Source of the DNA: Eledone cirrhosa
Taxonomy: Eukaryota
NCBI GenBank assembly: GCA_964016885.1
Contig: OZ024753.1
Coordinates: 29,450,001-29,514,000 of the forward strand
Direction: 5' to 3'
DNA: 64,000 nt
Numbering within the stretch: the first letter of the stretch is position 1; every line of letters begins with the position of its first letter. This document shows positions 1 to 64,000 of the stretch, piece after piece. A program made the translations under genes and the position numbers. A model generated the notes under the pieces. That model searched no databases. It had not been told where the DNA came from and saw only the letters and a list, made by a program, of their open reading frames with translations.

Positions 1-170
1 TTATGTTTCACTTTGATTGAATTCCCTCTCCACCAACACTTGCTATCCCTCCGTCTTCCTCTTTCCCATTTATCCCATATATATATATCAAATCCAGTTA
101 ACATATTTACGAGCAAGGGTTCTACTCAAAATGACTTAAAGTCTTTCATCCTTGTAGCGTAAAATTACAG

Positions 171-348
171 ACCAGCCAACCCCTAAAAAACCAAACGGGG
201 AGTACCATGAAAACGGGAAGAAATGAGGCAAAATGGGGAGATTTTACATAATGAAAGCTAGACCAATTTTCACAAGAGAAGACATCTCTCACCCAGCCCA
301 AAGTGGCTGAGAGATCTTCCTGTCGGACGGGGAGAGTTGACATGTCTG
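171..348 (+). mobile_element. MITE copy (CAGACCTGCCAAC-TIR family), decayed left end
   Basis: Internal sequence (gaaatgaggcaaaatggggagattttacat...agaagacatctctcaccc) matches the copies at 8211-8789 and 36696-37002; ends in gttgacatgtctg. Confidence 0.7.
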
Positions 349-612
349 TCTCCTATGATATTTAAAATGAACACATTATATTAGGGGCTTTCTTGGAACA
401 CATTATATTAGGGGGTTCTACTCGTGGGAAAATGACTGTATATTTGAAGATGGAACGCCTTTGATCTCAAACTATACACATCTATCCGTCTGTTTAATTG
501 ACTGCTTGTTAGCATGCACCTACTTCTGCAGGCATATATTTATCTTTCATTTTTAGCGTTATCTACACGAAACGAATTTTTCTTTCATTTTTCTAGAAAA
601 CACCTCTTTCTC

Positions 613-701
<89 letters not shown>

Positions 702-882
702 CTTTCACTCTCCAATATCTGTAATACGTATCTAATCGATTCGATATGGCAAAAAACGGTTCGAATTCTTTCACAAATGTAAATGTGTTTTTTGTTTTTT
801 GTATTTATACATGCATTCTGCATACATACATACATACATACATACATACATACATACATACATACATACATACATACATACA

Positions 883-913
<31 letters not shown>

Positions 914-1325
914 GTACACCCACACACACACACTTATATATATATATATATAAAAGTGCGTATCCGTATATGTTTGTAAGAATGTGTAAATTCCAACCTA
1001 CGCAGACTACCTTCATTCTATTTACAAGTAACACCAAAGCTAAATTTCCCGCTCAGGCAAGATGTCAAATCATCCCATTTTGTGCAAACACTCTGTTCTA
1101 TCTGTTTAAGACGGTAACGTTTGTGTGTCTTCTGCACTGAGCCAAACATAATAATGCATTTCAACTTGAAGTATGTACGAAGTAAACTGTTATTCCTTAA
1201 ATCGTGTAATGCTTCTTGCTTCACTAAATGGAGGCAGAAAAATTGACTACTGGCCATTTTGTTCATTCTAATCTTATCTTTCTGAGTAAGCTTAGCATGA
1301 TTTGTACAGTTAATAAAAGTTTTAA

Positions 1326-1549
1326 TCCTTTAGCATTTAAACCGACCGTATCCTGCAAGAGTTCGCTCACCCCTGTCTGTTCAATCTGGCCATAACCGGC
1401 CACCCATACTGATGTTAAGGTAATGTTCTCAAAATAAATAACATCAAAATCTCGTAGATTCGATATTATGTGAGATAAATTACGTAAGATAAAGCCTTTA
1501 CCATAAAAATACAATAGTATATATAGAGAGTAATGTAAATGCTAAAGGA
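1326..1549. mobile_element. piggyBac-like MITE
   Basis: TTAA followed by tcctttagcatttaa ... taaatgctaaagga inverted ends; partial reverse-strand copy at 14140-14257 also ends in TTAA. Confidence 0.6.
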
Positions 1550-1667
1550 TTTTCATTTTAACATTTACAAATATAGGCTCAGACTAACAAACGTATCCAG
1601 TTCTCCTCGCAGATTTTATCAAATATTTGTATTTAGTATGGAGTTAAAGAGAAGAGTCATTATGTAT

Positions 1668-1895
1668 GTATGGTATGATCCCGTAACTTTTGGGGGCATT
1701 CTAAAACCTGGCGGAGCCCACTCCTCTCCAGGTCTGAATACAGCAGATTCCCTTCAGAGAAGAATAGAGAGTGAGAGAATGGAAGTGAGAATGAGATATA
1801 GAGGAAGAACTGAACCCAGTACTAGACTGGTATTTCTTTATCGGCCTCGAAAGGCTGAAAGACAAAGTTGACCTCACACGGGATTTAGACTGAAG
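1668..1895 (-). mobile_element. tRNA-SINE subfamily B fragment (long-tail variant)
   Basis: Reverse complement matches the central domain and tail of the copy at 42858-43180. Confidence 0.7.
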
Positions 1896-1902
1896 GAGAC
1901 AA

Positions 1903-2017
<115 letters not shown>

Positions 2018-2112
2018 GGGAGAATCGACTCGAATACTAGACTGGTACTTTTTTGTCGACTTCGAAAGGATGAAAGGCCAAATTGATCTCAACGGGACTG
2101 AAGAGGAGAGAT

Positions 2113-2188
<76 letters not shown>

Positions 2189-2497
2189 GCAGAGAGAGAA
2201 GTGATAAAGAGATAGAGAGGAATAATCGACCCCATATGCAATGTCTTTTCAAAGTTAGATATGAATGTCTGTAAATGTTACATTACTATTGATGTAATTC
2301 CCTATCTTGTATATCTGGATGTATTACATCTCTGCTAGTATTACGCAATCAGAAATACGGTGGTAAATCGTTTCTTTATGCTGCTTCCATTATCAGTAGT
2401 TAAAGTTCCCTTCCCGTTTAGTTATATTACTTCAGAATCTTATAAGTTGGACATTGATTTTACTGTTCGGCCATTAATTAAGAGACTTTGTAACATG

Positions 2498-3000
2498 GTT
2501 GGCTTCCATATTTGATCACTTCCTCTCGGCTCAATTTTGTAAGATACGTTGACTTCTATATTTGATCACTTCTCGGCTCAATTTTACAAGATACGTTGAC
2601 TTCTATATTTGATCACTTCTCGGCTCAATTTTACAAGATACGTTGACTTCCATATTTGATCATTTCTTCTCTGCTCAATTTTACAAAATACGTTGACTTC
2701 CATATTTGATCACTTCTTCTCTGCTCAAATTTGCAAGATACGTTGACTTCCATATTTGATCACGTCTCTGCTCAATTTTACAAAATATGTTGACTTCCAT
2801 ATTTGATCACTTCTTCTCTGCTTAACTTTGCAAGATACGTTGATTTCTCTATTTGATCACTTCTTCTCTGCTCAATTTTGCAAGATACGTTGAGTTCCAT
2901 ATTTGATCACTTCTCCGCTGTTTTGCAAGTATTTGATCACTTCTTCTCCGCTCAATTTTGCAAGTATTTGATGACTTCCGCTCTGCTGAATTTTGTAAGA
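2498..3000. repeat. 47/50-bp minisatellite, about 10 copies
   Basis: Unit gttgacttccatatttgatcacttcttctctgctcaattttgcaagatac at 2642, 2692, 2742 and others, with 3-bp indel variants. Confidence 0.95.
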
Positions 3001-3782
3001 TGTGTCCAATAGTATATACAGTTGAATTAAATGCTACCTTCTTCTCTATTTGAATAAAACATGTGTAAATCAATTTCTGAAAACATTTTATCAGTATTAT
3101 TACTATTGATATTAAACCAGTGGAGTTACAAAACTGGTGCCACTCCGAACAAATGTCTATCGGTGTTGTGTTACAAATCCCACCAAAGTCGATTTTTGTC
3201 TTTCCTGCTTTGTCGATAAAATGAAAACCAGTAGAGGTGGTAATGGTGGTGAAGGGGCTGCTGATTGTGGTGTGGTGATGATGTTGGTGCTGGCGGTGCT
3301 ATGCTACTGCTGCTGTTGCTGGTGATAGTTGTGGTAGTGGTAGTGCTGGTGGTGCTGGTGGTTGTCGTCGAGGCCGTGGTGCTGGTGGTGTTGGTGGTGA
3401 TGGTTGTGGTGGTAATGGTGGTGATAATGCTAGTGGTGTTGGTGGTAGTTATGGCGATGTTGTTATCAATGGTGGAGTGTTTCATGAGGTTTATGATGGT
3501 AGTGGTGTGTTGGTGTAGAACCCTGGCTAATGAAAAATCAATAACCAAAACATTTGTCTCAGAGATCTCTGCTTAAATTTTGGAAACCTATGACGTCAGC
3601 ATTCAATATTACTCAAACGTTTTACCATTTTTTATACAACCGCTTTCAGCCATTTTCGAGTCTTACTTCCAATTATCTCTAACAACACCCCCCACCCCAC
3701 CCCTCACCGCCACAATCCCCCATGTCTCTCTCTCTTCTTGTAAATATATATATATATACATTTATTTATTTATATTTATATA

Positions 3783-3861
3783 CAGGGTGTTCTCCAAAAA
3801 TGTATACACACTTCAACAGCATTCTTATAAAAGTGTATATACATTTTGGGGGGACACCCTG
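3783..3861. mobile_element. Tc1/mariner-type MITE (about 80 bp)
   Basis: TA|cagggtgttctccaaaaatgtatacacactt ... aagtgtatatacattttggggggacaccctg|TA: long TIRs and TA TSD. Confidence 0.85.
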
Positions 3862-3955
3862 TAGATTTACACACGCGCACAAGCACACACACATATATAT
3901 ATACGCACACACAGAGACACACATACATACATACATACATACATACATACATACA

Positions 3956-3986
<31 letters not shown>

Positions 3987-4319
3987 GCCTCTATCGAACC
4001 ATGCATATATCCATCTCCGTATATGTGCGCGTGCGCATGCGTGCCTCTTTATGTGTGTGCCTATCTGGGTGAGAGTGTGGTGTGTGCGGATGCGGGTGCG
4101 CGTATTGGTTTATACATAAATATGTTTGTGTGAGCCTGTACGTTTGGGTCTGCTAGTGAAACATGGAAATAATCAATTAGCTAAACTAGATGTAAATTAT
4201 TAAACAGATCATTGGCAAGACCATAAAATGGACGATACAAATGTTGAAAATAACAATAACGGCTTTGTTTCAGACTATACATACATATATATATATATAT
4301 ATACATATATATATGAGGA

Positions 4320-4534
4320 ACGATCGACTTTCGTCAAATCGGACCGAGGGAACAATGTTTCCGTTGGTCTTTCCAATTGCTAATACTATCTATCGGTCGC
4401 AACTCCGGGTAGAAGGAGCAACGTGAAATAAAGTGTCTTGCTCAAGGACATAACGCATCGCCTGGTCCAGGAATCGAACTCACAACCTTACGATTGCGAA
4501 TCCAATAATTCTCTAATCACTCAGCCACAGGCCT
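4320..4534 (-). mobile_element. tRNA-derived SINE with CORE-like domain
   Basis: Minus strand has box A-like tggctgagtg, box B gagttcgattcc, then tgtccttgagcaagacactt (CORE-like); related copy at 22400-22590. Confidence 0.7.
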
Positions 4535-4535
4535 T

Positions 4536-4583
<48 letters not shown>

Positions 4584-4627
4584 TTTTTTTAGAGGAAGAA
4601 ACATCACGGACGCTCTATCTCAAAATT

Positions 4628-4664
4628 ATTTTTGAAAAGCATTAGAAATGCGCAACCGGTAAAA
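4628..4664 (+). ncRNA. Degenerate type I hammerhead motif (U3-A8 variant, GAAA mutated to GCAA)
   Basis: tttt-TTGAAAA-gcat tagaa atgc-GCAA-ccgg-TA-aaa; homologous to 11119-11156. Confidence 0.5.
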
Positions 4665-4789
4665 CTTAAAACCAAAAATTGAATACTAACCAATACTATT
4701 ACTAATTCTCACTTATTCCTAATTAAACTATTTTTCACTGTGAACAATTTGTCAGCATTTTCTTTTCCGTTTACCAATATATATATAAA

Positions 4790-5172
4790 TCCGTCGTGAC
4801 CTTTCTCCGAACTTTACACACCTTCCCACACTTGGTCTTTCCTTCCACGCATTACCTCTGTTTGATTTTGTTACTGTACTTGTTTATTTCCGTATATGAT
4901 TCTTCGCCTGTGTTCTTACAATTTTATTTCTATCATGCTTTATTTTTATTTTTATTTTTATTATTTTTTTCATTCGCACCGTTTCCTTTCGCTATATGTC
5001 TCTCCACCACTCCCCTACACACCCTTTGAACTCTGTTCCCACACACTTCTCACCTGAGGAAGGGCTTATGCCCGAAACGTCGTTCCCCACCAACACCCCA
5101 CTCTTCAGAGCGTGAAATTAATAAACATTCGTTGTACTGCCTCTCTGTTTTGTCCCTGTTCAAATTTTTCCA
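4790..5172 (+). mobile_element. Penelope-like pseudo-LTR fragment ending in (TA)n, with minimal hammerhead at 5054-5081
   Basis: CTGAGGA-a-gggc ttat gccc-GAAA-c-GTC (palindromic ACGT helix III); aataaa downstream; abuts (TA)n. Confidence 0.6.
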
Positions 5173-5249
5173 TTATATATATATATATATATATATATAT
5201 AATGGGTAAACATAGTTTACTCATCACTACCCCAAATATGTATATATAT

Positions 5250-5340
<91 letters not shown>

Positions 5341-5519
5341 AAAATGAAAAATTAAACCAGGATTATTATAATAATCCTGGTTTAATATATATATGTATAA
5401 TATGCGCGCGCGTGTGTGTGTGCGGGCGCGGGTATATATATATATATATAAATATATATATACCTTTGTGTATATATGTATCTATTTGTGTGTATATATG
5501 ACATATATATATTACATTC

Positions 5520-5553
5520 CTGATGATTTCATATGAATGAAACAGTTCCAGTC
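5520..5553 (+). ncRNA. Degenerate hammerhead-like motif
   Basis: CTGATGA-t-ttca ta tgaa-t-GAAA-cagttcca-GTC; related decayed copy near 35243-35277. Confidence 0.35.
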
Positions 5554-5579
5554 CTGTAGAAGTCATTCCTGTATAAAAT

Positions 5580-5890
5580 AATTGTTTCTACGTTAGGCAC
5601 AAGGCCAGCAATTACCCAGTGCATTACTGGTACTTTATTTTATAGACCCCTTTAAGGATGAAAGGCAAAGTTAACCTCGGCGGGATTTGAACTCAGAATT
5701 GCAAAATGGTTTCTGATTTAGTCACAAAGCCACCAATTTTTTTTTTAGTTGGGGGGGGGGAGTATTTCTATTGAATTGACTCCAGTGCATTACAGGTGCT
5801 TTATTTTATCGGTCCCGTAAAGATGAAAGGCAAAGGTTTCTGGTTTTTGCACAAGGCCAGCAATTATCCCAGTACATTACTGGTACTTTA
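5580..5890 (-). mobile_element. Cluster of three truncated tRNA-SINE A fragments
   Basis: Repeated gatgaaaggcaaag / cacaaggccagcaatt / actggtacttta blocks. Confidence 0.85.
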
Positions 5891-6244
5891 AAGATACTCA
5901 TTGATAATATGACGAGATTTCGTTTTAAAATCATATTCTCTGACTTTCACGGAGACCTTGTTGCATTCAGACTCGATCTATCAAATGATGAGTCACAGTT
6001 TCCCCGGCACCAATTCAAATACTAAAAACTTCTGTAAACTTCACACGTCTGTTGCCCTTTCTCACTTTGACTATGTCATACAAAAATCTAGAATGGGTTG
6101 GGCAGAAAACGAAAAGAAATATTTTGAAACATGAAAGCCAGTACCTCCCATGCTGTGTTGATGGACAGTATAAATAGTGCTATAAGTTTCCATGGCGATA
6201 CTTTTATGGTTATCATTCTCCAACGTTGTCAATCGATTTCGTTC

Positions 6245-6355
<111 letters not shown>

Positions 6356-6437
6356 CTGTTCTGGGTTTTGGAGGGTTTTTGTTGTTGTTTTTTACGAAGT
6401 TAAATTCACCAACCACTGAGCGGCAAAGAAATATGTA

Positions 6438-6850
6438 TAATTGTTTCTACTTCAGCAATTTGAAGGGGAGGGAAAAGTGGATTAAATCGACCCCAATACA
6501 TTACCGGTGCTTTATTTTATCGACCCCATAAGGATGAAAGGCAAAGTTAACCTTGGCGGGATTTTAACTCAGAACGTAAAATGCCATAACTCTATGCTAC
6601 AAAGCATGGTGCCTGACGCTCTACCAATACTACCAATCCACCGTCCTAAAGAACTACGTATAAGGCCAACAATTTGGAGGGTAAGTCGATAAAATCGATC
6701 CCAGTGTGTGGCTGGTACTTTATTCTATCGACCCCCGTAAGGATGAAAGGCAAAGCTAACCTAGGCGGGGTTGGGGTTACATACAGAAGGAAAAGAGACA
6801 TAACTTTATGTTGCAAAACATGATGTCTAACTACCGCTGAGTGGCAAAGA
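6438..6850 (-). mobile_element. Two adjacent tRNA-SINE A copies
   Basis: Match to the full-length copy at 47485-47670. Confidence 0.85.
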
Positions 6851-7261
6851 ACTTTGTAAAATAAAAGTTGATTTGTTCAAAATATGCCAGAATGATTAGA
6901 ATCAACTATTAATGGTTTTAAAATATTGAAACGTGCGTCTCTCTGTCAAGAAATCCGCCTCATCTGCTGTGTAGAGACTTCTTCCATAGATTCATTTATC
7001 AAGTGCAGACGATTTGTTTTCTGAAAGAAATTGATATTGTTTGAACTACGAACCTGTGAAGGCTGAGAGATTTTATACTGTGTCGATGTAATAAATGTAT
7101 AGCAAGTAAACAAAAAAAAAACACATTTAAAAAAAATGTTTTGCTCGGTTATTCTTTTTTTGATTTATTGATGCAGAAAGTCTGAAGTACTTTCGGAATT
7201 AAGTTTTCCAGATTTACTCGTATATAATGGTATTCTGAAATATTAGCATACATACATACAT

Positions 7262-7292
<31 letters not shown>

Positions 7293-7419
7293 TATATATA
7301 TGCTTGCGTTTGTGTGCGTGTGTTTGTGTTTGAGTGTGTAGACATACAACAATATTGAGCAAAGACAACTAATACCAAATTACAGAGTATAATATATATT
7401 TTATATACATAAATATATG

Positions 7420-7820
7420 TATTTCATATACATATTTCATATATATATTTCATAAATATATTTCATATACATATTACATATATGTATTTCATATATATAT
7501 TTCATATATATATTTCATATACATATTTCATATATATATTTCATATACATATTTCATATATATATTTCATATATATATTTCATATACATATTTCATATAT
7601 ATATTTCATATATATATTTCATATATATATTTCATATATATATTTCATATATATATTTCATATACATATTTCATATATATATTTCATATATATATTTCAT
7701 ATATATATTTCATATACATATTACATATATATATTTCATATATATATTTCATATACATATTACATATATATATTTCATATATATATTTCATATACATATT
7801 ATATATATGTACTTCATATA
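7420..7820. repeat. 13-bp minisatellite (atttcatatatat / atttcatatacat)
   Basis: About 30 tandem units seen directly. Confidence 0.9.
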
Positions 7821-8210
7821 CCTATATATGCGCCGGTGCAACTTAATTTTAAGCTTAAAATAAACAGTAAAACGTGATGATATTTGCTGCATGCATCAAG
7901 TTTCAGATACATTAAATACTTTTTAACATCTGCAACAAATTTAGTTGTTAAACATACTTAACACCAAAGGATAACAATTTAATTACAATGTCTTGGCAGT
8001 TGTTGCTTGTAATGTTATAAGTACAAATATTTACTTGCTCTTAATACATTAATTAGATTGTTATTCTGTTTTCTTTCCGCTTACTGATCGCTGGCTACAG
8101 TTGTTTCTTTTGATTAATGAAGGCTGGTAATAGCTCGACAAGATTAGTCTAATTTTAACTATATTCCTCAATAAAGATAAAGCCTTTATTCAACCAACCC
8201 ATACTTATAT

Positions 8211-8789
8211 CAGACCTGCCAACCTCTAAAAGCCCAGAAGGATTAGTTGACCCGGTGCTTGGCTGGTGCTTTGTTTTGTTGACTCTAAAAGAACGGTGGG
8301 AGAGGTTGACTCAGGCAGGATTTAAACTCAGAACGTAATGGGCCGTAACTCTCTGCTACAAAGTGGTTTCTTAATGGTTTCTTAAATAGGCACAAGGCCA
8401 GCAATTTTGGGGGGAGGGGAAAGTCGATTAAATCGACCCCAGTGCGTGACTGGTACTTTATTTATCGACCCAGTAAGGATGAAAAGCAAAGTTAACCTCG
8501 GTCGGATTTGAACTCAGACCGTAAAGGGCCGTAACTATATGCTGCAAAGCATGGTGTCTGACGCTCTAGCGATTACTGCCAAACCACCTAATAATAAAAA
8601 TAATAAGTTGAATATTCAATCAAAGACGATAATCATGAAAAAAAGTGCCCCCAAACGGGAAGAAATGAGGCAAAATGGGGAGATTTTACATAATGAAAGC
8701 TATATCCATTCTCACACGAGAAGACATCTCTCACCCACCCGAAAGTAGGAGAGAGATCTCCCGTCGGACAGGGAGAGTTGACAGGTCTG
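8211..8789 (+). mobile_element. MITE with 13-bp TIR and 6-bp TSD, carrying nested SINEs (about 8245-8590)
   Basis: ttatat|CAGACCTGCCAAC ... GTTGACAGGTCTG|ttatat. Confidence 0.8.
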
Positions 8790-9769
8790 TTATATTCACA
8801 CAATTGTTGACGGAATGATGAATAGAACTAGTAATTTAATTTTACAACTATGTTCTTCAACTGTAAATAATTTAAATAACATTCTTATATTTTTTATTTG
8901 GATACATTTGCAATTCGTATATCTTGAATTTGACTCAGAAAAAAGACAATTCGTACACTCTCGTGCATTTACTCTATTTGCATATATTTTATCAATAAAG
9001 ATTTGATGGAAAGGTGTATCACTTTGGAAATATTTAAAAATAAGGAGGGTTTAAGAACTCTGCCCCCCCCCCCCCCCCACACACACACACACACACCCCA
9101 CCACGCCCAAACACAGCTCTCTCGGGAATAAGTGGGCGAAGAAGAAGAAGAAAAAGAAGAAGATTATCCACAACTACCTTTCTTCCCCACATCACTTTCA
9201 CATTATTTCCTCTACATTCTTTTTCTCACAAAAATACTCTCTCACTCACTCTCTCTTTCTTTTTCTCTTACACACACACAAACACTCATATACTCGCTCT
9301 CACTCTCTCCCCTCTCTCTCTCTTTTTCTTACACATACACACACACAAATACCCGCAAACACTCAGACACACATACTTCTCGCAAGGTATAGAAGATGAG
9401 AGTCATTAGCGGACGGCGCTTACTTAGTTGAATGTTTACCTTGGTAAAGATAAGCAGGCAGAGTTCAGTAAATGTTAATGAGTCAAATTTCTGCTAACAT
9501 TACAATCTCGAAGCTGATATCTATTTCTACAACTGCCAATATATGAATTGTAAATCTCAAGTGGTTGACTTACAATGAATATATATCGAGGGAGTTGTTA
9601 AGCTAATGTGTCAAGTTCATGCATCGTCGTGTAAATAGATGCCACACAAAGAAACCACTTCTAGTGAACTAACAAAGGTATCTCTCTATGTGGTTCATTG
9701 ACTAGCTAAAAACAACAGGCAAATATCTTGGTGGTATCTAGAGGGAAACCATATATTTAAGTTCCAAGG

Positions 9770-10108
9770 AGTCTTGGTAGGCTCGATAAAATAAAATATC
9801 AGTAACATACTGGGGTCGATTTAATCGAATTCCCCTCCCCACAAATTGTTAGCCTTCTGCCTAAATCAGAAATCATTATTATTATTGTTATGGTGGATTG
9901 GCAGTATCAGTAGAGCGTTAGATACCATGCTTTGCAGCACAGCGTTACGGCCCTTTACGTTCTGAGTTCAAATCCCACTGAGGTTAGCTTTGCCTTTCAT
10001 CCTTACGAGGTCGATAAAATAAAGCACCAGTTATGCACTGGGGTTAATTTAATCGACTTTCTCCCCTCCCAAAATTGTTAGCCTTGTGCCTAAAGTAGAA
10101 ACAATTAT
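9770..10108 (+). mobile_element. tRNA-SINE A: 3' half plus a full-length copy (9890-10108)
   Basis: Box A tggcagtatcag, box B gagttcaaatccc, central gcctttcatccttacgaggtcgataaaat (Meta-domain-like), tail gtagaaacaattatt. Confidence 0.9.
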
Positions 10109-10888
10109 TGTTGTTGTTGTTGTCGTCGTCATTGTTGTTGTTACTTCATTTCCTGTTCCGATTCTTGATCATATTCTTTACAAAATCCCATGTGGTTATT
10201 TATGATCGGCCAACATCTATTAAGACTAAAGTTGATCTTGGAAATCTAATGAGCAGCTTATCCGTTCACTTTAGTCAATATCTACAGATGAGACAAGTCA
10301 TGAGTAATCGATAGTGACATTAATTTGCCATGAAGTGTCTCAGTGACGTCTCACTTCTCCCCAACAAAAATTGGAACCAACTAAAGAGTTTTCAATAAAG
10401 GGATATCTTAATTACTTTCGGATTTTTCTATTGTATTTTTTCATGTTTTATTTTATTTTCTGGTTTAATTTTCTCATTTTTCTCTTTTTCTCTCTTTATA
10501 TATTCCCCCATCGACAACATCGACTATCTGCTCGGATCTGGTTTGGTCTGGTCTGGTCTGGTTTGATCTGGTCTGGTCTGGCAGACGTTTTCGCGTCTTC
10601 TTTTCTCTCTCTTCTATAATATTTTACTTCCATTGTAATTTTCCCTTTCTCTCTTTGTAACATCTTTACCGCCTTCGTGTATGTTATTATTTCCTCTTTT
10701 CTTGAACATCTCCAAATAAAGAAGGATGGATAGATTGCATTTACATTGTAAACGTGATACGATAGATCAATAAAGATAAATCATGACTCCATTGATCTTC
10801 ATCTCTCTGTTGCTCGCCCCCTCTGTCTCTCTCTATCCATCCCCCTCTCTATATATATCTACCTATCTCTCTCTATATATATACATAC

Positions 10889-10932
<44 letters not shown>

Positions 10933-11118
10933 CTGTAGCTTCACTAGAGTGAGCACTCGATGTGTAGTTTCCAGTAAGTATAAAGGTGTAGTACTAATAA
11001 TAAAAATCGTCCTTTTTTTATTAGTATATATATATATATATATATAAAGAAAAAGAGATGAAATCGAAAATGCAACTGAAGTCTTATTTTTTTTAAAAAT
11101 ATATATATTTATTTGGTT

Positions 11119-11156
11119 CCTTTACCGGTTTCGCAGTTCTTCTGCTTTTCAAAAGG
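11119..11156 (-). ncRNA. Minimal type I hammerhead ribozyme, U3-A8 core variant
   Basis: cctt-UUGAAAA-gcag aagaa cugc-GAAA-ccgg-UA-aagg: stems I and II intact, palindromic ACCGGU helix III, GUA site. Confidence 0.7.
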
Positions 11157-11225
11157 TGAGTTGAGATGGAGGGTCTGTGGTTTTTCTCATATATATATAT
11201 ATTTCAGTCTGTATATTATTATTAC

Positions 11226-11425
11226 TAGTCTGAACAGATACTTCTGAGGGGGGCTTTCAGGTCGCTGGTTATGGACAATTTTGAAAAAATCCTTGGCGGC
11301 GCTACTGAGGAGCACTGCGAGTTCGCAAACAAACTATACCGACACGGAATGACAATAGCCGGACTTTTCCGAAGTATATTTCGACGAGGAGTAGCCTACA
11401 TCTTAAATTATTTGTTCTGATCTAC
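11226..11425. mobile_element. GC-rich 200-bp insertion with imperfect inverted ends (MITE- or Helitron-like), containing a 49-codon ORF at 11271-11420
   Basis: tagtctgaacagata vs reverse complement tagatcagaacaaata; composition contrasts sharply with flanks. Confidence 0.4.
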
Positions 11426-12639
11426 TATATTGCATGCTACGAAAGTATTTAGCAGTAATTCTAGAGACTTCTGTTTTATGACATTCACCATATTTCTATA
11501 ATACGATTTGTTAATATCATTCGATTAGCTTCAAGCCTACTGTTAACTGATCGATATAGTGTATTTATTTAACTTTTGTATTTCACTGTTACTTTTTTCT
11601 GTCATGCAAAAATGTTTAGTTGTACTCCAAAATCATTTTAAGTTTCAATATACTGTATTTTTCTATAAGATTAATATCATCTCTTTTCACTCATACTTCT
11701 TTATATTGAGTTCAGAGTGATAAAAATTATATAAAATGACACTTGCAGGAATTAAATTCAAAATAGCGCGAAGAAAAACTAAATATGGTAATTTATATAA
11801 GCTGAAAAACTACTGATTCAGCCTTTTTTCGTAGTACATCACTATATCGCTATTATATATGGATTTAGAAAGAATCGTTGCTGAATAATAAATATATCGT
11901 TTAGAATGAGCATATTATCATGTAACCGTTTTCATAAATCGATATGTTCAGTTGTTTTCAAAGTAATAATTTACATGACCTTACCGTATTTTTGTAGTTG
12001 TAAAGTATTCGATATTTCTATTTGCTATTCATATAATCTGTCTCAAGAAAAGCTTTAGTGAAGCCCATTGTTACTTAGTAATAGTTTATTCTACTGTCAT
12101 AGAAAAATGTATTTCCTTGTGTAAATAATACGAATTTTCATTTATTCATGAGTCACAAGTAAGTAAGTAATTTTCTAATGAAGTACAAGAATAAACTTTG
12201 TCTGTAATATATACAATCTCTTCTCAGTAAACAGTCTCTATTACAGATATTCAATTACCGAATTTGAGCATATTTATTTAATTAAGTTCTTTCTTCATTG
12301 TCACATATCAAATTTTCCCACGTCTAAAATCAATAAAAATAATCACTCGATATGCATGCCATTGCTTACAGTACGTGGTCAGAAAATATCTGAATGTGTT
12401 TCGAAAATATCTAAATTTCATAAACTGATTTGCATCTGTCCTTAAAAGAGATTAATTTAAGACATCAAGTGCTTAAATTTCATGTCAACGAGGAGAAATA
12501 AATAACGGTTTTCTTGAATTAAATAAGATGGAAATCAATCTGCACATAATACACATGAGCTGTAATCAATACAAGAATATATAAGTTATAAGTTGTCGTG
12601 TATATACATTTCATTCTTCTTTGTCTACTTATTTCTGAG

Positions 12640-13050
12640 AGGGTCGTGTGGCAGAGTCCTCAGACACGCCTTCTAGAGGATTCTCTCAAAAGCAACCGTC
12701 TCTAAATGATACGGCTGGCTTTCCAAGCAAGACAAACCAAGCTTATGGGTGTTAACTAGGCATCTTGATTATGGTCTACGTCTGGGTTTCATGCCCGTTG
12801 GCTTTGCCTATAAAATCTACCCAGTGATTCTTTCTTTAGATATTCTAACCACATGTCCTTGGTATTAGAGCTGTGGGCTTTCGATTCAGAGAAGTAGCGG
12901 TTAAACCTGGAACGATTCACTGATCTCTGAGTTACGCACTCTATCGAGTAACGTTACTCTAAAGACCCTTTGGAAGAACCTTATTTCGACTGCTTGTATT
13001 CGAGATCGTATTCTTCAGGTCATTACCCAAGATCATTACCCATAGGTATG
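12640..13050 (-). mobile_element. Decayed RTE-clade LINE 3' end (Expander/Rex3-like)
   Basis: Translates with stops as TYGND..VMT*RIRSRIQAVEIRFFQRV..TLLDRVRNSEI..PLLL*IE..GHVVR..PTGMKPRRRP. Confidence 0.8.
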
Positions 13051-13322
13051 GGTAGGCACGACAGGGTGGAGAATACATTGCTGCGGAAGACGGCGAGAAA
13101 AACGCGCTGAAACAGCCCCCCCCCCTCACGTGGCTCGCACCTGCGGGCGGCTAACTCTGCTCCGATAGCAGTGAGTAGGGATGTGGTCCGGGGGCCAAGA
13201 ATGTCGGAGGTCTCCACTGCTACAGGCTCTACCACGAACCTATTCGAGAGCGGTCGATACTTGGACAGTTTGCCCTCTTCGGCTTAGCGGGCAGCAGAAC
13301 CTGGGTTGGTAGATGAAGCTTC
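13051..13322 (-). mobile_element. CRE-clade non-LTR retrotransposon, C-terminal restriction-like endonuclease fragment
   Basis: PGSAAR*AEEGKLSKY..RFVVEPVAVETSDILGP..LFQRVFLAVFRSN matches the K..KY / P.A.ET.G / FQR.S.A.QRGN pattern. Confidence 0.7.
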
Positions 13323-13884
13323 ACTGGTCGTCTTATCATCTACTTCGACTAGATAACGAGGGGATCTTCTGCGTTTCTCTGTAGTTATATCCATTTATTT
13401 AGTTTTTACAATTAATATACTTTCTGAGTAAACATAAACATGACTGTATATATATGTCGGTACGTATGTGTGTGTGTGTGTGGGGGTGTGTGTTTGTATG
13501 GGTGTGTGTGCTTGGGAATTATGTATGTGTATGTGTATTTATGTGTGTGTGTGTGTGTGTGTGTGGTTAATGTGTGTGCTTGTGAATGGTGTGTATGTGT
13601 GTATTTGTGTGTGTAGTTAATATGTGTGCTAGTAAGTGTTGTGTGTGTATGTGTGTGTGTGTGTAGTTAATGTGTGTGAATGTGTACTTTTGTGTGTTTT
13701 GTGTCTATAGTTCTTTAGTGTGTTTTAATCATTACTGTAAAGCCATGTTAGAGCACAACCATCAAGTAATGAACTAAATTACACAAAATTCATTATAAGT
13801 AATTTGGAAACGGAATCAGAATCCATATCAAATATCAAAAACAGACATAGGGGACTGACAAACTTTCATGTGAGGCTTAATAAA

Positions 13885-14134
13885 CAAGTGGTCTAATAAT
13901 ATAGTGGCCTAATAATATAGTGGCCTAATAATATAGTGGTCTACTAATCAATTGGTCTAATAATCAATTGGTCTAATAATCAAGTGGTCTAATAATATAG
14001 TGGCCTAATAATATAGTGGTCTAATAATCAAGTGGTCTAATAATCAAGTGGTCTAATAATATAGTGGCCTAATAATATAGTGGTCTAATAATCAAGTTGT
14101 CTAATAATCAAGTGGTCTAATAATCAAGTGGTCT
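13885..14134. repeat. 16-bp minisatellite with two variants (tggtctaataatcaag / tggcctaataatatag)
   Basis: About 15 tandem units. Confidence 0.95.
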
Positions 14135-14139
14135 GATGG

Positions 14140-14257
14140 ATATTATTTATTTTGAGAACAATACCTTAACATAAGTTGAGCGGCCAGTTACAGCCAGTTT
14201 GTACAGAAAGAGGTGAGAGTATTCTCGCTGGATATGGCCGGTTTAAATACTAAAGAG
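14140..14257 (-). mobile_element. piggyBac-like MITE fragment
   Basis: Reverse complement of 1326-1445; ends taaagag|TTAA. Confidence 0.6.
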
Positions 14258-16624
14258 TTAAGTTGTGCCTCTCATTATTTTAGAGTGTAGAAGCTTACTT
14301 CCTGGTTTCTGGCAGTTGGCTTGATGCATATTGTTGACTTATTAGTATATTAGAACAACTAGTAGACTCTATATATTGAGTTATATGCCTGTAATTATTT
14401 CACTAAGTTGTGTCTCATTCTATATATTTCATCACTAAGTTGTGTCTTATTCTATATATTGAGATGCCTGTAATTATTTCAAGGGCGGTGGATTGACAGT
14501 ATCGGTAGAGGGTAATTGCTGCCCTTGTGGGTAATGTAGAAACAATTATTAAGTTGTGCCTCTCATTATTTTACAAAGCCAGACAGACTTCCCTTATATA
14601 CGTATGTTCTCATCCGGCTTTACTATATCCCCACCATCACCTCCAAAACAAAAGTTAAGTCATTTTATATGAGTTCCAATAGATTGTCAATTGTTATAGA
14701 CTGTCGGTTTGATCTTTCATTCCTCTAGATCAATCGGTAATCGATTGAAAAGGAAAAGTTTGACAATTAGTTCAATGCAACATCATCAGTTGAAATATTA
14801 ACTTGGTTATAGTTTAGTAGAGGAGATGAAGAAAGCCTTCACTTTTTAAGTTGCTTAAGTATGTAACCTCTCTCCTCTCCATTTCCAAAAGAGAAGCAAT
14901 GAACTCTTCTTTACTCATTTTAATCAGATAAATGTTCATTGATTGAACAACATCAAAGGTGGAATGGTTAAACTAGTTTAGAAAATTCAAACCGGATCTA
15001 AAAGAAAATAAGTTTAAAAGAACAATAGAATCGATAATTGTTAACATCGTGAATAGGAATAACTTTATAATGAATGTTGGCCAAATAAACAAAGGAATGC
15101 AAGAATAAACAAATGGAAAAATATAGTAAATAAAAATGTTTAAAATTAAAGGAATTCTCTGCATGCACATCCATTATCGAGATAAATACATTATATTTCA
15201 CATTATACAAGTTAGTTATATGAAAAACAAAAGAGAATTGAAGTGAAAATAAAGATATATATTTATTTATTTATAGATTTAATCTATAAGTTATTTTTTC
15301 TTACTTTTTATATTAAATATTTCATCTTCGTTTTGTGTGATTACAATGTTTTAGCTATTGGACATAACAAATGGTTTGTTTCAGTAACAAAAACACAATC
15401 ATATTATGTTTTCAATAATTAATCATTAGTTCTAGAATGTCTTCCTTACTCTTCTTAATTCTTCTTTTTAACTTTAAAATATAACTGCATATTATATTTG
15501 ACTGATTTCTAATGTTTCTATAGGCTTTTGTATCGTAATGCTGCTAATATAACCTAAAAGATCATGATATTATAAATGGCCCGTCAAATTCAAAACTCTA
15601 TTTGATATTGACTTACAAGGGGAATATTTCTGTATTAAATAACAGTATTTAGAGAAAATGCCAAAGTTATGGAGACGCTTAAACAAGTATCAGACTAAAT
15701 GTACTTTCTGTTGCAAAACAAAAGCCATGCCTCACATATGTGAATATAAAATTCTGCTTGAAATTGGCTTCAACATTCTTTCTCTTTCAAAGATTCTAAC
15801 AATATGCTACTGTTGAATCAATCGACAATAAATCTTTCACATTCCAACTGTCTCTAACAATATTATGAAATTCATGATTTTTCATTTCCTTCGCTTAAAA
15901 GAACCCATATGATTTATTCCATTGTAGAAAAAAAGAAATTTCCTTAATAACCTTAATTTTTCCTCCTACTCATCTGTATTTCTGTTGAGTTATTCACGCA
16001 TTTCTTTCTACACAATCTATTCATTCATCTCTCATGATTCATTTCGAACTGAGTTAATGTGGAAAATAAGTAGGTGTTCTGATAGAAGAAGATTTGCTTT
16101 ATAACATCAAAATTCGCAGTCAGTACACAATTTAGGTTGTTTGGTTCAATGTTTACTGAGAGATGTCATACTTTGTTACCATAACGTACTAGAAATCATC
16201 ATAGTGTTAATAGTTTGGTGGTCATTTCTCTCACTGGAAAGAAAGATCATTCAGTCACGGTTCCGACTTTGAACTCAGAACAGATACCTAACACATTGAT
16301 GCAATAAATGTCTTAACATTTTCCTCCTTCAATTATTTATAACTAGACATTATCGGTCATGGCATTATAAATATAGTTTCTTCTCTTAATGTGAACTGTA
16401 AAAATATATTTGCATGCCTAATTTTATTGTAATCAAATACAATATGTTAAACTTAGTGTAGAAAATATCTGTTTACTCATTTGGGTAACTCATATATAAA
16501 GTCAATGGGCAACTCATATCAAAAGCTGATGGTTAACATATCTAAAGCCTATGAATAGCCCATATCAGAATCCTATGAGTAAATCATGTATAAATCACAA
16601 ACACACTTCTAGCTGCATTCTTTC

Positions 16625-16768
16625 ATAACTGTTATGGCCCTTTACGTTCCGAGTCAAATCCTGTCGAGGTTAACTTTGCCTTTCATCCTTACGGAGTCGA
16701 TAAAATAAAGTACCAGTAATGCACTGGGGTAATTGCTGACCTTGTGCCCAAAGTAGGAACAATTATTT
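16625..16768 (+). mobile_element. tRNA-SINE A, 5' truncated
   Basis: Central domain and tail match the family. Confidence 0.85.
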
Positions 16769-19137
16769 CATAACTGGAGGCAATAGTTATCATATCTTCT
16801 GACTGTCAATTGTAATTGCGATTGATCAGCTATGTAGAAGATGTAATTTAGAAGATAGATTTGAGTATCAGTTCTATGAGGTACCCTTTTCAAACTCTTG
16901 TGTTCTGTTCTTTAGAATTCGAAGTTCAAAATATACATTCTGGATAATTGTCTTCTAAATTTTGACAAGGTCATTCAACACATTCCTTCCATGTCACTTA
17001 TGAAATATTTATTATATTGTTGTCTTATTCTAACATCGACAATTCCATGCGGTTTCCTTTCATATTGCTAGATGATACAAAGAAATTGAGTCTTAATGGT
17101 CAATGACAAACTTGTAATGTGATCACTAGTCAAGTTCCTTATCCCCGACTACTGAACTGAATAAATTATTATTTGAGTGGACTATTTCTATGTTCTGTAT
17201 TCACCAACTGAAATCATATAACCTATTGAACCGTTCTAATGTTATTATTACCTTATGAAGGAAAGTAAACATTTCATCGTTTGATCTATTTGATGTTAGA
17301 GAAACTATGAACAATGTTGAAAAATAGTATTTGAAATGTATGGATAATCAAATAAAGATAATACTTTACAATAACTCTGCAATAACTTTCATTGTATTTA
17401 AACTCCTGCGGCACATATAAGCAAATTATAGCAGAAAGGAGTGTATGATCACTACAAACCAACATTCTTAATTAAAACTTTTCTAAAAGCTGAATTAAAC
17501 TTTGTAGCCCACATAATTGAAAGACTGAGATTGTATTTATACTTGGTTTATATAGCTAACATATAGTTTGTTATAACTGTCAATATTGGCAAATGATGTG
17601 AACTTTTGTAAAGGAGTATACAATAACCTAGTAGGGGTGCATGTAGGGGTGTATGGAGTCCTGCATGCAGGGATAAAGGGCAGAAAATGTGGTAAAGTTT
17701 CTGGGTCTGTCAGTGGTATGTGTGTTTATGGGGTGTATTATGTGAACGGGTCTCTCTGTTCTGGGTGTCTCTCTTATCTGTTTGTTCATGCATACGATCT
17801 AGCTGTATGTATATGTGCAAGCACCAGGTGTGTGTGTTTGTGTGTGTATATGTGTACTAATCGGTTTGTGTGTATGTGTCCTGTCGTAGTATGTAGGTGT
17901 GTTGGTGAATCAGCGTACACGCGCGGTGATAGTATCAAGCATATGTTTTATGTGTTTATGGGCTTGCATCGTGGTATGTGTGTACGTCTGCATGCATGTG
18001 CCTCTCTGTGTATGTGTATACTGTGGTTGGTTTGTATAAGTACGTTTGGGTGTCACACAGGGACTAGGTGTCCATGTGTCTGCCTGTCTGTTCGTATGTG
18101 CGTCTGTATGTGTATCTGTCTGCCAGTCTGCCTATGTCTGTGTGCCATTTGAGAAAAGTAAGAGTATAAATGTAATGTAAACACCTACCATCTTCAGAGA
18201 ACTTTGAAGCAAATTGTTCAAGAAACAGAAAAGCACCATATCAGAGAAATTTGGTAAAGCTACCTTATAACAAAGGCCATAAGTATTATCACAGCTTCTT
18301 GGGACAGAGTAACCGACAACTACATCAACAAATTTTGAAAGAATGTATGACCAGAGGCATACAATATGTTTCAGGAATTTTACCAAAATATCGTATCTTT
18401 GATTTGGGCAGCGAAAGATAAATGAGGTACAGTTAAATGTGGTCGAGTTAATAGAATCTCAAGAGAGGTTATTTGTATAACATCATATTTCTGTCTATGA
18501 AGTTTTCAATATTTGTCTGTAAAGTTTGATAGCAAGTTGTTGAATATTTCAGTGTCTAAGCTGCCACCTTTACATTTACTATTTCAAAATACCATATGAA
18601 ACTCACACCTCTGTTTATATAATGAACCAGTATAGCACTGCATTTTATAGCTGAACTTAAATATCATCGTAAATTTATATGGCGTACATTAAGTATGCCA
18701 TCACCCACTGATCTATTGATTTTCATGAGCATGGCGTTTCGGAATTATTTAATTTCGAATAAATTTATATTTTGCCAGGCAATGAAATTATTTATTCCTC
18801 TTAATGACTGGTTCACAACTAATTTGGCCAGCTTTGAGAAGGTATATTTGAGAAGGTATATTTCACTAATGAAGTTATAAAATGCTCAAAACCTTTTCAA
18901 TAGTGTTCTCCCGAAAAAACTGAAAACCACAGATCTCATCAATAATATATTTTTCTCGCTGTATAAGTATTTCTAGTTTATATATATTTATTCTACACTT
19001 CATTCTTTAAGCTTGATGTCACCAAGAATTATACAATACTTTAGGGTTAGTGGGAGTTCAGCTCCCCTTGTGTTCTGGCCTGGTGTACGTGTGTGTGTAT
19101 CTTTACTTCTATTCATTCGTTATTACATACTATAAAA

Positions 19138-19232
19138 ACTGTTTCTACTTTTGGCACAAGGCTAGCAATTATCCCAGCGCATTATTGGTACTTTATTTTA
19201 TCGACCCTGTAAAGATGAAAGGCAAAGTTAAC
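19138..19232 (-). mobile_element. tRNA-SINE A, 3' half
   Basis: Family match. Confidence 0.8.
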
Positions 19233-19644
19233 AACATCAGAAGACAAAGAGAGTATCATTTGCCCCTGTGCCTGAATGTATGAGTTTTCTGGATGGCCAT
19301 TCCTTCAACCGCTTATAAACCAGCTTATAAACCCTTCTACCGTTTCTCCCGATTTCCTCTTGATCCACTCTCTGGCATATACGCATGCAAACGCAGAGGC
19401 AAATACAGAGAAAGGCACATACATAAATGCACTCGTTGCTGCACATACACACAAAACCATCCTCTTTATCTGTTAGTATACTAACAGTTTCGGAATTCTG
19501 TTTTGTATCTTTGAACTAACGAGATATTTAACAACATTTTACATTTCAGTAGAATTCTTATCACTATCTTATAACTCATCAAGCAATGTTTTTGGTTTCC
19601 CTTTCAATCAGAGGATATATATATATATATGTATATGCTGTATG

Positions 19645-19675
<31 letters not shown>

Positions 19676-19692
19676 ATGTTGTGCGTATATAT

Positions 19693-19757
<65 letters not shown>

Positions 19758-19761
<4 letters not shown>

Positions 19762-20104
19762 TCAGATGGTGGATGGGTGCTACACGAGAATGCTGAGGAT
19801 GGCTCTGAACATTAATCAGTATACACTGAGGATGAAAAACTCAGAGCTGTATGGGAGCATCCCAAAAGTCAGCTCAAAAGTAACACAGAGGAGACTGAGG
19901 TTGGCTGGACATGCTCACCGACATCCAGAGTTGACATTGCACTCAGTGCTCCTGTGGGAGCCCCTACATGGACACACTAGAAGAGGAAGACCAAGGTTAA
20001 CGTATGTTGATGCCCTAAGGACAGACACTGGTCTGTTGGAGATGCAGGACAGAGACCGCTGGAGAGAACTCGTCCATGGATCTCGGGAATTTTACCCGCC
20101 TTAG
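19758..20104 (+). mobile_element. RTE-clade LINE 3' end inserted in (TA)n
   Basis: [53 protein letters not shown]; close to the copy at 24304-25012 but with a 21-nt internal deletion. Confidence 0.9.
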
Positions 20105-20575
20105 ATATATATATATATATACACATATATATATATGTATTACCCATGTACCCAGTATAGTCAAAAGTAGGTTGTTATTCAGTCAAGTTACTATGTAATG
20201 CAGTACACAGTCAGAAATATTTCGATGTTTTGTTCGAAACATTTTTTTTTTATTTCACTTCAGATCCAATAACACATTTTACTAATTAAATTTAGTTTTC
20301 ATGATAAACATACACACATACACACTTTCACATAGAAAACGCATACATGTATACATGTACACATATATACACGCTTCAAATATACGTCTATATATGTGTG
20401 CTTGTGTGTGTGCTGTGTGTGTGTATGTACATATATATACATACACACACACTTATATATATGTGTGTGTATGTGTGCAGGTGTATATATATGTATATAT
20501 ATATATATATATATGCATTTATACATATACATATATATATATGTGTGTGTGTGTGGGTGTGGGTGTATGTGTGTG

Positions 20576-20651
<76 letters not shown>

Positions 20652-20667
20652 CATATAGATATGTGTG

Positions 20668-20698
<31 letters not shown>

Positions 20699-21013
20699 AT
20701 ATGTCTGTGTGTGTATATATATGTGTGTATATATATATACACACATATATATACATACACAGACATATATATATATACACCCACATATATATATATACAC
20801 ACACCCATATATATATATGTGTGTATATATGTATATATATGTGTGTGTGGGAGTGTGTGTTTATATATATATGTGTGTATATATATATATGTGTATATAT
20901 GTATATATGTGTGTGTGTATATATATATGTGTATATATGTATATATGTGTGTGTATATATATGTGTGTATATATATATGTGTGTATATATATATATATAT
21001 GTATATACATCAA

Positions 21014-21074
21014 GGGCGGTGCCCCAGCATGGCCTCAGCCGGATGGCTGAAACAGGTAAAAGAGTAAAAGAGTA
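21014..21074 (+). mobile_element. Retroposon 3' tail fragment with (taaaagag) tail
   Basis: Near-identical reverse-strand copy at 57327-57384. Confidence 0.7.
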
Positions 21075-21436
21075 ATATATGTGTGTGTGTGTGTGTGTGT
21101 GTGCGTGTGTATGTATTGATAATTATATTCTCACACTAACAAACATACGTTTGTTTTCCAGTTAAGTTGCTGGGAGCAGTTAGCTTCTGAGACGGTACAG
21201 TGTAAACTGATTATTTCAACAGAATCTCACTTAAAAAGGCCATCTCTCTATTTATGTCAGCATCTTTCAAGTCATCTTCTCCCACTCGCTTCCTTTGTAT
21301 CATTCTTCATCTTTTCTTCATTTATCCTATTTTCTTTCTTTCTTTCTTTCTTTCTTTTTTCTTCGTGTGTTTGTGTGTGTGTCTCCATTTACATTTCATT
21401 AGTTATGTGTACACACACACACACGTAAACTCATAA

Positions 21437-21516
<80 letters not shown>

Positions 21517-21683
21517 GTATATATATATATATGTGTATATATATATATATATATACACATATATATGTATATATATATGTACATATATATATGTATATAT
21601 ATACGTATATATATATATGTATTTATATATATATACATATATGTGTGTGTGTATATATATATATATGTATATATATGTGTGTG

Positions 21684-21771
<88 letters not shown>

Positions 21772-22061
21772 CTCACAAGCTTGCACATGCAAACACCACA
21801 CACACATACACTTCCCTTTACTTGAATCTTGTTAGTCCATAGGAATTCTTACAAGTGAAAACTAATTCCTTGCTAGCATTATGCATGTAAGTGTGTTTCT
21901 ATATATATATGCGTGTGTGTGTGCGTGTGTATGGGGGAGGCATATGTATATGTGTGTGTGTGTGTAATTTTGCCTTCGTATTACATAGTGTACGTGTGCA
22001 TGTATATGTGGTTCCAATGTTTAGTTTTTCTATTGTAAGACAAGTAAATATAAATCTCCTG

Positions 22062-22092
<31 letters not shown>

Positions 22093-22399
22093 TCGCCACC
22101 ACCACCATCGCCACCACCACCATCGCCACCACCACCACCAGATGAAACTAACGAACGATTTGAGCTTTCTTCTGTAACTGTTGCAGAAATCGTACCTTTG
22201 CTTTATCTTGGACTGTTTCAGCTCTGTATCTGAAAAGAGGGTATTAACCCTGAAATACACTGGGTAAAATATTACTTTGTTTTGTTTCATTTACCATCAT
22301 TTCTCCTTCGTATTTTCTACTGCATTGTACCGGTTTTTAAAAAACTTATCGGTCATTTACTATATATATCTAAAAAGTCTAAGTCTTAAGTCAGAAGGG

Positions 22400-22590
22400 T
22401 CATTTGGCCGGTGCTTATCCCGGTTTCATGGCGTGAAGCGACTGAGAGTACAACACTCTCCGCTGGACAGGAGGCCAGTCCATTGCAATATTATACCCCC
22501 AGCTATTTCGGGTGAGTATACTGGAGCAACGTGAAATGAAATGTTTTGCTCAAGAACACAGCACGCAACCCAGGAATATGAACTCACGAT
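22400..22590 (-). mobile_element. CORE/V-like tRNA SINE fragment
   Basis: ctggagcaacgtgaaatgaaatgttttgctcaagaacac shared with 4414-4455. Confidence 0.65.
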
Positions 22591-22770
22591 TGGCAGTATC
22601 GGTAGAGTGTCGGACGCCATGCTTTCCAGCATAGTTACGTCCCTTTACGATCTGAGTTCAAATCGCGCCGAGGTTGACTTTGCCTTTCATCCTTACGGGG
22701 TCGATAAAATAAAGTACCAGTAATGCACTGAGTAATTGCTGGCCTTGTGCCTAAAGTAGAAACAATTATG
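22590..22770 (+). mobile_element. tRNA-SINE A, near full length
   Basis: Box A, box B, central domain, tail. Confidence 0.9.
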
Positions 22771-22786
22771 ATTGTAAGTCCAACAC

Positions 22787-22828
<42 letters not shown>

Positions 22829-22830
<2 letters not shown>

Positions 22831-22900
22831 TGTCCCAAAACACACTTCAACAGCATTCTAATCAGTGTGTATACATTTTTTTTTGGGGGGGGGACACCCT
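22829..22900. mobile_element. Tc1/mariner MITE (family of 3783-3861) in (TA)n
   Basis: ggtgtcccaaaa ... gggggacaccct with the same core ttcaacagcattct. Confidence 0.75.
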
Positions 22901-22937
22901 ATATATATATATATATAACGTTTTTTGAAATATCCAG

Positions 22938-23282
22938 TTCTGCGTTTACAGATTGACTTTGTTAGTTTCAGAAGATCCCGTTAAGGGTGAAAGCAGCGAT
23001 TCTTCGCTTAAACTTTAATCTGTTATTTTAATAAATATATATATATATATATATTTACTTCTGCGTTCACATATTGATTTTTTTAGTTTCAGAAGATCCC
23101 GTTAAGGGTGAAAGCAGCGATTCTTTGCTTAAACTTTAATCTGTTATTTTAATAAATATATATATATATATATATATTTACTTCTGCGTTCACATATTGA
23201 TTTTTTTAGTTTCAGAAGATCCCGTTAAGGGTGAAAGCAGCGATTCTTTGCTTAAACATTAATCTGTTATTTTAATAAATAT
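22938..23282 (+). repeat. Three tandem 121-123 bp units, each with a variant hammerhead fold, separated by (TA)n
   Basis: Units start at 22938, 23059 and 23182; agttt-CAGAAGA-t-ccc gttaa ggg-t-GAAA-gcag cgattct ttgc-TT-aaact. Confidence 0.85.
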
Positions 23283-23365
23283 TTGCTCTAGGGTTCTTAT
23301 ATATTTGATATATAGTTATCCTTATCGAGCCCTCTTTGGCTTTTAGTCTTCAAATTTATTATTAT

Positions 23366-23463
<98 letters not shown>

Positions 23464-24105
23464 ACATATATATATATATACATTGTATTTATATATATAT
23501 ATAATAGTAACATATATACACACATACACACACACACAACTACTCTCCATTGCACCACAACTAATCTATTTCTCTTTGAATGTCTGTGATGTCAATGTAG
23601 TTTTGTCAGTTTATATGAAACAGTCCGTAATTAATAAATAATATTGAAATATTCTTTGGAGACTAAGGTGAAAGAAAGAAAATGTTAAGATTTAGGAAAA
23701 CTCGATCAAGCACATATGAAAGTGGTCTTTATAGATACTTGTGAAGTGGAATGTTTGTCTTGTTAAACGACATATGCGTTGAAGATTGTTATAATAAGTA
23801 AGAAATAATTCAATTTCTTCTCTAAGAATAGACAGCCTGCTTGTGAAATACACTTGGATATATTATTTCCTTATTAGATAAGCAATAAATGTTGGAGAAA
23901 TGTGGTAAATTTTGAAAAAATCATTCACTGCTGATATTTATATTGCGTTATTGATAAATGTGGAGATACAGATATTTTCTATTTGATTTACTGGAGTGAA
24001 ACATGTTTGCACACTTAGGAAAATTCATTGCACTTGATTAACGAGTTCAAATAATGGCTAAATTTTGTTCAACAGTCACTTGGCAGAGAAGTTCTTCATG
24101 TAAAG

Positions 24106-25161
24106 CAGCGGTTCTCAAACGTTTTGGACCACCGCCACCCATCATGGTCACGTAATACCCTCAGTGCCCCCAACCCTATTTCCAGAGAGACTTGCCTACA
24201 GGCAAATTGTAAATAATATATAATAAATAAAATCGTGAATTTATATATAATAATTTAATGTATACTATGTATAAATAAATATTATATATTTTTATTTTAC
24301 TATCTATCTAGGGCGGGTAAAATTCCCGAGATCCATGAACGAGTTCTCTCCAGCGGTCTCTGTCCCTCATTATCGCTGCCATGTCCTGCGTCTCCAACAG
24401 ACCAGTGTCTGTCCTTAGGGCATCAACATATGTTAACTTCGGTCTTCCTCTTCCAGTGTGTCCATGCAGGGGCTCCCACAGGAGCACTGGGTGCAGTGTC
24501 AACTCTGGATGTCGGTGAGCATGTCCAGCTAACCTCAGTCTCCTCTGTGTCACTTTTGTGGAGACTGTGTCGATGAGTGTGGGGCTGAGAATGAAGACTA
24601 AAACAAAATATCTGGTAGAGAATATTCAGAAGCCAGATAAGATCACTAATGTAGGCGGGAAGCCGCTAGAATTCGTTGAGGACTTCCTGTATTTGGGAGC
24701 AAAGATTGGGAATACGGAAGACGATGTGGTCGAGAGGAAGAGCAAAGCCTGGGCGGCGTGCCACAGCTTGAGATCGGTGTGGGAGTCGGACCTTCGTAAA
24801 GACCTGAAGATCCGCCTCTTCGTTGCTGAAGTGGAGTCTGTGCTGCTGTACGGATCTGAGACTTGGAACCTGACCAAGAAACTCACTCAGATGGTGGATG
24901 GGTGCTACACGAGAATGCTGAGGATGGCTCTGAACATTAATCAGTATACACTGAGGATGAAAAACTCAGAGCTGTCCGGGAGCCTCCCAAAGGTCAACTG
25001 AAAAGTGACACAAAGTATTTTACTATATTTATAAATATGTATCATTTGATATTTAATATACTATTATATCATCTCTACCGACCCCCAACCACCCCCTTAG
25101 GTTCCAGTGCCTTCCATGTCCTTCTCAACGCCCCCCGGGAAGAACGCTTTCAGAACCACTG
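24106..25161 (+). mobile_element. hAT (Charlie-like) MITE with 8-bp TSD, hosting a nested RTE
   Basis: atgtaaag|CAGCGGTTCTCAAA ... TTTCAGAACCACTG|atgtaaag. Confidence 0.9.
24304..25012 (-). mobile_element. RTE-clade LINE with 5' inversion (3' part minus at 24304-24557; RT part plus at 24558-25012)
   Basis: FLYLG..KAWAAC..KIRLF..VESVLLYGSETW on plus; RRLRLAGH..FYPP* on minus; (ATAG) tail; 11-bp TSD tattttactat. Confidence 0.9.
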
Positions 25162-25285
25162 ATGTAAAGCATACTTCATGATAAAATAAAATTATTTATT
25201 TATACATATGTATATATGTACATATGTACAGTATATATATATGTTTTTCATATAGATATGACTTGACCCCTAAAGTACTTGAATT

Positions 25286-25332
25286 GTTTCATCCGTTTGA
25301 AATCATTGCTGGTGATTTCAAACGGATGAAAC
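25286..25332. repeat. Perfect 20-bp hairpin
   Basis: gtttcatccgtttgaaatca-ttgctgg-tgatttcaaacggatgaaac. Confidence 0.9.
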
Positions 25333-25410
25333 TGTGGTTTCTTTCTGATACCAATCGGAAATGTTTTCTTAAATATATATATATGTGTGTGTATATATAT
25401 ATATATATAT

Positions 25411-25960
25411 ATTTCGTTTCTGAATTTGTTTAGCAAGATTCTTTATCTGAAATCGTGTGTTGAAACCGATATTGTTATACGTTGGGAGGGTCATGTTGCC
25501 AATAAGAAACACACGCACCAGTTGCTTTCACTTCAATTTATTATAATAAATTTATAAATTTAGGAATTTATAAATTTATGGTTGGTTGGCTGGTTCCACA
25601 ACCAGATAGTTGTTTATATATTGTCAAAGTTCTTTCGTCACACATTCTGTGACCTCTTCGGTGACTGGGGATTCTTTTCTTTGTTTTTGTGTCTCTCCTT
25701 TGTTTTATTCTGTCCTACGCCATTTTGTTTCTGTGGAGAGACACAAAAACAAAGAAAAGAATCCCCAGTCACTGAAGAGGTCACAGAATGTGTGACGAAA
25801 GAACTTTGACAATATATAAACAACTATCTGGTTGTGGAACCAACCAACCAACCAGAAATTTATAAATTCCTAAATTTATAAATTTATTATAATAAATTGA
25901 AGTGAAAGCAGTTGGTGCGTGTGTTTCTTATTGGCAACATGACCCTCCCAAAGTATAACA

Positions 25961-25964
<4 letters not shown>
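25411..25964. mobile_element. Inverted (palindromic) Penelope-like pseudo-LTR with hammerhead and ORF start in each arm
   Basis: Arms of about 230 bp at 25469-25698 and 25735-25964 with a 36-bp spacer; HHR core at 25768-25810; ATG at 25939(+) and 25494(-); both ends in (TA)n. Confidence 0.75.
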
Positions 25965-26051
<87 letters not shown>

Positions 26052-26389
26052 GGTATGTATATTTCCTCTGATAATTTGTAATATGTTTACATAGATCTAT
26101 ATGATATACATACCAACACACATATACATCCTAGAAGCGATCGTAAAATAATGAATTTTTTAATATAAGGAACTTGTTCTTTGTTTTTATTTCATTGTTT
26201 TTATTAATTTATATATATATATATATACATGAGTATGTGTGTCTCTGTGTGTGTTGGTGTATGTGTATGTGTGTGTGTGTGTGTGCGTGTGTGTGTGTGT
26301 GTGTGTTTGTGTATACATATAAAACAGGTAGGAGAGAGAGAGATTATAGACGACCCAAATAAACTGACAGAATCTTAATACCGACAGTA

Positions 26390-27057
26390 TCATAATCTAT
26401 AAAGCTCAGTGTGTGTGGGCATGCTCCTTCGTTATAGAAATCTACGATATAGAATTTCTTCAATTGAAATTTACAATTCAGTATGCGAAATAGTTTCGAT
26501 TGCGTCTTGACGCAGATAATTTTTTCAATTTCACCCACAATTACGCAAAAAATAGATAAAACTCAATATTTTACGATTTTTCTCTCTCATTTAAACTGCT
26601 GAACTCTTTCTACTACCATTCAAAATCTATACAACGTCATACTTTCTGCTACTTTCTCTTTCCAAGTTTGATGGTGATACTGTCCGTTCACACCACTCCC
26701 TACTGTCTTAAATTTAGAAAACACATATCTTCTATGAGGTCACTAAACCTGCTAGAAACAGCAGCTAACTCTCCCCCATATCACACCCCTCCCCACACCA
26801 CTCCCTACTGTTCGGCTGGCATCGTCTACGCGCGTGTTGCGCAAGTACTGTGAAACAATAAATTTCAACACTTTTTGGCACAGAGATAATATCCATAGGC
26901 GAAACTACAATTGTCACTGCTGGCGCAGCTCATGCTTCCAGGTCTGCAATTCATTCACTCAGTGCCTGGCAGACAAAAAAGTGCTGCCATAAAATGGGTG
27001 GTGCAACCTAACTTTGGTAACTTAATGACCCCGAGCAACGCCGGGCTTTAATGCTAG
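26390..27057 (+). mobile_element. Non-autonomous Helitron
   Basis: 5' a|TC..tctataaagctcagtgtg; 3' hairpin cccg-agcaacgc-cggg then CTAG|t. The 5' end is approximate. Confidence 0.7.
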
Positions 27058-27859
27058 TTACTAATACAATGATTCAGTCCCAAACCATCAACAGTGTTTA
27101 TGTCCTCTGGTCATATTGGCTTATCATCATGGTAGGTTCTTATATAATTGTTATAGATTAATATTAACCATCCATTTATTTATATGGGTTATTGTAGTGC
27201 AATGTATATGACAAATTATCCTTGGCAAAAGTATCGACCAGGGCATTCCGAGGATTAAGATCTAACGTTTTATCTAACAGACATTCGTGACTGATCTCTC
27301 TAAATTAAAGCCTCCATCTAATCCAGTGGGCCTAACTGAATGAGAGGAAATAAATTTGAATGATTTATTTGTGAAGGATTTAGACATCGTCTTTTATGTT
27401 CGTAAATTCTCTTTTTATGCTGTGAAATTTTATGAAAATGTCCGTTTGAATTTCGTCAATAGTTATGAATAATATTGTTATGGTCGAATGAGAAAAGATT
27501 TACAAGCATAGCGAGACGAATCAGCAAATGGGTTTTATTTCACATTTGAAACAAACTCAATTCACATTCACAGGTAATAACTTCATCAGAAGGGAGATTA
27601 TTGTAAAAGCCAAACTCGCTATTTTCATTTCGGTGTTCGTACCTACCCTTATCTTTATAATCCAACCACATAGGTCAAGTTAAAAGTTGCTTGGTATGGG
27701 AAATGTACATAGTACGAGTAATATTTCACAGTTGTTCACTACAGATGTCTTATGTATCATCAATACGTCTGTTTTAGCCACTTTCGCTTCACATGAGTCT
27801 AGATATGTTACGATTCAGTCCCAAACCACTCAGCATTTTGTTCGGGCATGAGTTGCCAC

Positions 27860-28010
27860 TTCGGTTACTTTGCGCCTAGAAAGTTCCTTTCCGAGGCACA
27901 AGTCCGGGAAAGGTTGTTTGTGGAAGACAAACAGTCGTCCATGCATACCAGTCTCTCATCTTCAAGCCATTGATGTTGTCCAAGGGAAAGGCAATGGCTG
28001 ATACAGCTTG
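27860..28010 (-). mobile_element. SINE 3' fragment
   Basis: cacaagtccggg..gttgtttgtggaagac..tccaagggaaaggcaa..gatacagcttg resembles the body of a cephalopod SINE (recalled, not searched). Confidence 0.45.
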
Positions 28011-28069
28011 AGCAGTCGGTGTCGGAAAAGACGGAGTTTCAACACACACAGGCTACTACTACTACTACA

Positions 28070-28133
<64 letters not shown>

Positions 28134-28454
28134 AGACGACAACGACGACGACAATGACTAATACTACTGCTGCTGCTACTGCTGCTACTGCTATTACAAG
28201 TACCACCACTACCATTACAACTACTACTACTACTACTACTACTACGACAATGACTATTACTGCTGCTACTGCTATTACAAGTACCACCACTAGCACTACA
28301 ACTACAACTACTATTACTACTACCACCATCACCACCACCATCATCATCACCACTATTATCACCACCGCCACCACAGATACAGTTACTATTGATTTTATGT
28401 TCGACAATGATATACATTGAAAGAGCCATATATACGATATAGTGACAACATCGG

Positions 28455-30240
28455 CACCACCACACCACCACACCACACCACTACACCACCACACCACACC
28501 ACCACACCACACCACACCACTACACCACACCACCACACCACACCACTACACCACCACACCACACCACCACACCACACCACACCACCACACCACACCACAC
28601 CACACCACACCACCACACCACCACACCACCACACCACCACACCACACTACCACACCACACCACCACACCACACCACCACACCACCACACCACCACACCAC
28701 TACACCACACCACCACACCACACCACCACACCACTACACCACCACACCACACCACTACACCACCACACCACCACACCACACCACCACACCACTACACCAC
28801 CACACCACCACACCACACCACACCACCACACCACACCACACCACCACACCACACCACTACACCACACCACACCACACCACCACACCACACCACCACACCA
28901 CTACACCACCACACCACCACACCACACCACACCACCACACCACTACACCACCACACCACACCACTACACCACTACACCACACCACACCACACCACACCAC
29001 CACACCACCACACCACACCACCACACCACTACACCACCACACCACACCACCACACCACCACACCACCACACCACACCACACCACCACACCACTACACCAC
29101 CACACCACACCACTACACCACTACACCACACCACACCACACCACACCACCACACCACCACACCACACCACCACACCACTACACCACCACACCACACCACC
29201 ACACCACCACACCACACCACCACACCACTACACCACCACACCACACCCCTACACCACCACACCACACCACACCACCACACCACACCACCACACCACTACA
29301 CCACCACACCACCACACCACACCACACCACCACACCACACCACACCACCACACCACACCACTACACCACACCACACCACACCACCACACCACACCACCAC
29401 ACCACTACACCACTACACCACACCACACCACACCACACCACACCACTACACCACCACACCACTACACCACCACACCACACCACACCACCACACCACACCA
29501 CCACACCACCATCCACACCACCACACCACCACACCACCACACCAACACACCACACCACCACATCACACCACACCACTACACCACTACACCACTACACCAC
29601 CACACCACACCACACCACCACACCACACCACACCACACCACCACACCACACCACACCACCACACCACCACACCACACCACTACACCACCACACCACACCA
29701 CACCACCACACCACACCACCACACCACCACACCACCACACCACCACACCACCACACCACCACACCACTACACCACTACACCACCACACCACTACACCACC
29801 ACACCACACCACACCACCACACCACCACACCACCACACCACACCACACCACCACACCACACCACCACACCACTACACCACTACACCACCACACCACTACA
29901 CCACCACACCACACCACACCACCACACCACACCACACCACCACACCACCACACCACACCACAACACCACCACACCACACCACCACACCACACCACAACAC
30001 CACCACACCACACCACCACACCACACCACAACACCACACCACCACACCACACCACACCACCACAACACCACACCACCACAACACCATCAAACCACACCAC
30101 ACCACCACACACCACCACACCACCACACCACCACACCACACCAGACCACCACACACCACACCACACCACCACACCACACCACAACACCACAACACCACAA
30201 CACCACCACACCACACAACACCACACCAAATCACCACGTC
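28455..30240. repeat. 1.8-kb low-complexity (CAC/CACCA/CACTA)n array
   Basis: Seen directly; essentially no G on the plus strand. Confidence 0.95.
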
Positions 30241-30612
30241 ACCAGATTTATAAAATCATCGCTTTGAAGAATCCCCAAACGAAGTAATTATCGTTATTTC
30301 AGAAGATAACTTAGGAAATCAGTAATAAACCACATTCTGGTTCATTAACTCATTTCGATTTACAGTTCTTGTTATTTCACTTCTCCTACGTCATTAATAC
30401 CTTCTCAATAGACGTAATGGTTCCTCACTTTATTTCTTCCTCTCTATAATGAAGTTGTTCTTAATGCTATGTGAGGATTCATTGATATTTTTTTATTTAC
30501 ATATAGCGGGATTCGTGTATATAGTGTGTACAATTATATATTAATTTGTTTGGAAGACATAATTGAGTTGCATTGTTTGTTTGTATACTTGTTTCTATTG
30601 TTGGTTTGGCAG

Positions 30613-30659
30613 TAAAAGTGCATCATGGGGAAAGCGACATTTTTCAAGAACTTCCTCTT
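30613..30659 (+). other. Candidate 47-nt exon
   Basis: ttgtttctattgttggtttggcAG|...cttcctctt|GTatgt; two frames open. Confidence 0.3.
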
Positions 30660-31756
30660 GTATGTAGTTACCAAATGGGAAAAAAAGCTAATTTTGTCTC
30701 GAACATTAACTAAAAGTCAACGTGACAAGATGTTGAGTTTCTACGTACCTACAGACGCTGCTAGAAATAGCAGCCAAAAACTGCTGAAATGACACCTTAT
30801 CATCGTAAAAAAGAGAACACGATGAAACTATAAATATAGATAGTCTATATCTGGACAGGGATGGGTTCCACCAGGCTTAAATTACCCATGAAACACTGTA
30901 TGTCAATACGGCACCCCTACGACTCTATCAGGAGTTATGGGACCATACATACATATCTGAATAACTACAAGATTTTCATGGCTTCAATGACACTGATTTA
31001 AACAGAGCTGGTCAGAGATAAAGAACATCAATATATTGAAGTCAATATAATTTACCTGGCAACTCGTGGTGGTGAATATAAATAGGAAATGCTGTGACAG
31101 CAAAACTTGCGTTTCCGGCAATATTCGAGAAAAATGTCGATAATTTCAGTAGTCAGTTATTGATGAGAAATATACGTTGGATAATACCAAGAGCACTAAA
31201 ACTTGGAAAATACCTGACATAATGACAACCTGAATAACAAGCAGAATATAGTAATGACAAAATAAAACGAACAATAACGACCACAACAACAACAACAATA
31301 ACAATATTAACAAAAGACTCATCTAAAAATTATATGAGCACGATATCAATGAGCCGAATGGAAAAACCATGGACGTGGTCGATCGAAAGTTTCCTAAATC
31401 ACAGGAAAAAAAGAAGAATATATTTTGTGATATAGTCCTCGTTGTACTATGGCTAAATATGGATCATAGGTTTACTCAAAGATATAATCTGTCACTAACC
31501 ACAAATAAGAACAACTACTATATTTTCAAAGACATTGAGAATTAATATAAAGATAGACTGTATCATCGACAGAAACGACGGTGGGATCTACAAAGGAGCC
31601 TTTAGCACGAGTGTTCAAACTGTTAGGAATAGTAGCCAAATGTCCCGCAAATCACAACCTATTATAGTTAACAAACCTGATGCCATGGTATGTATGTATG
31701 GTCCCGTAATTCCTAATAGAAGGGTGCCGTATTGACATGTAATGTTCATTGGGCAT

Positions 31757-32004
31757 TTTAAGCTTGGCGGAGCCCTTCCTTCTTCAGGCCTGAGTACAGC
31801 ATATTTATTCCAGAGAGAGGAAGCAAGTGAGAGAGAGGAAATGAGAAAGAGATATAGAGAATGAATCTACCCCAGTACTCAACTGGTAGTTTTTTATCGA
31901 CCTCGAAAGGATGAAAGGCAAAGTTGACTTCGGCGGAGCAGAGAACCGGAATGAATACCATAAAGCATTCTATCCGACGTTCTAGCGACTCTGCCAAGTC
32001 GCCG
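31757..32004 (-). mobile_element. tRNA-SINE subfamily B
   Basis: Reverse complement matches 42858-43110. Confidence 0.8.
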
Positions 32005-32613
32005 TCTGATGCCATAGTAGGAAAATGCAATTCTAGATTTACATTGCTAGGTCATTGATAATAGATGCACTCAATCAGTCCAGGGTTAAAAATCATCAAC
32101 ATCAGTAGCATGAAGAACAACGACGACAATAGCAACGATAACAACCACAACAATAAGTACAAAACATTAAAATTATGACAATAGCATTAACACCAAGAGC
32201 ACTCGTACTTTTCCAAATAACGATAAACATTTTCCTCTAATATACTCTTATAGTGAGAATACACGCAACAATTAAAATGTATTGACCCTTAAACGACAAT
32301 TTTAGATCCATTGGAATTAAATTGGCATGATCGTTTCTTCGATGCCATTCATTTATCGATACTTTCGCCATTTGGTTTCTTAATCCTCTGTAATTTAAAC
32401 TGACATATCGATATCAGTTACTCGTGTTGTAGTTATCCATCAATAAAATCTACATAGATAATACCATCAGCATCTTTAATATCTTTTTCGTTCGTACTAA
32501 ACTTTGTAAGAATAAGAGTAATGTTATTACATTATTGTAGATTAAATCGACCTCACAAAGAATATAAATAAGAAGGTTTATCAGACACTTACCGAAACTA
32601 ACTTACATTATAT

Positions 32614-32798
32614 CGATGAATTGGCAGTATTGGTAGAGGGTCAGACATACTTTCCAGCATAGTCACGTCCCTTTACGATCTGAGTTCAAATTCCGCCGAG
32701 GTTAACTTTGCCTTTCATCCTTACGGGGGTCGATAAAATAAAGTACCAGTAATGCACTGGGTAATTGCTGGCCTTGTGCCAAAAATAGAAACAATTAT
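32614..32798 (+). mobile_element. tRNA-SINE A with attata TSD
   Basis: The empty site is visible in the homologous region at 55540-55645. Confidence 0.9.
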
Positions 32799-32866
32799 AT
32801 AACGAGTTATTACATATGCAGATTTGCAGATTTCGACAATGTTTTAGAAGGAAGTATATTAAATAT

Positions 32867-33118
32867 GGCGGCGAATTGGCAAAGTCGTTAGAGCGTCGGA
32901 TAGAATGCCTTATGGTATTTGTTCCGGCTCTCTGCTCTCGGAGGTCAAACCCGGCCGAGGTCAACTTTGCCTGTCCTCCTTTCGAGGTCGATAAAAAGTA
33001 CCAATCTCTGGAAGAAATCTGCTGTACTCAGGCCTGGAGAGGGATGGGCTCCATCAGGAGTAAAATACTCACGAATACGGCGCCCCAACGACTCTATCAA
33101 GAGCTACAGGACCATACG
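32867..33118 (+). mobile_element. tRNA-SINE subfamily B
   Basis: ggcggcgaattggcaaagtcgttagagcg head; tail ctgtactcaggcctggagagg..gaccatac. Confidence 0.8.
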
Positions 33119-33474
33119 TTACATACATACATGAACATATTAAATGAGGTTCCAAAGTAGATTAGTTGGAGAATGAAGAACAGATCTGAAAAGTGCAACG
33201 CCATTAGCATTCTGCTTCATTTATCATTGCATAAATCCGGAAATACATCGAGAAAGTAATAAACTGAATTAAAATAAAAACATAGACGATGTAGAATCGT
33301 TTGTAGAAAGTAAAGCGCCTGGCTACTCGTGTCAGTCTGAACTACACAGGAAACAGTTTCCTTGGTTCATATATGACCTCTTCTCAATTTACGCTGCAGT
33401 CAAGCAGGAAATATTCATACATGCAAATATATCTATACATACATTAATATATACACATATATATATATATATAC

Positions 33475-33554
<80 letters not shown>

Positions 33555-33555
33555 A

Positions 33556-33612
<57 letters not shown>

Positions 33613-33821
33613 ATTATTTATATATATATATTATATATATATTATATATATGTCTATAGATATTATATATATATTATATATATGTCTACTACTGATTGTA
33701 GTATATTTCCATATATATATATATATGTGTGTGTGTTTGTATAATATATACACAGACACACACATATATATATATATATATATAATATATATATATATAT
33801 ACATAAATGGCTTCCCTGATA

Positions 33822-33899
<78 letters not shown>

Positions 33900-34285
33900 G
33901 TGATTCAGTAAATTCATAAATACATGTAAACGAAACTTTTTTCCTTATTATTACTATTATGTCAATATACATATATTTGTGTGTGGGGGGGGTATGTGGG
34001 GGGGGGGTGCTATAGACAGACACAGATAGTGATATATAATGATTATTTCTACATTTCCAGCAGAGGAAATTTGTACCAAAGCAATAAATCTATCGGAAAA
34101 TAGAATAAAAATAACAATAACATCGTCATCATCACCATCATCATCACCATCATCATCATTATCATCATCATTATCATCATCATGATCATCATCATCATCA
34201 TCATCTTTTTTTCTTCAGCATCATCATCATTATCATCATCATCTTTACCTTTTTCTGGGTCATCATCATTTTCATCACCACCATT

Positions 34286-34319
<34 letters not shown>

Positions 34320-34373
34320 ATATCATCATTATCATCATCATCATCACCATCATCATCATTATTATCGTCATTA

Positions 34374-34712
34374 TCTGAGTTCAAATCCCGCCGAGGTTAA
34401 CTTTGCCTTTCATCCTCACGGGGTCGATAAAATAAAGTACCAGTAATGTACTGGGTAATTGCTGGCATTGTGCCTAAAATAGAAACAATTATTATCGTCA
34501 TTATCATCATCATCACAAGACTGGTGAATTGGCAGTATCGGTAGAGGGTCGGACGCCATGCTTTGACGCATAGAGTTACGGCCCTTGCCATTCTGAGTTC
34601 AAATCCAGCCGAGGTTAACTTTGCCTTTCATCCTTACGGACGGGGGATAAAATAAAGTACCAGTAATATACTGGAGTGATAGCTGGCCCTGTGTCATAAT
34701 TAGAAACAATTA
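34374..34712 (+). mobile_element. Two tRNA-SINE A copies within an (ATC)n tract
   Basis: Family match. Confidence 0.85.
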
Positions 34713-35440
34713 TCATCATCATCACTATCATCACTATCATCATCATCACTATCATCATCAACAATAGCCATTACACCAACAACAAGAACAGTTATAATAC
34801 TAACAGATTCGTAAATTGTTTGGCTAGATAACATGAGATCATTAAAACATATACTATTGTATTGCACATAATTGGTGTGTGGCTATTTTGTATAGATTTC
34901 TCAGCTTGCTATTGATTTTATTGAATTACATACAATATCATAGATTGTTTAGATTCTAATCGAATCAGTCTAAAAATGATACATATGATACATATATTGG
35001 CTGCTAGTTGCGGCCAGAGATTTTCACTCCAATCTGCAAGTTTGTAGATTTATATCATTACCAGACCCATTTGTTGTTGTTGTTGTTGTTGTAAATGGCT
35101 CTGTCTGTGTTAAACGACTTGCTGATTGTAGTATATTTCCATATATATATATATATGTGTGTGTGTTTGTATAATATATACACAGACACACACATATATA
35201 TATATATATATAATATATATATATATATACATAAATGGCTTCCCTGATTTTTTCCTTAGAATGAAACAGTTCTAGTCTTGTAGCAGCCATTTGTATATTA
35301 AACCTGTTATATTTGTGTCTGTGTGTGGGGGGGGGGGAGGGGATATGTGGGGGGGGGGGGGGGGTATGCTTTTATCCTTAACGGGATCTTCTGTGTTAAA
35401 CGACTTCCCGATTGTAGTATATTTCCATATATATATATGC

Positions 35441-35484
<44 letters not shown>

Positions 35485-35502
35485 GCATACACACACACAC
35501 AC

Positions 35503-35608
<106 letters not shown>

Positions 35609-36208
35609 CTGTATATTTGCATAGAATAAACTTGTAAGATGAATAATAACAATAAAACCACAGTAAGAAATTGATAATAAGAAATACCAATAACAATACA
35701 GAAAATCTTGACCCTTCTCTCTCATGTTGGAGGAACCCCTCCTTGGTTGACCTCCACCACTTCCTATACTGAACTATATGAGGCCGAAGTATCGGGTCAG
35801 ATCATCGCACCATCTTGACTTCCGCTGCCCTCTAGTTATTCTAATAAATAGCAACAACAACGCAGGAAATCAAATTTCGAGAAGAAAGGATGCCTATGAT
35901 TAAGGGACGTCAAAATAAGATAATTCCGACAGCCAAGCCACAATTTCTAGCTAATTTAACTCAGCAAAGTCAAGAGACTTGTCACCGTTTTCATCATTCG
36001 CCCATTTCGCCACACCAATTTCCCCCTTCTAGTGTATTTTTCATCAAATTTATTGCTGTGTATTAGTTTTTTAAACTGTACTACACTTTTCAAAGAATGT
36101 ATTCAATTTGCACAAAAACATGTTCTATGTGCAAGTATAATAAAACAAATTCAGATATAGGCGCTTGAGACTTATAAACATTTCACAGTCAACTGACTTT
36201 CATTAATA

Positions 36209-36388
36209 TTGGCAGTATCGGTGGAGGGTCGGACGCCATGCTTTCCAGCATAGTTACGTCGCTTAACGATCTGAGTTCAAATCCCGCCGAGGTTGACTTT
36301 GCCTTTCATCCTTACGGGGTCGATAAAATAAAGTACCAGTAATGCACTGGGTAATTGCTGGCCTTGTGCCTAAAGTAGAAACAATTAA
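36209..36388 (+). mobile_element. tRNA-SINE A with attaatat TSD
   Basis: Box A/B, central domain, tail and flanking duplication. Confidence 0.9.
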
Positions 36389-36695
36389 TATCTGTATGTT
36401 CATCACAAAATTTCAAACACTTTTATCACTAAAACTATTTAATGGATTTTGATCTTTGTCGTTCATACTTTTGAAATATATTTTTTTAATGTACCAGTCC
36501 AGTACTGCGGTCAATTCTTCCTCTGTATCTTTTCTTACCTCTCTATCATCCTTTTCTCCCTTTCTCTGGAAAACATCGGCTGTTTTCAGACCTGTTGATG
36601 AGGTGGGCTCCGCCAGGTTTAAAATAACCAAGACATGCTGTATGTCACAAAACGCCTCGACCACTCCATCGAGGATTACCTGTCCATAAATACAT

Positions 36696-37002
36696 CAGAC
36701 CTGCCAACCTCTAAAAACCCAAACGGAGAGTACTATGAAAAAAGTGCCCCCAAACGGAGAGAAATGAGGCAAAATGGGGAGATTTTACATAAGAAAGTTA
36801 TCCCCATGTTCACAAGAGAAGACATCTCTCACCCACCCCAAAGTGGGTAGGAGGTCTCCCTATCAGACTTGGAGAAATGAGGCAAAATGGGGAGATTTTA
36901 CATCATGAAAGCTATAGCCATTTTCACAAGAGAAGACATCTCTAATCCATTCCAAAGTAGGTGGGAGATCTCCCTGTTGGACAGAGAGGATTGACAGTGC
37001 TG
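36696..37002 (+). mobile_element. MITE (CAGACCTGCCAAC family) with internal tandem duplication of about 110 bp
   Basis: TIR at 36696; ggagaaatgaggcaaaatgggg block present twice; atacat on both flanks (right side offset by 1 nt). Confidence 0.75.
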
Positions 37003-37342
37003 CATACATACAAAGCCATCGGGTGCCAGACGAAACCAACTATAAGGTGGCTAACACGTAAAACTTAGAACATCATATTGCAAAAGGTAATACAACGAGA
37101 CGTAGACTAGTGATAAAAATTCGCTTTTATGGACAATGGACCATTTATTTCTTGGAGTATTTTGTTTTTGGTTTGCTTCTGCTTTGCAATCGAAGCGACG
37201 ATCAATCAAAGGAAAAACGAAATAATATCGATGATGATGACGACGAAGACAACAACAATACAAAGAAAGAAAGAAACAAACAAATATCTATTGATCTAAA
37301 CAAACATAAAACGTTATGAGTTTTTCTATTTGAAAAGTTCTG

Positions 37343-37357
37343 CCTATAGATGGCGCT
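37343..37357 (+). promoter_or_regulatory. CTCF-like motif
   Basis: cctatagatggcgct resembles the CCASYAGRKGGCRS consensus and lies in unique sequence. Confidence 0.25.
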
Positions 37358-37854
37358 TAAGTTGAAAAGATGTTTATCATTTCTGATGCAGAACATTTAG
37401 TATTCTACAGCAATTTTAAAAAATTTAGTTAGATGGTTTTTTTTCTTTCCCTTTTAATTATAATTGAATTTTTATACCATTATCATATTTCATGAATATT
37501 TCCCAGCAACTTTCTGATATTAGGTTTCCTAAAGCGGAACTAGATATAATAACCAATGTAAAAGTAAATAAATAGATAAAAAGATTTGTTTTTTTTTTCT
37601 TCTTCTAATGTTAAAATAAAAGATAAAAGAAAAAAATAGCAACGTTTCAATTAGCCACTAAGATTTAATGTGTTTGATCGCATGCTAACAGTGGTTTGAA
37701 TATTTGAGATTAGGCTGCACTCATCGACTTTAGAAGAAAGTAATTAAAAAGAATGAAAAATTACTTACACATTATTGGTTCATTCTCATTCGATATTTTG
37801 TATACCAATATGCACTTAAGCCGGCAATCTCAATCTCATATAATAACTTTTTAG

Positions 37855-38648
37855 GCGCTGGCTTGGCAGTGTCAACGGAGGGTTGGACGCCATGCTTTGC
37901 AGCATATAGTTACGGCTCTTTACGTTCTGAGTTCAAATCCTGCAGAGGTTAACTTTGCCTTTCATCCTTACGGGGGTCGATAAAATAAAGTACCAGTTAC
38001 ACACTGGGGAAATTGCTGGCCTTGTGCCAACAGTAGAAACAAGAATAAATAATATTTTAGAGGGTTATTTCATGAATATTCGAACAAAAAACCGATAATT
38101 GTCTCTACTTCAGGCACAAGGCCAGCAATTTGAAGAGGAAGGGAAAGTCGATTAAATCGACCCCAGTACGTTACTGGTACTTTGTTTTATCGACCCCGTA
38201 ACGATGAAAGGCAAAGTTAACCTCGGCAGGATTTGAACTCAGAACATGGTGCTGGTCTGTCCTGAGGCATTTTTGCCCATAGCAGTAATGAACTGAGGTC
38301 GATTTCGTCGTCTTTCCCCCTCTACCAAAATTGTTGGCCTTGTGCCTATATCAAATACCAAGATTACTGACAATATGTGACTCACATGGATATATGAGAA
38401 ACTCTGGAAAGAGTACTACTGAAGAGCCAAACTAATATTACGACTGAACTAAAGACTACAAATAAATAATTGTTTCTACTTTTGTCAGAAGGCCAGCAAT
38501 TACCCCAGTACAATAATGCACTGGTGTTTTATTTCATCGACCCCCGTAAGGATGAAAGGCAAAGTTAACCTCGACGGGATTTGAACTGAGAACGTAAAGA
38601 GCCATAAAGAGCCATAACTCTATGCTGCAAAGCATGGTGTCTGACACT
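37855..38648. mobile_element. Cluster of tRNA-SINE A copies (37855-38042 +, 38096-38250 -, 38468-38648 -)
   Basis: Family match; adjacent copies in opposite orientation. Confidence 0.85.
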
Positions 38649-38934
38649 TAATAGATATAAACACGCTAGCCATCCCAGTTATAAACTACACATTCAGCAT
38701 AATAAACTGCAGGTTAAGTGAATTGCCTGAGGAAGCCATTAACGGTGTAGAACAGAGAATACAAGTAAATCGTGCTTCAACCAATCCATTTAAAATCTCT
38801 ATTGTTTGGTGATATTATTAAACAATAATGACTATATGTTATAGGCCAGACAAACAATTGCTTACAATGATAACGTAAAAGATACAGGTTTCCCCGACAC
38901 ATTGATGTATAGATGTACGCAGATACAATCCCAG

Positions 38935-39022
<88 letters not shown>

Positions 39023-39029
39023 TTATATA

Positions 39030-39068
<39 letters not shown>

Positions 39069-39413
39069 GGTTTCGTGTTCTTTTTTCTCTAATTTTTTTT
39101 TTTGTATGCGAATAAAGAGAGGAGAGACGATTGCATCTCCATGCCAAATAATTATACTTTGAGAATAAATACGAAATTGACATCTATTGTGTTACTAACA
39201 ATTAGAAATTCTGGAAATGATGGTACTAAATCAATATTTTTCAGTCAAGTGTTCCGTAAATGTTATAATTACGAATGACAGATGACATAAAACGTATATA
39301 GAATGTTTAAGTACTTTCGAGAATAGAAGCAATGCAGTGTGTAGGTAGGTGTTGGTGTTGCCAGTAAGAGGGAGAAAGTGGATATATTGATAGTAGATAC
39401 TTAAGCCAAGTAT

Positions 39414-39548
<135 letters not shown>

Positions 39549-39627
39549 AACGAAAAAAGATATTGGTAAATTCAGGAGTGAAATACTACCACAGAGTACT
39601 GTATATATATTTATATTTATGTATCTG

Positions 39628-39676
<49 letters not shown>

Positions 39677-39931
39677 GAAAAAGGATATTGGTATATTCAA
39701 GAATGAATGACTACAAAACAGTATTGTATATATATGTCAGCTTCTATAATATTATTTCTTTCTTTTTAATTCCTTTTATTCCTTTTTTTCCTCCAATTTT
39801 CTCCTTTTTTTTCCTTTCTTTTCTTACCGCTTATATCAATAAAAAGAGCAATATATCTTGATGTTTTCTAAATGTTATAAGTATGATGTATACGGAAGCC
39901 TATTATATCCAAGGTACAATTTTATATAATA

Positions 39932-39962
<31 letters not shown>

Positions 39963-40653
39963 GTGTGTGTATGTGTGTATGTGGTTCTGTGTATATCTGA
40001 TTATATATACAAACGTATATATAAATAGACAGACAGTTTAAGATATATGCCGTTCAATACAAAAAAATAACAAAAATAGATACTGATTTACAAACGCAAA
40101 CATACGTAACACACATGCACACACATGCACACACATACATACAAGCTCACACACATACAAGCACACATATGTACAAGAACAATCTTGAATGTATTAAATC
40201 TAGGAAGTATTAAGTCATGATTAAGGTGAATGTACCTTTGAGAGGAGAGAAGGAATGTATTAGGAAGAGAGAACAAAGTGAAACAATGATGAAGTGAAAT
40301 AAAGAAAGAGAAAGATAGAGAAAGAAGAGAGAGCAAGATAGAGGGGGAGAAAGGAGGAAAGAAGAGAGAGAAAGAGGAAGAGAAAAGGGAGAGAGAAAAT
40401 GTGAGAGAGAGAGAGAAAGAAAAAGAGATAGAAATATAGAGGGGAGAGAGAGAAAGAAAAGAGAGAGGAAGAAAGAAGAGAGAGAAAGCGAGAGAAAGAT
40501 AGAGTGAAAGGGGAGAGAGAAAATGGGAGAGAGAAGAAAGAAAAAGATATATATAGAGAGAGAGAGAGAGTGGGGGGGGGGAGAGATTATGAGACCAATG
40601 AACTTGTGAAAGTTATTGACAAAACAGATAAGTTTAAGATATTTATAAAACAG

Positions 40654-40701
40654 GTTAAAACCAGGAGAAACCAAGAAACATCGTTGGCTTTCACACGCGC
40701 A
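40654..40701 (+). other. Candidate 48-nt exon followed by a 137-nt intron (40702-40838)
   Basis: Donor GTaagt at 40702; strong acceptor (t)14ctattgacAG ending at 40838. Confidence 0.35.
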
Positions 40702-41359
40702 GTAAGTTTATCATGATTCATTGAGAATTTAACTTAATGTCTACCTTTGCCTGGAGAGGAACTTCCATTCTTAGCAAAATCCTATAAAATCTTCCGATTC
40801 CTTTACATATTAGGTCTTTTTTTTTTTTCTATTGACAGAATATGTTATAGGAAATTGTCGAATTTGATATGTTCCAATGAATAACTGATTTTATATTGAT
40901 TTCCTTCTGTCTCTCGCTGTGGAATGATTCTCCTTGCTATGTCTTTCACACACACACACATACACACACTCACACACACGCACGCACGCATACACACAGA
41001 CACGCGCGCACACACACATACACGCACATGCACACGTATACACAAACATGCGCAAACACACACACACAAACATACACACACACACATGCACATGCACACA
41101 CAAACACACACACACACAATCATAAACACATACACACGCACACACAAACACGCACAAACACACAAACAAACAAAACATACACACACACACATGCACACGC
41201 ACACATAAACACGCACATACATACACACACATACACACCTTTTCTTTTCTTTTTCCTTTCCTCTTAATTGATCATATCATTATACGGTGTATATATAAAC
41301 GGTTTCTTCCTTTCTGTATTAGCCCGGTATCTCTATTTCCCTTTAGACACACACGCATA

Positions 41360-41477
<118 letters not shown>

Positions 41478-42410
41478 GAAAGTAAAAAACAAATATATAT
41501 ATGATAATAACAATATATACAATAAGTAAATATATATATGTGTGTGTATATATATATGTGTGTGTGGGGTGGGGGTGGGGATATTTATTTATATATATAA
41601 TTATTATTATCATCATTTATATTTTGCTTTATGTTCATACGAGTTATCACCAAGTCACAACCAGTGACCTTAAGAGACACCAAGTTCCGCCATCTTCAGA
41701 TAGAAAAGAAAAATATTTTACACTTGTGAGATACTTATATCGACAGAATTTTCCTTTGTTTATTATTATTAGTAGTGGTATTAGCATTAGTATTCGATTA
41801 GATTTTACTTCTCGGGTCGCGTATAATTACATAGATTATACAATATCGATTTTTCTTATCATAATTTGAATGATATGAATTATTATAAGGAGAATTAATC
41901 TGTGTACACTTAACAACACTCATACACACTCAGAGAAAAGCTGTTAAACGAAACCCTATGATACAAAATAAAATGATTGCTATAAATGTTCAGGTTACAT
42001 CAAACCTGGGCAATCTTTTATGAATTATATACCAGAAATATTTTAAATATATACATTTACATTTAATGGTCTGCTTAATTGTTCCTGAAGAACCTTTCAT
42101 TAACATGTTATGATTTGCATAGCTCTGTAATCAGAAATACTAATAAAATAACATATGCATCTGGCTGTTAAATAAAATAATATTCCTATAAAATAAAACA
42201 AATGTTCTGCTTAAATCAGATAGCATAGCATTCAAGCTGTGTTGGGGTTTGAGGCGATGTTTTTACTTAAAAGATTTTAATTAAAATCTCCCCTCTGTAT
42301 GTGTTTGTGTGTATCCATATATATATATACACACACAGTATGGTGTGTGTATATATGAACAGGGAGAGTCATAGTCACTCAGAGTTAAACTTGTGTATTC
42401 AGATAATGTA

Positions 42411-42596
42411 CGAGTGGTTCTGAAAAGTTCCAGGCTTTAAAGGTATCACAAAAGGGTAGAGCTGTTACATTTACAGGGAAGGTAGGAAGGCTGCAATAAT
42501 TGTGTGGATCTGACAGGGGAATATATTGAATAAAATCATAATTAACCGATCCCCCTGTATTTTGCTTTAAAAACCAGGAAGGTTTCAACACCCCGG
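42411..42596. mobile_element. mariner-type MITE
   Basis: TA|cgagtggttctgaaaagttccagg ... ccaggaaggtttcaacaccccgg|TA, imperfect TIRs. Confidence 0.65.
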
Positions 42597-42857
42597 TATA
42601 TTGTAAGTTACCCGCTTTTATTCAATCCATACCCTTGTTCGATTGGTAAGCAACACCATCTATATCAACATTTATATCAGAAAATATCAAGTATAAGATG
42701 TTACTGGCAAGACGTTTACTCAACGCAAACATGGACTGAAATAGTCTGGCTTCATTCAAACAATCAATGTTTGACGTCTCATTTTTCTATCACACGGGAC
42801 ATAAGGTTATTGTCCATAAAAAAATGGGTGGAGGTAATAACTAAGATTATATTCTGA

Positions 42858-43180
42858 GGCGGTGAACTGGCAGAGTCGTTAGAAGGTCGGATAGAATGCT
42901 TTGCAGTATTGTTTCCGGCTCTCTGCTCTCTCAGTTCAAATTCCACCGAGGTCAACTTTGCCTTTCACCTTTCGCGGTCGATAAAAAAAAGTACCAGTCT
43001 AGTTCTGGGGTTGAATCTTCCTCTATCTAGTTTTCTCACCTCCTCTCTTTCATTTTATACCCTTCTCTGTACTCAGACCTGGAGAGGAATGAGTTCCGCC
43101 GGGCTTAAAATGTCCAAGAAACGCTGTATGTCACTGTGGCGCCTCTACGACTCCATCGGAAGTTACAGAACCATACCATG
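42858..43180 (+). mobile_element. tRNA-SINE subfamily B, full length
   Basis: Box A tggcagagtcg, box B agttcaaattc, shared central domain, distinct tail. Confidence 0.85.
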
Positions 43181-43302
43181 CCACCAATGTATTGTCAAAT
43201 TGATAGCAGTTGTTATTGTTGTTACTGATTAACCCCAAGTTGATCCTGATCAAGCAAACCTACTATCACAAGAATTCCAGTTTTAAGTGAATTAACTACA
43301 TC

Positions 43303-43475
43303 GCTAGAGGGTCGGACACCATGTTTTGCAGTAAAGAGTTACGACCCTTTATGGTCTGAGTTCAAATCCCGCCGAGGTTAACTTTGCCTTTCATCCTTAC
43401 GGGGTCGATAAAATAAAGTACCAGTAATACACTGTTATAAATGCTGGCATTGTGCCAAAAGTAGAAACAATTATT
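43303..43475 (+). mobile_element. tRNA-SINE A
   Basis: Family match. Confidence 0.85.
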
Positions 43476-43729
43476 TAATGTGTTTGCTTCAGTGTTAAAA
43501 CCGTTGTGTACAATTTAAAAGATACTTGGCTGCTATTTCTAGTAGCTCAAATGTTCGTGTATGTAGCTTTATAAGGCAAAGAGTGTTTCTACAACCGTCA
43601 CTCTAATAATCTCAACACTACCATAACTACAACATCCACACTATATCCACCACACACACAACTATGGCTATCACCTCTACAAACATAATCACTACTAAAA
43701 CGACTACACCAAAAAAATTTCAAATAATC

Positions 43730-44225
43730 ACCACGACTACCAACACCGCCACCACTACTACCACCAACAACAACACCACTACCACCACCAACAACAACAC
43801 CACTACCACCACCAACAACAACACCACTACCATCGCCACCTCCACCACCACCACCGCCGCCGCCGCCGCTACCACCAACAACACCTCCACTACCACCAAC
43901 ATCACTACCACCACCAACAACAACGACACCAACAACAACAACACCACCACCACCACCACCACTACCACCACTACCTCCACCACCAACAACAACAACACCA
44001 ACACCACCACCACTACCACCACTACCACCACCAACAACACCAACAACACCACCAGCAACACCACCACTACCACCAACATCACTACCACCACTACCACCAA
44101 CAACAACAACAACAACAACACCAACAACAACAACACCTCCACTACCACCACTACCACCACCAACAACACCAACAACACCAACAACACCACCAGCAACACC
44201 ACCACTACCACCAACATCACTACCT

Positions 44226-44256
<31 letters not shown>

Positions 44257-45200
44257 CACCACCACCACCACCACTACCACCACTACCACCACCAACAACA
44301 CCAACAACACCACCAGCAACACCACCACTACCACCAACATCACTACCTCCACCACCAACAACAACAACAACAACAACAACACCAACACCACCACCACTAC
44401 CACCACTACCACCACCAACAACACCAACAACACCACCAGCAACACCACCACTACCACCAACATCACTACCACCACCACCAACAACAACAACAACACCACC
44501 ACCACTACCACCACCAACAACACCAACAACACCACCAGCAACACCACCACTACCACCAACATCACTACCACCACCACCAACAACAACAACAACAACACCA
44601 ACAACAACAACAACACCACCACCACTACCACCACTACCACCACCAACAACACCAACAACACCACCAGCAACACCACCACTACCACCAACACCACTACCAC
44701 CACCAACAACAACAACAACACCAACAACAACAACACCTCCACTACCACCACTACCACCACCAACAACACCAACAACACCAACAACACCACCAGCAACACC
44801 ACCACTACCACCAACATCACTACCACCACCAACAACAACAACAACAACACCAACAACAACAACAACACCACCACCACTACCACCACTACCACCACCAACA
44901 ACACCAACAACACCACCAGCAACACCACCACTACCACCAACATCACTACCACCACTACCACCAACAACAACAACAACACCAACAACAACAACACCTCCAC
45001 TGCCACCACTACCACCACCAACAACACCAACAACACCAACAACACCACCAGCAACACCACCACTACCACCAACATCACTACCACCACTACCACCAACAAC
45101 AACAACAACACCAACAACAACAACACCTCCACTACCACCACTACCACCACCAACAACACCACCATCACTAACACAACCAACCACCACCACCACCACCACC
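43730..45200. repeat. (ACC/AAC/ACT)n triplet array with higher-order units of about 100-130 bp
   Basis: Recurring marker accaccagcaacaccaccactaccaccaacatcact about 10 times. Confidence 0.95.
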
Positions 45201-45567
45201 AGTATTATTACTATCAAATCCAGTCATCGGAATCACTACGGAATTCAATTACCACGACAACTACCATTAAAGCTACCACAACAACCATTATGACAATCAC
45301 CATCACCATCACCATCAACACTATTACCACCCACCGTCGTCCTTATCTTCAGAGATTTTTACTTTTTTCTGACGCAGACGCAGACCAGTAGTAATCTCTT
45401 GAAAAATCTGGTGATTATCCCGCGTTTGTCTCTCTTGCAAACACAATATCTTCATCGATCATTTATAATGTTGCATTAATGTCTCAAGTTGTTGCTGATA
45501 TTCTTGTTCTATCTGATGTTGTTGATGACAATGATGATGATCAGTTTGTTTTTTTTTTTTATTGCAG

Positions 45568-45595
45568 CTGCCATCTAAATGTTTATAAACAATGT
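45568..45595 (+). other. Candidate 28-nt exon
   Basis: (t)12attgcAG|ctgccatctaaATGtttataaacaatgt|GTacgt. Confidence 0.35.
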
Positions 45596-45865
45596 GTACG
45601 TAATAAAAGCCTACATCTTAATATCTGATGTCTGTTGATATTTTATTCGTTTTGTCTTCTGAAAGCAAACATCACTTTAAATATAACCGACATAGTTTAT
45701 ATTCTATTCAAGTTGGCTTTACAAATATTAGAATGAAACGAGGTAACTGATTAAAATAGAATATATAATGAACGAAAGAGTAATAAAATTAATAGATTTA
45801 GGTTGTCTCTTCCCAGATACAACCATACCTAACACACGACTATCCATATCCATACTCCATACAGA

Positions 45866-46180
45866 TAAGAGAAATAAGCAATCAGATACTTAAACACATA
45901 TACACACGTGTATACTTAGAAGAGTTAACGTACATACATATAAGAGAAATAAGCAATCAGAATCTTGAACACATGTACAGACATGAATATACTTAGAAGA
46001 GTTAACGTACATACATATAAGAGAAACAAGCAATCAGAATCTTGAACACATGTACAGTGTACAGACACGAGTATACTTACAGGAATTAACGGATATACAT
46101 ATAAGAGAAACAAGCAATCAGAATCTTGAACACATGTACAGACACGAGTATACTTACAAGAATTAATGGATATACAAATA
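45866..46180. repeat. Four tandem 74-84 bp units
   Basis: ataagagaaa(t/c)aagcaatcaga at 45866, 45940, 46017 and 46101. Confidence 0.9.
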
Positions 46181-46712
46181 TTCAAAAATACAACTTTCTA
46201 CGAATTTTCCTGCATGAAATACAAATACTTCTTTCCTTATGTATTCAATTCTCTATTTTATTTGTAAACGCATACACAATACACAATACACAACATAGAA
46301 AACATACACAACTGGAAGTCTATCTTTGATAAGTCGATTTATTGTTTGTGTTTTATTAAAGGCAGTAATAATGGTTTTTGCTTTAGACACAAGGCCAACT
46401 ATTTGGGGAAGAGAGAAAATAGATTAAATCGACCCCAATGCGTTACTGATACTTTTATTTTATCGACTCTGTAAGGATGAAAGGCAAAACTAACCTCGGC
46501 TAGATTTGAACACAGAACCAAAATTGTTTGCCTTGTGCCTAAATCAGAAACCATCATTGGTGCAGCATCAGGACAGTGTATTGCCAAAATCTTTAGAGAC
46601 TTGGACACAATGCTCTGCGGTAATCAATGGAGTTGGTACTATTTACTAAAGCTATTGAATATATGAACACATTCAAATGACTGTAACCGGTTAAAGAATA
46701 AAAATATATAAT

Positions 46713-46801
46713 TGTTTCTACTTTTGGCACAAGGCCAGCAATTACCCAGTGCATTACTGGTACTTTATTTTATCGACCCCGTAAGGATGAAAGGCAAAGT
46801 C
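46713..46801 (-). mobile_element. 5'-truncated tRNA-SINE A with 19-bp TSD
   Basis: aagaataaaaatatataat at 46694-46712 and 46802-46820. Confidence 0.9.
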
Positions 46802-47025
46802 AAGAATAAAAATATATAATGAAAGATATTTATCACTATTATGAGTAGACTGTTAAAAGCTATATTTTAATACGAATTCCTATCTTTGACCACAAGTAAC
46901 TACAAATTAATTCAACATAATCACAGAATAAATGTCCAGCCACGAAGAATAAATGAATTATCCAAAATGTGTATGTGTGAGAGTGTGTGTGTATGTGTGT
47001 GTGTGTGCGTGCGTGTGTGTGTGTT

Positions 47026-47063
<38 letters not shown>

Positions 47064-47229
47064 TGTGTGTGTATTTATCTGCATGTATGTATGTATTATG
47101 TTTAAGAGAGTGGCACTGGCTTTGTGCAGTGCCTTTGCTCACTATAAAAGCTTCACGGCACAGACATTGCTTTATGTCTGGAGATCTCTCTGCACTTGTC
47201 GTCACATGGTACCATGGGCCCAACACTGT

Positions 47230-47380
47230 GTCAATAATTGTCACAAGTGTAGTGTTTGTACCAGAGTTTTCAAGTCGCTGGCTGGACTAAAAAGTCACAC
47301 TCGTTCAGCGCATCGGTAGGGGTTCTCCTACATGGATTTAAAGTAGTGGCCGTACTCGAAAACGAGTTGGCAGCCACCAT
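47230..47380 (+). mobile_element. LINE (RTE-type) 3' end with C-terminal C2H2 finger and short 3' UTR
   Basis: CSVCTRVFKSLAGLKSHTRSAHR*, then a ctcg-aaaa-cgag stem-loop. Confidence 0.6.
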
Positions 47381-47484
47381 GTATTATGGTAAATATTATG
47401 TAGAATAACTATGCAAGATTTTCTAGATTCCAAAGTTAGCTCCCGTTGAGCAGTGACAGCAATTCGGCTTTGATTCCAAATAAT

Positions 47485-47670
47485 TGTTTCTACTTTTGGC
47501 AAAAGGCCAGAAATTAACCAGTGTATTACTGGTATTTCATTTTATCGACCCCGTAAGGATGAAAGACAAAGTTAACCTCGGCGGGATTTGAACTCAGAAT
47601 GGCAAGGGCCGTAACTCTATGTGTCAAAGCATGGCGTCCGACCCTCTACCGATACTGCCAATCCACCACC
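47485..47670 (-). mobile_element. Full-length tRNA-SINE A with 17-bp TSD
   Basis: ctttgattccaaataat at 47468-47484 and 47671-47687. Confidence 0.95.
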
Positions 47671-47688
47671 CTTTGATTCCAAATAATG

Positions 47689-47750
47689 ATTTCTTTATTT
47701 TTTTTATTTTAATATCGATGGTCCCATATAGGGACCATCGATATTAAAAT
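47689..47750 (-). mobile_element. 62-bp hairpin insertion with A-rich tail and 13-bp TSD
   Basis: 21-bp perfect stem at 47705-47751; attccaaataatg at 47676-47688 and 47751-47763. Confidence 0.75.
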
Positions 47751-48171
47751 ATTCCAAATAATGCCACTGGAACAGACGGGAATGTCATCACCTCTTATTC
47801 ACAGTTTTAAATAGTCTTCGCCTTTTCAATAGTCAAAAATTAATCAATATTCTTTTATATCGGTTACTTGCATAGCCACAAAGCCCAAAGCCTCACATCT
47901 GTGGAATGTCCATATGTTGATGATGGCGTTTATTTCTTCTCTGGTTCTTATATTATCGGTCCGAAATAAGAAGCAAAGCTATACATTGTCAGACAATACG
48001 TTCAAATCTAACTATCATAGTGCAAAAGAGATTAACTGAATACGTGACTTCATTTCGATTCCTGGCTGATTCAATCTCAATGTATTTATAACATTAAAGC
48101 CCCTGAAATTAAAGGACTTATAGCCAAAAAACTGAGATTCAATTTTCTAGGAATTTGGGGTACAATGCTTG

Positions 48172-48339
48172 GGGATCAATTTTCGTTCGTTGTACAGAAA
48201 TATTCGTTTTAATGAATTTCATTATAACGAAATTATTTTATCCTTGTTTTAATAAACTTGTGGCCGGGGATTGAAAAAAATTTCGTTATACTGAAAAATG
48301 TGTTATAATGGTAGTCGTTATAACGGAATTTTACTTGTA
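48172..48339. mobile_element. pogo/Tigger-like MITE right end
   Basis: Repeated cgttata subterminal motifs ending cgttataacggaattttacttgTA. Confidence 0.45.
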
Positions 48340-49163
48340 TAGACATATAACAATTTAGGCACTACCATTTTTTTAAGGGCTGTAATTTCATCAGTTTCAA
48401 TATTATTTATTACTAGCACATATTAAATATCCTTAAAAAGAATCAATCCCAGAATAGTTCCAATGAAAAATGAATAATTTATAAGCTTTAACTTGGGTTT
48501 TTACTAAATCCTCTCTCTATTAATATAACATATTTCCATTGGGGATTTTTCTGGAAGAGAATTATGATTTTTGGAAATTATATTTGTGTAACATTCATTA
48601 TATCGATTCTGTAGTCTTGAAAAGCAAAAAGTTAAAAGCCGACTTCACAATGACTTGAACATAGTAAAAAAGTTCAAATTGGAAATGACATTTTTTCCAG
48701 GACTTTAATGCTATTACGTTTACATAGAATTTCAGTTGTTGAACAGAAAAGAGCTGACAACAAGGAACTAGACACTTGACAGAATTTATTAAGAGATTAA
48801 AAGAAATTTTCGGTAAATAAAAAGATTTATAAATACTTGATTCTAATGTTATTTGTCAATAATGTATTAGCGAAATTCTCTTTGAAAACTAATTTTGGCA
48901 CTGTAAACACATTCTCGATGTGCTTCCGATGATTAATTAGATTAATTATAAATACTGTCTAATATAAACACTAGAGCGAGATTTTTCTCAATCCCCAAAT
49001 GAAAACAATTACCCTCCATCTTGGTGTTTAATTAGTAGCTACAAATTGTTTTGACTGACAAGTTATTTCAGTGATTTCTCTTGCTGATACGTAAATGCTA
49101 TCTGCAAAATGAAACACATTTCTCTTTATCACATCTTATCTTCGTCCAACTTTTTCTCCTTCT

Positions 49164-49269
<106 letters not shown>

Positions 49270-49275
49270 TATATC

Positions 49276-49353
<78 letters not shown>

Positions 49354-49402
49354 TATATATATATATATCATTCTTTCATTTATCTCATCTTTGAGTCCCT
49401 CC

Positions 49403-49448
<46 letters not shown>

Positions 49449-51589
49449 CTCTTTCGTTTATCTCTCATCTTTCTCACTCTCATCGGCACTGTCAATATTT
49501 AACATAGCTATAGCTTTCATATCTATTGTTTCTTCTTTAAAAAGTTACAGGATTTCTGTCTTTAAAAACATTGCACATTTTTCCCACACTACTACGTACG
49601 GTTTATCCAGTTAATCACAGAATACCACAAGCGCATCAACATTGTAAACAGCCTTAGGTTATCTACTTGCTTTAAAAAAATATATTTTAACTGTATATAT
49701 ATAAAGATGATTAATTGTGCTGTTGACTTCCAGCATTCATTCGTTGACCGCGTGTTAGCTCAGTTCCTAAATGAAATGGCATTTATTCATATACATAAAT
49801 TTGTTTTATGGTCATTCAACGTAAGGCATGGTTAGGGCATAACTAGACGTTCTACACATCATTTATGTTGTTGTTTAGCATCAAATACGATTGAATTCAC
49901 CATACCTATGATCAAATACATTACAGCCTTGAGTTCATTTATAATGCTCCGCAATTCATACAAACAGTTTTATATGTATGCATGTACGTATGTATGTATG
50001 TTTGTATAAATGTATGTATGTATGTAAGAGTGTGTCTATGTATGTTTTTATGTATGTATGTACGTATGTATGTATATATGTATGTATGTATGTATATATG
50101 TTTATATAAATGTATGTATATATACTGTATATGTAAGAGTGTGTCTATGTATGTTTGGGAGTGAAAGGACCCCAGTTGTTGTTTCACCTTTCTAGGAGAG
50201 GGAAACTCTGAAAAAAAACCTGCCGCTTCGGAAGCATCCGATGATGTTGGCTAGTTCTCCTTTTCGGGTAGTGTTTTCGATGCTCAGATAGTGGGATTGG
50301 TCGAGTGCAAGGCCTTTCCCCACTTAAAAAAACCTTCAGAGCACAGGCATGGTTTGTTCAGGATATGTTACAGGTTCGTGTGGCTGGCCGTAGCCTACAA
50401 GTGCACCAAACTCTATAATCTGACAAGCGATGGCAGTACTCTTACGTACGTATGTAAACGTGTGTCTATGTATGTATGTAGGTATGTACGTACGTATGTA
50501 TTTATGTATCTATCTATCTATCTATCATATATATATATATGATCTTTTGAAACATCATACAATTCCCATCTTTATTTACTTCATGTCCGTACAAATATTT
50601 TCTAAGCCATTATAATATTATTTTAAATGTTTATTTCCAATATAAAATTGATATCTCGTGGACATTATAAATATCTAAAGGATTTGTATAAATTAAAACT
50701 GACATCGCTTTTCTATAAAATGAAACATATTTTATTTTATTTTTCGATTTCCATTAAAATTATTTGCACACATCGTGGGGGTTAAAAGATTTGTCAGAAA
50801 TCTCTTATTTAAACTATATAATTGGTCTTTTAATTCTTCTGTCTTCAGTGTTCACGTTTATTTCCGATTCAATCTATTTGCATTCCTCTATTTTTTTTTC
50901 ATTTTTTCATTATTTTCAATAAATCTTTTTTTTTATTACCTTTTTGGAGTATTTTTATTTTCATGTTCATTATTCAACATTTTTAGAATCTCATAACATA
51001 TCTTACCTTGTTCTTTGTTTTCTTCATCGTCGACATCATCATCATCATCATCATCATCATCACTATGATGATGCTATTCTCTGTTTTTCTTTCTTCATTG
51101 TCGGCGCTGTCGCTATAGTCGTGAGGTGTCATTTCAAATATTGTGTCTCTGTTAAATGTAAATAGTTCGATTAGAAATGTCAGTTTCGAGTATTTTATTA
51201 AAAAATTCATATAAAATATATCGAAGCTTTAGGAGTAATATCCAATATTCAATATTATCTCAAGTTATTCTTATGAGCTAAGATACATTTCTTTGAATTA
51301 AATGTTTTGAAAGTTGTATTCAGAAATAATATATGTAATTTTTTTCTAAACTGAGTATTGAATCAAAGCACGAGAATAAATAATAGTGAACAAGTAAAAC
51401 GAATTGGTTTCAGATAAAAATCAAAATAGAATTACTATTTCATACGCCAGTATAATTATATTGATTTCACTCAGGAAACTAACTGTAATTGAAGACAAAA
51501 CAAGGAGTATACATTTTAAATAGCACCAATTTAACAGAAAAACAATAGCAGGTTAACTAGGGGGACTTGCACAACGTGTCAATCAATTG

Positions 51590-51968
51590 CTCTTATCTCA
51601 TCTCTCTCATCTGTCCCATAGTCAGGTGGACCTTTCGGGCGCCACAGATAACCTGGCAACCAGTTCCTTCCATTCCTCTCACTTTTCCGCCCTCCTCATG
51701 GTTGCACCCAGCTTCATTCCTGTCTATTCCAGGATGTTGTCCTCCCATCTCTTTCTCTGTCTGTCTCTCTTCTTCCCCCCTTGTACTGTTGCAAGACAAT
51801 CTTAGCAAGCCCTGAAGATCTTGTAACGTGCCTGTACCATCTTAATTTGCGTAGTTTTACAATGGTCAGTAGCTCTTCGTAGGGCCCGATAGCTTGCCAA
51901 GTTCTGTTTCGTACCTCCTCATTGGAGATGTGGCCTCTGTAGGTGATACCAAGGAGCTTTCTGAAGCT
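51590..51968 (-). mobile_element. RTE-BovB-like LINE 3' end
   Basis: FRKLLGITY..ISNEEVR..LLTIVKLRKLRWYRHVTRSSGLAK..QGGRRRDRQRKRWEDNI; (gagat) tail. Confidence 0.85.
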
Positions 51969-52333
51969 TCAATCGCTAATCACCCGTAATTTTGATTATA
52001 CAACAGAAAGGTTGTCTAACAAATGCTTCCAATTAATCCTTATATCATCTGATATTGACTGGATATGAAACTGAATGATTCATCTTCAGAAATATCAGGC
52101 TTGTTTCACACAAACCCCATCAGGGTCTTGGTACTTGCAGGTTCGGCCGTCCTACTAGTGTCCAGAATGTTTTAAATTCTGCTCTTTTTCACACTGATAT
52201 ATTTTAATATCATTTTTATTAAATATTAACAAATAATTTCTCGTTTGTTTATATAATATATGTCATATGGTCTCACTGATAAGATCACTTATTCAGGCAA
52301 AACCTCCCGAGATCTGAAAATTCTATCCTGCCA

Positions 52334-52378
<45 letters not shown>

Positions 52379-52480
52379 TGATCTCTATCTCTCTCTTACT
52401 CTATCTCTATCTATCTATCCATCAATCCATTTATCTATCTATCTATCTCCCACCCACTCACTCACTCACTCACTCACTCA

Positions 52481-52566
<86 letters not shown>

Positions 52567-52845
52567 AAAAGGAAGTAAGATTCTATACAAAACGCAGGTT
52601 ATAGAGAAAAAGTGGAATTGGAAATAGCACGGAAAATATATTCAAGAAGTTCTATAATGTATATAAGATGTATAAAATATAACCGGTTTCGATGTATCGG
52701 TGTAATCCATGTTATCTAACGTTGATTACAATTGAAAAGAATTAAAAATTAAAAATTTTAAATTAAGTGTTGAAGGTCTGTTCTTTCTTGTTGAGAAGAT
52801 GGATACATATATATATATATATACATACATATATATATATATATG

Positions 52846-52914
<69 letters not shown>

Positions 52915-53167
52915 ATCTATCTATCCATCTAGCTATCTGTCTGTCTCTATATGAGTGTGTATGTGTATGTGTACCTAATTTCACCCCATATACTGTGAGT
53001 GTATGGGGTGAAATTAGGTAGACGAAAACTGTAGAGAATCCCAAAGAAGGACCAGGTCTGTCACAATGTTTCACAGTGACACTCTATCAGAATTGCTTTA
53101 AAGCTAATGAGCAGATATTTCATTTGATCAAGTAAATGAATATCTATCGTGAAACCGACGCAGATCC

Positions 53168-53231
<64 letters not shown>

Positions 53232-53234
<3 letters not shown>

Positions 53235-53434
53235 TTTAGCGAGGTTTTTTATATGAAATCGTGTGTCGAAACAGATATTGTTATACTTGGGGAGGGTCAT
53301 ATTTGCAACATTGAGGACCGAGTAAGTTAGATCGCAGATATAAAAGACAGCGAGAAGCGAAAACCAACCAAACAGTGAGTGTGTTCTGTTATTAATTCTG
53401 GCAATATTACGCAAATATGACCCTCCCCAAGTAT

Positions 53435-53442
<8 letters not shown>
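53232..53442. mobile_element. Penelope-like terminal fragment with perfect 32-bp inverted repeat, between (TA)n tracts
   Basis: 53275-53306 is the reverse complement of 53411-53442; homologous to 25411-25500. Confidence 0.7.
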
Positions 53443-53501
<59 letters not shown>

Positions 53502-53528
53502 TATATATATAATTATATATATATATAT

Positions 53529-53628
53529 GGGGTGTCCCCAAAATTATGTATACATACTTTGATTACCTGTACAGGCAATATTCATTAGAATGCTGTTGAA
53601 GTGTGAACACATTTTTTGGGACACCCTG
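53529..53628. mobile_element. Tc1/mariner MITE (family of 3783-3861)
   Basis: ggggtgtccccaaaa ... ttttgggacaccctg|TA. Confidence 0.8.
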
Positions 53629-53825
53629 TATATATATATATATATATATATAAACGCGTTAATAAATATGCATTATTCTGACTTGTAGTATTGAATACCT
53701 ATATTGGATAATCGATATTTGTTTATTGCGTTTATTTGCGATATAATAATAGAATCGATAATGTGGTATTATCGAACATATTCTGCTTAAAATGATATGG
53801 TTTTACTTAGAAATAAGACACACAA

Positions 53826-53919
<94 letters not shown>

Positions 53920-54102
53920 ATATATAATATATCATATATAATATATCATATATATTATATCATATATATTATATCAATATATGATATAAAATATATATAT
54001 ATTTATATATATGATATAAAACATATATATATATATATATGCGCGCGCGCGCGTGTGTGCGTGTGTGCGTGTAGGAGGTGTATGTATGAGTGCGTCTATA
54101 TA

Positions 54103-54270
54103 TACCCGGTGGCAAAAAAATAATTGCGTTCGTTTTTATTTAAAAGTGTGCTGCTCATTGTGGAGTAAACGTTTATTTAACCAAGTTCGTGTAACATACC
54201 ATTTGGAAGAAGAGCAGAATTTAATATATGCAAATGGATGTACTCTCACTCCGTGTTTATTTTAGGCTGA
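54103..54270 (+). mobile_element. mariner-like left end
   Basis: TA cccggtggcaaaaaaataattgcgttcgttttt resembles mariner TIRs. Confidence 0.35.
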
Positions 54271-54751
54271 TGAATTAGATCGAAAACAATTTATATTCTA
54301 ACAATTATATACTTATAGAAGTGAGAAAACTCGTCGCTAGAACATCCGTTAAAACAGCTTGTCCTTCTGTTGACCACAGCAATGATAGATATAGAGATAG
54401 ATAAATACGCCACAAGGGCGTACAAGAAATGGGACATTACAAGACTTGACGGCAGGGGTTTTACATAAAAATCATGTAATTTTAACATTAATAAATAACA
54501 ATAAACTATATATAAAATAAAATAACAATCGAAGTCCCCAATAGGGGAGGAACGTTACTGCGTGGTTGTTTTACACCCCGTAGATAGAACAACCCTCAAC
54601 ACCGGAAACACGTTTTGTAGGTGTTCCCGTCTTCCCTCCTTTTGTCTTCCTCAACCTACAGCTTTATATACAGAGAGGGCCCATTCACTCGGGCCATTTT
54701 CGCCACAAATAGATAGATAGATAGATAGATTTCTTTATTAGCCACAGATAT

Positions 54752-54804
<53 letters not shown>

Positions 54805-55256
54805 ATCAGAGAGAGAGAGATTTAAATAGTTATGCGGGGATGTGAACTTTTCAGAAGTTGTTTTTGTGCGGGTTTTCGTTTGACCATAGTTTTGTCAAAG
54901 TTTATTTATTTAATAGAAAGAATATTTCTTTAATAACCTCAGCGTATTTTGAAAATCTGCCAGAACTCATATTCATAATTAATTGAGATTTATTACAAAG
55001 CAAGGTTGCGAGGCCAGTTGGAATAGCATCAAAATCAAAATAAAAGAATGAATATGAAATGATAATGATTTAAGAAGCATAAAACAAAACATTATTTTGA
55101 CAATGTTTTAATATTTCACAAAATATCAATCAAAGTATATTTCTTTCCTACGTGCAGTAAAGAATTATCTTCCTCATTCCTAATAAATTTTATCCTTCAA
55201 CTAAGTGAATAGTCCTATCAATTTTGCAATGAGGGAAATACATAAATTTGAAGTTG

Positions 55257-55533
55257 GTAGTATGGTGCCGTAACTCCTAATAGAGTCGTAGGGGAGTCGT
55301 ACTGGCATACGGTGTTTCTTGGACATTTTAAGCCTAGCGGAGCCCATCCCTCTCCAGACCTGAGTACTACAGCAGAGAGAGGAGGAATCGACCCCAGTAC
55401 AAGACTTGTATTTTTTTTTTATTGACCTCGAAAGGATGAAAGGCAAAGCTGACCTCAGTGGAATTTGAACTCTGAGAGTAGAGAGTCAGAACAAATACCA
55501 TGAAGCATTCTACCCGTCGTTCTAATGCTGCCT
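55257..55533 (-). mobile_element. tRNA-SINE subfamily B
   Basis: Reverse complement matches 32867-33118 and 42858-43180. Confidence 0.8.
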
Positions 55534-55966
55534 CATTTAATATACTTCCTTCTAAAACATTGCCGAAATTTGCAAATTTGCATATGTACTAACTCGTTAT
55601 ATAATGTAAGTTAGTTTCAGTAAGTGTTTGATAAACCTTATTTATAATGCCGCTGCCAATTTGACGTTGGCATGTCTTAAATAAGGTATATTTGCAACTG
55701 AGAACCTTATGTTATATAAGCTAATTATGTGAATGAGCTCCATTTAATAAAATACACGTTGATAAGATTAAAAATATGGTATTTGCTGCTAGGTAATAAT
55801 ATCCACACCGAATTACTTCTCCCTGGTGAACTTTGTCAGTTTTTTAATGTGTTTCTATAATATCTACTATAAAATATTTATTAACATTTGCTTTAGTATT
55901 TCATCTATATCCTTCATAGTAGTGAACAAAAGACTTCTCATCTCTCTCTCTCTCTATATATATATA

Positions 55967-56704
55967 AAAAAAAAAAAAAAAAGAAAAAAAATATTTTCTT
56001 ATTTTACGTCCTTTATATTATTGTTCTGCATTCTCCTGCATTGAACCACCTAGGTACTATGACATAACCTGTGTATTTGCTGGCATGGGCGTGCATCTGT
56101 GCGCTTATGTTAGTTGATATATTAAATTATCTATATTTATCTCCAAATCACTGATTTGTCGAGCAAACTTGTCAAAACCACTTCTAAAAAAATTTTTTTT
56201 GGGGTGTTAGTAGGCGTCAGTCATCTTACCATCCCATTCCTTCTAACTAGCCTCTGTGTCACGTGATTGATTCTTTAGAATCGGCCATTTGACTTGAAGC
56301 AGTGAGAATTTCGGTACATAGAATCCAGTCCTCGCAAGCTGTTCGATCTACCGAATTATTATTATTTTTATATGAGCCGCCAGTGTCCGCGCATTGCCTG
56401 GAGACTTAACTGAGAATAGACTTCCTGATGACGCAATGAATTCTCGACAGTTGGATTACGTAACTGTCTTTATCCCATTGCAGAAACTAATTAGTTGGAG
56501 TGAAAATTTAAGTAAGAAAAAAATTTTTTTTAAATTTAAAAAAAAAAAAAAAAAAAAAATATTTTCTTATTTTACGTCCTTTATATTATTGTTCTGCATT
56601 CTCCTGCATTGAACCACCTAGGTACTATGACATAACCTGTGTATTTGCTGGCATGGGCGTGCATCTGTGCGCTTATGTTAGTTGATATATTAAATTATCT
56701 ATAT
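55967..56704 (+). mobile_element. Hammerhead-bearing partial tandem element (568-bp period; Penelope pseudo-LTR or retrozyme-like)
   Basis: 55991-56136 is repeated at 56559-56704 with no mismatch seen; HHR lies between; (TA)n on both flanks. Confidence 0.75.
56420..56501 (+). ncRNA. Type I hammerhead ribozyme with extended stem II
   Basis: acuuc-CUGAUGA-c-gcaaug..gacaguu/aacuguc..cauugc-a-GAAA-cuaauuag-UU-ggagu. Confidence 0.75.
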
Positions 56705-56751
56705 ATATATATATATATATATATACATTCTTTTTATTTACTTTCTATATC

Positions 56752-56789
<38 letters not shown>

Positions 56790-56961
56790 AGAAGGAATAT
56801 ATATATATACATTTGTGTATGTGCGTATGTATGTATAAGAGAAGGAATATATATATACATTTGTGTATGTGCGTATGTATATATATATATAATGTTATAT
56901 ATTGTTATACTGTGGAAGGGCCATGCTGCCAATAAAAACAAGTACACACCAATTGCGGATA

Positions 56962-57146
56962 ATATGCTTTGTAGCATATAGTTACGTCCCTTTACGTTCT
57001 GAGTTCAAATCCCACCGAGGTTAGCTTTGCCTTTCATCTTGACGGGGTTGATAAGAAAAAGTACCAGTAACGCACTGGGGTTGATTTAATCGACTTCCCC
57101 CTCCTCCAAAATTGCTGGCCTTGCGCCTAAATCAGAAACCTTTATT
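56962..57146 (+). mobile_element. tRNA-SINE A, 5' truncated
   Basis: Family match. Confidence 0.85.
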
Positions 57147-57286
57147 ACTTAGCAACCGATCTAATACGCCATAGTAGTGAAAGTTCGTGTGATCTGGGAG
57201 ATATCCGGGTAGAGTTTCAGGTAGATTCCAGCTCCAGTGTAAAAATGTAAGGTAGAGATTCAACTATAATATTATAGTATTGAATA

Positions 57287-57611
57287 CATGATATAATAGT
57301 ATATTTAATATCAAATAATACGTATTACTCTTTTACTCTTTTACCTGTTCCAGCCATCCGGCTGAGGCCATGCTGGGGCACCGCATAAATATAGTAAAAT
57401 AAAAATATTATATATAATATTTTTTATACATAGTGTATATTCTATTATCTATTTTATTTAAATTATTTATTTTATTTATTTTATATAAATTAACAATTTT
57501 ATTTATTATATATATTTACAATTTATGTGTAGGCAAGTATTTCTGGAAATAGAGGTGGGGTGCTGTGGTGGGAGAGGGTGGAGGTGGCCCCAAAAGCTTG
57601 AGAACCTCTTG
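57287..57611 (-). mobile_element. Second, decayed copy of the hAT MITE at 24106-25161, with a 58-bp retroposon tail inserted at 57327-57384
   Basis: Reverse complement aligns to 24106-24303 and 25027-25072. Confidence 0.75.
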
Positions 57612-57900
57612 TGTAGTTCAATAAGATATATAAAAAAAAGGTAAAGCAAACCTGCTGAAAGTTTGACTCAGCAAACACATAATTACAATCCGCCCTTGTC
57701 TGTCAACTAACACAATTTTAACTATAAGGTCAACTAAACAGTAATATATGAGTAAATGTATTTTCTTTTCTCACAGTTATTATACTAAAGTTTGTAGCTT
57801 AATTAGATAAACTGTTTGGCAGCTGCACAATTCCTATTGGGCCTTTCAGAACTATTACAGATCGATACCGTCTTTTCTTTTCATCTTTCATTTCAAATAG

Positions 57901-57944
57901 ATTAGAGAACATATCGATAAAAATCTTGCCTAAAGCCCCTTACG
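57901..57944 (+). other. Candidate 44-nt exon (LENISIKILPKAPY)
   Basis: Long pyrimidine tract + aatAG; donor G|GTattg; phase-compatible with 59816. Confidence 0.4.
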
Positions 57945-58206
57945 GTATTGTCTGCCAATTCAACATAGTATTCTCCTCAATTATCGTTTAGCGATAAAAC
58001 GCCAATCTTTCAGATTGGTGACATACAACAGCTGTGATAACTAATGATACTTCTGTTAATTACTTTTAAAACAGCCGTCGTGTCGTGTTAAATCTAAAGG
58101 TCTTTATGGTTCGTCAGATGGAAATAACTCCTACGATTATAAATTACAAGATAATTTCAATTCTGCTTCATGTAGAATAATCTATTTGTTGGTTAAGAAA
58201 AGAACG

Positions 58207-58304
<98 letters not shown>

Positions 58305-58538
58305 CAAAGGAATTGTGGTAAGGAACTAAATGGACCATCTTAGGGTAGTAGAGTGGGAAATAGGAAAAAGTATGACCCCCGACGATAGAGCTCAAGCCGT
58401 TTCGATGGCTATTTCTGGACTAAATTAGAATGTTTTGCTTGGTGAATAAATAGCCGAACTTTTCAAGGGGGTACTTCCTTATATGAGAAGATTGTAGTTG
58501 TCAAGAGGATTGGTTAAAATTTGTTGTAAACACAAATA

Positions 58539-58796
<258 letters not shown>

Positions 58797-58822
58797 CAGT
58801 CCATAGGACGAGTTTAGTATAA

Positions 58823-58952
58823 ATAATTACAAAAAGTGACATAAACAGGTACTCAAGTTTCGTTGGGTTCTGGGGCCCAATTCATTCAGCATTGGGGCCC
58901 AGAACCCAACGAAACTTACTTGAGTACCTGTTTATGTCACTGTTGTAATTAT
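58823..58952. repeat. Palindrome with arms of about 60 bp and a hammerhead-like core at the apex
   Basis: 9-nt loop tcattcagc; minus strand reads CTGAATGA-a-ttggg..cccaa-c-GAAA-cttga-GTA. Confidence 0.85.
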
Positions 58953-59033
58953 ATCCGAATGGAGGTGGTAAAATACCAGGTCGACCATAACCCAGCAGAG
59001 GACTCGATGTTTGGGGTAGTAGAGTGCGTAATA

Positions 59034-59143
59034 TGAAAAGATTCAGGATCCCGACGACTTAGCTCCGGCCGTTTAGACAGCTAGATCCGGATCTAGCTTT
59101 CGAAACGGCCGGAGCTCAGCCGTCGGGGTCCTGAATCTTTTCA
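59034..59143. repeat. Loopless palindrome with 55-bp arms
   Basis: Centre agctagatcc|ggatctagct at 59088/59089. Confidence 0.9.
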
Positions 59144-59226
59144 CACACACATACACACTCTCACACACACACACACTCTCACACACACACGCATGCACAC
59201 ATACGCACACACAGATATATATATAT

Positions 59227-59304
59227 AGTCTGTCCCATAAAAATGTATACATAATTCAACAGCATTCTAATAAAAGTGTGAATACATCTTAGGGGCACAC
59301 TCTG
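59227..59304. mobile_element. Tc1/mariner MITE (family of 3783-3861), decayed
   Basis: Core ttcaacagcattctaataaaagtgtg with degenerate TIRs. Confidence 0.7.
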
Positions 59305-59523
59305 TATATGCAAATTTACCAATTGTGTATTTAGCCATGTAAACTTGCCAGATTCTCGTATTTCTCTGTTATTCTGAAGTAGAATATCAGAAACACTAAT
59401 ACATCGAACGACTAGCCGTATAGAACACCTTCTCCCTCATCAGAATTACCTTTAACTAGCGGTAATACTTTTCTACTACATAAATCTGGCCTTGCTCGAC
59501 AATGTTACAACTCAGTATGTATT

Positions 59524-59587
<64 letters not shown>

Positions 59588-59815
59588 CATAATCGGCAAA
59601 AACCTTAACTAGGTAGGGTATAATTCCGAACAAGATAACCTCTATATAGTTGCTATACTTGCTAGAAATATCAGTCATATCTCATTAAAATCACCTCCTG
59701 GTGTATGTGTATATATTTCACTGTTAAAACTGTCATAGATGTCGATGTTATTATTTTTGTTGAGAAATTCATGTTATAACCCTTATTTTACGACCTGTTA
59801 CCTTTTATTTTACAG

Positions 59816-59857
59816 ATAAAATAATTGAACCCCGAGTGTAAACTAAGAAGTGAAAGG
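59816..59857 (+). other. Candidate 42-nt exon ((D)KIIEPRV* or non-coding)
   Basis: ccttttattttacAG| ... aaagg|GTaagt: near-consensus splice sites; stops in all frames. Confidence 0.5.
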
Positions 59858-60227
59858 GTAAGTATTGTCCAAAATATTCTTTGCATCACACTTGTTAGTT
59901 ATATGCCAGTCTATAATAATTTGTTAGTGCAAATATGCAGAAACCATTTCTTTTGTTGGTTTAGTTTTCCTTTGAATGGTTTCTATAAATTTAATTACAA
60001 AATTGTGTATTATTTTCCACTTCATATATGTGGCCTTGCCCCCAATATTACAACTGAGTATGTATTTGTGTGTGAGGTCTGCTCTGGCCCAGAGTAGTAG
60101 TACCTGTTAGGGACCCATTTATGGGTTAAATAATTACCTTATTCGAGTGGCGCCGGTAAGGTATTATAAGCCATTGACAAGAACAATCTCGGGAATTTTA
60201 CCCCCACCCCTAGATAGAGATACATAC

Positions 60228-60275
<48 letters not shown>

Positions 60276-60827
60276 GGGGGGGGAGAATTAAAGACAATTT
60301 CCTCTATAAACTTCGAGGAAATTTGTTAGTTATATAATTTGTTAGTCTATAATAATTTGTTAGTGCAAATACGCCGAAACCATTTCTTTTGTTCGTTTAG
60401 TCTCCATTTGAACGATTTCCATAAGTTTAATTACAAGATTGTGTATTCTTTTTTCAATAGATTAAGTTAATTATTTCACTGATGCAGGAATGGCACATGA
60501 ATAAATCAATGTGATTTGGATTTAAATCACAATATTGTAAATTCATATAGTCATTTATAGACATTCAGATGTTTAAACTCTAGCAGGAATGATATTCATA
60601 AATGTGGTGAGAATAATAATTAGGCAGTTAAACATCTACTGATGGGGAATATAAAATAGTATCAATGGTTTTGTGGTTTTAATTTGAATATCTAGCTGGA
60701 TAATTGTATTTTGTGTTGTGTGTTTTTGATAAATTTAAGCTACGCAACTACCTGTTTCACCAAATGTTTTCTACCATAGCTTCGTGTTGACAAATGTCTA
60801 GTGAAATAAATATGCTAACCAGGAACG

Positions 60828-61108
<281 letters not shown>

Positions 61109-61123
61109 TTGACTTATGTTTCG

Positions 61124-61184
<61 letters not shown>

Positions 61185-61198
61185 TATATCATAAGTGT

Positions 61199-61256
61199 AG
61201 ATTAAAGTTAAAGCAAAGGATCGCTGTTTCCACTCTTTTACGAGATCTTCTGAAAT
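61199..61256 (-). ncRNA. Diverged copy of the CAGAAGA hammerhead-like family
   Basis: tttCAGAAGAt-ctc gtaaaa gag-tggaaacagcgatcctttgctttaactttaatct. Confidence 0.55.
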
Positions 61257-61540
61257 CTTCTATTAAAAAAATATATATCTATATATATATCATTATAAGA
61301 AAGTGAATAGAATATATTCATACACACATAAGTGTGCATTAAGATATATCAAAGCTTAAGACTAGAGACAATCTAGACTGAATGTAAGATTACATAATTC
61401 GTTGAGTATCTTATTAAATTTAATAAAAAATTTAAAACAAAATACCTGATAACGATCAATATATTTCCCTCATATGTATTCTCCACAAAATCAGAATACA
61501 TTTCACTAAATAACGGCGAAATTAGATATTTTGAAACGGA

Positions 61541-61880
61541 GATATATATAAAGTTGTAGTTCCTGTCTGTTTGTTCACGAACTCCTCCTATGGTTTTAGA
61601 GATAAACCCACATTACCATATATATTCTGAAACTACATTGCCCATGGTACTTGGATAAGTATATTTCATTTTAATCAAAGGGTTCCCTTCGATTTATATG
61701 AAATTTAAACCATAGGTAAATGACAAGATATAATGCATATTTACAAAATTTCAGCAAATTTCAATATTACACCCTAATGGAGTTTTTCTCCATACATTAT
61801 ATCACTGATTTAAAATCAATCATCATTTTCTTACAAAAAAAAATGTGTGAAACGCAGCAAGGCGCGGGTTATTCGGCTAG
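61541..61880 (+). mobile_element. Non-autonomous Helitron
   Basis: 3' cgc-agcaaggc-gcg hairpin, ttattcgg, CTAG|t; Helitron-like 5' tatatataaagttgtagtt (approximate). Confidence 0.6.
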
Positions 61881-62015
61881 TATATATATATAATCCTTAT
61901 CGAGCCCTCTTCAGATATTAGTCTTCACGGTCATTATTACCATATATATATTTATATATATGGAAATAAATATAAAACATCCCCGTGTTTAGCCTATGAG
62001 ACGTTAAATACAGCT

Positions 62016-62929
62016 GTCGTAGTGAAAATATAGTCGTAGTGAAAATATAGTCGTAGTGAAAATATAGTCGTAGTGAAAATATAGTCGTAGTGAAAATATA
62101 GTCTTAGTGAAAATATAGTCGTAGTGAAAATATAGTCTTAGTGAAAATATAGTCTTAGTGAAAATATAGTCTTAGTGAAAATATAGTCTTAGTGAAAATA
62201 TAGTCTTAGTGAAAATATAGTCTTAGTGAAAATATAGTCGTAGTGAAAATATAGTCGTAGTGAAAATATAGTCTTAGTGAAAATATAGTCTTAGTGAAAA
62301 TATAGTCTTAGTGAAAATATAGTCGTAGTGAAAATATAGTCGTAGTGAAAATATAGTCGTAGTGAAAATATAGTCGTAGTGAAAATATAGTCTTAGTGAA
62401 AATATAGTCTTAGTGAAAATATAGTCGTATTGAAAATATAGTCTTAGTGAAAATATAGTCGTAGTGAAAATATAGTCTTAGTGAAAATATAGTCGTAGTG
62501 AAAATATAGTCGTAGTGAAAATATAGTCTTAGTGAAAATATAGTCTTAGTGAAAATATAGTCTTAGTGAAAATATAGTCGTATTGAAAATATAGTCTTAG
62601 TGAAAATATAGTCGTAGTGAAAATATAGTCGTAGTGAAAATATAGTCTTAGTGAAAATATAGTCTTAGTGAAAATATAGTCTTAGTGAAAATATAGTCGT
62701 ATTGAAAATATAGTCTTAGTGAAAATATAGTCGTAGTGAAAATATAGTCGTAGTGAAAATATAGTCTTAGTGAAAATATAGTCTTAGTGAAAATATAGTC
62801 TTAGTGAAAATATAGTCTTAGTGAAAATATAGTCTTAGTGAAAATATAGTCTTAGTGAAAATATAGTCTTAGTGAAAATATAGTCTTAGTGAAAATATAG
62901 TCGTAGTGAAAATATAGTCTTAGTGAAAA
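62016..62929. repeat. 17-bp satellite gtc(g/t)tagtgaaaatata, about 53 copies
   Basis: Seen directly; very homogeneous. Confidence 0.98.
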
Positions 62930-63215
62930 ATTATTAGATTTTATTGATGGGTTGCATTGTGTGGAACACTAAAATGTATCAAAAAATATTATTTTGGAAG
63001 TGGTAATAAAGATAAATAAATTATTAGAATATAATTGATAATATAGTTGGACGTTATCTTTTTCCTGTAGATATGATGGATGTTGTATTTCCTGTCTGAA
63101 ATACTAATGACCATTTTTATTAAAGTTAACATCACCAGCAAGTACAATGTTTACAAAATGGGCTTTATTAGATAAAGTGTAACTTAAGACTAAAAATGGC
63201 GTAGAGCGTGGAGGA

Positions 63216-63302
63216 CACAATGGGAGGACACAACTATATCTATCACAATGGGAGGACACAACTATATCTATCACAATGGGAGGACACAACTATATCTATC
63301 AC
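63216..63302. repeat. 28-bp tandem repeat x3
   Basis: cacaatgggaggacacaactatatctat at 63216, 63244 and 63272. Confidence 0.9.
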
Positions 63303-63581
63303 GACTAATTAAAAAGCTTCCTCCGTTTCGTGTTATGTTAGTGAACGATGTGATATTGTTTAGGTCTGTGAACCTGCAAAAAGGAACGAATCAATACTGA
63401 TTTGCCGCAAAGTAAAACGTGTTAGTCTTGAATAGAAAATACATGTTAAAACAGTAACACCACTGAGTCGATGGACAGAGTAATGAAAGATTAAACAGGA
63501 TTCATTTTTTGTTGTACTAGACACAACACATCATCTATTTAGAGAGATAGATGAAGAGATATAGAGAGAGGGGGTAGATAC

Positions 63582-63634
<53 letters not shown>

Positions 63635-63813
63635 AGTAGATACATAGATAAATAGATAGTAAGATAGATAGAGAGGGGGTAGATATATATATATTTATAA
63701 ATATATATATAGAGAGAGAGAGAGAGGCAGAGAGGTAGATAGATAGAGAGGGAAAGGGGGAGAAATAAGTAGATACATAGACAAATAGATAGTAAGATAG
63801 ATAGAGAGGGGGT

Positions 63814-63849
<36 letters not shown>

Positions 63850-63931
63850 GGGGGTAGATAGATAGAGAGGGAGAGGGGAGAAATAAGTAGATAAATAGAT
63901 AGTAAGATATATAGAGAGGGGGTAGATATAT

Positions 63932-64000
<69 letters not shown>

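What the first reader, a model, noticed from the sequence alone, without database searches (positions are those of the whole stretch)
22938..23282. Tandem 121-123 bp repeats carrying a hammerhead fold with a fixed non-canonical CAGAAGA core and covarying stem II
Seen: the consensus unit folds as stem I AGUUU/AAACU, core CAGAAGA, stem II CCC-guuaa-GGG, GAAA, stem III AGCAG/UUGCU and a CUU site (unit 1 has a stem III mismatch, unit 3 a stem I mismatch). Dispersed relatives near 35370-35393(-) and 61199-61256(-) also have CAGAAGA. The latter changes stem II to CUC/GAG, a compensatory change. Known: U4 is normally near-invariant, and HHR satellites exist in newts, schistosomes and crickets. Inference: either a natural U4A variant ribozyme or a catalytically dead fold kept as an RT-recognition structure.
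Basis: partly seen in the sequence, partly recalled or inferred. Interest (0 to 1): 0.75.

Follow-up and report, generated by a model that had tools for sequence, protein, structure and literature searches.

The report
Penelope element ends with altered hammerhead
These three repeats are cut-off ends of a jumping gene with tens of thousands of copies in this genome, and its hammerhead-shaped RNA motif has A at a core position that is U in all relatives examined, so the element likely spread with a slow or silent self-cutting RNA, which is untested.

Summary
The three units are real but are not a satellite. They are 5'-truncated ends (pseudo-LTR) of a Hydra-type Penelope-like retrotransposon, stacked in (TA)n; 0 of 100 sampled copies were tandem like this. 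CAGAAGA is the family state: 28,612 copies against 1,101 CTGANGA, and 25 of 30 inspected CTGA copies are inversion junctions. Older subfamilies also carry A4. All 29 motif clusters from related elements and all 26 published Hydra rows have U4. The claimed stem II covariation fails: 2 of 100 CUC copies have GAG, the background rate. Stems do vary with pairing kept between families. Copies pile up at the first base of stem I behind an extra G, likely the capped RNA start, so the motif would be the first 51 nt of the mRNA. U4A, a flipped 15.2-16.2 pair and a predicted rival helix over G12 make slow or no cleavage most likely; activity is untested and no RNA data were available. This scan noted the same family variant, and the cap-G pattern in other genomes, before. 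New variant of a known kind; interest 0.42.

The parts
22917..23034 (+). Unit 1: 5'-truncated pLTR end, youngest sequence type, ending at the first 3' end (TTTTAATAA)
   Evidence: upstream type is the commonest, 23 of 41 classified copies
22964..23014 (+). Hammerhead-shaped type I motif 1: stem I 5' 22964-22968, core CAGAAGA 22969-22975 (A4 = 22970), predicted cut after 23009; stem III A.C mismatch; 22964 is the likely +1 of the element's RNA in intact elements
   Evidence: start site inferred
23035..23054 (.). (TA)n target remnant between units 1 and 2
23052..23155 (+). Unit 2: shorter pLTR end of a different (second) sequence type; motif 2 at 23085-23135, A4 = 23091
   Evidence: upstream matches the type seen in 6 of 41 classified copies, apart from one G>T shared with unit 3
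23156..23177 (.). (TA)n between units 2 and 3
23175..23278 (+). Unit 3: same type and same 5' start as unit 2; motif 3 at 23208-23258, A4 = 23214, terminal stem I mismatch
23279..23368 (+). Optional 'tail' of the element, up to the second 3' end, followed by (TA)n; in full elements it continues into the 5' UTR and the ATG
   Evidence: tail in 35 of 100 copies
35366..35393 (-). Decayed fragment of the same family, core and stem II only, G12 lost
61190..61257 (-). Decayed copy of the older subfamily (loop GUAAAA), CAGAAGA core, CUC/GAG, GGAA

Best explanation
The repeats are three truncated ends of a Hydra-type Penelope-like retrotransposon whose whole family carries A at hammerhead position 4, and the motif likely cuts very slowly or not at all, being likely kept as the structured front end of the element's RNA. 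Shown: element anatomy (pLTR - 3.26 kb unit with RT/GIY-YIG-type ORF and a 763-nt intron - pLTR), (TA)n targets, A4 in young and old subfamilies, U4 in relatives, cDNAs that run through the predicted cut. Inferred: transcription starts at the first A of stem I (initiator-like TTAGTT/TCAGTT; extra G as cap footprint), so cleavage would remove the cap 46 nt into an mRNA whose ATG lies 202 nt downstream; U4A removes the U-turn contact and lets UUUCA pair with UGAAA over the general base G12; the constraint on the motif would then come from the overlapping promoter and from protein binding as well as, or instead of, catalysis. The local array likely arose from one insertion, a local duplication (units 2 and 3) and a separate insertion of another sequence type (unit 1) into the same (TA)n run.
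For: Element: (L161); ORF motifs RWR, DKT, YRDD, CxCX5C, YIG, CxxC, CxH as in Craig 2021 section 11. Fixation. Relatives all U4: 60 of 77 metagenome loci gave a motif, none with A4; 29 clusters; 26 published rows; sister family B, 53% protein identity, CUGAUGA. 15.2-16.2 is C-G in 29 of 29 clusters but G-C here. Rival helix: P(C3:G12) 0.72, falling to 0.08 with A4 held unpaired; at most 0.03 in 29 relatives. Uncut templates: 99 of 100 copies extend past the cut. Start site: G precedes AGTTTCAG in 52 of 100 non-T cases, and 21 of 21 such loci inspected end there. Papers: U-turn mutants had low activity (PMC9901934, passages); hammerhead mutants did not impair PLE insertion in vitro (PMC11167929, passages).
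Against: Core and stems show 0 diagnostic changes in 27 testable positions against 17 in 100 upstream between old and young subfamilies (p = 0.012; only 6 arms of 4 old insertions), which fits continued selection on a working ribozyme. The energy gap between hammerhead fold and best fold (3.3 kcal/mol) is no worse than in relatives (median 4.3), and 4 of 29 relatives also have G12 paired above 0.7. Read-through of the cut is also the rule in canonical family B (read by eye), so it does not discriminate. A natural U4C viroid variant stays infectious (PMC3088659, passages), and the Anolis PLE hammerhead cleaves only with protein present. At least 3 of the 21 extra G's could be templated by the inverted arm. 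No rate for U4A itself was seen in any paper read.
Confidence: 0.62

Rival explanations
1. A working natural U4A hammerhead: slower than canonical but cleaving at a useful rate in the cell, helped by the element's protein, and selected as an attenuated switch that removes the cap from part of the transcripts.
For: All other 12 core positions, G8 and G12 included, and three helices kept across subfamilies about 75-80% identical, with changes confined to loops; closable stem III with a 7-nt loop; U4C tolerated in a viroid; protein-dependent cleavage known for a PLE.
Against: U4 in all 29 related clusters and 26 published rows; further departures at 15.2-16.2 and a CUU site (that CUU is a poor site is recalled, no call); rival helix; 12 unchanged core bases are expected by chance about 1 time in 10 at 17% divergence.
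Confidence: 0.3
2. A hammerhead satellite or non-LTR retrozyme that amplifies as 121-123 bp tandem units through circular RNA.
For: Three direct copies at 121 and 123 bp; tandem units of 354-363 bp exist elsewhere in the family; animal retrozymes are reported to derive from PLE pLTRs (bioRxiv 10.64898/2026.07.22.740005, part 1 of 5).
Against: 0 of 100 unselected copies have a direct neighbour within 300 nt, 31 of 100 have an inverted arm; the 121/123 spacing occurred only at this locus among the own-genome loci L001-L420; unit 1 differs in type from units 2-3; spacers are (TA)n of unequal length.
Confidence: 0.03
3. A4 is there because CAG is a 3' splice acceptor, and splicing rebuilds or removes the core.
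For: A pyrimidine tract precedes TTTCAG; the D. virilis Penelope intron ends at helix I (PMC4209133).
Against: All 93 genomic spliced copies from the main donor join at an acceptor about 100 nt upstream; 0 of 93 join at the core. Other donors were not searched.
Confidence: 0.05

Closest known systems
Hydra clade of C-terminal EN+ Penelope-like elements and their hammerheads (Craig et al. 2021, PMC8557442; passages, section 11, supplement part 2 of 59 and term searches)
   Same: RWK-like, DKT, CxCX5C, CxxC and CxH motifs; single ORF of about 700 codons; (TA)n targets; inverted 5' copies and tail; type I hammerhead in the pLTR, often with U.U closing stem II.
   Different: A4 instead of U4; G15.2-C16.2 instead of C-G; longer loop III; 763-nt 3' UTR intron. 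It is not the published Hydra-1_Obim (other protein start, other hammerhead).
Metazoan PLE minimal hammerheads (Cervera and De la Pena 2014, PMC4209133; parts 1-2 of 4)
   Same: Type I motif in pLTR, mostly in dispersed truncated copies; natural core variants known (U3-A8).
   Different: Full stem III rather than none or a palindromic stub; the variant is at position 4, not described in the parts read.
Poseidon element PAc of Anolis (Frangieh et al. 2024, PMC11167929; passages)
   Same: Two 3' ends bracketing an optional tail; uncut RNA as template; no sign of ends at the cut.
   Different: Other clade; canonical core there, overlapping the start codon; here the motif is about 200 nt before the ATG.
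Natural hammerhead core variants (Perreault et al. 2011, PMC3088659; passages)
   Same: U10.1-U11.1 closure and a position-4 variant (U4C in a viroid) are on record.
   Different: U4A was not in the passages seen; those variants are single isolates, not a family of over 28,000 copies.
Non-LTR retrozymes and hammerhead satellites (bioRxiv 10.64898/2026.07.22.740005, part 1 of 5)
   Same: Tandem units each with a type I motif, derived from pLTRs.
   Different: Here tandem repetition is a local accident; the family is dispersed and autonomous.

Membership tests
EN+ Penelope-like element | Single ORF with RT and GIY-YIG endonuclease | tested here: met
   YRDD and C-terminal YIG motif in natural copies. 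Pfam gave no RT or GIY-YIG hit on this protein; relative P0095 hits GIY-YIG above cut-off.
EN+ Penelope-like element | Partial tandem with pLTRs, inverted 5' copy, optional tail | tested here: met
   L161, L162; inverted arm in 31 of 100, tail in 35 of 100.
EN+ Penelope-like element | Spliceosomal intron mostly retained in copies | tested here: met
   763-nt GT..AG intron; retained in L161-L168 where covered, removed in 93 genomic copies.
Hydra clade | RWK, DKT, CxCX5C linker, CxxC and CxH around the EN E and N | tested here: met
   RWR 37, DKT 115, CNCRNRVDC 564 in L161; CDFC and CKH in L170.
Hydra clade | (TA)n insertion preference, short element | tested here: met
   unit 3,259 bp including the intron, slightly above the usual <3 kb.
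Hydra clade | Absence of the CCHH motif; placement in the clade by phylogeny | not tested
   No tree with reference elements was built.
Hydra clade | Canonical hammerhead in the pLTR | tested here: not met
   Motif at the same place as in sister family B (197 and 175 nt from core to ATG) but with A4; so filed as Hydra-type by protein with a deviant motif.
Hammerhead ribozyme, type I | Core C3 U4 G5 A6 N7 G8 A9, G12 A13 A14, A15.1-U16.1, H17 | tested here: not met
   All met except U4, which is A in 75 of 75 copies. No Rfam match.
Hammerhead ribozyme, type I | Three helices around the core | tested here: met
   5, 3 and 5 pairs can form; not the minimum-energy fold, as in most relatives.
Hammerhead ribozyme, type I | Covariation in helices | tested here: inconclusive
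   None within the family; between families helices differ with pairing kept, but those motifs were picked by a pairing filter and R-scape was not run.
Hammerhead ribozyme, type I | Self-cleavage after H17 | not testable with these tools
   No assay; no RNA run listed.
Non-LTR retrozyme / hammerhead satellite | Family organised as tandem units with complete motifs, no ORF | tested here: not met
   0 of 100 tandem; ORF-bearing copies; core non-canonical.

The most novel reading that the evidence does not exclude
A retrotransposon lineage turned its hammerhead into a leader switch: sitting at +1 to +51 of a capped mRNA, the U4A change creates a rival helix that masks the catalytic G12, sparing the cap, while the element's own protein can refold it and trigger slow cleavage. 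This would be a natural, still active U4A hammerhead and would explain both its conservation and the family's amplification to over 40,000 ends.
Probability: 0.15. Interest if true: 0.75.

Novelty: new variant of a known kind. Interest (0 to 1): 0.42.

Why it matters
Why Penelope-like elements keep hammerheads is an open question. Here a family with a changed 'invariant' core base reached at least 28,612 full motifs and 43,046 3' ends, beside a canonical sister family in the same genome (9,410 tail-bearing copies). The pair is a ready natural experiment: if A4 is dead, cleavage is dispensable in vivo and the motif is kept for another role; if it cleaves, the hammerhead consensus is wider than search descriptors assume and such families are being missed. 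The three window copies themselves are ordinary debris.

Tried and rejected
Covariation of CUC/GAG: background level. Family consensus CUGAAGA: rejected; of 30 CTGA loci 25 have an inverted arm directly upstream, 4 start in unrelated DNA, 1 is a point change (classified by eye). Neptune clade, my first label: replaced by Hydra. Splice acceptor in the core: 0 of 93. Cut-site 5' ends as a genomic activity read-out: 2 of 100 within 5 nt of the cut in this family, about 5 of 90 in family B (by eye; a scripted count was not obtained); uninformative. Second large A4 family ending GAAAC: 2,084 matches, control 233, but the 30 loci inspected were junctions, LINE coding sequence, an unrelated repeat, chance, or one local array. 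Expression and editing: no RNA holder listed. Contigs of runs X1-X4 could not test the array because the repeat was skipped. Rfam: nothing relevant. Papers not held: Lunse et al. on PLE hammerhead variants, two reviews. Searches for U4A in print: 0 papers; uninformative; CUU rate and cap-G searches returned 0 papers.

Full report
Observation. The tandem is there: period 123, 2.8 copies, 96% matches, with CAGAAGA...GAAA at 22969, 23090 and 23213. The two dispersed relatives carry CAGAAGA but are decayed: the 35k copy has lost G12 and stem III, the 61k copy reads GGAA and has a broken stem I.

What it is. The unit has near-identical dispersed copies across a 3.0 Gb genome. Their flanks show a shared upstream sequence, (TA)n targets, an optional tail of about 90 nt and inverted 5'-truncated partners. 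L161 is a complete partial tandem: motif, tail, ATG, ORF, stop, intron, motif, with 3,259 bp between motifs. The protein has YRDD and a C-terminal YIG, with RWR, DKT, CxCX5C, CxxC and CxH, the marks of the Hydra clade (PMC8557442 section 11). Pfam did not recognise it; 567 homologues were found, the best at 57%. No tree was built. A 763-nt GT..AG intron in the 3' UTR appeared as a joint in run X1, and 93 genomic copies have it removed. The window array is local: 0 of 100 unselected copies have a direct neighbour within 300 nt, and unit 1 is of a different sequence type from units 2 and 3.

Is A4 fixed? Yes. The pattern with CAGAAGA has 28,612 matches (control 0), with CTGANGA 1,101 (control 3). 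Of the first 30 CTGA loci, 25 are junctions with an inverted arm, where the near-palindrome TTCAGAA yields CTG; 4 begin in unrelated DNA and 1 is a point change (by eye). Of 100 copies picked by a 19-mer downstream of the cut (43,046 matches), the 75 that align without gaps over the motif all have A4 (25 were dropped as truncated or gapped). Older copies, 75-80% identical to L161 in the pLTR, also read CAGAAGA where the core is present, one CTGA case apart (L412, truncated just upstream, 30 of 665).

Relatives. Sister family B in the same genome (53% identity over 468 aa) has CUGAUGA at the same place, with different but paired helices. Of 77 metagenome loci with related ORFs, 51 gave a motif under a filter that allowed any base at position 4 and 9 more under a looser look; none had A4, 17 gave nothing. 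The 43 distinct motifs form 29 clusters: U4 in 29, U.U closing stem II in 14, C15.2-G16.2 in 29. All 26 Hydra rows of the published table have ctga. So the architecture is the ordinary Hydra one, and this family departs at position 4 and at 15.2-16.2 (G-C, giving a CUU site).

Covariation. The CUC/GAG change is not a subfamily trait: 2 of the first 100 of 393 CUC copies have GAG, as do 2 of the first 100 unselected. Between old and young subfamilies the core and stems show 0 diagnostic changes in 27 testable positions against 17 in 100 upstream (p = 0.012), from only 6 arms of 4 old insertions chosen by patterns. This suggests constraint after A4 was fixed but does not say of what kind.

Where the RNA starts. 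In the 100 copies, 5' ends fall at the cut once, in stem III 10 times, in stem II or GAAA 5 times, at the core or stem I 5' strand 20 times, further upstream 64 times. When the base before AGTTTCAG is not the element's T (2,258 matches), it is G in 52, A in 25, C in 23 of the first 100 (counted by hand); all 21 G loci among the 30 inspected end exactly there, though at least 3 could take the G from the inverted arm. An extra G from copying the cap and the initiator-like TTAGTT (TCAGTT in old copies) are recalled knowledge; a paper search for the former found nothing. D. virilis Penelope has an internal TATA-less promoter with Inr and DPE (PMC2377424, passages). I infer that the motif is the first 51 nt of the mRNA, 202 nt before the ATG with no upstream ATG. 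Family B ends also gather at stem I (by eye). I reached this before seeing that earlier scan notes report the same in other genomes.

How it most likely works. The element copies uncut RNA, from either of two 3' start points, into (TA)n; short products and inverted arms give the debris seen here, in line with PMC11167929 (passages), where hammerhead mutants did not impair insertion. U4 contacts the backbone in the U-turn (PMC3088659, passages), and mutants there were of low activity (PMC9901934, passages and a supplement search without a U4A value). A4 can also pair with U11.1, completing a five-pair helix that holds G12, the general base (PMC6155905, passages): P(C3:G12) 0.72, 0.08 if A4 is held unpaired, at most 0.03 in the 29 relatives. 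Against this, the gap between hammerhead and best fold is no larger than in relatives, and 4 of 29 also have G12 mostly paired; the model ignores tertiary and protein effects. I give 0.62 to slow or no cleavage with the sequence kept as promoter and leader, 0.30 to a usefully active variant, 0.05 to a splice role, 0.03 to a satellite.

Known and new. Element type, motif position and debris are known. A family-wide U4A was not found in the papers and searches named, but the most relevant paper (Lunse et al.) and the supplements of PMC4209133 were not seen, so absence from print is not established. PMC6765202 (passages) and the retrozyme preprint (part 1 of 5) were used for context only. Earlier scan notes report this variant in this and other genomes; one mentions a second A4 family, which my last search did not find. 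Verdict: new variant of a known kind, interest 0.42.

Noticed in passing
L005, L014, L052, L080: Another repeated hammerhead-shaped motif in this genome with a U3-A8 covariant core (TTGATAA) and a long stem III; six copies seen.
   Followed up: no
L030 about 1390-1430; L201; L169, L170: Spliced genomic copies of the element use at least two donors with one acceptor; 93 copies at the main donor. Intron loss is unusual for an element type said to retain introns.
   Followed up: partly
L094, L097, L099, L103, L110, L120: Direct repeats of 354-363 bp made of motif, tail, 5' UTR and the first 70-90 nt of the ORF; retrozyme-like, and a hint of a third 3' start point inside the ORF. These loci were selected by a query that held such a junction.
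   Followed up: partly
G000:C1:53.35-53.37 Mb (L516-L522): Local array of seven family-C hammerhead copies, all with CAGACGA, whereas dispersed family-C copies seen have CTGA.
   Followed up: partly
window 5054-5110, 5520-5580, 25633-25800, 35240-35290: Other PLE-type hammerhead motifs with canonical or decayed cores: a minimal one at 5054, family B copies at 5520 and about 35250, and an inverted pair at 25661(-)/25772(+).
   Followed up: no
window 13084-13116: CGGAAGA...TGAAACAGC motif with a GC-rich stem; possible G4 variant or chance.
   Followed up: no
window 22390-22790: SINE-like sequence directly upstream of the array (resemblance to cephalopod SINEs is recalled, not tested).
   Followed up: no
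runs X4-X6: Three runs labelled with other organisms each hold three low-depth contigs of this family; contamination, diet or shared element not told apart.
   Followed up: no
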